NCBI GenBank assembly: GCA_016840165.1
Contig: JAEOSU010000070.1
Span: 14,051 to 78,050, forward strand
DNA length: 64,000 nt
Source of the DNA: Promethearchaeota archaeon
GTDB taxonomy: Archaea > Asgardarchaeota > Lokiarchaeia > Sigyniarchaeales > SOKP01
Direction of reading: 5' to 3'
The notes under the pieces are model-generated. The model worked only from the letters and a program-made list of their open reading frames with translations. It did not search any database and was not told where the DNA came from. Both the position numbers and the translations under genes were made by a program. Shown here piece after piece: positions 1-64,000 of the stretch; position 1 is the stretch's first letter, and each line of letters begins with the position of its first letter.

Positions 1-910
1 CAGCTATTTGACCAGAGACAATACTTGGGTGAATTCCTTCCCCACTAATAGGAGAGACAAAACCAGCCGCATCCCCAATCATCATAATATTATCCTCATA
101 AAGACTTTTTTCCACTACTCCTTTTGCTGACATTGGAAAAGATCCTGTCCATAGGGTCTTTATGCTACACCCAGAAAAGTAGTTTTTAATGTGAGTATTA
201 TTTAAAAACTCGTCATATATTGTATTTAAATTATAATTTAGATTATCTTCTTCAAAAGTACCACATCCAATATTTATACGCCTTTCATCAATCGGAAAAA
301 TCCAGCCATATCCTTTGTACGGTCGAAAGTAAATATGTAACTTTTTTATATCCAAATTGGATTTACCTTCAATAATAGAACATTTTGCTAGTGCGATATC
401 ATTAATCTTCCAACGTTCCCTAAGTCCTGACATGACAGCTAATTTAGAACTCATTCCATCAGCAATTATAATTATTTTCCCTAAATACTCTTCTATTCCT
501 GATGGGGATCTTGTCTTAATCCCTATCTTCTTTTTGTTTTTGATAATAAAGTCATATGATAAATTATCATCAAAAAAATGGGCTCCTGCATTAATTGCCA
601 CTTCTTTTAATAGATTGTCAAATTCTAATCGATCAACTACCATCGAATTTTCACCATAACCTTCCCAGTTATATTCCAGTTTATGATAGTCAGCTGAAAA
701 CATAAATGCCCCAGTTTTTATAATTGGATTTAATTTCCGGATTTGGGGAAAATATTTTTCCATCACTCTTGAGCTCACAGCACCTCCACATGGTTTTCTC
801 CAATTACTTTTTTTTTCAATTAAAGCAACTTCGAAACCATTGAGAGCGAGCATTTCAGCACATTTACAGCCAGCAGGGCCAGCTCCTGAAATAATAGCAT
901 CATAAATCAT
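1..910 (-). CDS. Geranylgeranyl reductase-family FAD-dependent oxidoreductase (3' end runs off the window)
   Basis: Not in the ORF track. Manual translation from ATG at 910 gives MIYDAIISGAGPAGCKCAEMLALNGFEVALIEKK..KPCGGA, i.e. the FAD-binding GxGxxG and KPCGG motifs; MMIGDAAG lies near the window edge. Confidence 0.85.
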   Translation of the reverse strand, partial: MIYDAIISGAGPAGCKCAEMLALNGFEVALIEKKSNWRKPCGGAVSSRVMEKYFPQIRKLNPIIKTGAFMFSADYHKLEYNWEGYGENSMVVDRLEFDNLLKEVAINAGAHFFDDNLSYDFIIKNKKKIGIKTRSPSGIEEYLGKIIIIADGMSSKLAVMSGLRERWKINDIALAKCSIIEGKSNLDIKKLHIYFRPYKGYGWIFPIDERRINIGCGTFEEDNLNYNLNTIYDEFLNNTHIKNYFSGCSIKTLWTGSFPMSAKGVVEKSLYEDNIMMIGDAAGFVSPISGEGIHPSIVSGQIA

Positions 911-1052
911 GAATATCCCTTAATCTTTTTTAATAAATAATCTTTAGTATCGATAAATTATGATAAATGGCTTTTTTAATGCTGTCTATGATAAGGGTTA
1001 ATCATTTAAATATTTTTTAGATTTCAGATAAAAATTTTAAAATTAAGGCTAA

Positions 1053-2021
1053 TTACTCCATTTTCCTGGATCGTAACCATCCTTCCATTATAATACTTTT
1101 AAAGAATTTAACATGTTTTGAATCTTTGGTATGTATTACTAAATGATTCTCATCATGATTCCCAATTACCGCAAAAAGGAGTTCTTCCCCATCTCTATCG
1201 AGGATATATCGATCTTCTGCTTCATACATTCTGATAGAGATATTATCTAGACTCTGAAATTCTTCTAATAGTTCAGCATCCTCTTCAAGACCAGGGTCAA
1301 TATAACAAGACACTTTCATATTTACTGAAGAGCGTACTTCATATAATGTTAATGTTTGGAGATCTTTTATATTTGGGACCGCAATAGTGACGTTATGAAG
1401 AGCATTCATTAATATTTCTCTCATCTTGGTAAGGATTTTATCTTTTGGGATATCAATATTCGTCCAATCGATAATTTTAGAACCTGATGCGGCGGCTAAT
1501 TGATTTCTTAGTTTTTCATTTTCTTTTTCTAATAATTCTAGATCCTCATCAGCCTTGGTTAGTTCCCCTTTTAATAGTTCAAGCTTCTCTTGAAGATTAT
1601 CTATTTCTTTGTCTTTTTGCTCTACCACTGTTTTTTCTACCCTTGTATCCAATAAAAGCTTAATTTCCTTTTCTTTTAATTCTACTGATTTCTCTAATGT
1701 TTGTATTTTCTCATCTTTAATTTTCAATGAACCATCTAAAGTTTCAACTTGTTCACTTTTCAAACTAATAGAATCTTTAAGTGTTTTAATCTGATCCTCC
1801 TTTAGATTCATTGAACTTTGCAGATTTTTGATCAAATCATCTTTAGTTTTTATTTGCTCATCTTTTACCCTTATTTGATCTCTGAGGGTCATAAGCTTTT
1901 TTATCTCATCTTCTTTAACCCTAAGTTTATCTTTTAAATTCTCAATTTCTTTCTGGAGATCTTCAATCTCTTTTTCTTTTGATTTTGAATCATCTTGGGG
2001 ATGGTTTGCTTGATCTTTCAT
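1053..2021 (-). CDS. Coiled-coil protein with C-terminal TrmB-effector/PLD-like alpha/beta domain
   Basis: About 170 aa of heptads with 14-aa repeats (LKEDQIKTLKDSIS, LKSEQVETLDGSLK). The C-terminus (MREILMNALHNVTIAVP...YILDRDGEELLF) resembles the TrmB C-terminal fold. Confidence 0.6.
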   Translation of the reverse strand: MKDQANHPQDDSKSKEKEIEDLQKEIENLKDKLRVKEDEIKKLMTLRDQIRVKDEQIKTKDDLIKNLQSSMNLKEDQIKTLKDSISLKSEQVETLDGSLKIKDEKIQTLEKSVELKEKEIKLLLDTRVEKTVVEQKDKEIDNLQEKLELLKGELTKADEDLELLEKENEKLRNQLAAASGSKIIDWTNIDIPKDKILTKMREILMNALHNVTIAVPNIKDLQTLTLYEVRSSVNMKVSCYIDPGLEEDAELLEEFQSLDNISIRMYEAEDRYILDRDGEELLFAVIGNHDENHLVIHTKDSKHVKFFKSIIMEGWLRSRKME

Positions 2022-2248
2022 TGATGCATAACTATCTTTTCATTGATCCTTTTAATTAATATAATAAAATTCCTTTTTATTTCTTAGTTATTATTTTAAA
2101 GATTAAAAATAGATTTTATTCGGGAATTTTATGATTTTATTCTTATAATCATTTATTATTGTTCTTGAGGAGAAAATCATAGTTCTGACTAAATATGGAA
2201 ATAAATTTATAAAATAGTTTTATATTTGATTACTGTTATTATAATCTC

Positions 2249-2983
2249 ATGAGCTCAGATCCGAAAATTAAAGATTTAGAAACAGATCTTAATGATCTAT
2301 TAGAGAAAGAAATGAAAGAACTAGCTGGAATTCTTGGGATCACAATTTCATCACATGGAGGTTCTCATTTAGCCAGTAAGTTTAAAAAAGATATCTCAAT
2401 GACGAAAACAGAGATTAGCGCAGCAAGTAGTAGTTTAGTTTTTCTCTCATCAAAAATGTTACAGGATTCGTTAAATCAAAAAATCTCTTACAATTTAATT
2501 ACAGGAAGTAATCGTATTATTCTCTCTGTCCTAACAGATAATATCGCGATGACTTGCTATCTTAATCGTCAACTTGCAGAATTAGAAGGATTAAACGTAT
2601 ATATAAATCATTTGAAAAAATTTTGTATGAAACTTTCTGCGATAATTGCCACTTCGGACATAATTAAAGAGGAGGTTTTTGTTGCTATTAAAAGAGCAAT
2701 CCCTAATGCATTAGTAGTGGCAATAATAACAAAGGATGGTCTTCCTATTAAGATTCAGGCAACAATGCCAGAACCTATTTTGTCTGCCATGATTTCGGCG
2801 ATTTACAATTTATCAAGTGTTTTATTAGAAGGTGGTTTAGAATATTCTGTAATTGGAGGGGAAAATGGCTCAATAATAATCCATGAACTTGATGAAAATC
2901 GTATCATTGCAATTGCTGTGCCTGAAGCTGATGAGAAAAAACTTGGTAGTTATGTGGCAAAGATCAAAACAATAATACCTTAA
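2249..2983 (+). CDS. Tandem (double) Roadblock/LC7 domain protein
   Basis: Two ~120-aa repeats with the Roadblock pattern: GITISSHGGSHLAS..ISAASSSL and VAIITKDGLPI..LSAMISAI..IGGENGSIII. Confidence 0.8.
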   Translation: MSSDPKIKDLETDLNDLLEKEMKELAGILGITISSHGGSHLASKFKKDISMTKTEISAASSSLVFLSSKMLQDSLNQKISYNLITGSNRIILSVLTDNIAMTCYLNRQLAELEGLNVYINHLKKFCMKLSAIIATSDIIKEEVFVAIKRAIPNALVVAIITKDGLPIKIQATMPEPILSAMISAIYNLSSVLLEGGLEYSVIGGENGSIIIHELDENRIIAIAVPEADEKKLGSYVAKIKTIIP

Positions 2984-4240
2984 TTATCCTTCAATTATAA
3001 TCAATCGTTCGATCTTATCAACGATTTTTAGCGCTCCAAAATAAGAGTCTGCAAATGAACTCCCAGTATATAACACCGTACATACTGGTTCGTTTTTCCA
3101 AATTTCATGATCAGGGTTAAATTTATCATAGACGTGATCAATTTTATTGATTTCTTTTATTATTGCACCTTTAATAGCTTGTGGTGCAAAATAAACTAAT
3201 TTCGTGGCAAATTGAGGTTTCTTAATGCTATCAAGTGAAGTTTCTATCTCTTGCCATTTATCCTTAGAAAAGGATTGAATATGTAAATCTAATAAATTAA
3301 TTCTAAGTGCCCTTTCTGAAACTCTAAGGGATCCGGGAATTCTAGGATTGATTTCCATTAAGAAGGGATAATGATTTTTTAATACATAATCAAAACCGTT
3401 TATTCCCCGTAAATTAAGAGTTTTAGTAAGAAAGATTGAAATTTCTGCGATAACATCATTATCTTCTTGTAATAGATTGGCAGGAACTATATTACCGCAG
3501 TAAATGAACTCTTTCGGGGCATGAAGAAACCTCTCCCCTATTATTTGACGGTTGATTGAAATTACCTTAGCATTAACACCATCAGAAATCACAGTGCAAC
3601 TTATAGGTATGCCATCAATATATTCTTGAACGATCCATTGTTTAGGGTTGAATTCTTTCATTCCCAGTTTTTGTTTAAGAAAGATATATTTCTGATATGA
3701 TTCAATTTTATAAACGTTAACTCCTCCCGAGCTCTGCTTCTTTTTTAAGATTACAGGGAAATGTAATTCAGGATTCTGAAAGTTAAATTGATTAGCCTCT
3801 ATACTAATAGGATGCTTGAATTTATTTTTGTCCAATAATTTATATAACAGTCGAATATCTCTGGCCTTTTTGAGAGTTTCGATATCATTATTTAAACTTT
3901 GTATTGTGTATTTTTGATCTTTCAGCTTCTGATAGAAGTGTATTCTCTCATCAAAAGCATCATCTAAACCACTTCCAATAATAAGGTATTCTATATGAGG
4001 ATATTTATCTAATAAGGTTAATGAAAGTTTTAATAAATAACGATGATATATTCCCTTCATTATTTCATAATTTGCACCAAATTCTTGACTAACAATTAGA
4101 GAATCTTCTACATAGGGATATAAATCCTCATCTCCAAAAAAATCAACCGTGAAAACGCGATATCCCGCTAAATGTAGAGAAGTAGCTAATGGCCTAGTGT
4201 TAAAACCAACAACTAGAACAGAATTCTTATTTTTTCTCAT
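2984..4240 (-). CDS. ATP-grasp domain protein of the type found in archaeal C1-cofactor gene neighbourhoods
   Basis: VLVVGFNTRPLA..DFFGDED N-terminus; ILKK..SSGG, VQEYIDG, GFDYV and MEINPR ATP-grasp motifs. Confidence 0.8.
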   Translation of the reverse strand: MRKNKNSVLVVGFNTRPLATSLHLAGYRVFTVDFFGDEDLYPYVEDSLIVSQEFGANYEIMKGIYHRYLLKLSLTLLDKYPHIEYLIIGSGLDDAFDERIHFYQKLKDQKYTIQSLNNDIETLKKARDIRLLYKLLDKNKFKHPISIEANQFNFQNPELHFPVILKKKQSSGGVNVYKIESYQKYIFLKQKLGMKEFNPKQWIVQEYIDGIPISCTVISDGVNAKVISINRQIIGERFLHAPKEFIYCGNIVPANLLQEDNDVIAEISIFLTKTLNLRGINGFDYVLKNHYPFLMEINPRIPGSLRVSERALRINLLDLHIQSFSKDKWQEIETSLDSIKKPQFATKLVYFAPQAIKGAIIKEINKIDHVYDKFNPDHEIWKNEPVCTVLYTGSSFADSYFGALKIVDKIERLIIIEG

Positions 4241-4271
4241 TTGGATAATAAGAGTAATCCAATAAGAGATA

Positions 4272-6479
4272 TTAGAGTATCTTTTTTAATTCCAAAATAA
4301 GATTCTTAGGATTTATTCTATCAAATTGAAATATTTCTGCCTTGCCATATTCTTTGAAGTTCTCCTTTATCTCGTTAGCCGCAAATGTATTCACGCCCAA
4401 TGATTTCGTCGCATAGCTCTTTTTTGGCTCTAAAACCACGAGATGAACCCCTTTTCTTGAGAGCGTTTTAGTTAATTCTTTCAGTTCATTGATTATCACA
4501 TCATAATCACTCTGAACTTGTGCGATCAGGTCGGGGTATTTTACTGAGATATTTGCTCCACAATCTGAGCAGACAAAAATAACAGGAATCACATTTCTAT
4601 TTTTTAATTTTTCAGCATTGATTAATTTGAGAGATTTTGTAAGTGCTGCAGCCATTGGAGTATAAGATTTGCCTTCAATGTTCTTTACTTTATTTGCGGC
4701 AGTTTTAAAATAAACTGTTGGTTTCTGGAGAACCACCGCTTCTTTCCCCCGAAAAATAATCAAACTAATCTTATCTTTTTTTCTATAACCTTCTTTCTGG
4801 AGGGATAAAATTACATCGGTCATTTGTTTTATTACATAATACATTGAAGCAGAGCTATCTAAAACAAAAAATAAGACTAAGGGGGCTCGATATTCATATA
4901 TTTTGTCCATTAAATCATATTTGTCAAACCTTATAGGAAATTCAATATCGGTTTGATTGTAAATTGTATTTTTTAAATAATTTCTGATAGTTGCATCTAA
5001 TGCTATACTTTTTGGTCTATTTCGTGGAGTTCGATAAGCAACATAATGCCCTTTTTGAGTTGACGCTATCTTTATTCTTCTACCAATACCTCTCCCACCA
5101 TAATTAGAAACCTTCCGATCTTTTCTAATATTATCTAAAATGGAAGTCATCTTTTTTTCCATCTTGTATATTAATGGCATAGCGTCAATTTCATAATCTA
5201 AGAAATTAAATAACTCTTCATTATTAGGAATTTCTTTTACTTTCCAACCTCCGGCTGGCGATGGGCTTCTCTTTTTATTATCAGGGAATTTTGGTGGTGG
5301 TAATTTCTGTTCTTTGGTTTCGGGTACATCCACCTTTTTTGGATCTACAGACTGCCTTTTAAATTCTTTCTGTGGTGCATCATCATATTTTAATGGACCC
5401 TCTGTATCTTTATTTGGTTTGTAAGTATTGGTATCCTCATAGGCTTTCTGGATCTTTCCATATACCTCAACGATTTTAGCTTTTACCTCTTCAGGGGTCA
5501 TTTCATAATGTAGACTTTGAATTCGATGTTCAAACACTAGGTCCATGGCAGCATTCAGATCATCTTCATTAACTCGTTTTCTTCCATTAAATGCAGCATG
5601 AGCACGGGCACAACGAATAAAAGTGATATCTGCCCTTTGAGAAAAAATATCTAATTCATTGACTAGTCTAGAGACAAATTCATACACTGTTGATGGTATT
5701 TGGACTTCTTTTAGAATTTTGCGGGCGTTAACGATTTTTTTACGTAATTCCTCTTGCTCTTTTTCATAGTTTTTATAGAATTCTTTAGGATTATCATCAA
5801 ATTCAATTACTCTTTTTGAAATTTCCGCTCGAAGCTTTGCATCGCGGGGCGCTTTAATTTTTACCTCCAAACCTAGTCGATCTGCGATCTGTGGTCTTAA
5901 TTCCCCCTCTTCAGGATTCATTGAACCGACCAAAACGAATCGAGAGGGGTGAGATACTGAAATTCCTTCTCGCTCGATAATGTTAACTCCAGAGGCAGCA
6001 GAATCCAACAATACATCAACAATATGATCTTGTAATAAATTTATTTCATCAACATATAAGATACCTCTGTGGGCTTTAGCGAGCAATCCAGGATGAAGAC
6101 TGCGGATACCTTCAGTAAGAACTTTATCTATGGATAATGAGCCAGTAACCATATCTTCAGTAGCCCCCAACGGCATATCAGCAATACGCATATTGCGTTT
6201 TTCTATTTCAAGTTTACCAGATGCTAATCTTGTTTTACAGTCTTCACATAAAAGCTCAGGATCCGCTTTTGGATCACAAGAAAAGGCACATCCTTGAACA
6301 ACTTCGATTTCAGGCATAACATCTACTAAAGATCTAACAGCTGTTGATTTTCCCGTACCTTGTTGGCCAGTAAGTAGTATACCTCCAATCTGAGGATCCG
6401 TAACGTTTAGAATCAACCCCAATTTCATTTTATCTTGTCCGAGTATGGCAGTAAAGGGGTAATTAATATTTTTAAACAT
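4272..6479 (-). CDS. Mg/Co-chelatase ChlI/ChlD-like AAA+ ATPase fused to a vWA domain
   Basis: YPFTAILGQ, Walker A GQQGTGKS, PGLLAKAHRGILYVDEINLL, NPEEGELRPQ; Pro-rich linker; MIDAS LDSSASM. Confidence 0.9.
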   Translation of the reverse strand: MFKNINYPFTAILGQDKMKLGLILNVTDPQIGGILLTGQQGTGKSTAVRSLVDVMPEIEVVQGCAFSCDPKADPELLCEDCKTRLASGKLEIEKRNMRIADMPLGATEDMVTGSLSIDKVLTEGIRSLHPGLLAKAHRGILYVDEINLLQDHIVDVLLDSAASGVNIIEREGISVSHPSRFVLVGSMNPEEGELRPQIADRLGLEVKIKAPRDAKLRAEISKRVIEFDDNPKEFYKNYEKEQEELRKKIVNARKILKEVQIPSTVYEFVSRLVNELDIFSQRADITFIRCARAHAAFNGRKRVNEDDLNAAMDLVFEHRIQSLHYEMTPEEVKAKIVEVYGKIQKAYEDTNTYKPNKDTEGPLKYDDAPQKEFKRQSVDPKKVDVPETKEQKLPPPKFPDNKKRSPSPAGGWKVKEIPNNEELFNFLDYEIDAMPLIYKMEKKMTSILDNIRKDRKVSNYGGRGIGRRIKIASTQKGHYVAYRTPRNRPKSIALDATIRNYLKNTIYNQTDIEFPIRFDKYDLMDKIYEYRAPLVLFFVLDSSASMYYVIKQMTDVILSLQKEGYRKKDKISLIIFRGKEAVVLQKPTVYFKTAANKVKNIEGKSYTPMAAALTKSLKLINAEKLKNRNVIPVIFVCSDCGANISVKYPDLIAQVQSDYDVIINELKELTKTLSRKGVHLVVLEPKKSYATKSLGVNTFAANEIKENFKEYGKAEIFQFDRINPKNLILELKKIL

Positions 6480-6633
6480 AATTATTATGCAATAACACTT
6501 GATCTATAAAAAAAATTTCCAAATGATATAAAATATTATAGTTATTAATAAAAATAACCGTCCAATTTTCATATATTTATTTAAAATTATGTTTTATTTC
6601 ATTATTTCATTATAGCTAGAGTATTGGATGACG

Positions 6634-6656
6634 AAAATAACGTTAAGCGTTATTTT
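6634..6656. promoter_or_regulatory. 9-bp inverted repeat (operator or terminator hairpin)
   Basis: AAAATAACG-TTAAG-CGTTATTTT between the MPN gene stop and the chelatase start. Confidence 0.3.
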
Positions 6657-6687
6657 AAGAAAAAATTTTATGATAACTATAAGGTTT

Positions 6688-7638
6688 TTAAAATTTTTTT
6701 GAGATCTCAGCTAATTTAGAGTCTAAATTTGTCACTTCTTCATCCCAGAGTGACATGATCTCATTTACTTGTGGAATTATGGTATATCTTTCTTTATATT
6801 CAAGATAGTCCATAAATTCTTTAACATTTCCGATCTTAATATAAGTTTCAGCCACAAATTTTCGAATCTCATGAATTTGATTATTTAATACCTCTGGAAT
6901 CCGATGAGATTCCCCTTTTCGCACCAAGGTCATTAAATATTCTTCAGTTCCAAGTAGAAGTGACCTAAATTTTTTTAATTTCTCTTCTACGAAAGTTTGA
7001 TAAGTCTCAAATATTTTGTCCTTTGGGAAAAAGTTAGTGACATTTATGATAAATTTTTGAGTTTGGTTAACTAATTGCTCCATATTATCATATCCCTCAA
7101 CAACATAGTCAGTGGTATGATATGAAGCTTCAATCCCCCTAGAAGTATCATCTAAACTAAATATTTTAAAGCCAGGATCATTTTTCAAAGGTTTTTCTGG
7201 ATCTCCTTTTTTATCAGGCATTTCTACTTGGCGCAATAGTCTTTCAGGATTGAATACAAGTGTGAAATAGGAGGGATTCGCTGTTTGATGGAAGGCAAGA
7301 TGTCGAATATCAATATGACTTAACATTACTTTAAATCCCGGATGAGAATGCCATGAACCAACCGTATACAATCCCCTCGAAAAGGCCTCATCATCAATAA
7401 GAGTATATGTAACATTATCCTCTTCTGACCACTCATATTTATCGATGACTGCATCTTTATCAAACTTTTCATGCATAATAGGATATGATTCCTTAATCAA
7501 AATATCATCATCCTTCTTTTCACCGATAAAAACACCATTTACTTCTAACCACTCTTCTTTTGGGATTTTTTTATTGGCAAATCTCACCGCTGCAGCAACC
7601 ACAGTTAGATAAACATTTTTTGGTATTATTATAGTCAT
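6688..7638 (-). CDS. MPN/JAB (JAMM) metalloprotease domain protein with helical C-terminus
   Basis: EVNGVFIG...VGSWHSHPGFKVMLSHID gives a complete E-x(n)-HxH-x7-S-x2-D motif. Confidence 0.85.
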   Translation of the reverse strand: MTIIIPKNVYLTVVAAAVRFANKKIPKEEWLEVNGVFIGEKKDDDILIKESYPIMHEKFDKDAVIDKYEWSEEDNVTYTLIDDEAFSRGLYTVGSWHSHPGFKVMLSHIDIRHLAFHQTANPSYFTLVFNPERLLRQVEMPDKKGDPEKPLKNDPGFKIFSLDDTSRGIEASYHTTDYVVEGYDNMEQLVNQTQKFIINVTNFFPKDKIFETYQTFVEEKLKKFRSLLLGTEEYLMTLVRKGESHRIPEVLNNQIHEIRKFVAETYIKIGNVKEFMDYLEYKERYTIIPQVNEIMSLWDEEVTNLDSKLAEISKKF

Positions 7639-7816
7639 TATTACTATTTCTATTTCTTTATATTTTTGATGAAGTTATACTAATCCGTATATTTATGTTT
7701 TCTTTCTTCTACAAAATATAAAATTATTTAAATTCAAAATTTACCATTATATTATTACCTAGAGTCATTTTAAAACAGATTCCAAGTAAATATTTTTGAT
7801 TGAATTGTGATTAAAT

Positions 7817-8437
7817 GTGAGTGAAAAAGGATTTGAACCATTAAGTAGCCAACTAGGTATTGCGGGAACATCCTATCGAATTCAATTAGGACTTATCAAT
7901 GGTCGATGGGCTTCACGATTATTAAAGGGAAATAATGTAATCGATTCTTATATTTATAAGGATGAAGATGTTCAAGGAGGGTATCCAAATCAAAATATAA
8001 TAGTTGGATGGGTACTAAGAACTGTTGCCATTCCTAATATCAATCCTCATCAAGTTATGAAGACTACTCAAGCTTTAGTAAAGCAAGCGATTGATAAAAA
8101 AGAACAGAAGAAAGTAATGGCCCCAATTTCGGAAACTAAGGAGGTTGAATTAGAGAAAGTCCCAGAAAGCCAGCTAAAAAGAGTTCAGACCAAAGGTTGG
8201 GTAAAAGAGGAGGGAATGAAGTCAATACAAGAACTTGAGGAGGATAAACGTGAAGCATTCAGAGAAAGAATGAAATATAAACATGAAGAGGAAGCAGTAA
8301 GAAAGGGTGAGACTATACATATTACCCGAGACTTACCTTCAATTCCTAAAGCGGGAGATCAAACTTCCAAAAGTTGCCCGAGTTGTGGTAAGGATTTAGA
8401 TTTTAAATATTGTCCCTATTGCGGACAAAAATTATAA
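7817..8437 (+). CDS. Hypothetical protein with C-terminal zinc ribbon
   Basis: 206-aa ORF ending CPSCGK..KYCPYCGQKL. Confidence 0.7.
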   Translation: MSEKGFEPLSSQLGIAGTSYRIQLGLINGRWASRLLKGNNVIDSYIYKDEDVQGGYPNQNIIVGWVLRTVAIPNINPHQVMKTTQALVKQAIDKKEQKKVMAPISETKEVELEKVPESQLKRVQTKGWVKEEGMKSIQELEEDKREAFRERMKYKHEEEAVRKGETIHITRDLPSIPKAGDQTSKSCPSCGKDLDFKYCPYCGQKL

Positions 8438-8642
8438 ATTTTTTGTTATTATCATATTTTTTGCTTAATCATCGCAGAAATTATTTAGATTCATATAGGA
8501 TTATCGTAAATTAGATATAAGCTTGCTATGTAGCATTTAAAGGAATTAAATAGTCTTTGACGACCATAATAAGGTAAAATGTATATAACAAATGGGTTAA
8601 ATTAATATATTTTAAAAATTAACTATATCTAAACTTGTCAAA

Positions 8643-10142
8643 ATGAGTGATTTAATCATGGGGAAGTATGTTGATGAAAGCATAGTGATTGTTAAACCAT
8701 TGGCTTATTATAAAATGTTAGTTCATATACTTCGATTTGGTTCGAAAACGAGGGATCATAGGCAATTTAAGGAAGTAATCGGGATGTTAGTGGGTCATTT
8801 AGAAGGGGAAGATAAAATTAAAGATGTTATAATTGAGGATGTAGTACCAATTTCACATGGTGGGTCGATAGAAGTAAAATTCACAGAAGAACAATTAGGT
8901 GCTTTCGGAGAAATAGATTTACAAATCTTTAAAGAACACGGTTCAAAAAATTGGTTCACTGTGGGTTGGTATCATTCACATCCAGGATTAAATATATTTT
9001 TCTCCTCAACTGACGTTTATAATCAACTTTTTTGGCAGGATAGGAATCCTAGTGGCGTTGGATTGGTATTTGATCATACCTATTTAGAACGTGAAGGAGA
9101 TTTAGGATTTCGCGCCTTTCGATTAGATGATCCTTCAAAGGGCCTTAATTCGGATTATCATGAAGTTAAATCGAAAGTCGAACTCCCCTCCGATGATTCA
9201 TTTTATTCAAATGTAATAGATTTAATTAATAACATTCAGTTGAACCTACCACCATTATATGAATTAAATGAAACTACAGATTTATTTAGCGATGTATTTA
9301 TTCCGGATAAAAAGGACTTAGAGATCCAAAAACCAGAATTACATCTCCAAGAATTGATATCTTCTTTGAAAACAGGCCTAAACTCCTTTTTAGATCTTTC
9401 TATGATTCCATTAATTACTTCTCTAAATGAATGGAGTCAAAATATTACTAGTAAAACTTATTATAATAATACCCAAATTCGAAACGACCTAATTGAATTG
9501 AAGGATAATCTCTCAATAAGTTTAAAGGAAGTACAAAAATCATTCAATTTCAATTTGCAGGATAATTTAAAGAAACTAGATGACTATATTTCTGATACAT
9601 TTGATGTATTTGAAGAGGAACAAGATAATATTAAGCAAATTTATGAGGAGTTTAAAAGTAAAGTAAATCAAGAGACAGAAACTCTATTTAATGAAAAAAT
9701 AAAGTTTTCAGTGGAACAAATCAATTTTCTATTTGAAAACTGCAGAAAGTTGATAGCAGATATGGATACAGTGAATATTAATTGTATTGAAAGCCTAAAA
9801 AAGAGTAATGAAATAACGGAAAATTTATCTAAAATCGTCATGCCCTCAGAAAAAAGGATCTTCAGCAAATTAGAAGAAGATAAAAACAAAATAATAGATA
9901 ACTTCAAGAAAAAATCTGCTAATCTGGAAAACAATATCACGAATATGAATAAAGAAACAAAAAAGATTTTATCTAATCTTAAAGCAGCTATTTTAGTTCT
10001 TGAAGGTTCAAAAGAACCTATTTTTAGTAAGATTGAGAAATTAGAAAGTGAAAAGAAAAATTTGCATTCAAATATTAAAGAACTAAAAAGTGAAAAACAA
10101 GAATTATTAAGTCAAATTAAAGATTTAAAGAAAGGAGGATAA
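8643..10142 (+). CDS. Rpn11/CSN5-like MPN+ protein with long helical/coiled-coil C-terminus
   Basis: KMLVH..KEVIGMLVG..VGWYHSHPGLNIFFSSTDVYNQ..GFRAFRL; about 280 aa of amphipathic helix follows. Confidence 0.85.
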   Translation: MSDLIMGKYVDESIVIVKPLAYYKMLVHILRFGSKTRDHRQFKEVIGMLVGHLEGEDKIKDVIIEDVVPISHGGSIEVKFTEEQLGAFGEIDLQIFKEHGSKNWFTVGWYHSHPGLNIFFSSTDVYNQLFWQDRNPSGVGLVFDHTYLEREGDLGFRAFRLDDPSKGLNSDYHEVKSKVELPSDDSFYSNVIDLINNIQLNLPPLYELNETTDLFSDVFIPDKKDLEIQKPELHLQELISSLKTGLNSFLDLSMIPLITSLNEWSQNITSKTYYNNTQIRNDLIELKDNLSISLKEVQKSFNFNLQDNLKKLDDYISDTFDVFEEEQDNIKQIYEEFKSKVNQETETLFNEKIKFSVEQINFLFENCRKLIADMDTVNINCIESLKKSNEITENLSKIVMPSEKRIFSKLEEDKNKIIDNFKKKSANLENNITNMNKETKKILSNLKAAILVLEGSKEPIFSKIEKLESEKKNLHSNIKELKSEKQELLSQIKDLKKGG

Positions 10143-10148
10143 AGGTTA

Positions 10149-11552
10149 ATGCCAAAAAACTCGAAGAATTCTACTCAAACTGATAGCAAAGATAAGATAA
10201 TCGAAAGTAAATCTGAAGGTAGTGTAAACATTCAATATGAAGCATTTAGGAAAATGATAACTCATACTCTCCGATTTGCTAATGAATCAAAGGAGGAAGA
10301 TCAACAAGTATTAGGTTTGTGCATTGGTGAGTATTTCAAAGAAAATAAAAATTATATTGTTAAGGATGTTATTCCGATTTGTCATGGTGATGCTGTTGAA
10401 CTTGGATTTTCTAAAGAGATTCATGAGACTATCGAAGAAATTAAATCCCAATATTCTGAATCTATTAATTCTATAATTGGTTGGTATCACTCCCATCTGG
10501 GATACGGACTATATTTTTCAAATTCGGATAAAGTGAATAACCTCAATTTCCAAAACTCAGAAAACATTTATGGATTTGGAATTGTTATAGAACAAACATT
10601 ACTTAATGAGGATCAGAGTTTTGGAGTAGCAGTATTTCGGCTTAAAGACTTTAATAAAGGTTCTGAAAATGACTATATTAAGGTAGAATTTAATATAGAA
10701 CCCCCAAATTCCATGGAATTTTTTAAGTGGGTAAAACAATTAGTTGAATCAACTCAAAGCAAAAGTTCTCAGATCATTTATGAATTTAATGAAGTACAAA
10801 AACCATCTCCCGAAAATCTTCAAAAAATTCCTACACTCCCACAAGAAGAGACGGAATCTGAAGTAAAAGAAGAACTTTCTTTGCTCTATGGAGTTGATGA
10901 GGGTATGGAAAAATTAAAAGATTCTTTTCTCAAATTATATGAAATACAGTTGACTTCATGGATGAGTGATGTTTCTAATGGGGTTTTAATTGGTTCTGAA
11001 TATATTAGGAGCTCTATTAACAATATCAAAACAACTTTAACTTCAGGACTGGAAGATGCTCAACGGATATTTGATAAAAGTTTTTCTGATATTTCGAATC
11101 TTTTCATGAAGAATATACGAGGAAGCGTCGATATACGGTTAGAAAATCAAATTGAATTGAAAGAGAATATTAAAGCAATTAATGAGGAACAATTAAATAA
11201 CTTATTCGCTCGTTTAGAAAAGGAAATACGCGATGTGACGAATAATTTCGAGGAAAAAATAACAAATATTAAAAAAGAATTGGAAAAGATTGCTCTAAAT
11301 AATAATTCTATTCAACAATCTTTAATTCAAACAAATGATATATTAAGTACCGTTTATGAAGAGACCGATAAATTATCAGATAACATCATCCAACATATAG
11401 AAAATTCAAGTAAATCATTCGAATCAAAGTTATTGAATGAATTAGAAGATTTCTCTAGAAATATAACTCCAAATAAAGAAATTTACACTGAAATAGAAGA
11501 CCTAATCGAGAGATTACAACGAGTGATTTCTGATTTACGCCAAGTAAAATAA
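10149..11552 (+). CDS. MPN domain protein (catalytic Glu position is Gln) with long helical C-terminus
   Basis: KMITH..QQVLGLCIG..IGWYHSHLGYGLYFSNSD; starts 6 nt after the upstream paralog, with a GGAGG SD. Confidence 0.8.
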   Translation: MPKNSKNSTQTDSKDKIIESKSEGSVNIQYEAFRKMITHTLRFANESKEEDQQVLGLCIGEYFKENKNYIVKDVIPICHGDAVELGFSKEIHETIEEIKSQYSESINSIIGWYHSHLGYGLYFSNSDKVNNLNFQNSENIYGFGIVIEQTLLNEDQSFGVAVFRLKDFNKGSENDYIKVEFNIEPPNSMEFFKWVKQLVESTQSKSSQIIYEFNEVQKPSPENLQKIPTLPQEETESEVKEELSLLYGVDEGMEKLKDSFLKLYEIQLTSWMSDVSNGVLIGSEYIRSSINNIKTTLTSGLEDAQRIFDKSFSDISNLFMKNIRGSVDIRLENQIELKENIKAINEEQLNNLFARLEKEIRDVTNNFEEKITNIKKELEKIALNNNSIQQSLIQTNDILSTVYEETDKLSDNIIQHIENSSKSFESKLLNELEDFSRNITPNKEIYTEIEDLIERLQRVISDLRQVK

Positions 11553-11565
11553 CGAAAGCTTATTT

Positions 11566-11880
11566 TTAAAAAAATTCAAGATTAGAAACCATAGAGATAT
11601 GGAGTTTATATTTAGGAATATTGGTTTTGAGTCGTTTCAATTGATTTCTTTTCGCTATATTGCTTAATATTCTTCCGATTTTATCGACTCTAATGTTAAT
11701 CCCAAAATTTTCTTTCAAGACAGAATTAATTTTATAAGAAGAGAGAATCACTACATTGGAGACATTTTTTTCACATAACATCTCAATAGCTTGTTTAACT
11801 AAAGATATTAATTTATCTATATCTTGTTTGCTATTCATACTTATATAATGATTATATTTGAAACTTTTTAAAGCTTTCAA
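11566..11880 (-). CDS. Small basic winged-helix-like protein (likely start at the internal MNSKQ)
   Basis: LSSYKINSVLKENFGINIRVDKIGRILSNIAK is HTH-like; Lys/Arg rich. Confidence 0.5.
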   Translation of the reverse strand: MKALKSFKYNHYISMNSKQDIDKLISLVKQAIEMLCEKNVSNVVILSSYKINSVLKENFGINIRVDKIGRILSNIAKRNQLKRLKTNIPKYKLHISMVSNLEFF

Positions 11881-11975
11881 CGAGTAAAGAGAATGTTGTT
11901 AAGATTTATTTAAGAAAAAAATTTTATATACTAAGTCAATACATTGATTATAATTAGTTTAAATGGATTAAATAA

Positions 11976-14294
11976 ATGAAAAAGTTAAACCTTTTATCAA
12001 AATTTAAAAATTCTTTAAAACCTCTTTTTAGAAAAATCATATTTAAAGAGATCTATGTTGAGGGAAAAGAGCCACCTAAATCATTTGCTTTTGAAAAAGA
12101 ATTTTTAGGCATCTATTGCATATTTTTATTCTATTCTTTCATTTTATTACTTGGAATTAATTTTCCTGATAACTTATTTATTTATTTAATAACATTTGGG
12201 AATCCATTTGCTTTTGGAAATGCAATTGTAGCACTTTTTTTATGCCTTTCTTTATTATTTAGTAACGATAAAATAAGACTCTTCATTTTCGAAGGTCACA
12301 CCGTATTAAAGCAAGTAATTTTATATGTCGGTATCACCACTGTTTTTTATTTTGTATTTTTAAGTCTTTCCAGCCTCAATATTATGAGTTATCTTCTTTG
12401 TTTAGCAACATTCTGGCTTATATTATTAAGTACAAGATTTTTTATGTATTCTCGAAAATTTGCTACCAAAATTGAAGCTCAAGCTATAGAAAAGTATTCA
12501 TCATTACGGCGAGCAGGGGCTTTTATCACCCCTTATTTTATTTTAGGCGTTTTAGTGGCATTAGCATTGATATATCGGAGTTTTTTAGTCTTTATATCGT
12601 TAGATCTATTTGCTTTATCTGATCCAGTCAGTGCGGTAAATATTTATATTATTGAAATGCGTTTAATAATGCCTTTAATCTACTTTAGCCTAATACTCAC
12701 TTTACTCTTCATTATATTTGAATTTGTATTCACAAGAAAGAAAGCAGAAACAAAACGAGCGGGATTATATGATAACTTTACCTTTTCCCTCATTGTGTTA
12801 TTTATCTTTTTCTTTCAGATCCTTCAAGTGACTATATTTTTATTTTTAAGCTCTGAAACCGTATCTGCTCTAAAAACTACAGTTGGTACAACAAGCTCAC
12901 CTATATCGTATATTTTTATATTTGAATTTTTAATTTCTATGTTTTTTCTCTACCGCATTATTAAAAAGTTTGGACGATCAATTGGATGGCAACTATTATT
13001 CTTTAAGAGAGATGGATTGGTTCTTTTGATATTAGGTTGTGTATTTGCCCAAACGCTGAGCCGATTTTCTTTACAAACACAGATTCCAAATCAATCAATA
13101 ACCATTTTGGGGAATTTCTTTATGGCAGATAAATATGTTGTTTCTATAATTATGATCATCTTTCTTGGATTGACCCTACTAATTTACTATCTTAAACCTC
13201 ATGAAACCTCAATGTTTATTCGATTACAAAAGGAAACGGTGGATAAAAAAGAAGAAAGCATGGATATAATCTATAAATTAATTAAAAGTGAGTATATTCG
13301 ACGTGGAGATGCATATCCAATTGAAATTTTGGAAAGAGAATTGATTAAAGCGACTAAGTTACCGAAAAATGAGGTATATTCCTTACTGGATAAACTCTCA
13401 GATGAAAGCATTGATATTGTTTTAACCGAAAAGAAAAATGATTATGGTATAAAACAGAAATTCATTGATTTTACATCAGTAACCGAGAAATTTGACAGCA
13501 AAACTGTTGCAGAAAGAAAAGCGAAGAATTTTTTATCTCAACGATTATATAAAACAATTTCGAGCAAAAAAACTAAAGATTTGAAACTAAGTAGCAACAT
13601 TAAATCGGAAAAAGCATCTGATCAATTTTTGAGCTCCTTAGCAACGGATATATCAAAAAAACATAGAGATGAGCAAAAAATCAAATTAAAACAAAACAAT
13701 ACAGAAATCTCATTTATTAGAAAGGAGGTCCCTGAGTCATTAAAGCATTCAATATTAACTATACTTAAAAAGGAGTATATCTATCGTATTGAAAATAAAG
13801 AGAAATATCCTGATTTTACTTATCCCATATCAGAAATCGCCTCTACAGTCCAATTGGAAACAAGAATTAATCCAGGAGAATTATATCCTATCTTGGAAAC
13901 CCTTAATCAAACTGATATAGAATTAAGATTACTAGATAATCCCAATGAACCAGAAGATAAAATAATTGACTTTTATCCTATAGATGATGATTTAAATTAT
14001 ACTTTGTCAAGTTTTAGACCCAACCAATATTCTAAGATTAAGATAGAATTTATGAATAATTTTATTAAACATTTAAAACGCAAACGTGTTAAAGCAACTC
14101 TCTCTAAGATAAAGAAGAATATATCAAATGAAAATGAGGAACAGAAATACTGGAATAAACTTTATCAAATTTTAATTAATTATTTTCCGAATTTCGAGGA
14201 AGTTCTCCAAAAAGAGAGAGAGGGTGGAGATATATCAAAAGTTCTTAAAATATTCCCTCTCAAAGATATTGATGTATTCAATATTGAATCCTAA
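11976..14294 (+). CDS. Polytopic membrane protein with C-terminal tandem winged-helix-like repeats
   Basis: About 10-11 hydrophobic segments in the first ~410 aa, then two repeats of the form xKxEYIxR..YPI..E.Y..L..L...IDF. Confidence 0.65.
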   Translation: MKKLNLLSKFKNSLKPLFRKIIFKEIYVEGKEPPKSFAFEKEFLGIYCIFLFYSFILLLGINFPDNLFIYLITFGNPFAFGNAIVALFLCLSLLFSNDKIRLFIFEGHTVLKQVILYVGITTVFYFVFLSLSSLNIMSYLLCLATFWLILLSTRFFMYSRKFATKIEAQAIEKYSSLRRAGAFITPYFILGVLVALALIYRSFLVFISLDLFALSDPVSAVNIYIIEMRLIMPLIYFSLILTLLFIIFEFVFTRKKAETKRAGLYDNFTFSLIVLFIFFFQILQVTIFLFLSSETVSALKTTVGTTSSPISYIFIFEFLISMFFLYRIIKKFGRSIGWQLLFFKRDGLVLLILGCVFAQTLSRFSLQTQIPNQSITILGNFFMADKYVVSIIMIIFLGLTLLIYYLKPHETSMFIRLQKETVDKKEESMDIIYKLIKSEYIRRGDAYPIEILERELIKATKLPKNEVYSLLDKLSDESIDIVLTEKKNDYGIKQKFIDFTSVTEKFDSKTVAERKAKNFLSQRLYKTISSKKTKDLKLSSNIKSEKASDQFLSSLATDISKKHRDEQKIKLKQNNTEISFIRKEVPESLKHSILTILKKEYIYRIENKEKYPDFTYPISEIASTVQLETRINPGELYPILETLNQTDIELRLLDNPNEPEDKIIDFYPIDDDLNYTLSSFRPNQYSKIKIEFMNNFIKHLKRKRVKATLSKIKKNISNENEEQKYWNKLYQILINYFPNFEEVLQKEREGGDISKVLKIFPLKDIDVFNIES

Positions 14295-14400
14295 TTTTAT
14301 ACTTTCCCCTAATTATTTTTTTAAAAGAAAAATTCAAGTAAGAAAAATTATTTATCTGAATCAATCATACCGATTTAAATCATAGTAGTTCGTGGAATAA

Positions 14401-15678
14401 TTGGTTCAAAAGCAATTACTTAAGGTATTTACTGGTATCTCTTCGTTTCAATTCCTAGCTATGTTTAGAAGAGGGATGTTTTACACGTATCTGTCAATTT
14501 ATTTGAGAGATTTTTTAAAGTTATCCGTTACGGAAACTACATTATATGCAACCATCCCAATGATCTTTTCAGTCATCTTTCAGAATTTTGTCTGGGGTCC
14601 TTTAAGTGATCGATGGCAAAAACGCAGGACACTCATAATATTAGGAGAGATACTAGCCGGATTCGGAACCATTTTAGTGTGGCTAATACATTCCTTATTT
14701 TCTGTTTTTTTAATAGCGGGATATATAATAATTATAGGACTTGCTTGTATTGAGATTTTTTGGAGTATGTCGAATATAGGCTGGAGTGCTTTAATAAGTG
14801 ATCTCTACCCTTTAAAAGAAAGAAGTAGAGTAATGGGGGATTTAACTAGTATTGGGGGAATAGGCCGGATAATAGGAATCACTATTGGTGGTTATTTGTA
14901 TGATAATGGCTTTGGATTCCGAAATGGTACACTTTTTTTTATCGCTTCGATAGTTATGTTCTTATCGACTATTCCAATGGTCTTTACTCCAGAAGGAGGA
15001 ATTAAAATAACTCGAGATTCTATTATTGAACCAGAGAATACAAATTATAATCAAAATAATTATAAAACTATTTTTATAATCTTTATTATTGCATTAGTCT
15101 TCGTTAATTTCGGTCGAAATTCGATTTCAACGATATATAGCCAATATCTAATCTTAGATGAGGGATTTAATGTCGATAGTATATTATTGAGTTACATTGC
15201 TAATTTTCGTTCAATTGCGGTGTTATTCATTGGCGTAATTGCCGGTAGAATAAGTAAAAAATTTGGGGATTCCAAAATCTTTATTATCGGAGTAATTTTT
15301 GCAATAATTGCCCTTCTAATAACAGGATTAACAGATGAATTATTATTTATCTTCATTGGGAGTTTCCTCATCGGAACTACTGATGTTATCATATCTGCAT
15401 CATCTTATACGATCGCTTCTGATCTCATTCCACCAAAAATACGAGCTAAACTGTTTGGAGTATATAACACTACTTTTTTTCTTTCTTGGGGCCTCGCTAC
15501 TACTTTAGTTTCTGGTCCACTTATTGATCTATTGATTAACGGAGGAATTAATGAGGTTATTGCCTATCAAACTGCCTTTATCGTAGCCGCTTTAATAACT
15601 TCAATAGGTTTTTTAATTTTTATTATATTAACGATTCTACTTTACGTTAAAAAGAAAAAAGAAAGAACCAATACTTGA
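14401..15678 (+). CDS. MFS transporter
   Basis: Motif A-like WGPLSDRWQKRR and GRISKKFG; about 12 TM segments. Confidence 0.9.
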   Translation: MVQKQLLKVFTGISSFQFLAMFRRGMFYTYLSIYLRDFLKLSVTETTLYATIPMIFSVIFQNFVWGPLSDRWQKRRTLIILGEILAGFGTILVWLIHSLFSVFLIAGYIIIIGLACIEIFWSMSNIGWSALISDLYPLKERSRVMGDLTSIGGIGRIIGITIGGYLYDNGFGFRNGTLFFIASIVMFLSTIPMVFTPEGGIKITRDSIIEPENTNYNQNNYKTIFIIFIIALVFVNFGRNSISTIYSQYLILDEGFNVDSILLSYIANFRSIAVLFIGVIAGRISKKFGDSKIFIIGVIFAIIALLITGLTDELLFIFIGSFLIGTTDVIISASSYTIASDLIPPKIRAKLFGVYNTTFFLSWGLATTLVSGPLIDLLINGGINEVIAYQTAFIVAALITSIGFLIFIILTILLYVKKKKERTNT

Positions 15679-15715
15679 TTTCTACAACCTTTTAAAAAAG
15701 AGTAAAAAAAATTAA

Positions 15716-15889
15716 TTATTTACAACAATCTTCACATACAAATTCATCTAATGAAATATAACCGCATTGTCCACCCATATAACACTCTAATTGATTAGTT
15801 TCTTCGTTATATACCATACTATATCCACATTGCACAGGTAAGGTTTCAATAACTTTGCCACATTTCGTACAAACCAGTTTTTTCACCAC
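15716..15889 (-). CDS. Small Cys-rich metal-binding protein (57 aa), homologous to the CopA C-terminal module
   Basis: Not in the ORF track. GGAGGTGA SD then GTG; MVKKLVCTKCGKVIETLPVQCGYSMVYNEETNQLECYMGGQCGYISLDEFVCEDCCK (8 Cys). Confidence 0.75.
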   Translation of the reverse strand: MVKKLVCTKCGKVIETLPVQCGYSMVYNEETNQLECYMGGQCGYISLDEFVCEDCCK

Positions 15890-15906
15890 CTTTCACCTCC
15901 ATATCT

Positions 15907-18888
15907 TTATTCTATAACTATCATAGATTTTCCATGGTGTTTTGGAATGGACTCAGCCCCACAGGAAGCACCCATCCAGCAAACCAGTTGATCGCCTTCT
16001 TGGTGCATTGGCTTACCACAATGTGAAGGTATCTCTTGTTCATAATCACATTCTTGACATTTTAATTTTCCCATAACTTTATCACTCTTACTTTTTTCAT
16101 TATTTTTAATAAATTTTTCAGGATTGTTTTTAAATTCAGTTCGACAAGATTCACTACAGAAATAGTATTCCTTCCCTTCATATTCATAAGATACCCAATC
16201 TTCTGGATTCCCTTTCATACCACAAACCGGATCAATAACTTCTTCAGATTCTTCCCTTTTCATCATTAATTTAGGATTCATATTATCATAATTTTTAAAT
16301 TTATCTGGATTTCGTTTGAAATGAGCTTCACAGTTAGGATTGCAAAAATGAAATAATTTATCTTCATACACATATTCAATTGCCCTTCTTGGATCGATTT
16401 CCATACCACAAACTGGGTCTATCACTTTCTCTTGAGAAAGTAGTATTCGTTCCTCTTCTACTTGAAGGGGCGTTTTTGGTTCATAGCGTTTCAGAAATAG
16501 GGCGTTAGTCACCACGGATACAGAACTAGAAGCCATGAATACTGCTGCTAAGTATGGTGGTAAAAAGAATCCTGTAATGTAATATAAAATCCCAGCCGCA
16601 ATTGGAATACCGATAAGATTGTAAATAAAAGCCCAGAATAAATTAGTCAACATTTTTTTATAGGTTTTTTTCGATAGATTAATTGCAGCAACGACGTTCC
16701 GTAGATCACCTCGCATTAATACAATATCTGCCGTCTCTATGGCAATATCAGTACCCGAACCAATTGCAATCCCAACATCAGCTTGAGCTAATGCGGGAGC
16801 ATCATTTATTCCATCACCTACCATTGCTACTGTAGCTTTTTTATTTTTCTGTAATTTTTTAATAGTCTCAGCTTTTTCATTTGGGAGAACTTCCGCTAAT
16901 ATCTTATCCTCTTCAATTCCTAGCTTCTTTCCGATGTTCAATCCAGTTTTCTTATTATCACCGGTTATCATATAGATCTTAAGACCTTCTTCTCGCAATT
17001 TCTCCATAGTATAATATGCTTGGTCTTTAATTTTATCCGAAATGCCGATAATTCCTCGTAATTTGTTATCTACACTAACTAATATTGAGGTAACTCCCTC
17101 TTCTTGAAATTCCGCTAATTTAGGTAAGTATTCACTAATTTCAATATTATTATCTTGTATCAGTTTTTCATTACCAATAATTATAACTTCATCACTGATT
17201 TTTGCGATGATCCCTTTTCCCGGTTTTGCGTCAAATTCTTTTGGAGATTCTAATAACAATCCTCTTTGATTCGCCTCTTCAATTATAGCGCGTGCTAATG
17301 GATGCTCTGAACCCATTTCAGCACTTCCAGCAGCGATTAATAACTTTCCTTCGTCAAAACCTTCTTTATTTAGTTCCTTTTCAGTGAAAATCTTTGAAAC
17401 TCTTGGTTTTCCTACTGTCAAAGTTCCAGTTTTATCAAATACTATTGTATTTACCGAATTTATAGCTTCTAATGAGTCGCCACCTTTCAGTAATATTCCA
17501 TTCTCTGCTCCTTTTCCAGTTCCCACCATAATAGCAGTGGGTATTGCTAATCCCAGAGCACATGGGCATGAGATCACAACAATAGAAGTAAATACTTGTA
17601 AAGACATCTCTAAACCGATATTTGCAATGAAAAACCAATATAAAAAGGCAATAATGGCAATTAATACTACAATAGGAACAAAATAATTGCTCACTTTATC
17701 AGCAAGCTTTTGTTTGGCGGCTTTTTTACTTTGTGCTTCTTTCACAAAGTCTATAATCTGAAATAGTAAAGTATCCTTTCCAACTCGCTCTGATTTCACT
17801 TGTAATAATCCTGTTTGATTAACTGTTGCACCAATTACTTCACTATCAACTTCTTTCTTAATATATTTACTTTCCCCAGTAATCATTGACTCATCAACTT
17901 TAGTTTTTCCTTTAATCACTCTACCATCAACAGGTATTTTTTCACCTGGTCTTACAACAAGAATATCTCCAACTTCAATTTCTTCGATGGGGATCTCTAT
18001 TTCTTTTCCATCCTTTAGGAGTGTTGCAGTTTTTGGCTGGAGACCAATAAGTTTCTTTAAAGCTTCAGAAGTTTGGCCTTTAGTCTTATGTTCAAAGTAT
18101 TTTCCGATTAAGAGGAATGACAAAATCATAGACATTGCTTCGTAGAATGTTTTTCCATCAATAAAAAACGTAGTTAAAATAGAATAAACTAAAGCAGTAG
18201 TTGTACCTAGGGCGACTAAGACATCCATATTTGTAGATTTGTTTCTTAATGATTTATATGCTCCGATAAGGAAGAAGGATCCCGCAACACCATAATTCCC
18301 AATAGCCAAGAAAAAGAGGAGTAAATTTCTAATAAAAGACTCAGCTACAAACCAACTAATTGGTGTAATAACAAGTGTAAATGCTAATGATATGAATAAG
18401 ATTCGAAGTCGATAATTCATTTCTTTTTTATGCTTTTCAATTTCCTTATCAATCGCACCAGCAGCTTTTTCAATGTCATATCCTAATTTTTTAATGTGTG
18501 TATAAACTTTGATCTCATCAATTTTTAATTCATTGAATTCGATAAATAACTTAGAAGCTGCGAAATTACCACGAACACTGTGTATCCCTTCAATAGACTT
18601 CACTTTTCCAACTAATGAATTAAAATTATCCTCGGTGAGTATGTCATTTACTTTAATATCTACTTTAGCTAGAGTAGATTTATATCCTAAATCTTTTATA
18701 GCCTTGTTAAACTCGTCATAGTTGGTTACATCCGAATTATATTCCACTGTAGCCTCTTCATTTGCGAAATTTACCACTGAACTGGAGACTCCTGGCATAT
18801 CCTTCAGTTTTGTCTCTATTTTTAGCGCACATGATGCACATGTCATGCCGCCTAGCTTAATTTTTATTTTTTCTTCCGTTGATTCCAC
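15907..18888 (-). CDS. copA: Cu(I)-translocating P1B-type ATPase with HMA, two YHS domains and a C-terminal Cys/His module
   Basis: [36 protein letters not shown] and MxxSS motifs; two DPVCGM...FC YHS repeats. Confidence 0.95.
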
Positions 18889-19049
18889 ATATATTCACCT
18901 TTCATCAAATAATCCTATTATAGTAATAGAAAATGATGTAGAAATAGCTACTGATTATAATTTGAAATGATCAAAAGTTTTTTTCGATTATAAGGTTTAA
19001 ATTTTGATGCTATAATCTATAAATTATTAATGATTCTAAGGGATTCATT

Positions 19050-19436
19050 TTATTGAGGTTCTTTTTTTGAGTAATATTTTTCAATAGCATCGTGGAGAGC
19101 ATCAGCTGCCAAATTGCTACAATGGAGTTTTTGGGGTGGTAACCCACCTAAAGAATTAGCAATATCGTCCCTAGTTATTGTTTTGGCCTCCTCTAAAGTT
19201 TTACCTTTAGCTAATTCTGTAATCATCGATGAGGTCGCAATTGCAGCTGCGCACCCGAATGTCTGGAACGATATATCGTTAATGATATCCTTTCCATTCC
19301 TTCTATCCACTTTAATATAGATAAACATGAGATCCCCGCAAATGGGGTTTCCATATTCGCCACATGCATCTGCATCCTTCATCTCTCCCATATTACGGGG
19401 GTTTTTGAAATGATCGAGCACTTTATCGGAGTACAT
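19050..19436 (-). CDS. iscU: Fe-S cluster scaffold IscU/NifU-N (MisU)
   Basis: YSDKVLDHFKNPRNMG, CGD, FGCAAAIA, LPPQKLHCS. Confidence 0.95.
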   Translation of the reverse strand: MYSDKVLDHFKNPRNMGEMKDADACGEYGNPICGDLMFIYIKVDRRNGKDIINDISFQTFGCAAAIATSSMITELAKGKTLEEAKTITRDDIANSLGGLPPQKLHCSNLAADALHDAIEKYYSKKEPQ

Positions 19437-19453
19437 TATCTTTGTAATTTTAT

Positions 19454-21757
19454 CTAATTTAGAATTAATAATTTTCTCTTTTGAGGTAAAGATACTTTTT
19501 CTACGCCTAATTCCTTAACATATTCCACAACTTCAAATAAATTTTTAGCAGATTGGTGAAAGAAGCATACTTCTTTGGGTTCGAGATTTTCAATCATTTT
19601 AGTGAGCTGTTTCTTGTCAGAATGAAGTATGATTTTCAACTGAGGAACAAATGTATTTATGAGTAATGCTCTAAAGGGCGCTTTCCATGTTTCTGAGAAT
19701 TCAATTTCTTCAGCTCCAGAAACTAAAGATAGCCCTGGTTCTTCATGCACCGATCCTGCAAGATAAACTAAATTATGTGGATTGCGACCAATAACATTAA
19801 TGATGTTTCTAATTATTCCATAAGATATATCGGGCGGATGAGAGATGATAATGTTATTCTTATTCCTTAAAAATTCTAAATCATCCACGCCAAACCATCG
19901 AAATTTGATACTGTTAAAGGGGTTGGCTTTATCACGAATGAGTTTAGAGATTGGTCCATATATATATTTATAACGGGTATTTATGACTTGGATGTTTTTC
20001 TTTACCATCATATCAACGTAGATGTTAGGGCGTTTTTTAAAGTTTTTTCTTAATTGTAGCTTTCGGAAATATCTCCAGAAAATCAACATAAAAGTAATTG
20101 CTAAACTCGAGGGATCTGCACCAATGAGCACGTTATCTTCATACTCAGCTTTTTGCTCTAAAAATAATATTAAACTATGAAATGTTTCATTTATATCTCC
20201 GTAATCATCCATAGCACAAGTACCATCTATGAGTAAATAATCAATAGGTTTTGAGATCTGTCCCAGAAATCTTTTTGTTCCAGCAAAAGGAGTTATATCG
20301 TAGTAAGTATAATCTCCCGTATATAAAAAGCGAAAATCTTTGACTTTTGCCAAAATCATTAAAGCTCCAGGCATATGACCAGCATGATAGAAAGAAAGAT
20401 AACATTCTTTCTCTTTAAAGTCAACTTTAGTACCATTTTCAACATATATTACATTACTGACAATCTTTCGATATTCCTCCTCTTCGATTTCAGATTGGGA
20501 TTCTTGTTTCAAAAAATTAGAATCACGTAGGAGATATAAATCCAAAGTAATCCTAGAACAAAGAATAGGGATATCTGGATAATGTTTAATTAATTCCTTT
20601 AATCCGGAGATATGATCATAATGAGAATGCGATAAAAATATTGCATCAATGCTTGGTTTCGATGTACTATAAGGATTAGCTATACTATCTGAACCATATT
20701 TATTAGAAGCTTCTGCATCTTCATGTGATGAATTTTTTAATTCCTCCTCAAGAAGTTGAGGTAAATCGTCTAAATATTCTGTAATATAGTGGAAATCTCC
20801 TTCTTCTTCTGTTTCTTCATTAGGGGGAGTAAAACCACAATCAATTAGGATATTTAATTTTCCCAATCCTAAAATATGGGCATTATGATTTGGTTTAAGA
20901 ATAATTGGATAGATTGTTACCCTAATATCATTTTTATTCGTCTCGTCTGAAATTAAAGAGATATTTTGAAAATAAGTCTCATCCCATCGTTTTTCAATTT
21001 TATCAATAGCTAGTGAGATATCACTTTCTCCAACTGCTACTCCTGTGATATAAAAATACCAACCATACTTTTTTACCAGTGATTCTAAATGCTCATACAT
21101 TATGTCAGCATTTAAAGATTTGATGACAATGACTCTTTCTTTCTCATAATAAATAATTTTCCTTATGGATTTCTTTTCTTTCTCTGGAATCAAAGTATTG
21201 TTATAAAAAATGTCTTTTATGACCTTTTCAAAATCAGTTTGCGTTATATTTTGTGATTTCATCAATTTAAAGTATTGGAAATACTCTCTTGTATGATATA
21301 GTGAACGCATATTCCTTTTTTGTTTGATGATAATCGAAAGCTCATCATACTCAAACAAATCTTTAGATATTGTAACTTCTTCTCCTTTTTTTTCTTTCTT
21401 TTGTTCTTTCTTTTTTTCGCTTTTCTTAGTTTTATCAGTTTCAGAGACAAAAAAAAACCAACCATACTCTTTAACCAATTTCTCTCTGTTCCAGATTATT
21501 TGTTTACCAGATTTAGTGACCATGATTATAATTCTATCTTCTGGATTGTAAATGATCTTTGATATAGAAGCTTTAGTTTTTTCAGAAATTATATTGCTTG
21601 ATAAAAAAAAGTGTTTTAAAACTTCGTGCACATCTTTTTGAGGAATTTCCTCCTTAATCATATATTCTAAATGCCTTTTATATGACTTGATTTTAAATTG
21701 TGAAGTTAACTTTTTCTTTTCAATAAGTGGTATTTTTTTAAATTCCTCAATGTGCAT
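19454..21757 (-). CDS. Beta-CASP metallo-beta-lactamase ribonuclease (aCPSF-like) with duplicated N-terminal KH-like repeats
   Basis: ILIDCG, SHSHYDH, AGHMPGA, YTGDY, LIDGT, LHSD, FFH motifs. Confidence 0.8.
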   Translation of the reverse strand: MHIEEFKKIPLIEKKKLTSQFKIKSYKRHLEYMIKEEIPQKDVHEVLKHFFLSSNIISEKTKASISKIIYNPEDRIIIMVTKSGKQIIWNREKLVKEYGWFFFVSETDKTKKSEKKKEQKKEKKGEEVTISKDLFEYDELSIIIKQKRNMRSLYHTREYFQYFKLMKSQNITQTDFEKVIKDIFYNNTLIPEKEKKSIRKIIYYEKERVIVIKSLNADIMYEHLESLVKKYGWYFYITGVAVGESDISLAIDKIEKRWDETYFQNISLISDETNKNDIRVTIYPIILKPNHNAHILGLGKLNILIDCGFTPPNEETEEEGDFHYITEYLDDLPQLLEEELKNSSHEDAEASNKYGSDSIANPYSTSKPSIDAIFLSHSHYDHISGLKELIKHYPDIPILCSRITLDLYLLRDSNFLKQESQSEIEEEEYRKIVSNVIYVENGTKVDFKEKECYLSFYHAGHMPGALMILAKVKDFRFLYTGDYTYYDITPFAGTKRFLGQISKPIDYLLIDGTCAMDDYGDINETFHSLILFLEQKAEYEDNVLIGADPSSLAITFMLIFWRYFRKLQLRKNFKKRPNIYVDMMVKKNIQVINTRYKYIYGPISKLIRDKANPFNSIKFRWFGVDDLEFLRNKNNIIISHPPDISYGIIRNIINVIGRNPHNLVYLAGSVHEEPGLSLVSGAEEIEFSETWKAPFRALLINTFVPQLKIILHSDKKQLTKMIENLEPKEVCFFHQSAKNLFEVVEYVKELGVEKVSLPQKRKLLILN

Positions 21758-21877
21758 TAATTTATGATATACACAAAATAAAATAATGGTTTCGATTTAG
21801 TAGAAAGTGTTGTAATTTAATCTTCGAATGAGTGATTAGAAAAAGTAATAAAAAAATCTAGATGATGAATTTAAATT

Positions 21878-22456
21878 TTATACTTTCTTTCTCTTGTATA
21901 ATTGCCAATGAAGCCTTTCTTTTGGAGGAAAATTACCTCCTTTAACAGAACTCACTTGTTCTATTGAGATAAAGGCTTTGGGATTTATTACTCTAATGAT
22001 ACTCAATACTTTAGGGAGATTTTTTCTCTTAATTACAAGCAAAACTAATCTAACAATACCTTTTGTACCCTCTGCGGTCATTGTCGTCAATCCATAACCC
22101 TTTTCTTTTAACGCTTTAATTAACTCATCCGGATTTTCTTTAACAATTAATTGAAGGTTTAATAATCCAATGGAAATTTTTTGCTCAATAATCAAACCTA
22201 CATAATTTCCCATAGCAAATCCTCCTGCATATGCAAAATAATAAATGAAATTAGTTAAATCACTGAAGATTTGACCGATAGCAAGTAGCCAAATCATAAT
22301 TTCGAAAAAACCCACTAAAGGAGCTAGCTTTTTCTTGCCTTGTGATATAAAAACAATGCGAAGCGTACCTAAAGATACATCCCCTACTCGAGCAATAAAA
22401 ATTAGTATTGGCAGAATTACCAACGAGAATATGAAATTTTCATACAAATTTATCAT
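21878..22456 (-). CDS. DUF2179/UPF0316 membrane protein
   Basis: IFIARVGDVSLGTLR, GFFEIMIW, AYAGGFAMGNYVG; C-terminal PII-like segment. Confidence 0.85.
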   Translation of the reverse strand: MINLYENFIFSLVILPILIFIARVGDVSLGTLRIVFISQGKKKLAPLVGFFEIMIWLLAIGQIFSDLTNFIYYFAYAGGFAMGNYVGLIIEQKISIGLLNLQLIVKENPDELIKALKEKGYGLTTMTAEGTKGIVRLVLLVIKRKNLPKVLSIIRVINPKAFISIEQVSSVKGGNFPPKERLHWQLYKRKKV

Positions 22457-22568
22457 AGGAACTTACACCTTAAATTATAAAATATTTTTATTGAAAATCG
22501 ATTCCATATTCTTTTCCCTATTTATTAGGTTCTCATTTATAAAATATTGATTCTATATTAAATATATT

Positions 22569-23201
22569 TTATTTTTCATGTGCTTTTTCTATCTCATCTT
22601 TTAAATTTACGAGCTCAATTTTAATCTTATCTGTTTCATCTTTTAATTTACGCCATTCTTGTTCAATTATGTTACAATCTTTTGTCAACTTTTCTTTATC
22701 TAAGTCATTGCAAGCGTTCTCCAATTTTTCTCTTGTTAAATCTAATTCTTCTCGTTTTTGATTTAACATTGATTCTAAAGCCTTTAAACCCTCTTCTTTA
22801 ATTAAGATTTCTTTTAAAATCAATTCATTTTTGTCCATATCGATTAGTTCCTCAATTCTAGTGAGATAACGTTTGATGGGAGTCAGATTAATTTCTTTTG
22901 AATCTTCATTCTTAAAAAATAAACCAATATTACTGTCTTCCCCTAATTTCACTAAAATAATTGTCACTTCTTCCATTTCAACTATGAGTTTTTTATAATC
23001 TTCTGGTTTAAACAGACAGATATCATTGATTTTTCGAGCATTATGTAAAATTTTTGCTAATGTTTCTCCCAATTTAGGGATATTAGTTTCTTGTTCAAAT
23101 GTGGACTGAAAAATCATACCATTATTATAAAACATAATGATATGAACCACTTCTGGTAATGCGGCTTTAATCCGAACAATATTTTTAAATACTATATTCA
23201 A
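22569..23201 (-). CDS. Roadblock/longin-like domain fused to a coiled coil
   Basis: VVHIIMFYNNGMIFQST..KLIVEMEEVTIILVKLG pattern, then about 80 aa of heptads. Confidence 0.55.
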   Translation of the reverse strand: MNIVFKNIVRIKAALPEVVHIIMFYNNGMIFQSTFEQETNIPKLGETLAKILHNARKINDICLFKPEDYKKLIVEMEEVTIILVKLGEDSNIGLFFKNEDSKEINLTPIKRYLTRIEELIDMDKNELILKEILIKEEGLKALESMLNQKREELDLTREKLENACNDLDKEKLTKDCNIIEQEWRKLKDETDKIKIELVNLKDEIEKAHEK

Positions 23202-24653
23202 TCACCCATAGAAAGTAGCTCTAATTCTACTTATTATATAATCGATTATTTTATTAACTTTTTTGATACCAGATTTTTTAAGGAGAAAGAAGATAATGAT
23301 TATTAAAAGGATCACTAAGATAATTAATATTCCAATAGAGAAATTGAAAATAAGCGTATAATAAATGGAAACTATTATTAGCTGATAGGTTGTAGTAAAG
23401 AATCCAATTTTAAAAAATTGCTTAAAACTGATTGGTCTTTTGTTTGCTTCAGCTATTTGAACAACTAGTATATTATCTCCTAAGGGAGTAAGATTATCAC
23501 CCCAATTAGCTCCTATTGCTAAGCTGTAGTAAAATTGGTCACCATTAGTTGGAGGAAATTTACTTGAAATGGTTCCTATGACCGGAATTAAAACTTTGGT
23601 TATAGGAATATTATCTATTGTACTACTTAAAAATGCAGAAATCCATAGAATGATAAGTACTTGAAAATAGAGATCTCCACCAGAAAGGTTAGCCATCATA
23701 TCTCCAAGAAGTTGCACCACTCCGAGGAGTTCAAGACCACCTGCAATAACGAAGATCCCTAAGAGATATAAAATCAATTCTAAATCTATTTTAGAGATTA
23801 TCTCTTTTACTTCAATTCTACTAATCAATATTAGGATGAGGGCAATAATTAATGCTATTATATCAGTTGTTAACAATGATGTTGGAATGATAATAAACAT
23901 GATAAATAAAATGATCAATGAAAATATTGATTTTAGTAATAAAGTCTTATTTGGGACGAAATTCCACACATTAAATTCTCTCAGAACCTTGATTCCTTCT
24001 TGAGGAATTTCTAATGCCTTTTTAAACACAAAAATAAAGAGTAATAGTGTAAAAGCAAATATCACCAATGAAATGGTCCCAACATTCAGAAAGAAATCTA
24101 TAAATTGAATTTCAGCATAATTACTTATCAATATGTTTGGTATAGAGGATATAGTAAAAAGTGTACCTCCAATATTTACTAAAATCGCTTGAGTGAGAAT
24201 ATATGGAGAAGGGTTTACATTTAAAATGCGAGATACCGTGATTGTAAGAGGTATTAGAATTATAACTGTTAAAATGTTATTCAACACCGCTGATATTAGA
24301 ATAGTAATAAAGCAGAAAATAGACATTAGATAAAGAGGTTTTCCTTTTGATAGCTTAATCAAATTTAAAGCAAAAAATTGAAAAAGCCCTGCTTCATTTG
24401 AAATTTGTACGATAAACATCATAGCGATTATTAGAATAAGCGAATGTAAGTTTACAAAACCTTCACTTTCAGATCCAAATAAAAGTTCAATGATTACTTT
24501 AAAATCCATACCCTCTAAAAATGTTAGCGTTAGGTATACGATTATGGCTCCTATTAATGCAGCTACTGCTCGATTCAATTTTTCAGTAACAATAAGAAGG
24601 ATTACTCCAATAAAACATCCTAAAACGATTATGACACTAAGTATCATTACCAA
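23202..24653 (-). CDS. ArsB/NhaD (IT superfamily) permease
   Basis: SAVLNNILT, NIGGTLF...PNILI, LSSTIDNIP, GANWGDNLTPLG. Confidence 0.85.
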   Translation of the reverse strand: MVMILSVIIVLGCFIGVILLIVTEKLNRAVAALIGAIIVYLTLTFLEGMDFKVIIELLFGSESEGFVNLHSLILIIAMMFIVQISNEAGLFQFFALNLIKLSKGKPLYLMSIFCFITILISAVLNNILTVIILIPLTITVSRILNVNPSPYILTQAILVNIGGTLFTISSIPNILISNYAEIQFIDFFLNVGTISLVIFAFTLLLFIFVFKKALEIPQEGIKVLREFNVWNFVPNKTLLLKSIFSLIILFIMFIIIPTSLLTTDIIALIIALILILISRIEVKEIISKIDLELILYLLGIFVIAGGLELLGVVQLLGDMMANLSGGDLYFQVLIILWISAFLSSTIDNIPITKVLIPVIGTISSKFPPTNGDQFYYSLAIGANWGDNLTPLGDNILVVQIAEANKRPISFKQFFKIGFFTTTYQLIIVSIYYTLIFNFSIGILIILVILLIIIIFFLLKKSGIKKVNKIIDYIISRIRATFYG

Positions 24654-24746
24654 TTCATCATTTAATTTTTTCTATGAGACTATCATAAAGTTCTGTAAAA
24701 TAAAAACCTATTTTTTATTTAAAAATAAAAGAAGGCAAATATTAAT

Positions 24747-25412
24747 TTAAAACAATTTTGATAATTTCACAAGATCAATGGGTCCTTTAATATTGATTAA
24801 ACTGACTAAATTTTTATCTATGGGTTGTATTTTCTCTTCTACAGAAACATAATTGATGTTCCAACTTTTATCGATTAAATTCATTAATCCATAATTTTCA
24901 TTCGTCAAAATTTCTTTTGCCTTTTGTAATCCTTTTTTAACAGGATAGATAGATAAATATGGTTCTAAAAATCCATTTTTCCAGCGTGGAATAACGCATT
25001 CATAGCCCTCCGCTTGGTCAATCATAAGCGTAATAACTTCAGGCCTAATTAAAGGTATATCACAAGAGAAGAGAAAGGCTTTTTTAAAGTTCGCTCTCGA
25101 TAACTCTTGAAATCCTGAAAAAATTCCAAGCATAGGTTTATATATATTCGGATGTTGAAATAAACTGCGGTCATCGACAATAAATGTGACCGCTTTAGGA
25201 AATTCGATTTCTTTTCTATATTGAAAGATTTGTTCTTCTGAATGGGCAACCAGAAAAATATCTTGATCAAATTTTGCTAATGTCTCTATTTGATGTAAAA
25301 TTAAAGGTTTCCCTAACAATTCTACTATTGCTTTCTCTGTTCCAAAACGAGTGCTTTTACCTCCAACTAATATTAAAATAGCTAAATCCTTTGAGTTATT
25401 TTCGTCAGCCAT
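24747..25412 (-). CDS. mobA: Molybdenum cofactor guanylyltransferase
   Basis: LILVGGKSTRFGTEKA, SCDIP, EPYLSIY, INIK. Confidence 0.85.
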   Translation of the reverse strand: MADENNSKDLAILILVGGKSTRFGTEKAIVELLGKPLILHQIETLAKFDQDIFLVAHSEEQIFQYRKEIEFPKAVTFIVDDRSLFQHPNIYKPMLGIFSGFQELSRANFKKAFLFSCDIPLIRPEVITLMIDQAEGYECVIPRWKNGFLEPYLSIYPVKKGLQKAKEILTNENYGLMNLIDKSWNINYVSVEEKIQPIDKNLVSLINIKGPIDLVKLSKLF

Positions 25413-25546
25413 AACATTAAATATAAATAATTCGAATATATTTGTTTTGAATAAAGAAGAAGCGTTTGAAAAAATTTTTTCTTAATTTACTCTTAGGATA
25501 TATGAATCAAAGAGGGAATATTTGATAGACTTATAACATAATATTG

Positions 25547-25732
25547 TTAATAATCATCATCTATATCGTCGTCATCGTCAATATCTTCATCCCAATCCTC
25601 GTCCTCATCCTCGTAATCATCATCGAAATCACCATCATTATCTTCATCCCAATCCTCGTCATCATCGATATCTTCATCCCAATCTTCATCGTCTTCATCT
25701 TTCTCCATATCAAGATCATATTCTAGCTCCAT
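25547..25732 (-). CDS. Hyper-acidic microprotein (61 aa) with DEDWDED repeats
   Basis: AAAGGAG SD precedes ATG at 25732; 44 of 61 residues are D or E. Confidence 0.55.
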   Translation of the reverse strand: MELEYDLDMEKDEDDEDWDEDIDDDEDWDEDNDGDFDDDYEDEDEDWDEDIDDDDDIDDDY

Positions 25733-26113
25733 ATCTTTCTCTCCTTTTTTTTTTATTCTTTTAGTATTATTAAAGTTATTATAATCAATTACAATAAAAA
25801 TCAATATCAATATTTAAATATTTCTATATAAACTAGCGATTTTTAAAGTGTATTCCCTATTGTAGACTTACAAAAACTTTAAATAGAATTATAGGTATAA
25901 TATTGTTTAATAAATCTAATAAAATTAAATAGATTTGTTATCAAAAAATAAAGCCAAAAAAGGAAAATAGAAAAAACTGTTGATGAGAGAGATACTTTAC
26001 ATAATTTTATTAATTTTTAGGCAAAGATTGTCTTATTCTATTGACATTTTTGTAAATCTGATTTTTTAAAAGTTTATGTATTTAAAATTACAAATTTAAA
26101 TTAGCAAGAATAG

Positions 26114-28051
26114 ATGACAGAAAAACTAAATATTAATACATTGGGGAAAAAAAATCCTATTCGTAATCTGAATAACAAACCCATTTGTTTAGGTCCTATC
26201 GCAGATTTAGAGGAATATGTGAAAAAAGATTGGTGGAAAAAGATCTTTAATGCATATTACTTAAAGACTGACGGGGATGTGGTTGAGGATCAATTAATTA
26301 CAGAGCATGAAATTAGAATCTTTTCAGATATACTGAAATTGAAACCAGAAGAGCATATTTTAGATCTATGCTGCGGTCAAGGGCGACATAGTATTGAATT
26401 AGCAAGAAAAAGTTTTGAAAATGTTGAGGGTTTAGATAGATCCCATTATTTAATTCAGAAAGCGCGTGTTAATGCCAAAAAGAATGGTTTAATTTGCAAA
26501 TTTCGTGAGGGGGATGCAAGAAAACTTCCTTATATCACTGATAATTTTGATACTATCATGATCTTAGGTAATAGTTTTGGTTATTTTGAATCAATTAATG
26601 ATGATTTTCGTGTATTAAAAGAGTCATTTCGAGTACTTAAACCATGGGGAAGAATTCTAATCGATATTACTGATGGAACTTATCTACGGAATAATTTCCA
26701 ACAGCGTTCTTGGGAATGGATAGATAAGAATTTTTTTGTTTGTCGAGAACGTTCCTTGTCTATGGATAAGCAACGATTGATCTCACGAGAGGTAATTACC
26801 CATGTAAATAAAGGAGTACTTGTCGATCAATTCTATGCTGAAAGATTATATTCAATTGAAGAGATTACTGAAATTTTAGAAAAAGCAGGATTTAGCGAGA
26901 TAACTTTTCACGGTAATTTATCACCCAATTCGCAGAAAGATCAAGATTTAGGGATGATGGAACAAAGAATTATTGTATCTGCTGTTGTTAAGAAAGAATG
27001 GACTCAAAAAGCTAAGAGATTACGAGCAGTTGATAAAAATATAATAGTTCTACTTGGAGATCCCCATAAACCTGATATTTTAAAGCCTTCTACTATTTTT
27101 GATGATGATGACTTTTACACTATTACACAATTAAAAGCAGCCCTTCAAGAGTTGAAAGGATATAATTTTATTTATATTGACAATCATGACATATTGATAC
27201 AGGAATTGACCAAATTAAAAGGAAAAGTGGATTATGTATTTAATTTATGCGATGAGGGTTACTTTAATGACGCTTGTAAAGAACTACATATTCCTGCAAT
27301 ATTAGATATCTTGAAATATCAATATACGGGTTCTGGTCCTCAATGTTTAGCATTCTGTTATGATAAGTCTTTAGTTCGAGGCGTTGCAAAAGATTTAAAC
27401 GTTCCCGTTCCTGAAGCGATTGTTTTGAAGCCAACTGATAAAATTATTGATCTACCCTTATATTTTCCTGCAATTGTAAAGCCAAATTATGGTGATAGCT
27501 CCTATGGTATTACACAAGCCAATGTAGTGTCGAATGGGGAAGAATTACTAAATGCTGTACGTGATATCAGAGACAGGTTTGGTTATAACAATTCCATTCT
27601 AATAGAACAGTATTTAACAGGTAAAGATTTAACCATCGGAATCATTGGCAACCCACCGTACGAGTATGTTGTTCTGCCAATACTGGAAGAAGATTATTCC
27701 TCATTACCTTCGGGATTACCTAAAATTTGCGGGTATGAGGCAAAATGGCTTCCTGATTCACCTTATTGGAACCTAAAGTCTATTCAAGCAGAACTTAAGC
27801 CAGAAGTTGTAGAAATTATTGAATCATGCTCCTTAAGACTTTTTGAACGACTGGAATGCAAGGATTATGCCCGATTTGACTGGAGACTAGATTCTGAGGG
27901 AAATCCGAAGCTACTTGAAGTTAATCCCAATCCTGGTTGGTGTTGGGATGGGCATCTCGCAAAGATGGCAAAATATGCCGGAATGTCATATAAGGATATG
28001 CTTCAAAATATTCTTGAGGCAGCCGAGAAAAGATATGGAATAGAGAAATAG
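26114..28051 (+). CDS. Class I SAM methyltransferase fused to a D-Ala-D-Ala-ligase-like ATP-grasp domain
   Basis: ILDLCCGQGRH; YTGSG..YDK, IVKPNYGDSSYGI, EQYLTG, YARFDWR, LEVNPNPG. Confidence 0.85.
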   Translation: MTEKLNINTLGKKNPIRNLNNKPICLGPIADLEEYVKKDWWKKIFNAYYLKTDGDVVEDQLITEHEIRIFSDILKLKPEEHILDLCCGQGRHSIELARKSFENVEGLDRSHYLIQKARVNAKKNGLICKFREGDARKLPYITDNFDTIMILGNSFGYFESINDDFRVLKESFRVLKPWGRILIDITDGTYLRNNFQQRSWEWIDKNFFVCRERSLSMDKQRLISREVITHVNKGVLVDQFYAERLYSIEEITEILEKAGFSEITFHGNLSPNSQKDQDLGMMEQRIIVSAVVKKEWTQKAKRLRAVDKNIIVLLGDPHKPDILKPSTIFDDDDFYTITQLKAALQELKGYNFIYIDNHDILIQELTKLKGKVDYVFNLCDEGYFNDACKELHIPAILDILKYQYTGSGPQCLAFCYDKSLVRGVAKDLNVPVPEAIVLKPTDKIIDLPLYFPAIVKPNYGDSSYGITQANVVSNGEELLNAVRDIRDRFGYNNSILIEQYLTGKDLTIGIIGNPPYEYVVLPILEEDYSSLPSGLPKICGYEAKWLPDSPYWNLKSIQAELKPEVVEIIESCSLRLFERLECKDYARFDWRLDSEGNPKLLEVNPNPGWCWDGHLAKMAKYAGMSYKDMLQNILEAAEKRYGIEK

Positions 28052-28082
28052 TTTAATTTAATCATGTTTTTTATATGGTTAT

Positions 28083-29378
28083 ATGGATCTAATTCTTTTA
28101 ATATTCATTTTTATTATATTTGGAATCATATTAATTAGTTATTCCTCAAAAAATATAGATTTCGTTGCGATTTCTCTTTTAGGATGCTTTTTAGCGGGAT
28201 TTATCACCGGTGTCGTGTACAATCTATCTTTTTGGGATTTTATTAATTTTATAGAATTTGATGCAATTATTATTATTTTAAGTATGAGTATTATTACAAA
28301 GATTGCACAAGATTCAAATATTTTAGAATATTTGGCTGTTAAGCTCTTTAAAGTTTCAAAAGGTAATCGAAGAGTATTTCTTTATATGATTTGTTTTATC
28401 ACCACGATTCTTGCGGCGATTATAAATGATGTGATTGTAGTATTGATTTTAGGTCCCGTGGTGATACGTTTATGTCGATTTTTAAAGATTAGATCCGGTA
28501 CATATTTGCTGGGAATGACGATATGCATAAATATAGGTAGTATTATAACACCTTTCTCAAGCGGAGAAAATATTATTATTTCTACTGCTTTTTCATTAGA
28601 TACTGTCTATTTTATAACTAATTATTGGATTTTTTCATTTTTCCTCTTGTTTATTACTATCTATCTCATAGATAGATTTATTTTAAGAAAAGAACCCGCG
28701 ATTGAAGAACAACAAAAGCAATTTGTTTTAGAACTAGTAAATACAGATGTAATGATCTCTAATCGCAAGATGTTCTATATAAATAGCATTGGAATCATAG
28801 TTACAATTGTACTTTTTGCTATTTTACCATTATTATACCTTACTGCGGCTTTCGCGGCTTTTACCTTAGCGTTAATTAACATTAAATTTACCAAAAAGAA
28901 AACAATTGACCTATTGAAAGATGTAGAATGGGAAATCATTTTTTTCTTTATATCTTTATATGTAGTAATTGGATGTTTATTAGAAGCAGGCTTTGAAGAA
29001 CTTTTTACAGGTATTCCTTTTGGGACATTAGATCCATTCATAGTAAGCTTTATTATTCTACTACTTGTAAGCTTAATTTCTGGTTTTGTTGCCAACACTC
29101 CAACAGCTTTGATTTTTATTCCTATTGTCTCATTATTAATTAATGAGGGATTTCCCTCTGTTCCTTTATTTTTCGCATTTATAATAAGTATTAATCTCGG
29201 AGGCAATCTAATACCACAAGGAGCTGCTTGTGACATGATGACCTTAAAAATCGCACAAAATAATGCTGTAGAAAATCTCAATTTCAAGCGCCTTTTAAAA
29301 GTAGGAGCCACATTTGCAATTATCCATGTTGGACTATCAATAGGTTATTTATTTCTCTTAACATTATTCACAGGATAA
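28083..29378 (+). CDS. ArsB/NhaD (IT superfamily) permease
   Basis: NIGSIITPFSSGENIII, SGFVANTP, NLGGNLIPQGAA. Confidence 0.85.
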   Translation: MDLILLIFIFIIFGIILISYSSKNIDFVAISLLGCFLAGFITGVVYNLSFWDFINFIEFDAIIIILSMSIITKIAQDSNILEYLAVKLFKVSKGNRRVFLYMICFITTILAAIINDVIVVLILGPVVIRLCRFLKIRSGTYLLGMTICINIGSIITPFSSGENIIISTAFSLDTVYFITNYWIFSFFLLFITIYLIDRFILRKEPAIEEQQKQFVLELVNTDVMISNRKMFYINSIGIIVTIVLFAILPLLYLTAAFAAFTLALINIKFTKKKTIDLLKDVEWEIIFFFISLYVVIGCLLEAGFEELFTGIPFGTLDPFIVSFIILLLVSLISGFVANTPTALIFIPIVSLLINEGFPSVPLFFAFIISINLGGNLIPQGAACDMMTLKIAQNNAVENLNFKRLLKVGATFAIIHVGLSIGYLFLLTLFTG

Positions 29379-29388
29379 TGAAAGAGAT

Positions 29389-30585
29389 CTAACTTTTCTC
29401 TTCTTTAAGAGGAGAGAGTTTCCTTAATCGTTGGACAATGGGAGGAAGTTTTTCAAGAAAATAGTTAATCTCCTCTTCGGTAGTAAACCTACCCAAGGTA
29501 ATTCTTAGCGAACCATGTGCATCTTGGGGTTTTAGTCCAATAGCGAGTAATACGTGTGATGGTTCTAATGATTTCGAAGAACATGCAGAACCTGTAGATA
29601 CTCCAATCCCTTCAAAGTCTAAATCTAATACCATTGATTCTCCTTCAATATATTGAATCGAAACGTTCACATTATTTGGAAGGCGCTTTGTAGGATGTCC
29701 ATTTAGGAAACAATGATCAATATTTTCAGTAAGGTTATGTATAATTTTATCCCTTAGAGCAGTTAATCGCTTAATTTCTTCAGGCATTTCTTTTTTTGCT
29801 AAATCTAAAGCTTTCACAAAAGCAGATATTCCTGGTACATTAACAGTGCTCGGACGTAAGTCTCCCTCATGACCTCCACCATACATTAATGGTTGGATAT
29901 ATTTTCCTCTTCCTTCTCGAATGCCTTTATTTCGGATATACAACATACCCACTCCTTTTGGACCATAAATTTTATGGGCGGAAGCAGATAATAAGTCAAT
30001 ATTTAACTTATTTACATCAATTGGTATTTTTCCTAATGCTTGAACAGCATCGGTATGAAAAATAATATTATGCTCTTTAGCAATTGTTCCAATCTCTTTA
30101 ATTGGCTCTATAGTTCCAATTTCATTATTAGCAAACATAATACTTATAAGAATCGTCTTATCAGTGATGGTATCTTCTAATTGCTTCGTATCGATTAATC
30201 CATATTTATCGACCGGCAAAAAAGTAATTTCGAAACCATTTTTCTCCAAATATTCGCAAGGCTTCTCGATCGCATGATGCTCAATAGAGCTGGTGATAAT
30301 ATGATTACCATGCCTTCTATTCTTTAATGCCACTCCCATTATAGCTAAATTATCTGATTCAGTACCTGAAGACGTGAAAAAAATATCATTCCGCTCTGCA
30401 TTTATTAAAGAAGCAACAAGTTCACGTGATTCAACTAAACTTTTTGCAGCTTTTTGACCCATCGAGTGCAAACTCGAGGAATTGCCATAATATTCATTTA
30501 TACTATTTTTGTAGACCTCTATAACCTGGGGATCCATAGGTGTAGTTGCCGCATAATCTAAATACACATATTTGGACTCATTCAC
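29389..30585 (-). CDS. iscS: Cysteine desulfurase IscS/NifS (MisS)
   Basis: YLDYAATTP, SAHKIYGPKG (PLP Lys), STGSACSS. Confidence 0.95.
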   Translation of the reverse strand: MNESKYVYLDYAATTPMDPQVIEVYKNSINEYYGNSSSLHSMGQKAAKSLVESRELVASLINAERNDIFFTSSGTESDNLAIMGVALKNRRHGNHIITSSIEHHAIEKPCEYLEKNGFEITFLPVDKYGLIDTKQLEDTITDKTILISIMFANNEIGTIEPIKEIGTIAKEHNIIFHTDAVQALGKIPIDVNKLNIDLLSASAHKIYGPKGVGMLYIRNKGIREGRGKYIQPLMYGGGHEGDLRPSTVNVPGISAFVKALDLAKKEMPEEIKRLTALRDKIIHNLTENIDHCFLNGHPTKRLPNNVNVSIQYIEGESMVLDLDFEGIGVSTGSACSSKSLEPSHVLLAIGLKPQDAHGSLRITLGRFTTEEEINYFLEKLPPIVQRLRKLSPLKEEKS

Positions 30586-30699
30586 GATTCATCACTATAA
30601 GTATTAATTAATATTAAATTCACTTATATTCTTAAAATTAATATTAGATTTTATATTGTTAATATAATTCTTATAAAAATATTTTAAAAGGGAAAACAT

Positions 30700-31254
30700 A
30701 TGTTTAAGCTCTTATGGGGAATTACAGGAACTGGATATGTATTAGATGAATCTATTGCCCTCATGGAAGATTTACAGAGCAATCATGAGATAAATATCAC
30801 GGTAATACTTTCAAAGGAAGGAGCCGCAGTGGTTAAATGGTATAAAAAATGGTTAAAATTGACTGAAACAGTCAAGAAAGTATCCATCGAGAAAACACCT
30901 AATATTCCGTTTTATGCGGGACCGGCGCAGATTGGAAAGTTCGATTTTTTTCTCGTATGTCCAGTATCCGCGAATAGTGTTGCCAAGATAGTATATGGAC
31001 TTGCTGATACGTTAATTACTAATTGTGTTGCCCAGGCGATTAAGGGAGGCCAAAAAGTATACATTTTTCCCTCAGACCAAGATACTGAACCAATTGTGAC
31101 TACTAGACCTGATGGAAGCCCATTAGTATTAAAGATTCGAGATATCGAGTTAGAAAACATCAAACGATTAAATCAATTGGAAGGTATCCATGTAATTTCC
31201 AACTTTTCTGAGATTAAAGAGCTTATTTTAGATGCACTCAAAGTAAAAGAATAA
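30700..31254 (+). CDS. Archaeoflavoprotein AfpA / dihydromethanopterin-reductase-like flavoprotein
   Basis: WGITGTG, PVSANSVAKIVYGLADTLITN..QAIKG. Confidence 0.8.
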   Translation: MFKLLWGITGTGYVLDESIALMEDLQSNHEINITVILSKEGAAVVKWYKKWLKLTETVKKVSIEKTPNIPFYAGPAQIGKFDFFLVCPVSANSVAKIVYGLADTLITNCVAQAIKGGQKVYIFPSDQDTEPIVTTRPDGSPLVLKIRDIELENIKRLNQLEGIHVISNFSEIKELILDALKVKE

Positions 31255-31286
31255 TCACAGCATTGCTCAACATTAAAATGCTGTAC

Positions 31287-31817
31287 TCATGATTTATACA
31301 TTACTGGTTTAATAGCACCCTCAGGGCATAATAACTCGCATTTCAAACATCCTTGACATTTTGCTATTTCTTTAAACTTGTATCGAATTCCAGTAATTTC
31401 TTTATCTCCCTTATGAATTTTTCCTAAATAAAACAAGTTTTTCGGACAGAATTTACCACTATCTTCTAAACAAATACCGCACATATTGCATAATTCATGG
31501 TCAACTTTAATAGAAACAACCTGTTCTGGAACTGTCACGGAGGTGACTTCAATTGCATTGCGAGGACAGACAAGAACACAATTCAAACATGCCTTGCATT
31601 TCGAATAATCTACTTTTCTAATACTATTTTCGAAATAGATGGCTTCTGCCTTACAAGCTTTAACACAACGTTCGCAATGTAGACATAACTCTTGATTTAT
31701 CTGAACGGGAACAAACTTTTCCTTAAAAGTAATAACCTCCCATTTACTAATCTGATTTAGAAAATAATTGATTAAAAATAAACTTAGATCTAATGTAATA
31801 TAAATTAATAATATCAT
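31287..31817 (-). CDS. Polyferredoxin (4Fe-4S dicluster domains); true start probably near 31730-31710
   Basis: CLHCERC..C, CKACLNC..CP, CNMCGIC...CP, CQGCLKC..CP. Confidence 0.85.
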   Translation of the reverse strand: MILLIYITLDLSLFLINYFLNQISKWEVITFKEKFVPVQINQELCLHCERCVKACKAEAIYFENSIRKVDYSKCKACLNCVLVCPRNAIEVTSVTVPEQVVSIKVDHELCNMCGICLEDSGKFCPKNLFYLGKIHKGDKEITGIRYKFKEIAKCQGCLKCELLCPEGAIKPVMYKS

Positions 31818-31862
31818 TTGATAAAAAATAGGAAAAAAAAAAATTTGGGATACTTACACAGA

Positions 31863-32666
31863 TTATTGAAAATATTGAGTATAGCGTTCTTTAGGTTCTT
31901 GGGGTAATTGTTGCTGTCTCTGATATTGCTGAGCTTTTTCAGCCAACTCTAACATCTTAGCTTTAATCTCCTTCCCTTCTTCTATGAGCTTAGAAGTTTC
32001 TATATTTAAACTATAAATTTGATTCAATACTTCAATAATAGAAGCAGCACCTTCCGGGGTAGGGATCTCTAATACCGGAGTAAATAGGGCATAAGCTCTT
32101 AGCTTATTAGTTAGAGCTTCATTAAGGATTGTAGCTTCAGGGCCAACAATAATTCCCTTGTCTACTTTTTCCAAACCGTATTGCTCCAATCTGCCCATCA
32201 CTTCCTCTTCAGCAGCATAATAGACAGGATAATCATCAATAATCCCTCTTTGGGGGATTCCCTGAAAAATTAAGACCTCTTTAGCTTTCACATCTTCTGA
32301 TAATAACCAATTAGTTATTGTTTTGCTTAGATCATTATATGCCGTGGAAACTTGAAATGGAACTTCTACAATTCCCACTATTAGATTATGCTGAGGAGAG
32401 TAATATAATCTGAATGGATGCTTTAAGACTCCCTGATAAAAAACAGAAATTGGAGGAAGATATTCAGAGGTCACGAACCCAATTTCTTTAATATCTGGGA
32501 TCTGTTCAATTAAAGCATTAGCTACGATAGGTCCGATTAATCCCACACCAGCAAATCCTAGTATCATAGTGGCTCCCTCCTTTATTTCAGTTTGTAAATC
32601 TTCGATGATCAGAGTGCTTCTTTTACCCTTTTCGCAAATATATTCCTTTTTAACCATAATCAACAC
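31863..32666 (-). CDS. PAC2-family proteasome assembly chaperone
   Basis: GFAGVGLIGPI, PFRLY, PTPEGAA, LIEEGKEI. Confidence 0.85.
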   Translation of the reverse strand: MLIMVKKEYICEKGKRSTLIIEDLQTEIKEGATMILGFAGVGLIGPIVANALIEQIPDIKEIGFVTSEYLPPISVFYQGVLKHPFRLYYSPQHNLIVGIVEVPFQVSTAYNDLSKTITNWLLSEDVKAKEVLIFQGIPQRGIIDDYPVYYAAEEEVMGRLEQYGLEKVDKGIIVGPEATILNEALTNKLRAYALFTPVLEIPTPEGAASIIEVLNQIYSLNIETSKLIEEGKEIKAKMLELAEKAQQYQRQQQLPQEPKERYTQYFQ

Positions 32667-32872
32667 ATGTAATTAAATGAATTTTAGGATATCTATTTGA
32701 TATAGATAAAAATTATTTTATTACTATACTTAGTGAATAATTCGCTATAAAATTTGATCTCTTATAAATATTCAATTTTATAACAGATATTAATAAAAAT
32801 GATAAAATAAACTATTAAAAAATCAAAGAATTATAAATAATAGAATTATTCAATTATTTTAATAGGTGAAAA

Positions 32873-33670
32873 ATGCTTCTAGAACTTAGGAATGTAACTA
32901 TTCCCACTGAAGACAAAAAATGTGTTATTGTAAACAATATTTCTTTCGGTATTAAAGAAAAATCTATTCACGCTATAATTGGTCCAAATGGGTCAGGTAA
33001 AAGTACACTTGCTTACACCATTATGGGCTTAGAAAATTATAAGATAAGCCAAGGACAGATTTTGTTTGATGGGAAAGATATTTCTGATATGAATATCACC
33101 GAAAGGGCTAAATTAGGGATTACCTTAGCCTGGCAAGAACCTGCAAGAATAGATGGTCTATCGGTATTGAAATATATTTCTTTAGGAATGAAAGATAAGT
33201 TAAATCTTGTAAAACAGGTAAGTGAAACTTTAAAAATTGTCAATTTAGAACCAGAAAGATATATTAATCGAAAGATAGATGAATCCCTAAGTGGTGGTGA
33301 ACGAAAACGTATAGAACTTGCTGCCGCAATCGCCATGAAACCACGATTAATCATCCTTGATGAGCCAAGTGCTGGTTTGGACTTTATCGTTATCGAAGAT
33401 TTTATGAATATCTTTGCGAAAATAAAAAAATTGGATATGACTGTACTTCTAATAACTCATCGTGAAGATGTGGGATTGGTAGCAGAATATGGTACTCTTC
33501 TTTGGCGAGGTGATCACATTATAACTGATGAATTTCCTAAAGTAATGCTTAGATATTGTGCTAAAGCAGGACTTCGAGAATTTTGTAAAAGAACTCTATA
33601 TAAGAATGGTGCTGCTTGTTTTGACGAGGATTATATTGAAAGAATTTTTCGGGAGGAAAGTACATCATGA
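32873..33670 (+). CDS. sufC: SufC-like ABC ATPase (SmsC)
   Basis: GPNGSGKST, LSGGERKRIEL, ILDEP; C-terminal Cys residues; ATGA overlap with sufBD. Confidence 0.85.
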   Translation: MLLELRNVTIPTEDKKCVIVNNISFGIKEKSIHAIIGPNGSGKSTLAYTIMGLENYKISQGQILFDGKDISDMNITERAKLGITLAWQEPARIDGLSVLKYISLGMKDKLNLVKQVSETLKIVNLEPERYINRKIDESLSGGERKRIELAAAIAMKPRLIILDEPSAGLDFIVIEDFMNIFAKIKKLDMTVLLITHREDVGLVAEYGTLLWRGDHIITDEFPKVMLRYCAKAGLREFCKRTLYKNGAACFDEDYIERIFREESTS

Positions 33671-34629
33671 GTAAAACTGAATATCCTGAAGAAATCTTAC
33701 AAAGTCTTGAAGATTATAACATTGATATTCGAGATTTCATGCCAGGTCATGGAAAAGGTGCCAAATTACTACTTAATTTCAACAAAATTTCCGGAATAGA
33801 ACAAGTTGAGGGAATAATCTTACAAGGAAAGGAAATTCCAAATGGAATTATTGCTGATGTTATAATCAAAAAGGGAACTAAACATGAGGAACCAATACAT
33901 CTTTGTTTTGGTGTAAATAAAGAGTCGGGAATCCAAGAGATTTTTCCAAGAATTATCGCTGAAGATAATACCGATGTTAAAATTCAAGCACATTGTAGTT
34001 TTCCAAATGCAGATGGATTGATTCACAAAATGTTCGGTCATTTCTATGTAGGAAATAATTGTAATTTCGAATATAGCGAGACTCATTATCATGGAGAGAA
34101 GAGTGGAGCATTAGTTGCTCCAGTAGGTTATATGTATATCGGTGAGAATAGCGTTTTTGTTAATAATTTTAATTTGACGAAAGGTACTCCAGGTCAGGTA
34201 AAAATTCTAATTGATATCTATGCTATGAAAAACAGTGTGATAAAGTCAAATATTAGAGCGTTCGGAAAAAATAAACATGATTCAATACGAATTCGAGATT
34301 CTGTATTCCTTGAAGGTGAAAGGGCAAGAAGCATTATAAAAATGAAAGCTGCAGCACGAGATGGTGGTGAAGTCTTGATGTATGGTGTAACAGAAGGAAA
34401 TGCACCATATACAAATGGACATGTGGAGTGCAGCGAAATTGTTTTGGGGCAAGGTTCGATCTGTAGGGCACGTCCATTTATTAGAGCTACAGATCCCACA
34501 TCAAGTGTTTCCCATGAAGCTTCTTTAGGAAGATTCCCTCAAAAATGGTTGAATGAGTTACAAGCAAAAGGTTTGACCGAAGAAGAGGCCACCGATATCT
34601 TAATCCAAGCAATGTTAGGTGAAGAGTAA
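33667..34629 (+). CDS. sufB: SufBD-family Fe-S scaffold (SmsB)
   Basis: PIHLCFGV, AHCSFPNA, GHVECSEI, SHEASLG. Confidence 0.85.
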   Translation: MSKTEYPEEILQSLEDYNIDIRDFMPGHGKGAKLLLNFNKISGIEQVEGIILQGKEIPNGIIADVIIKKGTKHEEPIHLCFGVNKESGIQEIFPRIIAEDNTDVKIQAHCSFPNADGLIHKMFGHFYVGNNCNFEYSETHYHGEKSGALVAPVGYMYIGENSVFVNNFNLTKGTPGQVKILIDIYAMKNSVIKSNIRAFGKNKHDSIRIRDSVFLEGERARSIIKMKAAARDGGEVLMYGVTEGNAPYTNGHVECSEIVLGQGSICRARPFIRATDPTSSVSHEASLGRFPQKWLNELQAKGLTEEEATDILIQAMLGEE

Positions 34630-34670
34630 TAATTAATTAAATTTTGATTAATATTAAAAAAAAGGTTTGA

Positions 34671-35192
34671 ATGATGGCAAAAAAAAATATAAAATTAGGG
34701 GATAAAGCCCCATTGTTTAAAAAAGATTCATTTAATGCAGGAGTCATTGATTTAGGAAAATTGATAGGGGAAAAGAAAATAATACTAATTTTCTCCCGAT
34801 ATTTTGGTTGCCCTATATGTCAACTTGATTTTAACATACTTCTTGAAAATCTCCAGGAGATTTACGAAAAGGGGGCAAAACTCTTATATATTACTCAATC
34901 GGGTGATAAAGTAGCAAATGAATATATCAAGAAATATCAAATTGATTTTCCTGTTATATCCTCTATAAAAGAGGATTTATATGCTGAGTACGGCTTAGGG
35001 ATGATGAGTGTACGTACTTTTTCCAAAGTTCGCGGAAAATTAAAAGAAGCTAAATCACAAGGAATAGAACATGGTGATTATGAAGGATGGGAAAAACAAG
35101 AACCAGGGCAGTTTGTAATAGATGAGAAAGGTACAATTATCCATGCACAAACAGGATGGTTATACCTTCCAGGAATATTTGAAGTATTATAA
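34671..35192 (+). CDS. AhpC/TSA peroxiredoxin-like thioredoxin-fold protein
   Basis: GDKAP, FSRYFGCPIC, PGQFVID. Confidence 0.8.
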   Translation: MMAKKNIKLGDKAPLFKKDSFNAGVIDLGKLIGEKKIILIFSRYFGCPICQLDFNILLENLQEIYEKGAKLLYITQSGDKVANEYIKKYQIDFPVISSIKEDLYAEYGLGMMSVRTFSKVRGKLKEAKSQGIEHGDYEGWEKQEPGQFVIDEKGTIIHAQTGWLYLPGIFEVL

Positions 35193-35227
35193 ATAAAAAT
35201 ATTAAAGATTGATAGGAGCAATAAGAA

Positions 35228-35872
35228 ATGAGGGAGAACACAAAATATCATGGTCATCTTTTTAATGGAAAAAGAGTTATTGATGAGATTCAGCCTTGGT
35301 TCGACTTTGGAACAGGAAAACCTTGGGATGATGCAGATATTCCTTGGGTTTTAGATAATAAAGTCCGTAGAGAGATTTTAATTATTCTTGCGAGTGGTCC
35401 TAAAAGCTTAAAAGAAATTCATGAAAAAACAAACTTTTCACCAAAACCATTACTCATAGATACAGATCAATATACACCAACAGTACAGTATCAATGGAGT
35501 GAAGAAACAATTCAAAATCATTTGATGAATCTCGAATGGTATAAATTAATAAAATCTGTTGATGATAAGTATGAATTAACGTTTCCAATTTTCAAATATC
35601 AAGATAGTAATCAATTAGATCAATATGCTCTTAAGTTCGCTGATTACTGGATAAAAATTGTTTTAGATATGAAAAACGAATTCCAAAAATTTTATACCAA
35701 CTTTGATCAACAACCAGAATTATTAGAGATTATTATTGATAAAGCTGTTAATAAGCTTTATGAACTTTTGAAAGAACAAAAGATGCTTCCTAATGAATCT
35801 AATTTAAAAGCGTTATGGGCAGAACAAATTAGAGCTATCAAATTTGAAGATTGGGTAAAAAAAGCGTTTTAA
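35228..35872 (+). CDS. ArsR-like winged-helix protein with an insertion
   Basis: LDNKVRREILIILASGPKSLKEI...IQNHLMNLEWYKLI. Confidence 0.55.
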   Translation: MRENTKYHGHLFNGKRVIDEIQPWFDFGTGKPWDDADIPWVLDNKVRREILIILASGPKSLKEIHEKTNFSPKPLLIDTDQYTPTVQYQWSEETIQNHLMNLEWYKLIKSVDDKYELTFPIFKYQDSNQLDQYALKFADYWIKIVLDMKNEFQKFYTNFDQQPELLEIIIDKAVNKLYELLKEQKMLPNESNLKALWAEQIRAIKFEDWVKKAF

Positions 35873-36048
35873 AATTAAGTTTAATATAGAATTTTTTACA
35901 TTTTCCTCTAATATTACCTGCATATCACTTAATTTCAAAAGAGAAACTCTTATGTTCTTATTATATATATGTGGATATTTCTCTACTATTATACACATAT
36001 CCGCTTGTAGATTGAAGATTTCAAATAGTACTTAGGTATGAAATTATC

Positions 36049-36312
36049 ATGATAAGTTCTGATCTAAATGAATCGGAGTCAATTTTAAACTTAAAAGACT
36101 TATTTTATGAAATTGATGTTTCGGCAGAGATAAAGCAAAAGATTGAGAATATTCCAAGAAATTCAATTAACGAAAACATGAAATTGCTGCAGCAAATTCA
36201 ATCAATCCTCCAAAAATGCGCCCATTTAACAGAAAAGCAAAAACTCTTATATTGTGAAAGCCAAAGATATTTTATGAAACTCTATCTACGTGATGTAAAT
36301 CGTCAAAAATAA
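36049..36312 (+). CDS. Hypothetical protein
   Basis: 87-aa helical ORF filling an intergenic gap. Confidence 0.45.
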   Translation: MISSDLNESESILNLKDLFYEIDVSAEIKQKIENIPRNSINENMKLLQQIQSILQKCAHLTEKQKLLYCESQRYFMKLYLRDVNRQK

Positions 36313-36360
36313 TTGTATTTTCTTCAATATTTCCTTTCTCTTTAAGTAAAAAACACTTTC

Positions 36361-38094
36361 TTATTGGTAGCGATTAATGATTTCCTTGATGACTAAAGCA
36401 ATCAAATCTTTAGATTTTTTAATAGGATAAAAACTCATTTTCGTGAGTAAATCTTTAAATTTGGCTTTAGGAATTTCAGAAGAACCAATGAAAAATCCTA
36501 CAACATGGTGTCCTTGTTCTAATAATTTTAAAAATGTTTTTTTTGATGAATTCCAGTTATATATTCCAAAATCTGTAATAATAAAGACTAAAACCTTCTG
36601 ATTTGCTTTCTGACACTGTTTAGATATCTCATTAAGTGGCAACTGTGTTCCCCCTCCTTGATATCGCAATAAAATTTTTTCAGCATCTTTATAATTTGTG
36701 GTCCAATCACAAATATCGGCTTTATTAGAGAAATTAATTACACTAAATTTTATAGCTTTTTTAGCAACATAATGAAGAGCAGCAAAAGCAGCGATTAGTG
36801 CTGTATGATACGTTCCTTTCGGATGTTTAGATTTATAATTCCAATTCATAGAACCAGAAGAATCAAGTACAATTAGCAAATCCGGGATATCTTTTTCTCT
36901 CAAGCGGACTCCGCTTTCTCTTTTAATCCATTTCCTTGTGGTTATATTAGGAATAATGATAGGACTATTTAATAAGCTTTGAGTTATATCTAATGAGTCT
37001 ATAGGATCCCCTAATCGCCAGGTTTCAGGGTAAATAGGCAACTCATCACCTTTTTGTTCTTCATAGATCTCAATTTCAATGAGATTTTTTGCTTGGCCTC
37101 GGTACCAAGTAGCTAAAGGATCTAAATTTAGAAGGATTCCTGCTTGATTTGCGGGGGCTCCGAATTCTGAATATGGAATCTCTTTTGCAAATTCCTCGGC
37201 TTTTTGTATCAGTTCATCTTCATTTTCGAATTTTAATTTATCAATATTCCTACTTTCAAGTGGATTGTCCATTATTTCAATAACATCTTCAGGTATATCT
37301 ATTTCTAATCGTTCTTTTCCTGGGTGTTTTTTCCTAACAAAATGGTTCTTTTTCTTGAAGGTTTTACCCACTAAATTAAAATTTTCTACAATTAATGGTT
37401 TTAACAGTAAAGCAAGTTTAGATACCTTCTTTTCCCATAAAGATTCATCCTCGAATTTGGTGTTAATAATTTTTTCTGCTTTTTCCGCAAGTGAATTTAA
37501 GTTCTTAACAACTTGAGATTTAGCATCTATTATTCTAATACTTAGTAGCCTTTCATAAACTTGAAATAAAAAGAGAGAAAAAGTGCTTATATGGTTATCA
37601 TTAGCGTCTAAAATATGTTTATAGGTTGTTTTTAATTCCCATGATATGAGTTGAGGATATCTTATATGTAATTTTTTATCAATAATCAAATCGGCAAATA
37701 TATTAACTACTATTGGCGCAAAAACTTCATTAACGTGCTTCATTGCAGCATTTAATAATTTTGCATTAATTAAACCATCATAGGGAATAATCTGATAATG
37801 CGATACCTCATGAAGAGTTATGGCATGAAAATAATTAATGTAATCATGATTATCTGTAAATAAAGGTGAGTTTGCTAGATTCATAGTAATTTGCCATTTA
37901 TGGGCGGGATCAATATAAAATCCTTCTTTATTGGAATATTCAAAGACATAATTAGGTTCACTTAAAGGGGGATAATAAAGATCTCTCATCGTTTTATTCC
38001 ATGCTTCTTGAGCAAATTGGAGGAGTCTTTTTTCTTTTATAGTTAATTTTAGTTCCTTTTTTTTTATAGAATCTGACTTCTTTATTTCTGACAT
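36361..38094 (-). CDS. HExxH metallopeptidase-like domain plus vWA domain protein
   Basis: ITLHEVSHY..NIFAD; MIDAS LDSSGSM, GGGT, ITDF. Confidence 0.85.
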   Translation of the reverse strand: MSEIKKSDSIKKKELKLTIKEKRLLQFAQEAWNKTMRDLYYPPLSEPNYVFEYSNKEGFYIDPAHKWQITMNLANSPLFTDNHDYINYFHAITLHEVSHYQIIPYDGLINAKLLNAAMKHVNEVFAPIVVNIFADLIIDKKLHIRYPQLISWELKTTYKHILDANDNHISTFSLFLFQVYERLLSIRIIDAKSQVVKNLNSLAEKAEKIINTKFEDESLWEKKVSKLALLLKPLIVENFNLVGKTFKKKNHFVRKKHPGKERLEIDIPEDVIEIMDNPLESRNIDKLKFENEDELIQKAEEFAKEIPYSEFGAPANQAGILLNLDPLATWYRGQAKNLIEIEIYEEQKGDELPIYPETWRLGDPIDSLDITQSLLNSPIIIPNITTRKWIKRESGVRLREKDIPDLLIVLDSSGSMNWNYKSKHPKGTYHTALIAAFAALHYVAKKAIKFSVINFSNKADICDWTTNYKDAEKILLRYQGGGTQLPLNEISKQCQKANQKVLVFIITDFGIYNWNSSKKTFLKLLEQGHHVVGFFIGSSEIPKAKFKDLLTKMSFYPIKKSKDLIALVIKEIINRYQ

Positions 38095-38112
38095 ATTATA
38101 AGTTTAATTAAT

Positions 38113-39837
38113 TCACTCTTTTTGGATGTATTCTAAACTTTCTAAAAGTGAGCGTAATTTCAAGGCATCTGCACCACCAGAAACCTGAATATTTACTATT
38201 GAATCGTCTTTAATTCCAGTTACATTCGTCTCAATTAAAATTTGTTCTGCTCGAATCTGTTTTGTTTGCCTTTTGCTAAATGCTTGTTTTAATGGTTGAT
38301 CTAAGTTAGGAAATTCAGCTGCAATTTCTACCCAAACTTCTTTGTGATAGGAATACTTAAAGGTGAAATCAGAAACCGTTTGTTTATAAAGCTCTTGGTC
38401 GCACCAATTAATCAAGTAAGCGCGGTTTGGAAATTCGAGATCATCAATTAAGTTACTCCTAATTTCGGATAAGCTTTCTATATCTCCACTCTTTACAGAT
38501 TTATCTATTTTTTCAGCTAATTTAGCATATTTCTTTATTTTTAGCGACTTACTGAAAGGCAGTAAGTCATAATTTACAATTAAATCATTTTTTGCATATT
38601 CATTTAATATCTCTAAATCTTTATCTTCTGAAGCTCCATCGCGAAAGCGAGTGGCAATTTCATAACAAGGAATGCGATTTACAAATCGTTTATTAATCAT
38701 ATCAATGATATGATGAGTAAAATCATACTTATTACCCCAGAATGGTGCTTTTTCCAATTCTCGGGATGAATAATTAACACGATGAGAAATAACATATGGT
38801 GCAATAGAATTTACGATATTTATGTCAACTTCATTGAGATTCAGCAGCCATGCTAATGCTTTTGAATATCTCAGAAGGTCTTTAGCTACGCGTACACTTA
38901 AAATCGAATCAATTTTATTACACACACTTTGATTTGTGTTATAGTGACAACCAGAACATAGACCAGAACTTGGTTTAAGATTTTCGGAGTTACCTTTATC
39001 TACTCGGGCACACAATGTGAATTCTCGAATTATCGCATGAATGTAATTATTTACTTCAGATTTAAATCTCATTCGGTTTACGTAATACCAAATTTCCATT
39101 AATGCATCAATACTTAGAATTTCAGGGACTTCAATTAATTCATCATATCCGGAATATTTTTCATCTTTACCCCTAAGGATGAGAGATAAATCATTACTAC
39201 TAGGCATTGAGATGGGAACTGAGATTCCGAATCGATCAAGAAAGGGTTGAGACAATTCAAAGGTCCCTACATCTTGAGGATTTATAGTAGAGTAAAGCGT
39301 ATATTTTTCGATTGTAGCAACTGCATCATAATATTTTACTTTTCCTTCTGCCAATAAAGATAAGAGGATGTCCTGAGAGTAAGGTGTTAAACGATTTACC
39401 TCATCAATTATCTTCCAAAAACCCGTAACAAATTGCCTCCAGACTACTTCTTCTATACCATCTTTCATTAATTTTCCTAACTTTAAAGTACCAGTTAGCT
39501 TTTCTTCTGTAAGTTGGGGGTGCCCCCGAACTATTGAGTTTTCAATTTCATCTAATCGCATACCAGTAAACATGCGACCTAATAACTTCACTAGAGTTGT
39601 TTTACCTCCTCCATGCCCCCCGACTAAAAGCATAGCTGAATTTGGAACTAGAGCGTTTAACACACATAAGGATAAGATTTCTGGTAATACTTTTTTGTTA
39701 GTTTTATTTTTCTTGTCATCATAATACTTAATTTCCAAGTTTTTCGAATGGACGAATAATTGATTTGCTTGAATAAGATTTAAAGTATTCCATACTTTTT
39801 TCCTTAATAACTCTTCCTCTCCTAGAGTCTTTATCAT
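38113..39837 (-). CDS. MoxR-family AAA+ ATPase
   Basis: GGHGGGKT, IIDEVNR, STINP, FLDRF, SVR. Confidence 0.85.
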   Translation of the reverse strand: MIKTLGEEELLRKKVWNTLNLIQANQLFVHSKNLEIKYYDDKKNKTNKKVLPEILSLCVLNALVPNSAMLLVGGHGGGKTTLVKLLGRMFTGMRLDEIENSIVRGHPQLTEEKLTGTLKLGKLMKDGIEEVVWRQFVTGFWKIIDEVNRLTPYSQDILLSLLAEGKVKYYDAVATIEKYTLYSTINPQDVGTFELSQPFLDRFGISVPISMPSSNDLSLILRGKDEKYSGYDELIEVPEILSIDALMEIWYYVNRMRFKSEVNNYIHAIIREFTLCARVDKGNSENLKPSSGLCSGCHYNTNQSVCNKIDSILSVRVAKDLLRYSKALAWLLNLNEVDINIVNSIAPYVISHRVNYSSRELEKAPFWGNKYDFTHHIIDMINKRFVNRIPCYEIATRFRDGASEDKDLEILNEYAKNDLIVNYDLLPFSKSLKIKKYAKLAEKIDKSVKSGDIESLSEIRSNLIDDLEFPNRAYLINWCDQELYKQTVSDFTFKYSYHKEVWVEIAAEFPNLDQPLKQAFSKRQTKQIRAEQILIETNVTGIKDDSIVNIQVSGGADALKLRSLLESLEYIQKE

Positions 39838-39941
39838 AACGATTCACTTTCAAAGATTTGTTTTATTATTTAAATTATACTATAATTCTATTTATACGAT
39901 AGTATTACATCATTAATCGAGGGAGTAATTAAAATTAGTAG

Positions 39942-41522
39942 TTAAAAAAAGTATACTTTCCTTTTTTGTGGTATTATAATATTACTTGAGAGCCCAAATT
40001 CCTTGAAGGTTTCTGGATTTTCAGTATGGACGGGAATAATGCTATCAGGCTGAATTGATGATAATGTATGGATCAGATCATCAACATTAACATGACCAGA
40101 AGAATGGATAGTTTCTGTTTTAATAACTCCAAATTTATTTAACCATGCATTTAATTTCTTTTCTTGGATGACCATCTCTTCATTAAACGGATCTGTAGTC
40201 GAATTAATAAATAAAATAGAATCTTTTCTCTGATCCAGGTCAATTAATTCATTCATCATAAAATAATCTAAATACATTAGATATTTTTCTGGTTCTACCT
40301 TAATATTTTTGTGATTAATGTAATTTCCATCATTTAATATATTGCGTTCATACTTCTTATAATCTTGCGACTCAAATCTGCCCCAACCTTTCCTTGGTAA
40401 ATATACAGATAAATAATCATCATTATATTCCGGAATATCATAATTTTTATAAAACTCATTAATTTCATTCTCCCCAAAGGTGGCAAGCTTCTTTTTAAAC
40501 CATTCAAGATATATATGAATCTTTGGAGTAATAGCAAGGATTCTGTTGTTTTTTTTTGCTAATTCATAATATAATAAAATTCTATCAAGATTTCTTGATG
40601 GACAATTAAACAAAATTAAATCATCATGATGACCTATTAATTCTCCTGAAATTCTCTTTACTTCATCTTCAGATTGGGAATCATCCTCAAAATCATCACT
40701 CTTATATTTATCTATAGAAGGGACTCTTGTTCCTTCACTAATAATGGCTATTGGATTAGATTTTTTAGCGGCTATAATAAAATTTTCGACCCATTCTTGA
40801 TGCATTCCGTGTCTTCTAAAATCTCCTGTATAAATAATGCTTCTCCCATCTTCTTCAATAATATAAGCGCAAGATCCTGGAATGGAATGATCAACTAAAT
40901 ATTGAGTAATGATTACTTTCCCATTAACAGTATTGAATGATTTTTGTTCTCCTGGGTTTATGATATTAATATTTCGTGTAATATCTTGCTTTTTATAATC
41001 ACCTTTTCGAGCTCTTTTATATTCAATTTCGCCATTGGCTGTTTTCTTTTTAGGGACAAGTTTAAATGCTTCATAAAAATGTAGCATATTAGGTACCAAT
41101 GGATTTGATGAAGACTCATCTAAATAGTCTAATATGGATTCTGTTAGCCAATTAATATATATTGGTGTATTTTGTTTAAAAAAGCCTAAAAACATACAAT
41201 GATCAAGATGAGCATGTGTTAAAAAAGAAGCATCAATTAAGTTGTCTTTTGAAGGAACTATATTATATTTTCCTTTCATTAATTTCTCTTTAAAGGGGTT
41301 AATAAAATCATTTCGATATATTTTATTAATCGCTGGGATGAGTCCGAGATATAAATAATCAATTATACCATTTAGCTTTCGTGGATTTAAGAAAGTTGAG
41401 AAGTATTGATTCATGTCACGAAATGATAATCCAAAGTCAAAACAAAATGTCTTTTCACCGCTTTTAATAAAGATTTTATTTCCTCCAATCTCATTGATGC
41501 CACCATAAAAGGAGATCTGCAT
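39942..41522 (-). CDS. RNase J-like beta-CASP metallo-beta-lactamase
   Basis: GGINEIGGNK, THAHLDH, DHSIPG, YTGDFR, SEGT, HSSGH, PVHTE. Confidence 0.85.
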   Translation of the reverse strand: MQISFYGGINEIGGNKIFIKSGEKTFCFDFGLSFRDMNQYFSTFLNPRKLNGIIDYLYLGLIPAINKIYRNDFINPFKEKLMKGKYNIVPSKDNLIDASFLTHAHLDHCMFLGFFKQNTPIYINWLTESILDYLDESSSNPLVPNMLHFYEAFKLVPKKKTANGEIEYKRARKGDYKKQDITRNINIINPGEQKSFNTVNGKVIITQYLVDHSIPGSCAYIIEEDGRSIIYTGDFRRHGMHQEWVENFIIAAKKSNPIAIISEGTRVPSIDKYKSDDFEDDSQSEDEVKRISGELIGHHDDLILFNCPSRNLDRILLYYELAKKNNRILAITPKIHIYLEWFKKKLATFGENEINEFYKNYDIPEYNDDYLSVYLPRKGWGRFESQDYKKYERNILNDGNYINHKNIKVEPEKYLMYLDYFMMNELIDLDQRKDSILFINSTTDPFNEEMVIQEKKLNAWLNKFGVIKTETIHSSGHVNVDDLIHTLSSIQPDSIIPVHTENPETFKEFGLSSNIIIPQKRKVYFF

Positions 41523-41634
41523 AAATATGGACCCAATAATTGAGTTTTTGATTGAACGTAATTTTGTTCTTTCTTAATTAATTATTACTAATACCAATTT
41601 AAAAGTACATGGTTTACATCAAAAGAGATATTAA

Positions 41635-42822
41635 TTAAAATAAGAAAATTATAACGTAAATTAGCAATAGGAAGATAAAACATAGAAGAGCAGGTACATA
41701 AAGAATTTTAATGACCTTCTTATAATTTGTTTTGTAATAATTAGTACTATAGGCTACACATGGATGGATGGGAGTAATTAAGTATCCTAAAAAGATAGAA
41801 CAATATAGGAAAATTAATTCCATTATAGGCATGGGAAATATTGCATATTGCACTAAATAAATTGGGATTAATATTGATAATGGAAGCTGGATGCGACCTG
41901 TTGCAAATCCCAGGAAAAATCCAATTAAGATAAATAGAAAAAAGGATAGATTAAGACTACCGATTTCATTAGCTACACCTGATCTAATGAAAATCTCCAA
42001 AAACCAAAACATAGCAAAAATTAAGAGTGGAAATCTCCATATTTTCATTTTTTTTGCGATTTTACTAATTTTTCTTATTTTCATATTCGAAAATTTCAAT
42101 CCGATTACTATACTTATACATAATCCGATAACTAAGAAAATTTCTGGCACAATTTGAGGAAAAAATGTTCTCCCGATGAAATCTATAATAGGAGCAATGA
42201 TAATGGGAAGAGAATTATGAAAAACTCTTTTTAAATCACGATGAAACACCTCTTCATAGCTATCAACCTTTCTTACTAATGTATAATACCCTATAAAGAT
42301 CATAATAATAAATGGAGGAAGGAGAAAAATAAATAATGAGTAAAGCGATATTCCTGTCAATACACTCGCAACTATCATCGCCGAAGATATTGGATAAATA
42401 AAAATTAGAACATGGCGAAACCATACGTTTATTGCTACTTTTTTATTTACGTCTAATTCAGTATCGATTTGTTCGAGAATGGGAGCAGACATTAAAGCTC
42501 CTCCTGCAACCGGTAAAAGCCCAAAAAATGCTGGGATCAACATTATCGATAACTTTTTTGAGAGATTCATCTTTTGAACCAATTCGAGCATCAATCCAGA
42601 TTCTTCCATGATTCCCCCTAAAATTGGGATTAATATCACCGCAATTGCTAAAAAGATAATCGAAAGATCAGTAAATATTGAAACTAATGAAGCAAATATA
42701 TCAATTTGGGTCAATATAGCAAAAGTAAAGGCCCCAATAGTTAATATAATGCTTAATTCATATTTTGAAAATATTAAAATGCATAAAATAATAATTAAGA
42801 AACTTAACCAAGCAGGTATCAC
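41635..42822 (-). CDS. DUF401-family membrane protein
   Basis: PAFFGLLPVAGGALMSAP, NVWFRH, GYLITPIHPC. Confidence 0.8.
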   Translation of the reverse strand: MIPAWLSFLIIILCILIFSKYELSIILTIGAFTFAILTQIDIFASLVSIFTDLSIIFLAIAVILIPILGGIMEESGLMLELVQKMNLSKKLSIMLIPAFFGLLPVAGGALMSAPILEQIDTELDVNKKVAINVWFRHVLIFIYPISSAMIVASVLTGISLYSLFIFLLPPFIIMIFIGYYTLVRKVDSYEEVFHRDLKRVFHNSLPIIIAPIIDFIGRTFFPQIVPEIFLVIGLCISIVIGLKFSNMKIRKISKIAKKMKIWRFPLLIFAMFWFLEIFIRSGVANEIGSLNLSFFLFILIGFFLGFATGRIQLPLSILIPIYLVQYAIFPMPIMELIFLYCSIFLGYLITPIHPCVAYSTNYYKTNYKKVIKILYVPALLCFIFLLLIYVIIFLF

Positions 42823-42927
42823 TATTGAAGTAATATTTAATACTATAAAAATTAAATTTCTTAAAAATCAGAAAGCAATTAATCCCCTTTATCTTGGAAA
42901 TTTTTACTAAATCTAAATTTTGTTAGT

Positions 42928-43284
42928 CTAAAAATAGCCAAGGTGTCCTAAATTCTTTCCATTCTCATCCAAGATATAGACTATACCAAGCGAAAGTATA
43001 TTTTCTTCATCATCAGATTTTTTGGGTTTCGCTACCCTTTTTAGTGTCTCAAGTTTTAAAATATAGGTTCCGTTACATTTTTTACATTTGATATGAATCT
43101 TTTTGGTTGTCTTCTCCTCGTCCTCTGATTCTTCTATCTTAAAAGGCTCAAGTAAATTTACATCTTCATTATCACAATTGGGTAAAAAACATTGATCCAA
43201 GGATATTTTTTCCATTCCTCTTCGAGCTAGTGAAATATAAGCATAACTAGGAATTTCTTGCCTTAAATCATTATAATCATCCAT
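42928..43284 (-). CDS. Small putative Zn-binding hypothetical protein
   Basis: CFLPNC and CKKC pairs; ends LGYF. Confidence 0.6.
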   Translation of the reverse strand: MDDYNDLRQEIPSYAYISLARRGMEKISLDQCFLPNCDNEDVNLLEPFKIEESEDEEKTTKKIHIKCKKCNGTYILKLETLKRVAKPKKSDDEENILSLGIVYILDENGKNLGHLGYF

Positions 43285-43425
43285 AGGTTAGAAAAAGGAT
43301 GTGAGTTTTTAATTGTTATTATTATAAAAAAATATATAGAAGAATAGAAACGTAAATATAAAAAAGCTTAATTGGAACAAATTACTATTTTTTTGATAGA
43401 TATAACTACCCCAGTTAAGTAAAAG

Positions 43426-43734
43426 ATGAATAAAAAAGAACTATCTGAAGACATATTGGATTACATTTCCAAATTAGCTCTTATAGAACTAAACGAGGAA
43501 GAGAAAGAAGAGTTCATTCTTCAATTAGAAAAGATACTACAGTATTTTAAGCAGTTAAATGATCTGAATACGGATAACGTTGAACCTACCAGACATCCAA
43601 TTGATGACTTAAATAATGTTTTTCGTGAAGATGTCGCTGGGGAATCACTTTCTACTGAAGAAGCTTTGAAAAATGCGAAATACAGCAAGGATGGGTATTT
43701 TAAAGCCCCTAGAGTGTTAAAAGATAAAAGTTAA
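43426..43734 (+). CDS. gatC: Asp-tRNA(Asn)/Glu-tRNA(Gln) amidotransferase subunit C
   Basis: KLALIEL, NVFRED, ALKNA..DGYFKAPRV. Confidence 0.9.
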   Translation: MNKKELSEDILDYISKLALIELNEEEKEEFILQLEKILQYFKQLNDLNTDNVEPTRHPIDDLNNVFREDVAGESLSTEEALKNAKYSKDGYFKAPRVLKDKS

Positions 43735-44729
43735 TCAGCATATTCCTTATTTAATAATTCAATGGCTTTTTCCATATCTTTTAACGCCTTCTTTCTTTCT
43801 TTAGGAGTCATGTTATAAAAATCTTCTTCTAAATCAGTCCCTATTTTTTGGGATTCAGCTATCGGTTTAAACTTTTTATAAACTAAAGCATTAATATATC
43901 GTTCATAATGTCCCAATGCTTTATTGAGTTCAGGGTTATCTTTGATATTATCCCATAATTCTAACGTCTCTAATGACCGTATACCTATATCAATTCGGAA
44001 CCAAGAAATTGGAAATAATAATTTCTTTTTAATTCCATATTCTATAATTTTTATATTTTCCTCATCGATATACATCTCAGCAATCTCATCCTTACTGAAA
44101 ACAATATTATCACTCATAATGTAAAGATTTGCTGCATTTCTGGAAGTACATACAATCCCAACCGCAAATCCTTTTGCTAATCTAAGTTTATTAATTAAGT
44201 CCTCAAGTTGAGACCCTTTTATGTGTACATTGTTTTTTTTAGTGCCTTGGAACTCAATCTTTATTTTACTTATACCTTCTTGATCTAGGATCTTTGGAAA
44301 AAGCTCTTTTTCTCTTGATCGTTTATGAGCATCCAATAATTTATTGATAATTGAATAATCCAGTTTTAATTCAGGAATCACCGTATGCTTTTCATCCATA
44401 AATGCATCCACTTCAAAATCGACAACTCCATAGAAAATTTTGCGGTTGTTAATTATTTGATATATAGTTTTTACGATGACATCTACAAGAGCTTCGGGAT
44501 CTTCACGAATGGAATCAAACTCAGTAGTCATAAATGTGTCTATTTGATCCTCTAGTCCCTCCTCTTCATAAAACGCAGCCCAAGACATTTCGGTGTAAAT
44601 ATTTCCTTCATTAAAAAAATTATGATCTCTATCAATACTTATTATCGATTTTGAGCCACCAATTTCTACCCCTTTTTTTGTACCGGATGCTAAAATTGCA
44701 GAAGGAGGATTAAAGAATTCTATCGACAC
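43731..44729 (-). CDS. Hypothetical protein
   Basis: 332-aa ORF, GTG start; no family recognised. Confidence 0.7.
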   Translation of the reverse strand: MSIEFFNPPSAILASGTKKGVEIGGSKSIISIDRDHNFFNEGNIYTEMSWAAFYEEEGLEDQIDTFMTTEFDSIREDPEALVDVIVKTIYQIINNRKIFYGVVDFEVDAFMDEKHTVIPELKLDYSIINKLLDAHKRSREKELFPKILDQEGISKIKIEFQGTKKNNVHIKGSQLEDLINKLRLAKGFAVGIVCTSRNAANLYIMSDNIVFSKDEIAEMYIDEENIKIIEYGIKKKLLFPISWFRIDIGIRSLETLELWDNIKDNPELNKALGHYERYINALVYKKFKPIAESQKIGTDLEEDFYNMTPKERKKALKDMEKAIELLNKEYAD

Positions 44730-44818
44730 AATATATTCACGATCAAGTTTATTAATTAATAGTAGATTCTCATTTTAAATTTAGAGTTTTTGATTAATGC
44801 ACATAAATTAGAGAATGC

Positions 44819-47455
44819 TCATTCATTGAATGATAATCGAACAATAAAGGTAGATCCTTTGTTCTTTCCTTCAGATTTGACTTCAATTGTGCCGCCATGC
44901 AATTCAATAATTTCTTTTGCAAGATGAAGTCCTAATCCTGTACTTCCTAATTGATTATCCAATTCCTTATCTAATGGGGTTTGTATTTTACTAAATTTTT
45001 TAAATAATCTTCCTATTTCATTTGTGGTTAAACCAATTCCTGTATCTTTGACTTGAATTTCAGCATAATCATCATTTTCCTTCAAAGTTATATGAATAGT
45101 CCCTTTTTTCGGAGTGTATTTTATCGCATTGGTTAAAAGGTTCATAATGACTAATTCTATTCGAGATTCGTCTAAGTTTAGAAATAAATTATCAGGCATA
45201 TCTAAGATAAGGTTATACTCACCCCTTTTAAAAAAGTAGGTTAATTCCTTCACACATTCTGAAATTAATTGACTCAAATTAGCATTACGCTTATCGAGGG
45301 TAAATTTTTTAGATTCTATACGTGATACGTCTAAAAGTTCATCTACCAGTTTTTTTAGCCGCTTAGTGCTATTAATAGCCATATCAAAAATTTCTTGAGC
45401 TTCTTGACTTAATTCATGTCGGTATAAACTATCAAGCAACTGATATGCACCATAGATCGTGGTAATTGGAGTCTTTAATTCATGTGAAGCTTTATCAATA
45501 AAATCTTTTCTCATCTCATCTAATTCTTTTAAACCTTGCTCTGCTTTTTTCTTTTCAGATATATTATGCATCATTATGATGATAAAGGGTTTATTGTCAA
45601 TTTTAACAAAGGAGGATTCAATATTGACCCATATTTTTATTCCATCTTTTCTAATCAATTTGATATCAAGGGGAGGTATCGAAATACCCTTAGAAATTTT
45701 CTCAAGCCTCTCTAGTAACATAGGGATATATTCAGGGGATACAACGGGTAAATTTTTATATTTTTTACCAATCAACTCTTCTCTGCTATAACCAATTAAG
45801 TTTTGCAGAGAGGGATTGAAATCTACAATCCTCCCTGAGGTTTCGATTAACAAGATGGCAAAAGGGGAATTCTGGAATAAAAATCGATATTTTTCCTCTG
45901 ATTCTCTTAATCTTTCCTGAGCTTCCTTTCTGTCACTAATATCAATGAAAGAAATAAGAAATGCTGGTTTTTCTTCATATAAAATAATTTTATAGTATAC
46001 ATCTACCCAGATTGTATTTCCTTCCTTAGTTATTCCTCGAGCTTCATAATGTTGGGAATAACTTTTATCATTATATTCAATGGAGGTAGCTAAGCTAATG
46101 ATTTGTTTTTTATCCTCGGGATGAATGGTTTTAAAGAACTCACCTTTCTTCCAATTTAATAATTCTTCAACATCATAACCAAGTAAATTTGCTAGATTTT
46201 TATTAACATATTTAACAACTTCATCTTGGATAATACAAATACCCATTAACGATTGATCTGCTATTGTCCTAAACTTTTCTTCTGATTCTTTTATCTTATT
46301 TTCTGCTTCCTTCATGTCAGAAATATCATGAATAACGCTTCGAATTCCAACGATCTCTTCTCCCTTATAAATAGGCGTTGCATAAATGCTTGAATAGAAG
46401 GTACTCCCATCTTTTTTTCTTAACTTGTATGTTTGGGCTTCTAGGATCTCGCCTTTAAATAATTTTTTCAATACATTCTCAACAAGACTCCTTTCTTCGG
46501 GGATGACAAAATCATAAACCGTTAAACCTTTTTTAAAATCCTCATGGCTGTAACCGAATATTTTAGAGGCAATAGAATTTGTATATATTAAATTATAATC
46601 AGTATCAAGTTCAAAAACAACCTCCAACAATGAATCCGTTAGATCTCTATATCGTTCTTTTGATTCTCGTAATATTTCAGCGTGTTTTTTTCGCTCTGAT
46701 ATATCTCTAGTGACTAATAAGAATTTTATATTTCCCTCATCATCTTTATACAGTTTTCCGCTAGTTTCAGTCCATATATATTCGCCGTTTTTGTTCTTAA
46801 TTCTTACTTCAATCATCCGTGCATTTCCATCATAAGCTTCCTTAAATGTGGTTAATACCTTTTCTTTATCATCAGGATGAATTAAATTAAGAGAATTAAT
46901 ACCAATTAAATCCTTGTTTTTATAACTCATTGTTTTAAAGTGTATATCCTCGTTAATGTATTCAATCTGCATTTTAGAATTAACGACAGTTATCATTTCA
47001 CTGACATTTTTGGTTAATAATCGATAATTTTCCTCAGATTTGCGCAGTTTAATTTCTAAAGACTTTCTCAGAGTTATATCTTGAGATAAAACTTGTATTA
47101 AGGTTTGATTTTCTAACTTTACTAATGAGCTTATGCTGCTAATCCATAATCGTTTATTACTACGTGTGACAATCTGCATTTCTAATGGACCAACAGATTG
47201 CCCCTTAAGTAGATTATTGAATAAATTTTTTAATTCTGAAGGTGTTCTTTCGGGAATTAATCCTAGTTTTAAATAATGAGTACCAATAAGTTGTTTTCTA
47301 TCTAATTCGCATAATTGCTCAGTTGCAGAATTAACATCAATAATCTGACCATTAAGATCTAATAATGTAATTGAGATTGGAGATTTTTCAAAAATTAATC
47401 GAAAAATTTCACTGTGATTCTTTTGATTAAGGTGATTTTTTTCTGGAATTGACAC
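44819..47455 (-). CDS. Cytoplasmic multi-PAS sensor histidine kinase
   Basis: Five PAS/PAC repeats ending (D/N)I(T/S); SHELKTP H-box, NAIKY, DTGIG, GLGL. Confidence 0.95.
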   Translation of the reverse strand: MSIPEKNHLNQKNHSEIFRLIFEKSPISITLLDLNGQIIDVNSATEQLCELDRKQLIGTHYLKLGLIPERTPSELKNLFNNLLKGQSVGPLEMQIVTRSNKRLWISSISSLVKLENQTLIQVLSQDITLRKSLEIKLRKSEENYRLLTKNVSEMITVVNSKMQIEYINEDIHFKTMSYKNKDLIGINSLNLIHPDDKEKVLTTFKEAYDGNARMIEVRIKNKNGEYIWTETSGKLYKDDEGNIKFLLVTRDISERKKHAEILRESKERYRDLTDSLLEVVFELDTDYNLIYTNSIASKIFGYSHEDFKKGLTVYDFVIPEERSLVENVLKKLFKGEILEAQTYKLRKKDGSTFYSSIYATPIYKGEEIVGIRSVIHDISDMKEAENKIKESEEKFRTIADQSLMGICIIQDEVVKYVNKNLANLLGYDVEELLNWKKGEFFKTIHPEDKKQIISLATSIEYNDKSYSQHYEARGITKEGNTIWVDVYYKIILYEEKPAFLISFIDISDRKEAQERLRESEEKYRFLFQNSPFAILLIETSGRIVDFNPSLQNLIGYSREELIGKKYKNLPVVSPEYIPMLLERLEKISKGISIPPLDIKLIRKDGIKIWVNIESSFVKIDNKPFIIIMMHNISEKKKAEQGLKELDEMRKDFIDKASHELKTPITTIYGAYQLLDSLYRHELSQEAQEIFDMAINSTKRLKKLVDELLDVSRIESKKFTLDKRNANLSQLISECVKELTYFFKRGEYNLILDMPDNLFLNLDESRIELVIMNLLTNAIKYTPKKGTIHITLKENDDYAEIQVKDTGIGLTTNEIGRLFKKFSKIQTPLDKELDNQLGSTGLGLHLAKEIIELHGGTIEVKSEGKNKGSTFIVRLSFNE

Positions 47456-47616
47456 AATTAAAGCCTTTTTTAATGGTAAGATTATTTATCATAAATTAGG
47501 TTTTTAATTTATTTAATAAATTAAAAAAAAACTTTTTTTTTAATGTTCGCACTTTTTATGAAGTTTGTTATAATAAGCAATTTTTAAATTAAAAATAAAA
47601 ATAGACATTATGGAAA

Positions 47617-49137
47617 TTAGGTTGAGTTATTTAACCTTTCTCTTCGATATCGAGCATAATTACAGAGTATATTCAAGTTTTTGGTAGGCAAATCCCACAA
47701 TTCAAATATTGGAATGTCATGGGAGATAAACTTCTGAAACCATGGATATTTATAAGGGAGGGGGCCTGCATAATATACGGGAATTGAAAATTTTTTCATT
47801 AAACGTTTGATAGGTTTAAGTACTGCTCTTTCTATCATCAGGTTAATTCCTTTCATTTTTTCATCTAAAATCATGCCCGATTGCTCCATCGTATCTAAAA
47901 CTTCATCAAAATCAAAAACTCCATACACTATTATGGCATCAACTTCTCCAGATTTCATTACAAGTTTCGGTAGTTTATATAGAAGATTAACAAAATTAAC
48001 ATCAAAAGTGACATCAATAGGATTATTAGCACTTGCAGTTGGTGGTATTATTTCAAATATCGTGTTTTTTAATTCCCGTGAAAACTCTGGTACACTTAGA
48101 CCATATAGTTCTGCAGTTTTAGCCATCATGCTTCCACTTCCACCTGAATCTGTAACTATTCCAACTTTATTACCTTTTGGAAAGATATTATACTCTTGAG
48201 CAAAAGAGAGTGTTCTGAGGTAATGCAAAAAATCCATTATGGAATTTGTGGAGATTATACCAGAACTGTCAAACACAGCCTTTACTATTTTCTCGTTTGC
48301 TCCTAATGAACCTGTATGGCTCATAATCGATCGTGAAGCTGCCTTAGTACCACCCGCATACATCGCAACTATTGGTTTCTTGGGAGTTATCTTTTTTGTC
48401 ATATCAATAAATTCTTTACCCCGCTTAATCTCTTCAATATAAAGCCCAATTACTTGTGTATATCCATCATCTTTAAAATATTCTAAAAAGTCAACTAGAT
48501 CAATATTCCTTTCATTACCAACAGAGATAGATTTACTAATTTTAACGCCGATTTCTTTTGCATGCCAGAAGGTTTGGGCTGCAATAGTACCCGACTGACT
48601 AATAATAGAAATATTGCCTCTCTTTGGAATCATATACGGCCAGAAAGTATTAATGAATGCCTCCTTTTTCTCAGGATAGCGATACCATGCATTATAGATC
48701 CCCAGGCAATTTGGTCCGATAAACCTCATATTATATTTCTTTGCGATCTGGTCAAGTTTATTTGATAGTTCAATTCCTTCAGTTCCTATTTCCCTAAAAC
48801 CTCCAGATGTGATTAAAAGACGTTTAATTCCCTTTTGACCACACTCTTCCATTACTTCTATAACGGCTTTTGGTGGTAATATTAAGAATGCAAAATCAGG
48901 AATAACTGGAACATCAAATACAGATTTATACGCCTTATATCCTTGGATTATTTCTAATCGCGGATGGATAGGATAGATCTCCTGAATTCCCTTCCCTGCA
49001 CGAATATTTCTTAATTGCATCGAACCCATGGTACTCATTAGATTATTATTTGCTCCAAATATAGCAATACTCTTTGGATTTAAAAAGGAATATAAAAAAT
49101 GATCTTTATTGGGCAAAATTTGTTCGGACTTTGACAT
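47617..49137 (-). CDS. ADP-forming acyl-CoA synthetase, alpha (CoA-binding) subunit
   Basis: PKSIAIFGA, GGFRE, GPNCLG, SQSG, SHTGSL, NPIDVT. Confidence 0.9.
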   Translation of the reverse strand: MSKSEQILPNKDHFLYSFLNPKSIAIFGANNNLMSTMGSMQLRNIRAGKGIQEIYPIHPRLEIIQGYKAYKSVFDVPVIPDFAFLILPPKAVIEVMEECGQKGIKRLLITSGGFREIGTEGIELSNKLDQIAKKYNMRFIGPNCLGIYNAWYRYPEKKEAFINTFWPYMIPKRGNISIISQSGTIAAQTFWHAKEIGVKISKSISVGNERNIDLVDFLEYFKDDGYTQVIGLYIEEIKRGKEFIDMTKKITPKKPIVAMYAGGTKAASRSIMSHTGSLGANEKIVKAVFDSSGIISTNSIMDFLHYLRTLSFAQEYNIFPKGNKVGIVTDSGGSGSMMAKTAELYGLSVPEFSRELKNTIFEIIPPTASANNPIDVTFDVNFVNLLYKLPKLVMKSGEVDAIIVYGVFDFDEVLDTMEQSGMILDEKMKGINLMIERAVLKPIKRLMKKFSIPVYYAGPLPYKYPWFQKFISHDIPIFELWDLPTKNLNILCNYARYRRERLNNST

Positions 49138-49281
49138 GGTTCAAGAAATTATTTCCATATTTATTAAAATGCATACAAATGCATCAGAAATTAAGATGTA
49201 GAATTAAGTAAAGAATTTGAATGTTATTTTATTTCTGATATAAATTTAGAGAGAAAAAAGAGAGTTTTTGAGTACTTTCAC

Positions 49282-49812
49282 TCATGATTTACCCGTTGAT
49301 CCGAAACCTCCTAATCCTCGATCGGATGTGGGTAAATTTTCTGTTGAGACAAATTCATAATCAAATAGTTTTCCCAGAATTAATTGGCAAATACGGTCTC
49401 CTTTTTTGAGTGAGACCTCTTTATTTGATAAATTAACCACAATAGCCATCCACTCATTTCTATAACCAGAATCAATAGTTCCCGGGCTATTTACAATCGA
49501 AATACCTTCCCATAGTGCTAATCCACTTCGAGGTACTACTTTAAAGTAATAGCCCTCTGGAATGGCAGTTGAAAAACCAAGTAAACATCCAACTCTCTCA
49601 AGTGGTTTTAGAACATATATTTCACTAGTAATCTCGATTAATTCTTTTTTATCTCCTTCAGAGATTATTTCTTTAAAACCCATAATTCGGGCATCTACAC
49701 CTGCATCTCCTGGTTTTGAAAATTTAGGGGTTTTTACTTCATTATTCAATTTTTTGAAGGGAATTTTTAATTTTTCATTTTTTTCCTGGTTAATCTTATT
49801 TTTCTCATTCAT
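49282..49812 (-). CDS. dut: Trimeric dUTPase
   Basis: DAGVD, PRSGLA, GTIDSGYR, RICQL, RGLGGFGSTG. Confidence 0.95.
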   Translation of the reverse strand: MNEKNKINQEKNEKLKIPFKKLNNEVKTPKFSKPGDAGVDARIMGFKEIISEGDKKELIEITSEIYVLKPLERVGCLLGFSTAIPEGYYFKVVPRSGLALWEGISIVNSPGTIDSGYRNEWMAIVVNLSNKEVSLKKGDRICQLILGKLFDYEFVSTENLPTSDRGLGGFGSTGKS

Positions 49813-49923
49813 TTAACTTCGATTTCATTTATTTATCAAATCTAATTAAGACTTTTTATTAAAGCTTAATTAATATATTAAAGAAAAAATATTATAAAAT
49901 ATATCAAAGTCTAATGAAGAATC

Positions 49924-50379
49924 ATGATAGTGATTGATAGATATGATCCACGAGTGGATAGAGATGCTTTGAAAGAGATCTTTGATGATTTCATTAAAAA
50001 TAAAAGCTTTTTCTTCTCTCACTGGCAAAAATTTGAACAAGAATTAAACAAACGGGTATTAGATTTACTATATAGAAATTCTATGATTGTAGCAAAAGAG
50101 GAAGGCAAAGTAGTAGGGTGGGGCACTTATACATCTTTCAAAGATTATTTAGGGAATGAGTGGGCTATTGTTCATCAAGTCTTAACCAAAAAAGAAGATT
50201 CCTATAAAAAAGGAATCGAAGAATTAATTATCCGCGAACTACAGCTTTATATAAAAAAAACTCTTAAAATAGATAAAGTGTATTATTTCTGTCCGGATTC
50301 GGATTCGGCTTTACGGAGTGTATTCATGAAGATTGGCATTAAAAAATCTAAATACATACTTTATGAAAATACGATTTAA
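49924..50379 (+). CDS. GNAT-fold protein
   Basis: IVAKEEGKVVGW..KKGIEELII..FMKIG. Confidence 0.6.
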   Translation: MIVIDRYDPRVDRDALKEIFDDFIKNKSFFFSHWQKFEQELNKRVLDLLYRNSMIVAKEEGKVVGWGTYTSFKDYLGNEWAIVHQVLTKKEDSYKKGIEELIIRELQLYIKKTLKIDKVYYFCPDSDSALRSVFMKIGIKKSKYILYENTI

Positions 50380-50407
50380 ATTATGAAATCGATTTATTAT
50401 TATTATC

Positions 50408-50515
50408 CTATTTCTTAAGCAATCGGTTATGGATAATACAACAGATAATAATTATTATTAATATTACTACACCCGCAAGAATATACCCCCCAAAAGCCTC
50501 TATTATATCAACCAA
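50408..50515 (-). CDS. Putative 35-aa single-TM microprotein
   Basis: Not in the ORF track. TTG start: MVDIIEAFGGYILAGVVILIIIIICCIIHNRLLKK, with a basic tail and a GTGA upstream. Confidence 0.4.
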   Translation of the reverse strand: MVDIIEAFGGYILAGVVILIIIIICCIIHNRLLKK

Positions 50516-50716
50516 TCTATTTCACTTTTTTAGTCCTTTTGGAACTTATTTCAATCTATAAAATTAGTTTAAAATATAAGTATATTTAAAATTATTTTTA
50601 ATGTAACAAATTTATCAAAAAATTAAGTAAGAAAAAAGAAAAAAACAAAAATTTAAGTAATTTTGGGTCGTTTTTTAATTTAATTTTGCGTAGATTACTT
50701 CCGATCGCTAAATTTC

Positions 50717-50929
50717 TTAATCCATTTTTTCCAATTGGAAATTTACCTGAATCCGAACACGATATATCAATTTATCTTGATCTTCCTTGACTTTTACATC
50801 ACTTTCAATAATTTGTATGTTGCGAATTCCTCGTAAAGTTTTCTTTGCTTCATCATAACCCGCTTTGACAGCATCTGCCCAGTTCTTATCACTGGTAGCT
50901 ACTAGTTGAATACTTTTATAGACTGGCAT
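50717..50929 (-). CDS. Dodecin-family protein
   Basis: VYKSIQLVATSDKNWADA..KTLRGI..YRVRIQVNF. Confidence 0.9.
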   Translation of the reverse strand: MPVYKSIQLVATSDKNWADAVKAGYDEAKKTLRGIRNIQIIESDVKVKEDQDKLIYRVRIQVNFQLEKMD

Positions 50930-51169
50930 TTTTAATACACCTTTTCATTTAATTATTATTCATTGATTTCTTGTGTAAGTCATATTTTTATTGTTTGATA
51001 TTTAAATATTTCGCTAATTATAATTAGAAACCTACCAGTTTTTGAATGAAAACGTAAATCTGATTCATTGAAATAAATATTGGTTAATTTTGGAATAAAA
51101 AATGACTAAATTAATTTATAGTCTAAACTTAACTATCATATTTTAAACATATCAATTTCATTTTGAATT

Positions 51170-51790
51170 ATGAATGATATGCAGGATAAAATAGAGCAAG
51201 CTCTTGAACTTAAGAGGGAGGAGAAATTTGAAGGGTCTCTACAGATTTTGAATGAACTCCTTTCGAATGAACCTACCTCGACAGCAGTAAAAAATGCACT
51301 AATTGAAGTACTCTTGGAATATGGTGCCTACTTAAATGATGATTGGGTGGAGGATTTTCAGGGAGCTGCTGATTGTTTTACTAGAATCATTGAATTAGAT
51401 GCAAAAAATTATAGAGCATGGTATAATTTAGGAATCTCCTATTTCCGTTTAAAGCAAACAAAAAAATCCTTAGAGGCATATGAACAAGCTCTCAAGATAA
51501 GGCCAGATTATGAATATATATATTATAATATCGGATTACTTTATGAGATCCTAAAAGGTGATTTTGAGAGTGCTATTAAGTATTATGAAGAGGCATTAAG
51601 ATTAAATGAGAAATTTACTTATGCCATCCAGGCTCTTCGAGATGTCCGAAAGAAATTCGAACACATGAAATTACATAAAGAAAAAAACACATCTTCTCAA
51701 TTTGAATCACAGATTATTTGTAAGAATTGTGGGAATATTAATAGAACCACTGCAAAATATTGCGATAAATGCGGCAACCCAATTAAATAA
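51170..51790 (+). CDS. TPR protein with C-terminal zinc ribbon
   Basis: AWYNLG/YYNIG TPR repeats; CKNCG..YCDKCG. Confidence 0.85.
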   Translation: MNDMQDKIEQALELKREEKFEGSLQILNELLSNEPTSTAVKNALIEVLLEYGAYLNDDWVEDFQGAADCFTRIIELDAKNYRAWYNLGISYFRLKQTKKSLEAYEQALKIRPDYEYIYYNIGLLYEILKGDFESAIKYYEEALRLNEKFTYAIQALRDVRKKFEHMKLHKEKNTSSQFESQIICKNCGNINRTTAKYCDKCGNPIK

Positions 51791-51830
51791 AAGATTAATA
51801 ATAAAAAAAAGATTTTTAAAAAGAGAAAGA

Positions 51831-53141
51831 TTATGCGTCAGGATTCTCAAGTAGAATTGCTACGCCTTGGCCTCCACCGCAACAAGCATTTGCAATTCCA
51901 TATTTAGCTTTCTTTGCTTTTAGAATACGTGCTAAAGTGCCTGGTAATCGAACCATGGTAGAACCTAAGGGATGACCTATTGCTGTTGAACCCCCCATAA
52001 TATTAACTTTTTCTTCAGGAATGTTGAAATAGTGCATACATCCAAGGGTAACTATACAAAAAGCTTCATTAATCTCCCAGAAATCGATTTGGTCAGCTGT
52101 CATACCAGCATGTTTCAAAGCCATTTCAGTCGCCGGAATTGGTCCCCAGCCCATAATGGTCGGATCCACTCCTGCCCAACCTATACTCACAACTTTAGCC
52201 ATTGGTTCAATACCCCGTCTTTTAGCCTCCTCTGCTTCCATTAAGATCGCTGCGGTTGCACCGGCATTTAAAGGACTGGAATTACCTGCTGTGATAACAC
52301 CATCTTTTGTCCCTTCCCTCTCAAGGTATCCTTGTTTACCTCCAATATCTTCACCTTTCCAATTCTTTTTAAGATAAAAAGGTTTTGAGAGTCTGCGTAA
52401 ACCGGCTACTTGTTCTAAAACAGATTTTCGAGCAGCCATATCTTTTGTAATCATCATCTTTTCGTCAGGATTGCCTTCTGCATGACCTTCAATCGGAATA
52501 ATCTCACCATCAAACCAACCCTTTTCTTGATTTTCAACTGTTAGGTTATGACTTCTAGTTCCAAATTTATCAAGGTCTTCTTTAGTAAATACCGGTGTAA
52601 GAAATTCATACAATTTCTGGGCTGTTTGTAGCATATTAGTGGTTGTAAGTAAATCGTATTCTGGTCTATACCATTTACTGCTCTTATTAATCATCAGTAA
52701 ATTTGGTTTAATATGGGGGTTGCTTTTAAGATCCATACCTACGCGAGTCATATGCTCAAAACCGGTGGCTAATGTACATTTACTGTAACCAGTCATGATC
52801 TCCATAGCACCCACATGAAAACCACTTCCAGCTGAGCCACATTGGCGATCGACAAATAAACCAGGGACAGTTACAGGAAAGCTAGCCATAAAAAGAGGCA
52901 TTCGACCACCATAGGTCCAATTTTCACCTACACCCATTGCAGCACCAACAGTATATTCATCAATATCTTTTTTTTCAATTCCCTTATCTGCTAATTTATC
53001 TTCAAAAAATTTCATAAGTAATTGTGCCATTAATTCATCCGCTCGTTGATCCCCAAACACATCTCGTTCAGGAGTTCCGGGTCGTGAACGGGAGAATGCA
53101 GTACGTGCATAATCAATGAGCCATACATCTTTAGTTTCCAT
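51831..53141 (-). CDS. Acetyl-CoA acetyltransferase (thiolase)
   Basis: RQCGS, EINEAF, GHPLG, CCGGGQG. Confidence 0.95.
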   Translation of the reverse strand: METKDVWLIDYARTAFSRSRPGTPERDVFGDQRADELMAQLLMKFFEDKLADKGIEKKDIDEYTVGAAMGVGENWTYGGRMPLFMASFPVTVPGLFVDRQCGSAGSGFHVGAMEIMTGYSKCTLATGFEHMTRVGMDLKSNPHIKPNLLMINKSSKWYRPEYDLLTTTNMLQTAQKLYEFLTPVFTKEDLDKFGTRSHNLTVENQEKGWFDGEIIPIEGHAEGNPDEKMMITKDMAARKSVLEQVAGLRRLSKPFYLKKNWKGEDIGGKQGYLEREGTKDGVITAGNSSPLNAGATAAILMEAEEAKRRGIEPMAKVVSIGWAGVDPTIMGWGPIPATEMALKHAGMTADQIDFWEINEAFCIVTLGCMHYFNIPEEKVNIMGGSTAIGHPLGSTMVRLPGTLARILKAKKAKYGIANACCGGGQGVAILLENPDA

Positions 53142-53376
53142 TCTTTATTTTCCCTCAATATTTTGATTTAATTTTTAATTAAATTCAAATTAATTTTATT
53201 TAGGTTAAGGAATCGTAAAAATATATTAAACTTTTTGACAGAATAGAGTCTGAAGATAGACAATTTAATTAGTCTTTTTGAAAATTTATCACTTACTTTT
53301 TAAGTATTTTTAGAATTATTTTTATTTTTGAAAATTTTAGTTAAAATATGACTAATTCGATGGAGAAAAAAATAAT

Positions 53377-53772
53377 ATGGCACTAATTTCTATTATTGCG
53401 GGAAGTACTTCTGATAAGGAAGTCTTTGAAAAAGCGGAAAAGGTATTAAAAGAAAATAATATAGACTATGATTTGCAAATTTTATCCGCTCACCGTGATC
53501 CTGAAAAACTTGATAAATATATAGAATCTTGTGATTCGCTTGTTTATATTGCTGTTGCGGGGTTATCTGCCGCATTACCGGGAGTTATTGCTTCAAAAAC
53601 TGATAAGCCAGTAATTGGAGTACCTGTTAGTGCTAAATTAGGAGGTTTAGATGCATTATTATCCATTGTACAAATGCCTCCTCGTGTACCAGTGGCGTGT
53701 GTCGGAATAGACAGAGGTGATAATGCTGCCTATTTAGCTATTAAAATTATTAATCTCTTAAAGAAGAAATAG
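53377..53772 (+). CDS. purE: AIR carboxylase / N5-CAIR mutase
   Basis: [26 protein letters not shown]. Confidence 0.95.
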
Positions 53773-53781
53773 GATGAAATT

Positions 53782-54492
53782 ATGAATGATAACTTAATTG
53801 AACAAGGAAAAAAGAATGCTGCACTAAAAGCAGTTGATGAAAATATTAAAAAAGATCTAATTATTGGAATAGGAAGCGGATCCACTATAGTGTATGCGGT
53901 CAATAGAATCGGAGAAATAAATCAGGAAAATGATCTCAATCTTATATGTATTCCATCTTCATTTCAAGCTCGTCAATTAATCTTAGAGAATAATTTAAAA
54001 ATAGCTTCATTGGATGAGTACCCTGAAATTGACATTGATCTTGATGGTGCTGACGAAATTGATCAAAACCTCAATCTTATCAAGGGTGGTGGTGGTTGTT
54101 TGGTCCAAGAGAAGATACTAGCATCGAATTCAAAGAAGTTAATCATTATCGTGGATTATCGAAAAAATTCGAAAAAATTGGGTCAACAATGGAAAAAGGG
54201 AGTTCCTATTGAAGTTATTCCAATGTCATATGTTCCACTTTTAAGAAAATTTTCTAAAATGGGTGGAAAACCCACTTTACGGATGGCTCAAGCGAAAGCA
54301 GGACCACTTGTTAGCGACAATAATAATTTCATCATTGATGTTGACTTTGGGATTATTAAAAATCCACAAGAACTTAATATAAAATTATTGAGTCTTCCAG
54401 GTGTTGTAGACACCGGTTTGTTTTTAGATATGACCAATAAGGCATATATAGGACAACAGAATGGACAAGTACTAGTTCTAAATAAAAAATAA
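53782..54492 (+). CDS. rpiA: Ribose-5-phosphate isomerase A
   Basis: GIGSGST, DGADE, KGGGG, QEKI, PGVVDTGLF. Confidence 0.95.
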   Translation: MNDNLIEQGKKNAALKAVDENIKKDLIIGIGSGSTIVYAVNRIGEINQENDLNLICIPSSFQARQLILENNLKIASLDEYPEIDIDLDGADEIDQNLNLIKGGGGCLVQEKILASNSKKLIIIVDYRKNSKKLGQQWKKGVPIEVIPMSYVPLLRKFSKMGGKPTLRMAQAKAGPLVSDNNNFIIDVDFGIIKNPQELNIKLLSLPGVVDTGLFLDMTNKAYIGQQNGQVLVLNKK

Positions 54493-54513
54493 AAAGAGAA
54501 ATAAAAAAAATTA

Positions 54514-57500
54514 TTAGGTTTCAAAATAAAGCGATCTTCCACAATTTGGACAGAAACTCTTTGGAGTACCAATATCATATCCACAATAAGGACAATAAAA
54601 TCCGGATCTATACCCTTGAGAGTCAGCGGGTGTAGAATCATAAGACGCGTTCTCTATAGGGATTGTGTGGTAATCTTGTGAATAGTAATCCGATGGTTCC
54701 TGAGGTGCTTGTGATCTTCTTGATTTAAGTAGATATACAATCAATATTATTGAACCTGTAGCTACTATCAAACCTATTATAAGTATTATTAGAAGAAGTT
54801 CGAAGGGTATTGAAGCCCTTATTGACAAAGCAATCCAAAATTCTTGAGAACCTCCCTCACTATCAATTAGCGTTATTATCAATATTGCCAGGTAGCCCTC
54901 ACCTGTTGCGGTATTATAGTTAGTAGCAGAAGTGATTTCTTTTGTCCCGATAATTGAACCATACGCAATTGTGAAGGGTACGATGAATGTTCCTTGATGA
55001 GTATCAGTTAAAGGTTCATAACTCAATTCTTTAAGAGGGAATAATTGGGGATATACTATGTTAAGAAATCCATCATCCGTCGCAGAAGCTATAAATAAAT
55101 TAACTGAAACCCTCATAGAGGAGCCATCGACATCTTCATAGTCCACATCACTAGATGTAACCGTAAAATCTAAATTATCACCTTGAGAAACTGGAATAAT
55201 TAAAGTAGATTCCCCCTCATATGTATCATCAAAAGCATATGTATCTTGTCCTGCGATGGTAATATATGAACTGGATTCAATGAATGAAGGATCATTATTT
55301 CTCACCTCAAACGCATAACGTGGGGAGTATGGGTTGGTATAATTTGATATTCCATCCTTCGGAAAGACATAATATATTGCAATCCCTGCAGGATCAGAAA
55401 TAGAAGGATCGTAGTTATATCGATATAGTGTAGCAGAATAACTCAATGGAAATGTTTTATTTATAGTTTGTTTAGTATTATAGAAAGAATAGGAATAGAT
55501 AGACATGTAAGCATTTACACTATATGAGGAACTATCTAAATCAACTCGAAGTTGAGTAAAATCTCCTGATTCTCTAGTTACAGGACTCTTTGATACTGCT
55601 AAAGAATTTATTATAGGTATAGATGTAGGATTGAAGTATAATAGCTTAGAAGTTTTTTGATAAGTCTTAGAACCGAAAGTGAAATTAACTATGATATCAT
55701 AGGGTTTATAATCGGTACTTGAAAGAGAATAAGTGGAATTGTAGGCGATACCGTTTTCAAGAGAAATTGTTTCTATGGATTCTGAAAATCCAGAATTACT
55801 AATGGTTATACTCAGATTAGTATTTAACACACTCGAAGCAATAGGAGTTCCTAAAGAAAGATCTTTTACATATACACTTATGTTAAATTGAGAATTTGAA
55901 GTCCTTTCTGAATTTAAAACCACTTGGATGGAAACATCATCATTAGAGAAAAAATAATCCATTAGATTTCGAGCTAAATTACTATGATCAAGTTGATAAC
56001 TTGATGAACTATATAATTCACTTATCCAATGTAGATCACCAAATGCCACTAATTTCCCTCCAGATGTTGTTTCATTATATGTTGCAGCTACGGTTTTATC
56101 GTTAAGTGTAGCAATCGATTCTGAACCTGAGCCAACATTAAAGGTATTTCCATAATACCATTCAAATTTCTCCACACCATCAAATATTAATGGTGAATTT
56201 AGTTCAATAACACTCTGGGAATTGATACTAGCTCCTACTCCAAACCAATTCTCTGAATATTCATTTTCTTGATTGATTGTAATATCAGAACCTAAAACTG
56301 AAAATAATTCATTAATGTTATCAAGGCATAAATCTTGATATCGTGTCCCCAAAAATAAGATATTCCCACCATTATCGAAATAATCCTTAATATTGTTCAT
56401 CTCATCAGTAGTATATGGTAATATAGGATTTTGTAATAAAATTAAATCATACTGTGCTAAGCGTTCCTCGGTTAGAAGGGAGTTATTATAATTCGCATCA
56501 TAATAAGGAGTCCAATATTCGGCACTATAATCGAAAGAGATATTTAAATTAGTCATATCCTTCATGAAATCATAGAAGTCCATCTGATAAAATGAAGTCT
56601 CTGGAATCCAATCATTTAGGCCATGAAAAGACTCCATTAAAACCTTATATTCAGGAAACTTAATATCTATCGTTATGTTGATTGAATCATACTCAACTAT
56701 GCCATCAGTAAGATTTAACTCAAAATTTCGTACTCCAGGTCGAGCATCCTGTTCAATTTCTATATCTAAGGTTACAAATTTTACATTCTCTTCAGAAAAG
56801 GTAAGAGCAGTATTGTCTAGTTTTAATTTTAATCCGTCAACCTTATCTGGTATATTTATATTGTAGCTATTCGCTCTTCCTGAAATAACTGTGATATTAA
56901 AGGATTGCTTATCACCAGGGAAATGGAGTAAATCAAAGGGTTGGGGTGGAATAACATCTGGAAAGAATCGTGCTGTATCGTTTATATCTGAAGATAAAGA
57001 TTCCATAAATTCTAATGATGCTGACACATTAATTAAGCCAGCCCCAAACTTTAAAGTATCATCATCTTCATAATTAGATAATGGTTGGGCTCCGTCTAAT
57101 AAAGCTATTCGTGCTGTTTCAGGAGTAATAGAAGGATATGCTTCTTTCAGAATCGCTAATGCTCCTGCGACTACGGGACATGACATACTAGTTCCGCTTA
57201 AAGGAATATAATCTCCATCACCACTGAAGTCAAAATAATCTCCAATATATCGCTTGCGATCAGAAAGAGCGGAATTAGGTGCTTCTGCAGCAATTATATT
57301 AACACCAGGTGCAACAACATCTGGATATCCTAAATATGTCAAAGTTGGGCCCCAACTTGTAAAAGATGCAAGATTATTATTAATATCTGTAGCTCCCACT
57401 GAGATTACATCATTACCAGAAGCAGGGCTTCCTCCTGTAAAATAATCTGGACCTTCATTTCCAGCAGAAGAGACCAATATAACTCCATAATTATTTGCCA

Positions 57501-58482
57501 CACTTGAGATTGCCAAAGTCATCGGATCATTAAATTCTGGCAAGCCTCCCCCAAAGCTCATGGAAATTATGTCTGCTCCCGCAGTTAATACAGCCCATTC
57601 AATCGCATCGATGATATCAGTATCATTTAAACCTTCGAAATTGCCAGCCCTTGCATTAATTAATGAAACTCCAGGTGCGATACCCCTATATTTACCACCA
57701 GAAGAGATACCGCTTCCTCCAATGATACCAGCCGCATGGGTACCGTGACCATAGTCATCATTTGAATCTAATAAATCTCCGGTAACAAAACTTTGATTTG
57801 CGATTATATTTAAATCAGGGTGATCGTATATACCAGTATCTACCACAGCAACTTTGACTCCAGTGCCATCAAAAGCTAGATCTTCAGCACCTATTGCAGA
57901 AATCCACCAATTGGAAAAATAATTGTAATCAAGGCTACTTGTAGTCGGAGACTCTTCTGTGTATTCAGGATTCTCATAAAACTGAGACTTATATATTTTA
58001 GTTAATCCCTCAACATCTCTTAGAGCTTCTTGCTTTGAAATTAACTCTGCAGAATTACAAATTAAGGAAACACCAGAGATAATATCATAATTGTGTATGA
58101 GTTCATAGTCCTCTAAGAGATTATCAATTTTAGTAATTCGATCTGATTTAGAAACCTCCTCTTTGAATAGCATAATCACTTTAACTTTTTCTGCTTCCGA
58201 TTTGTATTTCAATGAATAGTTTAAAAGAAATTCGGTAAGAGGTGAGTCAAAAATATTGTCTTGACTGATATTGTCAAGGCTAGATTCTGCGATTGAATTA
58301 TCTTCTCTTAATGAAGAAATGAGAGTCAAATCGTCGTTATTCAGATTTATAGCTGAATCAAAGCTCTTAGTATCACGTAAACCATAACTATATACTATAA
58401 ATGGAAGATTAACTAAGTTGAATAGAACAAAAGTTAAGACTAATACTTTTTTGAATATTTTGAAATGTTTCATGGTTATCAA
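54514..58482 (-). CDS. Membrane-anchored S8 subtilase with Site-1-protease-like accessory domains and cytoplasmic zinc ribbon
   Basis: Signal/anchor segment; triad VVDTG, HGTHAAG, GTSMSCP; GATase/GIFT-like domain; C-terminal TM; CPYC..CPNC. Confidence 0.85.
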   Translation of the reverse strand: MITMKHFKIFKKVLVLTFVLFNLVNLPFIVYSYGLRDTKSFDSAINLNNDDLTLISSLREDNSIAESSLDNISQDNIFDSPLTEFLLNYSLKYKSEAEKVKVIMLFKEEVSKSDRITKIDNLLEDYELIHNYDIISGVSLICNSAELISKQEALRDVEGLTKIYKSQFYENPEYTEESPTTSSLDYNYFSNWWISAIGAEDLAFDGTGVKVAVVDTGIYDHPDLNIIANQSFVTGDLLDSNDDYGHGTHAAGIIGGSGISSGGKYRGIAPGVSLINARAGNFEGLNDTDIIDAIEWAVLTAGADIISMSFGGGLPEFNDPMTLAISSVANNYGVILVSSAGNEGPDYFTGGSPASGNDVISVGATDINNNLASFTSWGPTLTYLGYPDVVAPGVNIIAAEAPNSALSDRKRYIGDYFDFSGDGDYIPLSGTSMSCPVVAGALAILKEAYPSITPETARIALLDGAQPLSNYEDDDTLKFGAGLINVSASLEFMESLSSDINDTARFFPDVIPPQPFDLLHFPGDKQSFNITVISGRANSYNINIPDKVDGLKLKLDNTALTFSEENVKFVTLDIEIEQDARPGVRNFELNLTDGIVEYDSINITIDIKFPEYKVLMESFHGLNDWIPETSFYQMDFYDFMKDMTNLNISFDYSAEYWTPYYDANYNNSLLTEERLAQYDLILLQNPILPYTTDEMNNIKDYFDNGGNILFLGTRYQDLCLDNINELFSVLGSDITINQENEYSENWFGVGASINSQSVIELNSPLIFDGVEKFEWYYGNTFNVGSGSESIATLNDKTVAATYNETTSGGKLVAFGDLHWISELYSSSSYQLDHSNLARNLMDYFFSNDDVSIQVVLNSERTSNSQFNISVYVKDLSLGTPIASSVLNTNLSITISNSGFSESIETISLENGIAYNSTYSLSSTDYKPYDIIVNFTFGSKTYQKTSKLLYFNPTSIPIINSLAVSKSPVTRESGDFTQLRVDLDSSSYSVNAYMSIYSYSFYNTKQTINKTFPLSYSATLYRYNYDPSISDPAGIAIYYVFPKDGISNYTNPYSPRYAFEVRNNDPSFIESSSYITIAGQDTYAFDDTYEGESTLIIPVSQGDNLDFTVTSSDVDYEDVDGSSMRVSVNLFIASATDDGFLNIVYPQLFPLKELSYEPLTDTHQGTFIVPFTIAYGSIIGTKEITSATNYNTATGEGYLAILIITLIDSEGGSQEFWIALSIRASIPFELLLIILIIGLIVATGSIILIVYLLKSRRSQAPQEPSDYYSQDYHTIPIENASYDSTPADSQGYRSGFYCPYCGYDIGTPKSFCPNCGRSLYFET

Positions 58483-58619
58483 AAACCAATAGAACTATTT
58501 ATTTTTAATTTTAATAATCCAAAAACCATAATTTTTTTTAAAAATTAATTATTATTAAATTTACAGCTAACTTTCTTTACGTGTGCCAAAATGCTGATAT
58601 AAAGCAAAAACATGATAAC

Positions 58620-58719
58620 GGGGCTGTGGATTAGTCGAAGATCGTTCGCTTGGCATGCGAAAGTTAGGGCACTTTTACCTAACCGTAAAAGGCCGGGGGT
58701 TCAATTCCCCCCAGCTCCA
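58620..58719 (+). tRNA. tRNA-Ala(GGC) with a 28-nt intron (58662-58689) at position 43/44
   Basis: Acceptor GGGGCTG/CAGCTCC with G3:U70; anticodon arm TTCGC-TTGGCAT-GCGAA; T arm GGGGG-TTCAATT-CCCCC; discriminator A; no encoded CCA. Confidence 0.9.
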
Positions 58720-58901
58720 CTCTATCTTTTTGTTAATTCATCAAAAAGAGTATTTTTAAGGTCTTTAGCGCTTAAAATTTTAGAAAATCCTCTAATTTTA
58801 ATAAAAGCAATTAATTATATACAAAACCATAGAATAAAAAAAAGTAACTCTCCTAAATCAAGTAAAATTGGTTGTTTTTAAACTCTTTAAGATTTAATTA
58901 A

Positions 58902-59525
58902 TTGCATTTCACGATTAATAAAGATTTAAGCCTCGACTTAATTTTTATTCTTATGAAGAGAAATAGGCAATTTCTGAAAATAATAATTGTCATTTTTCTC
59001 TCAGTTCTTTATGTGCTTGCGATTATCTTCTCATGGAACTATTATCCTTCATTGAAGTTATGGAGATCGATAGATTGGGTACTATTAAATGGGTTTTTGG
59101 AGATTAGCCTCTTTAGAATAATTCATTTGATCATCGGGCTACCGATTTTCATCTATAGTTTTATAAATGTTATTGAAATCGTAATTATTAATCAAAAGGC
59201 TCAATTAAGAAAAAATTTCCCTAGCTATCTTTTAAAAGAGGGTTTTTATAGTAAAATAAGGCATCCTATGTATACTATGATAATATTGATTCAATTCAGT
59301 TTGTTCTTTTCTTTATGTTCTTTATTAGGAATATTTTTTGGATTATTATTTACATTATTATTCATGTTATTCGGGTTATACGAAGAGAAATATCAACTTT
59401 TGCCAATACTGGGTAAGGAATATAAAGAATATTCAAAAAAAGTAAAAGTAAGATTTTTTCCTTTCCCTCTAAAGATACTTTTACTTCTTTTATATTTATT
59501 AATATTTCTCGGTATTTTTTTGTAA
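58902..59525 (+). CDS. Isoprenylcysteine carboxyl methyltransferase/PEMT-family membrane protein
   Basis: GFYSKIRHPMY, EE..L..LGKEYKEY..KV.RFFP. Confidence 0.8.
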   Translation: MHFTINKDLSLDLIFILMKRNRQFLKIIIVIFLSVLYVLAIIFSWNYYPSLKLWRSIDWVLLNGFLEISLFRIIHLIIGLPIFIYSFINVIEIVIINQKAQLRKNFPSYLLKEGFYSKIRHPMYTMIILIQFSLFFSLCSLLGIFFGLLFTLLFMLFGLYEEKYQLLPILGKEYKEYSKKVKVRFFPFPLKILLLLLYLLIFLGIFL

Positions 59526-59636
59526 AAGGAAATTAGTATTTTGGTTGCAATTTCATATGATTATTCAAAAAAAAACATATTAAAAGCTTTTTTTAAGTCC
59601 CAAGTGCTATTTAATATTAAATATAGATTAAGGTAA

Positions 59637-61913
59637 TTGCACATTAGACGCTTTAAACTTACTAAAATTAGAATAAAGGATTTCACACCGATTATTTTAG
59701 TAATGCTATTGCTTTTTGTATCAATAGCATGTGCAAATATGCTTATTCCCAGTTATGCTTCAGTCCAGTTGGAATTTCTTGTCCCAGAAGCATTATTAGC
59801 GATCCCAGATGCTTTTTTTGTATTAGTTAGTGCGTTTTTTGCATTAATCTGGGGCTATTACACGGATCGTGTTGATAGATCCAAATTAATTATGGCTGGA
59901 GCATTTTCATGGACGATTGGGATGCTACTAACCGCTTTTTCTATAAATTATGAAATGCTCATCATTTCAAGGATGCTTTCAGGGGCAGGACTTGGTTGTG
60001 TCTTACCAGTTGGATATTCAATTATCTCCGATTCTATTCCTCCTGATGAACGATCAGGATGGTTTGGTACGCTAGCGATCCTTAGTTCTGTTTCAAATGG
60101 TATCGGACAAGCGTTATCATCCTTTTTAGGACCAATATTGACTTGGCGCTTCCCCTTTTTTTTACTTTCAGTAATAAGTATTGTAATTGTTTTTATCCTA
60201 TTTTTTGTTAAAATACCACAGCGAGGTGCGAGAGAAGAGGAATTGATAGAATTAGCCCAAATGGATTTAGAATATCAATACACGATTTCAAAAAAAGATT
60301 TATCAAGTATCGTTAAAAAAAAAACTAATAGGTACTTAATAATTCAAAGCTTCTTTTCGATTATTCCTGGTACTATTACTATATTTTTTCTTACTTCAAT
60401 GCTAAATATTTATTACTTTAATGAATTGCCAATAGAAATACGATTACAAACAGCAACGATCTTCGCAGGTTTATTAGGAGTCGGCTATATATTGGGAAAT
60501 TCAATTCTCTCCTATCTCGGAGATATTTTATACAGAAAAAATAAAAAAAATCGCACAAGATTAGCCGCAATATGCTTAATACTCTCTGTACCTTTTTATG
60601 TTATAACTCTATTATTAATCAGTCCTATACAAATAGCCAATTTAGATATTTCCTATCCCACAGGACCAATAGAAACCTCGGAAATAGCTAGATATATGTT
60701 TCTAACGATTGGAGAAATTTTTTCTAAATATCCAAATTATATTTACTATTTAATTTTTGGTTTGATTGGTACAATCTTTAGTGCAGGACCTGTAGCAAAT
60801 AGAAATGCAGTGATGATCGATATAAATTTACCAGAGCATAGAGGCACCTCTGTCTCATTTTTGAACTTATCAGAGCAGGTAGGTAAAGGATTAACCCTCT
60901 TAATCTCCTATTTTTTAATTACTTTTCTAGGAAGTATTTTTCAGATGATGCTCTTTTCTACTTTATTCTGGATTCCAGCAATCGTTATGTGGATCCTCGC
61001 TACACGAACAGTTGGAAAAGATTTAAATGTTAAATCCATGATTTTATCTGAAAGAAAGCAAATTAGTTTATTAGATTACATTTTCGAATTAGAAATCCAA
61101 ATGGACAGAGGAATTCAAAAAATACACGATGCACGATATTATATTTTTTCTGACTCTAAGAAATTTGATGCTTTATTATCGGATGCAATCAAAATTTTCA
61201 ATTACTGCGAAAGAGAAGGAGAAAATCGAAGTATTACGAACATTGGAGAAAAATGTCGAAAATTGAATGTAAGAGCTAAATCCATTAAACAGATGGCGAA
61301 TCAGATATTTAAAATATTGAAAAATGAGGACTTATCGGCAAAGGAAAGAGACATTTTAAGTGAGGATTTGCGACAAATTGATTTAATGATTGCGGAAGGG
61401 AAAAAAAGTACTTTTGGAGAGCTTCAAATCTATTATGAAGATGCTTATCTAAAGATTATTGAAGCACGGCTCCTACGGAAAAATGATTTATTAAAATGTA
61501 TGTCAAAAATTATTGATGCAATTAAAATTTATGAGAGAGTTAAAAATCTTTTAAATGAGAGGTTAGAAGTAATAAATGATACTTCTGACTTACCTCAAGA
61601 AGATTTAGTGGCATATGAAAAAGAGAAAAAGCTATATCATAAGGCTTCAGAATCATTGAAGGCAACAATCAAATTAAAAGAAGAATTTAAGGGAATTTTT
61701 AAAAAACTTGAAGAAAAAGGCATTATGAAAGCAGATTTAATGAAAATCTCAGAATTAACCAATGAATATGATGTAAATCTGTCAGATATCATATTAGAAA
61801 CATTTGGACAGGATAAAGAAACAAAAAACGCGATTCTTAAAATAATAAAAGAGATAGATATCGTTTTTAATAAATATGATGATTGGAAAGAAGTAGAGTT
61901 AAATGTTTTTTAA
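59637..61913 (+). CDS. MFS transporter with a large C-terminal soluble helical domain
   Basis: WGYYTDRVDRSK, ISDSIPPDERS, GPILTWRFPF; about 300-aa helical tail. Confidence 0.85.
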   Translation: MHIRRFKLTKIRIKDFTPIILVMLLLFVSIACANMLIPSYASVQLEFLVPEALLAIPDAFFVLVSAFFALIWGYYTDRVDRSKLIMAGAFSWTIGMLLTAFSINYEMLIISRMLSGAGLGCVLPVGYSIISDSIPPDERSGWFGTLAILSSVSNGIGQALSSFLGPILTWRFPFFLLSVISIVIVFILFFVKIPQRGAREEELIELAQMDLEYQYTISKKDLSSIVKKKTNRYLIIQSFFSIIPGTITIFFLTSMLNIYYFNELPIEIRLQTATIFAGLLGVGYILGNSILSYLGDILYRKNKKNRTRLAAICLILSVPFYVITLLLISPIQIANLDISYPTGPIETSEIARYMFLTIGEIFSKYPNYIYYLIFGLIGTIFSAGPVANRNAVMIDINLPEHRGTSVSFLNLSEQVGKGLTLLISYFLITFLGSIFQMMLFSTLFWIPAIVMWILATRTVGKDLNVKSMILSERKQISLLDYIFELEIQMDRGIQKIHDARYYIFSDSKKFDALLSDAIKIFNYCEREGENRSITNIGEKCRKLNVRAKSIKQMANQIFKILKNEDLSAKERDILSEDLRQIDLMIAEGKKSTFGELQIYYEDAYLKIIEARLLRKNDLLKCMSKIIDAIKIYERVKNLLNERLEVINDTSDLPQEDLVAYEKEKKLYHKASESLKATIKLKEEFKGIFKKLEEKGIMKADLMKISELTNEYDVNLSDIILETFGQDKETKNAILKIIKEIDIVFNKYDDWKEVELNVF

Positions 61914-61920
61914 TTACATA

Positions 61921-62216
61921 TTAATTGTTCATTAATTCAGAGGACAAAATCTGTTTGAAAGTATGTTTTTCTCCTTGAGATAATTCTTCTACAGCTTTCC
62001 CTTTATTATTATAGTGATCTGCATTATCATGATTGTCAAATAAGTTAATCAATACGATGAGACAATTACGTAATTCTAAACTATTACTATTTCCGTTAAA
62101 TTTTGACATTATCTTTATTAATAGATTGCTCAACCATAATCTGTTTAAATCTGACTGAACTAGACCTTCTTTTTCTTTTTTCTCATAGAATTCTAAAACT
62201 CTGGCTAAACAATCCA
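61921..62216 (-). CDS. Hypothetical protein (likely start MDCLARV)
   Basis: AGGT-like SD upstream of the internal ATG; the track's GTG extension looks spurious. Confidence 0.5.
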
Positions 62217-62470
62217 TTATCTTCTTACCTAAAATCCAATTTAAAATCCAACAGTTAAATAAACTGTAAGATCCCACACATCAACCGAAATATATATTCT
62301 TCAGTAATACAGATGATAGTTTACCTTTAAAAATATTTTTGGTTGAAATTCACGAGATTTTAATGAAATGTACAAATCTTTGGAAATTAATTAGAATAGA
62401 TCAGATTATAGAAAATATTACTTCTTATTTTGAAACGTTAGAGAGTAAATTGTAACAAATATAAGTAGAT

Positions 62471-63025
62471 TTATAATTCAACTTCAATACTTTCAACAAA
62501 ATTGTCAATAGATTGCTCCAAATCAATCAAATCTTCGACTTCTCTTATATCTGAGCTAGCGAGCTTTTTTAAAAACTCCTTTAATAGTTTTTCTTTATGC
62601 TTGTCATGTGGAAAGATGAGACTACTTTTATAGTGCTCCCAATCAAGGATAGAAGTAAAGACTAAAAATAATTTTTCAATATGGCTATAATCAATCAAAC
62701 TGTGCAGTTTTTCTCTTGTGATAAGGGTCTGAGTCTGATCCTTATAAAATCCAGATAAATCATTATAATAATTTGTGAGACGAGCAATATTATCTAATTG
62801 AGCTCTTAAAGCTGCCTGATTAATAGGACTTTCTTCATCTTTATACATAATTTCAAAATATTGATTAATGAAATCTTTTAGCTTTTGGAGCTTCTGTTGG
62901 AACACGCGCGTCTTTACGATGCGCTCAAACATAGGCGAAGCTTTATCTTTGTAAAACCTTAATTCGAACTTAACGATAGCGAGAATGTCCAAGAAGAGTT
63001 CGCGTATATCTATGTTCTGGTCCAT
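62471..63025 (-). CDS. Hypothetical helical protein
   Basis: 184-aa ORF with a GGTGA SD before ATG. Confidence 0.65.
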   Translation of the reverse strand: MDQNIDIRELFLDILAIVKFELRFYKDKASPMFERIVKTRVFQQKLQKLKDFINQYFEIMYKDEESPINQAALRAQLDNIARLTNYYNDLSGFYKDQTQTLITREKLHSLIDYSHIEKLFLVFTSILDWEHYKSSLIFPHDKHKEKLLKEFLKKLASSDIREVEDLIDLEQSIDNFVESIEVEL

Positions 63026-63096
63026 TTAATCACCATTTCGGTTAATCTCCTTAAAGTTTAGAATAATTCAACCCATATTTTCGGGGTTCACAAAAA

Positions 63097-63114
63097 TAAT
63101 TGCAATTGCAATTA
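63097..63114. promoter_or_regulatory. Perfect 18-bp palindrome, candidate operator
   Basis: TAATTGCAATTGCAATTA upstream of the 62471-63025 gene. Confidence 0.35.
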
Positions 63115-63205
63115 CAATTTAAAAAGAATTTTACAATATTTATATTTTTATGTGTTTCTAGAGCACAAGAGATTATTTATTTAACAGATTTTTAAAACTT
63201 AATCA

Positions 63206-64000
63206 TTAAAATTGTAGAGGAAATGAATGACTTGGATCAGTTTGATATCGTGGTTTTGATGGAATTTGAATTTTTTTCACTGCCTTTCGGAATTTAATTG
63301 CTTTGATATGTATTTTGAGTATTCTAATTGGACAACGTAAAATAAATCTTAAATTATTATAGGGTTCTTTTCTTAGTTTTAAGAAATCCTGATAAAATAA
63401 GTGTGCTTTTTGCTGTAATGAATATTTTTCAAAAGAAATAAATCGTTCAATAATTTTATCTAAATTCTCAGTGTCGCGGAAACAGTAATAATTTGATGAT
63501 CTTAAAGACCATTTAATAGCCTCTAATTGAAATTTAATTGACTTTAACTTTTTAAACGGAAATAATAATAATGAGAAAAAAGATATAAAAAGGTTCATTA
63601 CCATGCTTTTAAACATTTCAAAAACAGAAACTCTAATCTTCTTTCTAATCAAATTTCTCAAATCACTACCATATAAAACAGTACTATTAATAATAACATT
63701 ACTGAGAACAATATTTCGGGGAGCAAATATTGCAGAAAACACTTTATTTACTTGAAAGATTTTATGAAATGTAGCATTCTTCCAATACTTCTCTTTGGTT
63801 AAAAAATGGCTAATAAACATCCCAGTGGCATGTTGGATCGAGGAAATCAAATTCCTTATTACATTTTTATTTCCAGACTCAAAATTATGCTTAATTTCAA
63901 GTGCTATAAAATATTTTTCAATTTCACGAATATGATGTGAAGAGACCCTATCCTTAAAGATAAATAAAAGATCGCAATCTGAAATAGAAGTATTTTCTCC
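63206..64000 (-). CDS. Pol-beta-type nucleotidyltransferase domain protein (5' end off the window)
   Basis: The frame stays open to 64000 and reads GENTSISDCDLLFIF, the SDxD motif. Confidence 0.6.
   Translation of the reverse strand, partial: GENTSISDCDLLFIFKDRVSSHHIREIEKYFIALEIKHNFESGNKNVIRNLISSIQHATGMFISHFLTKEKYWKNATFHKIFQVNKVFSAIFAPRNIVLSNVIINSTVLYGSDLRNLIRKKIRVSVFEMFKSMVMNLFISFFSLLLFPFKKLKSIKFQLEAIKWSLRSSNYYCFRDTENLDKIIERFISFEKYSLQQKAHLFYQDFLKLRKEPYNNLRFILRCPIRILKIHIKAIKFRKAVKKIQIPSKPRYQTDPSHSFPLQF

Follow-up and report, generated by a model that had tools for sequence, protein, structure and literature searches.

The three MPN/JAB genes of a Promethearchaeota archaeon analysed here belong to a gene cluster that consists of three older two-gene units, joined in just one family within one Asgard order. 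Two of the three, the tandem genes MPNB and MPNC, probably encode a catalytic enzyme and its pseudo-enzyme partner within this lineage-specific cluster. One Asgard lineage combines an intact and a decayed enzyme of the ubiquitin-removing type, long helical stalks and a SERINC-like membrane protein, a combination that seems to be undescribed. No description of a cluster with an MPN pair and a SERINC-like protein was found in print, in keeping with an earlier note on this DNA, which had proposed an undescribed system.

Gene content and layout

The region studied covers positions 6688..14294 of the window, by which we mean the whole stretch of 64,000 nt analysed from contig JAEOSU010000070.1. In the ORF list, MPNA, MPNB and MPNC all lie inside 4.9 kb (6688-11552) and exceed the Pfam JAB or Prok-JAB cut-offs, as expected from the earlier note's description of three MPN genes within 5 kb. 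The further cluster genes encode a C4 zinc-ribbon protein (ZnR), a conserved protein of ~90 aa (small104) and a 772-aa membrane protein (Memb772). The features are as follows:

6688..7638, minus strand: MPNA, 316 aa, MPN+, with a 135-aa C-terminal tail
7817..8437, plus strand: ZnR, 206 aa, conserved N-terminal domain, charged linker and C-terminal C4 zinc ribbon
8643..10142, plus strand: MPNB, 499 aa, MPN+, flexible linker and long helical stalk, ending in Gly-Gly
8682..9239, plus strand: MPN domain of MPNB (residues 14-199; AF2 secondary structure, pLDDT, structure and profile matches)
9381..10133, plus strand: unbroken helix of MPNB (residues 247-497, assigned by DSSP in the AF2 model), a presumed coiled-coil stalk
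10149..11552, plus strand: MPNC, 467 aa, full-length MPNB paralogue with Gln53 for the catalytic Glu
11566..11838, minus strand: small104, ~90 aa if begun at a conserved Met, with the longest ORF extending to 11880
11976..14294, plus strand: Memb772, ~10 TM helices in a SERINC-like domain, then two cytosolic winged-helix domains and a helical tail
12081..13196, plus strand: SERINC-like TM domain of Memb772 (residues 36-407; VIA-align structure matches)
13245..13472, plus strand: winged-helix domain 1 of Memb772 (residues 424-499; AF2 model, structure matches)
13734..13973, plus strand: winged-helix domain 2 of Memb772 (residues 587-666; AF2 model, structure matches)

ZnR is divergent to MPNA (178 bp between them) and co-directional with MPNB (205 bp between them), while the 6 bp gap from the MPNB stop to the MPNC start is operon-like. 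The G+C content of the region (0.28-0.31) is inside the range of the window. In the arrangement we favour, the first unit would pair an intact JAMM/MPN+ enzyme, MPNA, with the divergently encoded ZnR. The second would comprise the tandem full-length paralogues MPNB and MPNC, each built of an MPN head, a flexible linker and a ~250-residue helix, and the third the conserved 90-aa small104 adjoining Memb772, with its predicted SERINC-fold TM domain and two winged-helix domains in a cytosolic tail.

MPN type and relation to the ubiquitin system

MPNB and MPNC match Pfam JAB (PF01398) at 52.5 and 39.4 bits (cut-off 22.5), and MPNA matches Prok-JAB (PF14464) at 26.5 bits (cut-off 25). In PDB profile searches, the closest match of all three is the Rpn11-like protein of Caldiarchaeum (CsRpn11; 6fjv), with E-values of 4.1e-15, 2.3e-10 and 2.5e-15, the second being that of MPNA, for which CSN5 follows; the further MPN matches are Rpn11, CSN5, BRCC36 and AMSH. 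Profile searches, with a structure search for MPNB, place all three proteins with the Rpn11/CSN5/BRCC36 type, and not with mobile defence JABs. The Rpn11/CSN5-style motifs reported in the earlier note are present in the three translations, where they are listed as GSWHSHPG..S..D, GWYHSHPG..S..D and GWYHSHLG..S..D and, for the second motif, as FKIFSL, FRAFRL and VAVFRL; what had been overlooked is that the upstream catalytic Glu is a Gln in MPNC.

CsRpn11 is a short, single-domain enzyme (its solved chains have 155-228 residues) whose gene accompanies those of ubiquitin, E1, E2 and E3, whereas the MPN proteins of the cluster are long-tailed, unlinked to ubiquitin genes and occur as a pair. The absence of ubiquitin, E1 and E2 from the window, as noted earlier, held for all 47 window ORFs scanned. 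A classical ubiquitin operon of the CsRpn11 kind is found separately in the same genome, on contig C58, where 5 kb contain ubiquitin-like genes, an E1, an E2 and another MPN gene. With ubiquitin, E1 and E2 genes all unlinked to the cluster, and with an MPN gene already present in the C58 operon, any substrate proposed for the MPN pair is a guess. The pair may be a zinc isopeptidase that acts on conjugates of ubiquitin or ubiquitin-like proteins formed by E1 and E2 enzymes encoded elsewhere in the genome.

MPNB and MPNC as an active/pseudo-enzyme pair

The JAMM site of MPNB is intact (E44, H111, H113, S121, D124), and its catalytic residues are invariant across 38 aligned sequences. HxHx7SxxD is kept in 120/120 MPNB homologues among the matches listed, and 40 of 45 MPNB-type ORFs have the whole EHHSD pentad. 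The AF2 model of MPNB (mean pLDDT 77.3) has an MPN domain with pLDDT of 63-92 by 10-residue blocks, mostly 76-92, and its closest solved structures in Foldseek are BRCC36, Rpn11 and CSN5, tied at E ~1e-12, all members of eukaryotic MPN pairs. Residues 247-497 form one unbroken helix (DSSP; pLDDT ~65-93), and MPNC aligns with MPNB, tail included, so the long helical C-termini of the earlier note are borne out for this pair; profile matches of the MPNB tail to apolipoproteins and designed coiled coils reflect its composition.

MPNC is a decayed paralogue of MPNB (hhalign probability 100, E 3.7e-76, 423 columns). In the orthologue alignment Gln53 replaces its catalytic Glu, and at least one catalytic residue has been lost in 32 of 37 MPNC orthologues. 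The losses differ by sublineage: QHHSD in 11, EHRSD in 6, the first His changed to L/I/V in 11, EHHTD in 3 and SSRNN in 1. The pentad is intact in the remaining 5 of the 37. It is still full in one genus, g12 (5 loci), and both copies of the pair are intact in families f2 and f3, so the pair is not active plus inactive everywhere. A quick ML tree of 45 rows put all 20 first-gene sequences, those of other families included, on one side of a branch (SH-aLRT 99), which points to one old MPNB/MPNC duplication.

An intact site in MPNB beside a decayed site in its tandem paralogue suggests an MPN+/pseudo-MPN pair like the eukaryotic Rpn11-Rpn8, CSN5-CSN6 and BRCC36-KIAA0157/Abraxas, which likewise consist of paralogous MPN proteins with C-terminal helices, one having lost its JAMM site. 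In BRCC36, the MPN- partner is essential for activity (excerpt of PMC4579573). The archaeal pair differs from the eukaryotic ones in several respects: its genes are in tandem, MPNB ends in a single helix of ~250 residues in place of a short helical bundle, the decay of MPNC is partial, differs between sublineages and leaves the site intact in some, and a family scan of the window found no PCI, lid, CSN or BRISC partner.

MPNB and MPNC would heterodimerise by contact between their MPN heads and by a long two-stranded coiled coil of their tails, in the manner of eukaryotic MPN+/MPN- pairs. Complex prediction, with alignments that we built ourselves, lends this heterodimer weak support. The ipSAE was 0.52 (runs 0.52, 0.42 and 0.53) against 0.00 for the best control, a pass in a range (0.60 or below) that holds just 18 of 157 solved complexes and both of the mismatched pairs that pass; 116/157 solved complexes and 2/215 mismatched pairs reach the pass mark itself. 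The runs share at least 22% of contacts, with partner pLDDT of at least 66. Solved complexes of this kind exist (Rpn8-Rpn11, CSN5-CSN6, BRCC36-KIAA0157), and the pass may therefore reflect likeness to them. The complex prediction covered this one pair. Full-length paralogy, catalytic decay and the weak pass together give MPNB-MPNC the appearance of an active enzyme paired with a pseudo-enzyme.

MPNA and ZnR

MPNA also has an intact JAMM site (E32, H97, H99, S107, D110). Its catalytic five are invariant in 16/16 aligned orthologues, and 26 of 30 MPNA-type ORFs have EHHSD unchanged, three of the four exceptions being split ORFs. The zinc-ribbon protein said to be flanked by MPN genes is well founded: C187, C190, C199 and C202, spaced as CxxC-x8-CxxC, are invariant in 10/10 aligned orthologues. 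Mean column identity in the ZnR alignment is 75%, and the N-terminal domain of ~100 aa is highly conserved. No Pfam zinc-ribbon match of ZnR reached the cut-off, and the sole match in an Atlas search was an Asgard-labelled zinc-ribbon cluster. Encoded upstream of MPNB-MPNC on the same strand, ZnR is a likely adaptor of the MPN pair.

small104 and Memb772

The small protein gene of the earlier note is real and conserved, with a mean column identity of 63% over 17 aligned orthologues. Profile searches with small104 gave no match, and an Atlas search returned unnamed Asgard-labelled clusters only.

Memb772 matched no Pfam or NCBIfam family and had just 59 matches in 1.84 billion representative proteins. 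Its AF2 model has a mean pLDDT of 72.8. Against 48,161 chains (VIA-align), the TM domain best matched human SERINC3 (7rug_A: Z 17.3, rmsd 5.6, 294/315 residues aligned), and the next-best row has a Z of 9.9. In a separate structure search 7ru6_A scored Z 16.8 and Drosophila SERINC (6sp2_A) Z 15.8. The Memb772 TM domain is accordingly predicted to take the fold of the SERINC family (human SERINC3, Drosophila SERINC/TMS1d; PF03348), eukaryotic lipid scramblases that stand 7 Z above every other chain. SERINC3 has tilted crossmember helices (excerpt of PMC10359404), which the long helices of Memb772 (36-40 residues) fit. The likeness is one of structure: identity in the structural alignment is 9-10%, the Memb772 family profile matched no SERINC chain, and the Pfam Serinc model had no match anywhere in the genome at E <= 10.

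Unlike SERINC proteins, Memb772 carries two extra cytosolic winged-helix domains, and the tandem WH-like repeats of the earlier note correspond to two H-H-H-strand-strand modules in the AF2 model (pLDDT 83-90 for the second). Domain 1 matches the ESCRT-II Vps22 chain 1u5t_A (Z 8.7, rmsd 2.6, 77 aligned) and the winged helices of Cdt1 (Z 8.1-8.7), cullin WHB, ORC and MCM; domain 2 matches the ORC winged helix of 8zp5_B (Z 8.6, rmsd 2.9, 85 aligned), PefI and the Wadjet JetABC chain 8as8_C. Two winged helices in one chain recall the tandem modules of ESCRT-II (Vps22/Vps25/Vps36), Cdt1 and cullin WHB, but Z-scores of 7-9 are typical of a common arrangement and are also reached by many winged helices that bind DNA, and in Memb772 the domains are ~90 residues apart and attached to a membrane domain. 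The PCI-like winged-helix partner suggested earlier finds no backing, as no PCI family was matched and both domains come straight after the SERINC-like domain.

Distribution of the three units

Among 301 genomes sampled across the phylum, 70 have full-length MPNB/MPNC-type genes and 68 have Memb772, all in one order. An Asgard-wide range is not supported; co-localisation in related genomes is. MPNB, MPNC, small104 and Memb772 are together in 18/20 loci of the same genus and in 14/14 loci of five other genera of the same family, f1; in 13 of these 14 the core ZnR-MPNB-MPNC-small104-Memb772 is kept. Three loci of genus g14 keep the core, with MPNA, a chelatase-like gene, MFS and CopA no longer alongside. 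Where sampled genomes have both MPNB and Memb772, the two are on the same contig and 1.8-3.6 kb apart in 54 of 60 cases. Across six f1 genera MPNB/MPNC and Memb772 stay adjacent although their outer flanks differ, which could reflect a functional link. small104 and Memb772 may thus work with the MPN proteins, a link suggested by adjacency within family f1.

Elsewhere the units occur apart. small104 is present in 15/16 non-f1 genomes of the order. In family f2 it adjoins Memb772 at 6/6 loci, all without an MPN gene in the neighbourhood, and six f2 genomes that encode both small104 and Memb772 gave no match of the MPNB/MPNC type at E <= 1e-45. Full-length MPNA orthologues occur in 10 non-f1 genomes, and in 6 of these ZnR is encoded no more than 1 kb away. 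The MPNB/MPNC pair is alone at three loci (L035, L036 and L037), and five f1 genomes (82-98% complete) have the pair and no Memb772 match. In genome G030 the MPNB/MPNC pair, the MPNA/ZnR unit and the small104/Memb772 unit are on different contigs or 150 kb apart, and in G038 the latter two are 42 kb apart. Within the genus itself, G008 (locus L028) has neither Memb772 nor MPNA beside the pair. One locus of another family (L033) has four MPN genes 2.4 kb from a Memb772 orthologue.

Alternative explanations

The earlier note envisaged a multi-subunit, membrane-tethered MPN complex. A single complex of all six proteins, tethered by the SERINC-like protein, with the winged-helix domains and ZnR scaffolding the three MPN proteins, would fit the core gene order kept in 13/14 loci even with the changed flanks of g14, the spacing of MPNB and Memb772, the arrangement at L033, and the way in which winged helices bind other proteins in ESCRT-II, cullins and PCI subunits. 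We consider it quite improbable. No PCI family matched in the window, and each unit is found in genomes without another, as in the f2 genomes without the pair, the f1 genomes without Memb772, and G030, G038 and G008. With the three units occurring apart outside one family, such a complex is not supported.

It is also unlikely, if less so, that MPNB-MPNC is no deubiquitinase and serves mainly as a long coiled-coil scaffold or tether with partner-binding MPN heads (as in eIF3f/h and Prp8), or cleaves targets other than ubiquitin, for example SAMP/Urm1-type modifiers or peptide tails. The separate C58 operon with its own MPN gene is compatible with such a role, as are the lack of ubiquitin, E1 and E2 genes near the cluster, a helix of 250 residues, far longer than the C-terminal helices of the matched known MPN pairs, and the free loss of catalytic residues in one copy; Gly-Gly within the final six residues in 58/120 MPNB homologues among the matches listed could point to self-processing or conjugation of MPNB. 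Yet the catalytic five of MPNB are kept in every aligned full-length sequence, as is HxHx7SxxD in its homologues, which argues for a retained enzymatic role, and the nearest relatives with solved structures are, without exception, isopeptidases of ubiquitin or NEDD8. Membership in a mobile or anti-phage JAB system such as CBASS Cap3 or Bil is very hard to credit. Weak PADLOC JAB matches (27.1 bits or less) and a weak match of the coiled-coil tails to the ZorA tail hint at one, but the PADLOC matches are limited to the generic JAB domain, and E1/E2-like, CD-NTase and effector genes were not found adjacent. In base composition the cluster also does not differ from the remainder of the window, from genus to genus it keeps its chromosomal place among housekeeping genes, and the closest relatives are Rpn11-type MPNs.

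Layout of the gene cluster

The cluster encodes three MPN/JAB proteins (MPNA, MPNB and MPNC), a zinc-ribbon protein (ZnR), a small protein (small104) and a membrane protein (Memb772), which form three two-gene units: MPNA/ZnR (unit 1), MPNB/MPNC (unit 2) and small104/Memb772 (unit 3).

Genes of the cluster (window coordinates, strand, product)
6688-7638, minus strand: MPNA, 316 aa; JAB/MPN by Pfam
7817-8437, plus strand: ZnR, 206 aa; no Pfam model above cut-off
8643-10142, plus strand: MPNB, 499 aa; JAB/MPN by Pfam
10149-11552, plus strand: MPNC, 467 aa; JAB/MPN by Pfam
11566-11880, minus strand: small104, ~90 aa from a conserved start at Met15; no Pfam model above cut-off
11976-14294, plus strand: Memb772, 772 aa; no Pfam model above cut-off

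NCBIfam returned only sub-threshold matches for the six proteins. One flank, downstream of MPNA and on the same strand, holds an ATP-grasp gene and a chelatase-like gene of the AAA+/VWA type; the opposite flank carries an MFS transporter and a CopA-type ATPase. The G+C content of the cluster (0.28-0.31) is like that of the rest of the window, and a foreign origin of the cluster was rejected on base composition.

Active and decayed MPN domains

MPNB and MPNC match PF01398 at 52.5 and 39.4 bits (cut-off 22.5), while MPNA matches PF14464 at 26.5 bits (cut-off 25). The JAMM motif E...HxHx7SxxD is complete in MPNA (E32, H97, H99, S107, D110) and in MPNB (E44, H111, H113, S121, D124). Its catalytic pentad (E-H-H-S-D) is invariant in 16 aligned orthologues of MPNA and in 38 of MPNB, and HxHx7SxxD is kept in 120/120 MPNB homologues among those listed. 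The Rpn11/CSN5-type motifs that the earlier note had read in these genes belong to a full site in MPNA and MPNB; in MPNC, Gln53 stands at the position expected for the catalytic Glu. Given Gln53, and given that just 5 of the 37 MPNC-type ORFs at related loci retain the whole pentad, MPNC is not classified as an active JAMM protein. Among these 37 ORFs, Gln replaces Glu in 11, Leu, Ile or Val replaces the first His in another 11, Arg replaces the second His in six and Thr replaces Ser in three; one has lost nearly all five residues. Both copies of the pair are intact at three loci (L033, L034 and L035). In a JAMM site, zinc is bound by His and Asp, and Glu forms a hydrogen bond (PMC300881). Since it is these zinc-binding and hydrogen-bonding residues that are lost, most MPNC proteins should, by their sequences, be catalytically dead.

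The profiles of all three MPN families match a Caldiarchaeum Rpn11-like protein best, followed by Rpn11, CSN5, BRCC36 and AMSH. On these profile comparisons, the three proteins are of the eukaryote-like MPN kind and are not defence JABs. That they might be mobile JABs had been raised as a point to check, and the profiles instead place them closest to the Rpn11 type, with no defence system recognized by PADLOC. An anti-phage JAB system (CBASS Cap3 or Bil) was likewise considered and rejected: PADLOC gave generic JAB matches only (<=27.1 bits) and no partner family in the cluster, and no E1/E2-like, CD-NTase or Ubl genes can be found beside the cluster's JAB genes, the neighbours of which are housekeeping genes.

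The MPNB-MPNC pair and its predicted stalk

MPNB and MPNC are full-length paralogues, which hhalign aligns with a probability of 100 (E 3.7e-76) over 423 columns, tails included. A quick maximum-likelihood tree was computed from 45 rows (20 first genes of the pair, 21 second genes and 4 MPNA). All 20 first genes, those of other families included, are set apart by a branch that has an SH-aLRT of 99, and the second genes of f1, the family of the window's genome, form a clade with a support of 97. As far as such a tree can tell, this fits a single old duplication in tandem, after which the second copy decayed.

As modelled by AF2 (38 sequences, mean pLDDT 77.3), MPNB has an MPN domain at residues 14-199, which a linker of low confidence (200-245) connects to a single continuous helix (247-497). 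BRCC36, Rpn11 and CSN5 are tied as its Foldseek matches (E ~1e-12). The long coiled-coil stalk predicted here would be an architecture absent from the solved MPN proteins matched. Interface prediction covered one pair, MPNB-MPNC, for which our own alignments gave an ipSAE of 0.52 against 0.00 for the best control, with runs sharing at least 22% of contacts and a partner pLDDT of at least 66. The ipSAE mark was reached by 116/157 solved complexes and 2/215 mismatched pairs in calibration; at values <=0.60, only 18/157 solved complexes reach it, together with both passing mismatches. The pass is a weak one, and it may reflect likeness only, because MPN heterodimers have already been solved.

Rpn11-Rpn8, CSN5-CSN6 and BRCC36-Abraxas likewise combine an active and an inactive MPN paralogue, the exceptions here being the few MPNC-type proteins with a full pentad. 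Unlike those modules, the cluster encodes no PCI or other known partner subunit. No PCI, lid, CSN or BRISC family was matched by the nine proteins of the region (E <= 0.01) or by the other 38 window ORFs (E <= 1e-5), and PCI-like scaffolds were rejected as candidates because no PCI family was matched in the window ORFs.

The C-terminus of MPNB is exactly Gly-Gly (last two codons, window:10134-10139). GG is found within the last six residues in 58/120 MPNB homologues among those listed, often as ..EKGGE. Ubiquitin-like modifiers and JAMM cleavage sites are characterized by a C-terminal GG; that of MPNB sits at the end of the predicted coiled coil.

ZnR and small104

The N-terminal ~100 residues of ZnR are strongly conserved and are followed by a charged linker and a CxxC-x8-CxxC ribbon. 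The zinc-ribbon protein reported among the MPN genes from a first reading of the sequence is borne out by four cysteines (C187, C190, C199 and C202) that form two CxxC knuckles and are invariant in 10/10 sequences. Pfam zinc-ribbon models score 17-22 bits, all under their cut-offs of 25-29. Small104 has a mean column identity of 63% and no similarity to Memb772 by hhalign. In the Atlas, both ZnR and small104 match unnamed Asgard-labelled clusters only, and their profiles found nothing below E 0.04 among PDB sequences.

A SERINC-like membrane protein with winged helices

The AF2 model of Memb772 (24 sequences, mean pLDDT 72.8, ~80-90 in the transmembrane region) has transmembrane helices at residues 41-406, two helix-helix-helix-strand-strand modules (424-499 and 587-666) and a helical tail. 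In an exhaustive VIA-align comparison with 48,161 representative chains, its transmembrane domain matched human SERINC3 (7rug_A) with Z 17.3 and rmsd 5.6 over 294/315 aligned residues, the next-best chain reaching Z 9.9. When Foldseek's top 1000 were re-aligned with VIA-align, SERINC3 scored Z 16.8 and Drosophila SERINC Z 15.8. Foldseek itself returned no match to the PDB at E <= 0.001, with SERINC at E 0.05. SERINC3 is described as a lipid scramblase, assayed by dithionite with NBD-lipids, in which two helical bundles are joined by a tilted crossmember helix (PMC10359404). The features of the SERINC fold (~10 transmembrane helices, two bundles and long tilted helices) are found in Memb772 in its predicted model only. 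At the level of sequence, Memb772 matched nothing in Pfam at E <= 0.01, the entire genome contained no match to PF03348 (Serinc) at E <= 10, and a profile of 24 Memb772 family members retrieved nothing meaningful from PDB sequences, SERINC chains being absent at E <= 10. Because sequence support is lacking, we call Memb772 SERINC-like and do not assign it to the SERINC family.

The two modules accord with the earlier description of a membrane protein with tandem winged-helix-like repeats. They match winged-helix domains of ESCRT-II Vps22, Cdt1, cullin, ORC and MCM at Z ~8-9, values which may denote only a common arrangement. Memb772 has 59 matches among 1.84 billion representative proteins. 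A distant sister family (A7) combines a transmembrane domain with one winged-helix-like stretch. A search for A7 in the phylum sample of 301 genomes found nothing except cross-hits to Memb772. When 185,579 species genomes were scanned by pattern, four loci emerged in other Asgard-labelled bins, with no MPN gene nearby.

Distribution and synteny

Distribution was assessed by sampling 301 genomes from the phylum, so that counts are those of samples and "not found" holds for the genomes searched. Memb772 is present in 68 genomes, comprising 60/68 of f1, 7/7 of a second family, f2, and 0/225 of the other families. MPNB-type genes (E <= 1e-45) were detected in 70/301 genomes, including 66/68 of f1 and 1/7 of f2; families f5 and f6 contributed two further matches, to the MPN domain only, and none was found in the remaining 223 sampled genomes.

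Loci of the window's genus are collinear throughout from the ATP-grasp gene to CopA, and their synteny is not informative because this collinearity is general. At 20 such loci, MPNB, MPNC and ZnR are adjacent in 20/20, MPNA and small104 are each present in 19/20, and Memb772 in 18/20, one contig stopping short and one genome (G008) lacking the gene at the locus. At 14 loci from five other f1 genera, MPNB, MPNC, small104 and Memb772 are found together in 14/14, ZnR in 13/14 and MPNA in 10/14; in one f1 genus, g14, the outer flanks of the cluster are gone. MPNB and Memb772 lie on one contig, 1.8-3.6 kb apart, in 54 of the 60 sampled genomes with both.

Outside f1, the cluster resolves into three separable units. 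Small104 lies 1-4 kb from Memb772 at 6/6 f2 loci, with no MPN gene or ZnR in the stretch examined. Ten non-f1 genomes have a full-length MPNA orthologue, and in six of them ZnR is no more than 1 kb away from it; the MPNB/MPNC pair stands alone at L035, L036 and L037. Genome G030 carries the three units on separate contigs or at a distance of 150 kb, and units 1 and 3 are separated by 42 kb in G038. Five f1 genomes (82-98% complete) have the pair and no Memb772 match, while six f2 genomes have Memb772 and no pair. Co-localisation in related genomes, which the earlier note had set as a test, holds at most of the f1 loci; outside f1 the units mostly lie apart.

At one f2 locus (L033:5446-9670), four consecutive MPN genes lie at a distance of 2.4 kb from a Memb772 orthologue; the first two are short (203 and 246 aa) and without His-x-His, and are followed by intact MPN-coiled-coil genes (471 and 452 aa). 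Outside f1, the SERINC-like gene or small104 also appears, by eye, to be accompanied by a TPR-like helical-repeat protein of ~200-275 aa, and in two of these loci a P-loop kinase-like gene, also judged by eye, is directly downstream.

TPR-like helical-repeat proteins (locus and coordinates; translations judged by eye)
L058:7014-7811
L033:10834-11661
L033:14414-15001
L034:579-1184
L070:7299-7958

The ubiquitin system of the genome

The statement that the window holds no ubiquitin, E1 or E2 gene stands, as none was found among the 47 window ORFs scanned. Elsewhere in the genome, a classical archaeal ubiquitin operon is located within 5 kb on contig C58 (98029-102890), with three ubiquitin-like matches, E1 (ThiF), E2 (UQ_con) and an MPN gene whose frame spans 279 aa. 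More E1, E2 and Ubl genes can be found on contigs C53 and C4, and a substrate system therefore exists in the genome. The ubiquitin genes of the three contigs are unlinked to the cluster, and the C58 operon has its own MPN enzyme.

Proposed mechanism and alternative readings

On the likeliest reading, MPNB and MPNC would pair through their MPN heads and the long coiled coil; MPNB would be the catalytic subunit, and the part played by MPNC would be structural or regulatory. This division of roles is proposed by analogy with the rule known from Rpn11-Rpn8, CSN5-CSN6 and BRCC36-KIAA0157 (PMC4579573). The enzyme would take off ubiquitin or a ubiquitin-like modifier, and ZnR may act as an adaptor.

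The earlier note had envisaged a single multi-subunit, membrane-tethered complex. The constant company of MPNB, MPNC, small104 and Memb772 across f1 genera could be read in this way; the separate occurrence of the units outside f1, and the finding of each without another in some genomes, speak against one integrated complex of the cluster proteins, which we regard as improbable. Bolder still is the idea that Memb772 is a true prokaryotic relative of SERINC that in f1 works with an MPNB-MPNC isopeptidase on a coiled-coil stalk of 35-nm scale, the winged-helix domains, small104 and ZnR recruiting the enzyme. We consider it a long shot. Were Memb772 a true relative, the SERINC family would predate eukaryotes, and together with MPNB-MPNC it would give an Asgard archaeon a system for remodelling membranes or lipids under the control of ubiquitin.

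In eukaryotes, the pairing of an active MPN protein with a pseudo-enzyme is a hallmark of the proteasome lid, CSN, eIF3 and BRISC. In the archaeal tandem duplicate MPNB/MPNC, the same division of labour may be seen arising, and the MPNC sublineages, having lost different catalytic residues, would provide a natural series on the evolution and role of pseudo-deubiquitinase partners. If the predicted model of Memb772 is correct, its SERINC-like fold with winged helices would be a further candidate for the list of membrane proteins that Asgard archaea share with eukaryotes, and Memb772 would offer a simple, assayable prokaryotic model of SERINC function. In full-text literature searches, we found no description of Asgard MPN-coiled-coil pairs or of archaeal SERINC-like proteins; both families may figure by cluster number in the supplementary tables of Asgard gene-family papers.

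Other features of the window

The genes adjoining MPNA (window:2984-6479) encode an ATP-grasp protein and a 735-aa protein in which ChlI/ChlD-like AAA+ and VWA parts are fused (599 bits to TIGR02442, under the cut-off of 779); they adjoin MPNA in several genera, not all. Another AAA+ gene (AAA_5, MoxR-like) lies beside a VWA-domain gene at window:36361-39837; counting the chelatase-like gene (4272-6479), the window has two AAA+/VWA systems. Encoded at window:2249-2983 is a Roadblock/LC7-domain protein of 244 aa (33 bits), from a family often counted among Asgard eukaryote-like proteins, and at window:31863-32666 a member of the PAC2 (proteasome assembly chaperone 2) family (99.8 bits). A 1322-aa subtilase at window:54514-58482 weakly matches the GIFT domain of IFT52, at 28.7 bits against a cut-off of 27.2.

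Follow-up and report, generated by a model that had tools for sequence, protein, structure and literature searches.

The window, a stretch of 64,000 nucleotides from a contig of a Promethearchaeota archaeon (JAEOSU010000070.1), harbors two co-oriented genes, here termed A and B. Gene A (8643..10142, + strand, 499 aa) encodes an MPN+ (JAMM) protein presumed to be a catalytic subunit, and gene B (10149..11552, + strand, 467 aa) encodes a paralog of A with an impaired JAMM site, which is presumed to be a non-catalytic partner. Both were assigned from their open reading frames and from matches to the Pfam JAB family (PF01398) that reached 52.5 bits (5.1e-14) for A and 39.4 bits (6.1e-10) for B, above the cut-off of 22.5. 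A spacer of 6 nt separates the stop codon of A (TAA, 10140-10142) from the ATG of B (10149). The two proteins are 29% identical over 337 residues (E 1e-33), in an alignment that extends into their tails, and have a common architecture consisting of an MPN domain, a disordered linker, and an amphipathic helix of 230-250 aa. The original prediction had described two co-oriented paralogs 6 nt apart, which agrees with the frames, the spacer, and the identity found here.

A GGAGG read from the sequence (10134..10138, + strand) falls within the final codons of A and precedes the ATG of B by 10 nt; it is a possible ribosome-binding site for coupled translation. One RNA-library run contained two 151-nt contigs on B (10148-10295 and 10329-10479), which is insufficient to claim transcription or co-transcription. 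A scan for bacterial-type promoters and terminators, which is unsuited to archaea, gave counts like those of shuffled sequences. In the genomes G187 and G198, the frames covering B were listed at 977 and 952 aa, and an A-B fusion that could serve as evidence of interaction was considered; this was rejected, as each proved to be two separate ORFs when the locus was read.

The MPN domain of A comprises residues 14-199 (8682..9239, + strand) according to an AlphaFold2 model (mean pLDDT 75.5) and Foldseek. It carries the complete JAMM motif E-xn-HxH-x7-S-xx-D: the codon of the catalytic Glu44 is located at 8772..8774 (+ strand) within K43-E44-V-I-G, and the zinc ligands and the serine, H111-x-H113-x7-S121-xx-D124, are encoded at 8973..9014 (+ strand), where the sequence reads H111-S-H113-P-G-x7-S121-xx-D124. 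E44, H111, H113, S121, and D124 are unchanged in 63 of 63 aligned homologues, and H111, S112, H113, P114, S121, and D124 are invariant columns of the A alignment (A3). That the first gene keeps both the Glu (KEVIG) and HSHPG..S..D had been anticipated in the original prediction. More than 354 homologues of A were found, and their source was Asgard-labelled wherever it was named. The best PDB sequence match of A was the Rpn11-like protein CsRpn11 of Caldiarchaeum subterraneum (PDB 6fjv/6fju, 4.8e-10), followed by yeast Rpn11 (1.9e-8), BRCC36 (8e-7), and CSN5 (2e-6). Foldseek placed BRCC36 (6gvw_B, 8.6e-11), Rpn11 (4o8x_B, TM 0.69 on the target), and CSN5 at the top, and the MPN fold matched these three proteins at E 1e-9 to 1e-11. 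Profile, full motif, and predicted fold thus place A in the MPN+/JAMM family, with a putative isopeptidase activity. The MPN domain is followed by a linker modelled with low confidence (residues 200-246, 9240..9380, + strand; pLDDT <50 at 205-223, 229-235, and 242-246), which bears a conserved ELNETTDLF..IP motif and in which E207, N209, E210, and P221 are invariant in the alignment of A homologues. The remainder of the protein is a long amphipathic helix (residues 247-496, 9381..10130, + strand) that forms a single helix in the AlphaFold2 model.

In B, the MPN domain spans residues 20-203 (10206..10757, + strand; AlphaFold2, mean pLDDT 75.8, and Foldseek). The fold is retained and the JAMM motif is incomplete: the position of the catalytic Glu is occupied by Gln53 (CAA, 10305..10307, + strand, within Q52-Q53-V-L-G). 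H114-x-H116-x7-S124-xx-D127 (10488..10529, + strand), reading H114-S-H116-L-G-x7-S124-xx-D127, is kept here and lost in many orthologues. The claim that the second gene has Gln in QQVLG and still holds its zinc ligands was therefore correct for Q53, H114, H116, S124, and D127. The absence of the zinc site is typical of Rpn8, CSN6, and Abraxas. In the B protein of the window, the presence of H114, H116, and D127 suggests that zinc is probably still held, while the activation of water would be lost through the exchange of Glu for Gln. Judged by its residues, it is thus not a classical MPN- protein, and its inactivity would hinge on a single position. The best sequence and fold matches of B were the active subunits Rpn11 (Foldseek 4ocm_E, 1.2e-11; 4o8x_B, TM 0.70 on the target) and CSN5, and not Rpn8, CSN6, or Abraxas. 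Gln53 is shared by the B proteins of two close genomes (L002 and L003) and by all 14 close cluster representatives (P0003-P0016). In addition, the entire window is covered by a contig of another study that differs from it at 40 sites, and among those listed none falls on 10305-10307. An assembly error at this codon was rejected on these grounds.

Within the HxH..D stretch of the B alignment (A2), only G111, Y113, and S115 are invariant, and both His vary. The segment H79-G80 is invariant across the B family. The long amphipathic helix of B (residues 239-466, 10863..11546, + strand) is broken at 298-300 into AlphaFold2 helices 239-297 and 301-466, and its C-terminal end is a conserved LIERLQKVISDLRQ.K motif in the consensus of A2.

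The hydrophobic period of the tails is 3.60 for A and 3.55 for B, and none of 300 shuffles matched either value. No period peak was seen in the control, the MPN domain of A, where 162 of 300 shuffles reached its value. The amphipathic character of the tails that had been foreseen is thereby borne out, while the proposed length of ~270 aa exceeds that of the modelled helices. In the first half of each tail the local period amounts to 3.62-3.74, and much of the tails is nearer to 3.6-3.7 than to 3.5; the autocorrelation of the A tail is 0.38 at lag 11 compared to 0.29 at lag 7. A period of 3.6-3.7 would also be expected of amphipathic helices that bind surfaces. The tails have a narrow hydrophobic stripe, with one or two positions per turn pair. 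All 26 genomes have 192-198 aa between a conserved Trp of B and its C-terminus, whereas the A tail varies from 193 to 339 aa (correlation of A and B lengths, r = -0.32). Since the A tail is variable and the B tail fixed, a simple coiled coil that stays in register from end to end misfits some genomes, and co-variation of tail length was rejected as an argument for an in-register rod. Complementary tail charges were likewise not used as support: the means of -4.9 for A and -9.2 for B reflect a weak tendency, and the A value exceeds that of B in no more than 19 of 26 genomes. A search with the A tail alone among 1.84 billion representatives gave 33 matches; all full-length ones have the tail at the same C-terminal site, and the short ones are fragments. 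Searches of NCBIfam, the ESM Atlas, and libraries with the tail alone revealed nothing outside the A/B family itself.

In 48 of 49 readable related loci, the gene immediately preceding B, in the same orientation, is A. This count combines 29 of 29 loci with enough flank among L001-L030 (L028 begins at a contig end) with 19 of 20 among L031-L050; in the exception, L045, ~6 kb separates the two genes. The gap is typically 0-10 nt, across copies down to ~25% identity. In a tree of 54 rows, which held archaeal sequences and no eukaryotic ones, each set of 26 genes, the first and the second, fell on one side of a branch (SH-aLRT 92). A single-copy homologue from another order of the same class, beside which no adjacent paralog was found in its sister-order genome, was placed outside both clades (SH-aLRT 95), and genomes from four other classes have short MPN proteins only. 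The tree and the distribution of the genes thus indicate that the pair goes back to a single tandem duplication in one Lokiarchaeia-type order of Asgard archaea. Because A and B form sister clades within this order, their split is not traceable to a eukaryotic duplication, and the event is independent of those that gave rise to Rpn11/Rpn8, CSN5/CSN6, and BRCC36/Abraxas, as the original prediction had considered possible. With the genes of the window as queries, no full-length match to A or B was obtained in two closed genomes of the same order (G135 and G138) or in two genomes of the same family (G191 and G228, 97-99% complete).

The active sites of the two clades have fared differently. E-H-H-P-S-D was found in 47 of 49 copies of the first gene, that is, in 47 of 47 readable ones, as the other two are unreadable at the Glu (contig end or N). 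Among 50 copies of the second gene, E/H/H/S/D is complete in nine, three differ by Ser to Thr only, and 38 lack at least one of Glu, His, His, and Asp; the variants include QHHLSD, EHRLSD, EIRPTT, EVHPTD, ESHPSA, ECNPAH, and NHILQN. On the 26-genome tree, the minimum number of changes in B is six for intact versus not intact, seven at the Glu, four at each of the two His, and five at the Asp. The pairing of an active with an inactive site is therefore corroborated by a motif that is invariant in A and has been hit repeatedly and in different ways in B. Retention of the Glu by orthologues had been named as an observation that would speak against an inactive B. The Glu is indeed kept in 37 of the 50 copies, yet in 25 of these a His or the Asp is gone, so that Glu retention alone is too narrow a measure of the decay of B. 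Given the nine copies with the whole motif, both subunits may be active in some lineages.

In the MPN domain, copies of A share a mean pairwise identity of 0.608 and copies of B one of 0.402, and A has the higher value in 325 of 325 genome pairs. Little difference was seen in the linker (A 0.424, B 0.412) and the tail (A 0.258, B 0.226); summed over each clade, the branches of A add up to 16.8 and those of B to 24.0. The extra divergence of B is confined to the MPN domain and is absent from the tail. Full-length frames, the fixed tail length, and the conserved C-terminal motif indicate that B is being maintained rather than dying.

We also inspected the genomic surroundings. The conserved neighbors of A and B comprise an AAA+-VWA chelatase-like gene, a third JAB gene, a zinc-ribbon protein, orf104, and, downstream, a polytopic membrane protein. 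A functional tie to these neighbors was rejected, because the membrane and zinc-ribbon proteins are retained in two closed genomes from which A and B are missing; the neighborhood may thus be mere inherited gene order. No clear PCI partner was found near A and B. The best match to PF01399 in the genome (27.3 bits, 1.2e-5) lies away from the locus, and control genomes (4 of 14) also gave matches to this model; a role of the pair as the lid module of a PCI complex was rejected, since these matches are weak, located elsewhere, and seen in controls too. Another contig of the genome carries an operon with ubiquitin-like genes, an E1 (ThiF), an E2, and a JAB gene of its own (277 aa). Only through this genome content would A and B be linked to ubiquitin-like substrates, and the operon's own JAB gene weighs against the link.

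Physical pairing of the two proteins was assessed by a prediction of the full-length complex. It scored 0.42 (0.42, 0.49, and 0.42 in three runs) compared to 0.00 for the best of three controls; at least 33% of contacts agreed between runs, the partner pLDDT was at least 64, and the score is given without an interface. Of 157 solved complexes, 116 attained the mark applied, as did 2 of 215 mismatched pairs; with scores of 0.60 or below, these were only 18 of the 157 plus both passing mismatches. As solved MPN heterodimers exist, the pass may reflect likeness to them, and the predicted complex is weakly suggestive of pairing. We infer pairing from this score together with the strict adjacency, the co-inheritance, and the apparent joint absence of the genes. 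Taken together, we favor the reading that A and B are two subunits of one JAMM isopeptidase module, in which A is catalytic and B is a non-cleaving partner, and assign it a probability of roughly 0.55. According to this model, tandem copying of A in the ancestor of one Lokiarchaeia-type order would have given rise to B, whose own catalysis was no longer needed and whose catalytic Glu would have become Gln in the lineage of the window. B would then act as a structural or substrate-binding partner. Both chains would be produced from one transcript, which has the short spacer and the GGAGG inside the end of A, and would most likely pair via their MPN domains and their long hendecad/heptad helices. 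Such pairing would place one active site at the tip of a rod tens of nanometres long, with conjugates or precursors of the ubiquitin-like proteins encoded elsewhere in the genome as likely substrates.

Several other explanations have to be weighed against this module. A and B might work separately, each as a homodimeric rod; B would then bind or regulate on its own without cleaving, for instance as a trap with bound zinc that captures ubiquitin-like tails, and would merely be co-transcribed. The single-copy homologue of the sister order suggests a self-associating ancestor, which would suit such an arrangement, as do the zinc ligands kept in the B of the window, the invariant H79-G80, and tail lengths that do not track each other. 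We nevertheless consider it unlikely, given the near-universal adjacency with its short gaps at identities as low as ~25%, the apparent joint absence of both genes, and, with less weight, the heteromeric model. Rather improbable is a second possibility that concerns the tails, which could be 11-residue-repeat amphipathic helices of the apolipoprotein or perilipin type that anchor both MPN domains on a membrane or lipid surface and form no dimerization rod. The local period and the lag-11 signal of A are in line with this view, one source labels a fragment 'phasin', and the downstream gene encodes a membrane protein; yet that protein persists in genomes that lack the pair, the Pfam Apolipoprotein matches (0.0062 and 0.073) are far below the cut-offs, and the narrow hydrophobic stripe is more typical of helix-helix packing.

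The remaining two alternatives concern the state of B. It could be a working isopeptidase here, with Gln53 or a nearby acidic residue replacing the Glu, so that the pair would consist of two active enzymes with different substrates. The intact HxH, Ser, and Asp and the orthologues with a whole motif are compatible with this. Against it, PMC9313428 defines MPN+ members by the motif ExnHxHx7Sx2D, to which the Glu belongs, and describes MPN- members as scaffolds paired with MPN+ partners, and this Glu is never replaced among the aligned A homologues. The outright losses of His or Asp in sister B lineages imply that the B family as a whole is not selected for catalysis. The acidic stretch before position 53 (SKEED), which the original prediction had put forward as a potential compensation, also occurs in B copies that keep the Glu and thus lends no support to this idea. 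An active B is therefore very unlikely in our view. Finally, it is barely credible that B is a functionless decaying duplicate: it does evolve faster than A, its active site is eroded, and several copies among the matches listed have one or two in-frame stops, but most copies across the order have full-length frames with a constant tail length, conserved fold residues and the C-terminal motif, and the MPN domain is still 40% identical on average compared to 23% for the tail.

In eukaryotes, the pairing of an active with an inactive MPN protein is a defining feature of the proteasome lid, the COP9 signalosome, eIF3, and the BRCC36 complexes. Like Rpn11-Rpn8 and CSN5-CSN6, A and B are paralogous MPN proteins of which one is presumably catalytic, and in those complexes C-terminal helices likewise take part in assembly. 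In contrast to them, the duplication of A and B is separate, much younger, and located inside one archaeal order; B resembles the active subunits Rpn11 and CSN5, to which both A and B are most similar, and in the window genome keeps the zinc ligands, unlike Rpn8 and CSN6; and the tails are single long helices, whereas those of the eukaryotic proteins are short and feed into a multi-subunit bundle. BRCC36-Abraxas/ABRO1, the core of BRCA1-A and BRISC, is an MPN+/MPN- pair whose two chains both extend into a coiled coil that aids pairing, and BRCC36 is the top Foldseek match of A; A and B are nevertheless not orthologous to this pair, their tails are several times longer, and B is a recent copy of A. 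The likeness to Rpn11-Rpn8 and BRCC36-Abraxas that had been proposed thus holds for the design and not for the descent.

Among archaeal proteins, the closest comparison is CsRpn11, described in PMC6043591 as a short Rpn11-like JAMM enzyme that processes archaeal ubiquitin, is encoded in a ubiquitin operon, and was crystallised as a parallel homodimer. A and B differ from it in their long tails and their location outside the ubiquitin operon; the counterpart of CsRpn11 in this genome is more likely the 277-aa JAB gene.

Full-text literature searches found no description of such an Asgard pair. A and B appear to constitute a real, undescribed, convergent pair of an MPN+ gene and a decaying MPN gene, which looks like an independent archaeal version of the eukaryotic active/inactive pairs. 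A bolder proposal, to which we would give even odds, is that one Asgard order invented its own MPN+/MPN- heterodimeric deubiquitinase module: a self-associating JAMM enzyme would have been tandemly duplicated and one copy would have lost catalysis, as in eukaryotes, in a process caught in progress at stages from two intact sites to a partner free of zinc ligands, with the fixed-length stalk of B possibly acting as a spacer between the active site and an anchor. If true, the convergence would imply that a dimerising JAMM enzyme evolves readily towards this design, and the order, with dozens of active-site states reached independently, would offer a natural series of intermediates for the evolution of pseudoenzyme partners. 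A and B add to the expanded JAMM repertoire of these archaea, with six MPN genes in this genome, four of which have helical or TPR tails.

Genes A (window 8643-10142, + strand, 499 aa) and B (10149-11552, + strand, 467 aa) are separated by 6 nt in a stretch of about 30% G+C, which belongs to a genome of 3.6 Mb in 105 contigs. Both products pass the Pfam JAB/MPN model and align with each other at 29% identity over 337 residues (E 1e-33). The full JAMM motif is present in A (E44, H111-x-H113, S121, D124), and in B Gln53 (CAA, 10305-10307) occupies the position of the glutamate, followed by H114-x-H116, S124, and D127. ORFs, Pfam, and alignment thus confirm the original prediction of two co-oriented paralogs, one with a complete motif and one with Gln and retained zinc ligands. 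The glutamine is common to all 14 close representatives of B (P0003-P0016, 64-99% identical to B) and to the related loci L002 and L003. A contig from a separate study aligns across the full 3.3 kb with 40 differences, and the Gln codon is not among the differences listed; 13 differences over all aligned runs lie outside that list. Homologues of A and B come from sources with Asgard names, among them Promethearchaeota and Lokiarchaeota.

A search with B over 400 genomes of the phylum gave matches in 235, including every one of the 134 other genomes in the window's family. A immediately precedes B in the same orientation in 29 of 29 loci with enough flank among L001-L030 (B-bearing loci from related genomes), and in 19 of 20 among L031-L050, which were picked to span genera. 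In the one exception, L045, an insertion of about 6 kb separates B from A (7326-13368). A maximum-likelihood tree (quick IQ-TREE search, two rows flagged as long branches) was calculated from the first and the second genes of 26 genomes together with a single-copy homologue and an outgroup paralog; these 26 genomes were hand-chosen for spread among the 50 loci with their active-site states already known. A branch (SH-aLRT 92) separates all first genes from all second genes; the single-copy homologue, which belongs to a different order in the same class and has no paralog adjoining, falls outside the A and B clades (SH-aLRT 95). The best A matches in four genomes belonging to other classes cover the MPN domain only, in proteins of 248-331 aa. 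The pair thus goes back to a single tandem duplication inside one order. Eukaryotes are currently not considered to branch within this Asgard order, and a duplication there therefore makes the pair independent of the eukaryotic MPN+/MPN- pairs. Such an independent origin had been raised as a possibility, and it is supported by the tree of archaeal sequences with the single-copy homologue outside both clades.

The six motif columns were read in each of the 99 gene copies that the loci contain. E-H-H-P-S-D was found in 47 of 49 first genes, the other two being unreadable at Glu (contig end, N). Among the 50 second genes, 9 have all of E/H/H/S/D, 3 show Ser-to-Thr as the sole difference, and 38 lack one or more of Glu, the two His, and Asp. 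At the Glu position, 9 copies have Gln and 4 have Ala, Asn, or Asp; in 21 copies the first His is changed to Ile, Val, Leu, Ser, or Cys and in 11 the second to Arg, Asp is substituted in 8, and in 3 copies the zinc ligands are all gone. On the 26-genome tree, the minimum number of changes is 6 for "intact or not", 7 at Glu, 4 at each of the two His, and 5 at Asp, and the window's own genus displays at least four different B active-site states. Every motif residue is invariant in the A alignment (63 of the 120 listed homologues, hand-picked with partial sequences left out), and neither His is invariant in the B-family alignment (50 sequences). The proposed division into an active A and a B with an impaired site agrees with the invariance of the former motif and the repeated and various alteration of the latter site among orthologues. 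Mean pairwise identity in the MPN domain is 0.608 for A and 0.402 for B, with A higher in 325 of 325 genome pairs; the corresponding values are 0.424 and 0.412 for the linker (175 of 325) and 0.258 and 0.226 for the tail (259 of 325). Total clade length amounts to 16.8 for A and 24.0 for B, and the faster evolution of B is located in the catalytic domain.

AlphaFold2 models based on family alignments (mean pLDDT 75.5 for A and 75.8 for B) share a common layout, in which the MPN domain is followed by a low-confidence linker of 35-45 residues and a very long helix, spanning residues 247-496 in A (window 9381-10130) and 239-297 plus 301-466 in B (10863-11546). The tails are amphipathic with a period of 3.60 in A and 3.55 in B, matched by 0 of 300 shuffles in either; the same test gave no such signal in the MPN domain of A, which served as a control. 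The autocorrelation of family-averaged hydrophobicity in the tails at lag 11 equals or exceeds that at lag 7, and the local period in both is about 3.65-3.70 in the first half and nearer 3.5-3.6 further on. The amphipathic helices that had been predicted are therefore present, with a length of about 230-250 aa rather than 270. A search of 1.84 billion representatives with the A tail only retrieved 33 proteins; those of full length have the tail in the same position, and the short proteins are fragments. The linkers are otherwise disordered around short motifs, namely L-Q-E-I-P at residues 224-228 of B (window ~10818-10832; L224, I227, and P228 invariant, Lys at 226 in the window's B) and E-L-N-E-T-T-D-L-F..I-P at residues 207-221 of A. 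These conserved motifs could be docking motifs.

Measured from a conserved Trp to the C-terminus, the B tail comprises 192-198 aa in 26 of 26 genomes and the A tail 193-339 aa. In the two earliest-branching pairs, both tails have almost the same length. B frames are full length in most copies, and a C-terminal motif is conserved in the B-family alignment. Full frames, fixed tail length, and this motif show that B is maintained despite the decay of its site. The pattern fits a partner that could do without catalysis of its own soon after duplication, and does not fit a dying gene.

The best sequence and fold matches of both A and B are Rpn11, CSN5, BRCC36, and the Caldiarchaeum Rpn11-like enzyme; B is no closer to inactive eukaryotic subunits than to active ones in either comparison. 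The definitions of MPN+ and MPN- (complete and incomplete JAMM motif, E-xn-HxH-x7-S-xx-D) and the eukaryotic pairs are taken from PMC9313428. Rpn11-Rpn8, CSN5-CSN6, and BRCC36-Abraxas resemble A/B in design, as they combine an active with an inactive MPN paralog, each having C-terminal helices. A/B are of separate descent from these three pairs, their tails are far longer, and B in this genome still possesses the zinc ligands. No description of such a pair was found in the main texts of freely accessible papers. A/B are a so far undescribed pair of an MPN+ gene and a decaying MPN gene in Asgard archaea that evolved convergently. The original observation is real and its interpretation largely right, with physical pairing, inactivity of B, and the substrate as predictions.

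Binding of A to B is indicated indirectly by near-universal adjacency, minimal spacing, a GGAGG in the last codons of A (10 nt 5' of B's ATG), co-inheritance in the tree, and joint absence: with these queries, a full-length match to A or B is absent from two closed genomes of the order and from two genomes of the window's family that are 97-99% complete. The full-length A+B complex prediction, run on purpose-built alignments, scored 0.42 (runs 0.42, 0.49, and 0.42; best of three controls 0.00). The mark used was attained by 116 of 157 solved complexes and by 2 of 215 mismatched pairs; of the 157, only 18 attained it with a score of 0.60 or less, as did both passing mismatches. Contact agreement in the A+B runs was at least 33% and partner pLDDT at least 64. 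Solved MPN heterodimers exist, and the score may reflect likeness to them; the prediction lends weak support to an A-B complex.

The family-wide gene order comprises a chelatase-like AAA+-VWA gene (TIGR02442, 599 bits, below cut-off), a third JAB gene, a zinc-ribbon gene (206 aa, C-terminal CxxC-x9-CxxC), A, B, a well-conserved ORF of 104 aa on the opposite strand, and a membrane protein gene (window 4272-8437 and 11566-14294). The membrane protein (772 aa, polytopic) has some ten membrane helices; its C-terminal half is soluble and gave no family match. Since both the membrane protein and the zinc-ribbon protein are retained in genomes without A and B, a functional link to the neighbourhood was set aside and the latter was not used as evidence. 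The third JAB gene (6688-7638, - strand, 316 aa, complete E-HxH-S-D, helical tail of ~130 aa) is upstream of A and divergent; at least 12 of 20 related loci have it in this position, and genomes without A and B retain a similar gene. Upstream of the cluster are a 322-aa coiled-coil protein with weak SMC/Rad50-like matches (1053-2021, - strand) and a 244-aa protein with a Roadblock/LC7 domain (2249-2983, + strand). A P-type ATPase (15907-18888, - strand, 993 aa) combines an N-terminal HMA domain with C-terminal YHS/TRASH domains, a composition suggestive of a copper pump.

Another contig of the same genome, L053, contains a ubiquitin-type operon (~1787-8267) with three genes encoding ubiquitin domains, a ThiF-type E1 (410 aa), an E2 (175 aa), a JAB protein (277 aa), and a 379-aa protein without a family match. 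Additional ubiquitin-like and E2 genes are present elsewhere in the genome. From this genome content, operon included, ubiquitin-like conjugates are obvious candidate substrates of A, with no specific tie to A/B. A 367-aa coiled-coil protein with weak ATG17/ATG16-like matches adjoins the operon. The genome has six MPN genes; complete-motif proteins are also encoded on its contigs L051 (4296-5849, + strand, 517 aa, TPR-like C-terminal half) and L052 (3515-4741, - strand, 408 aa, helical tail of ~190 aa).
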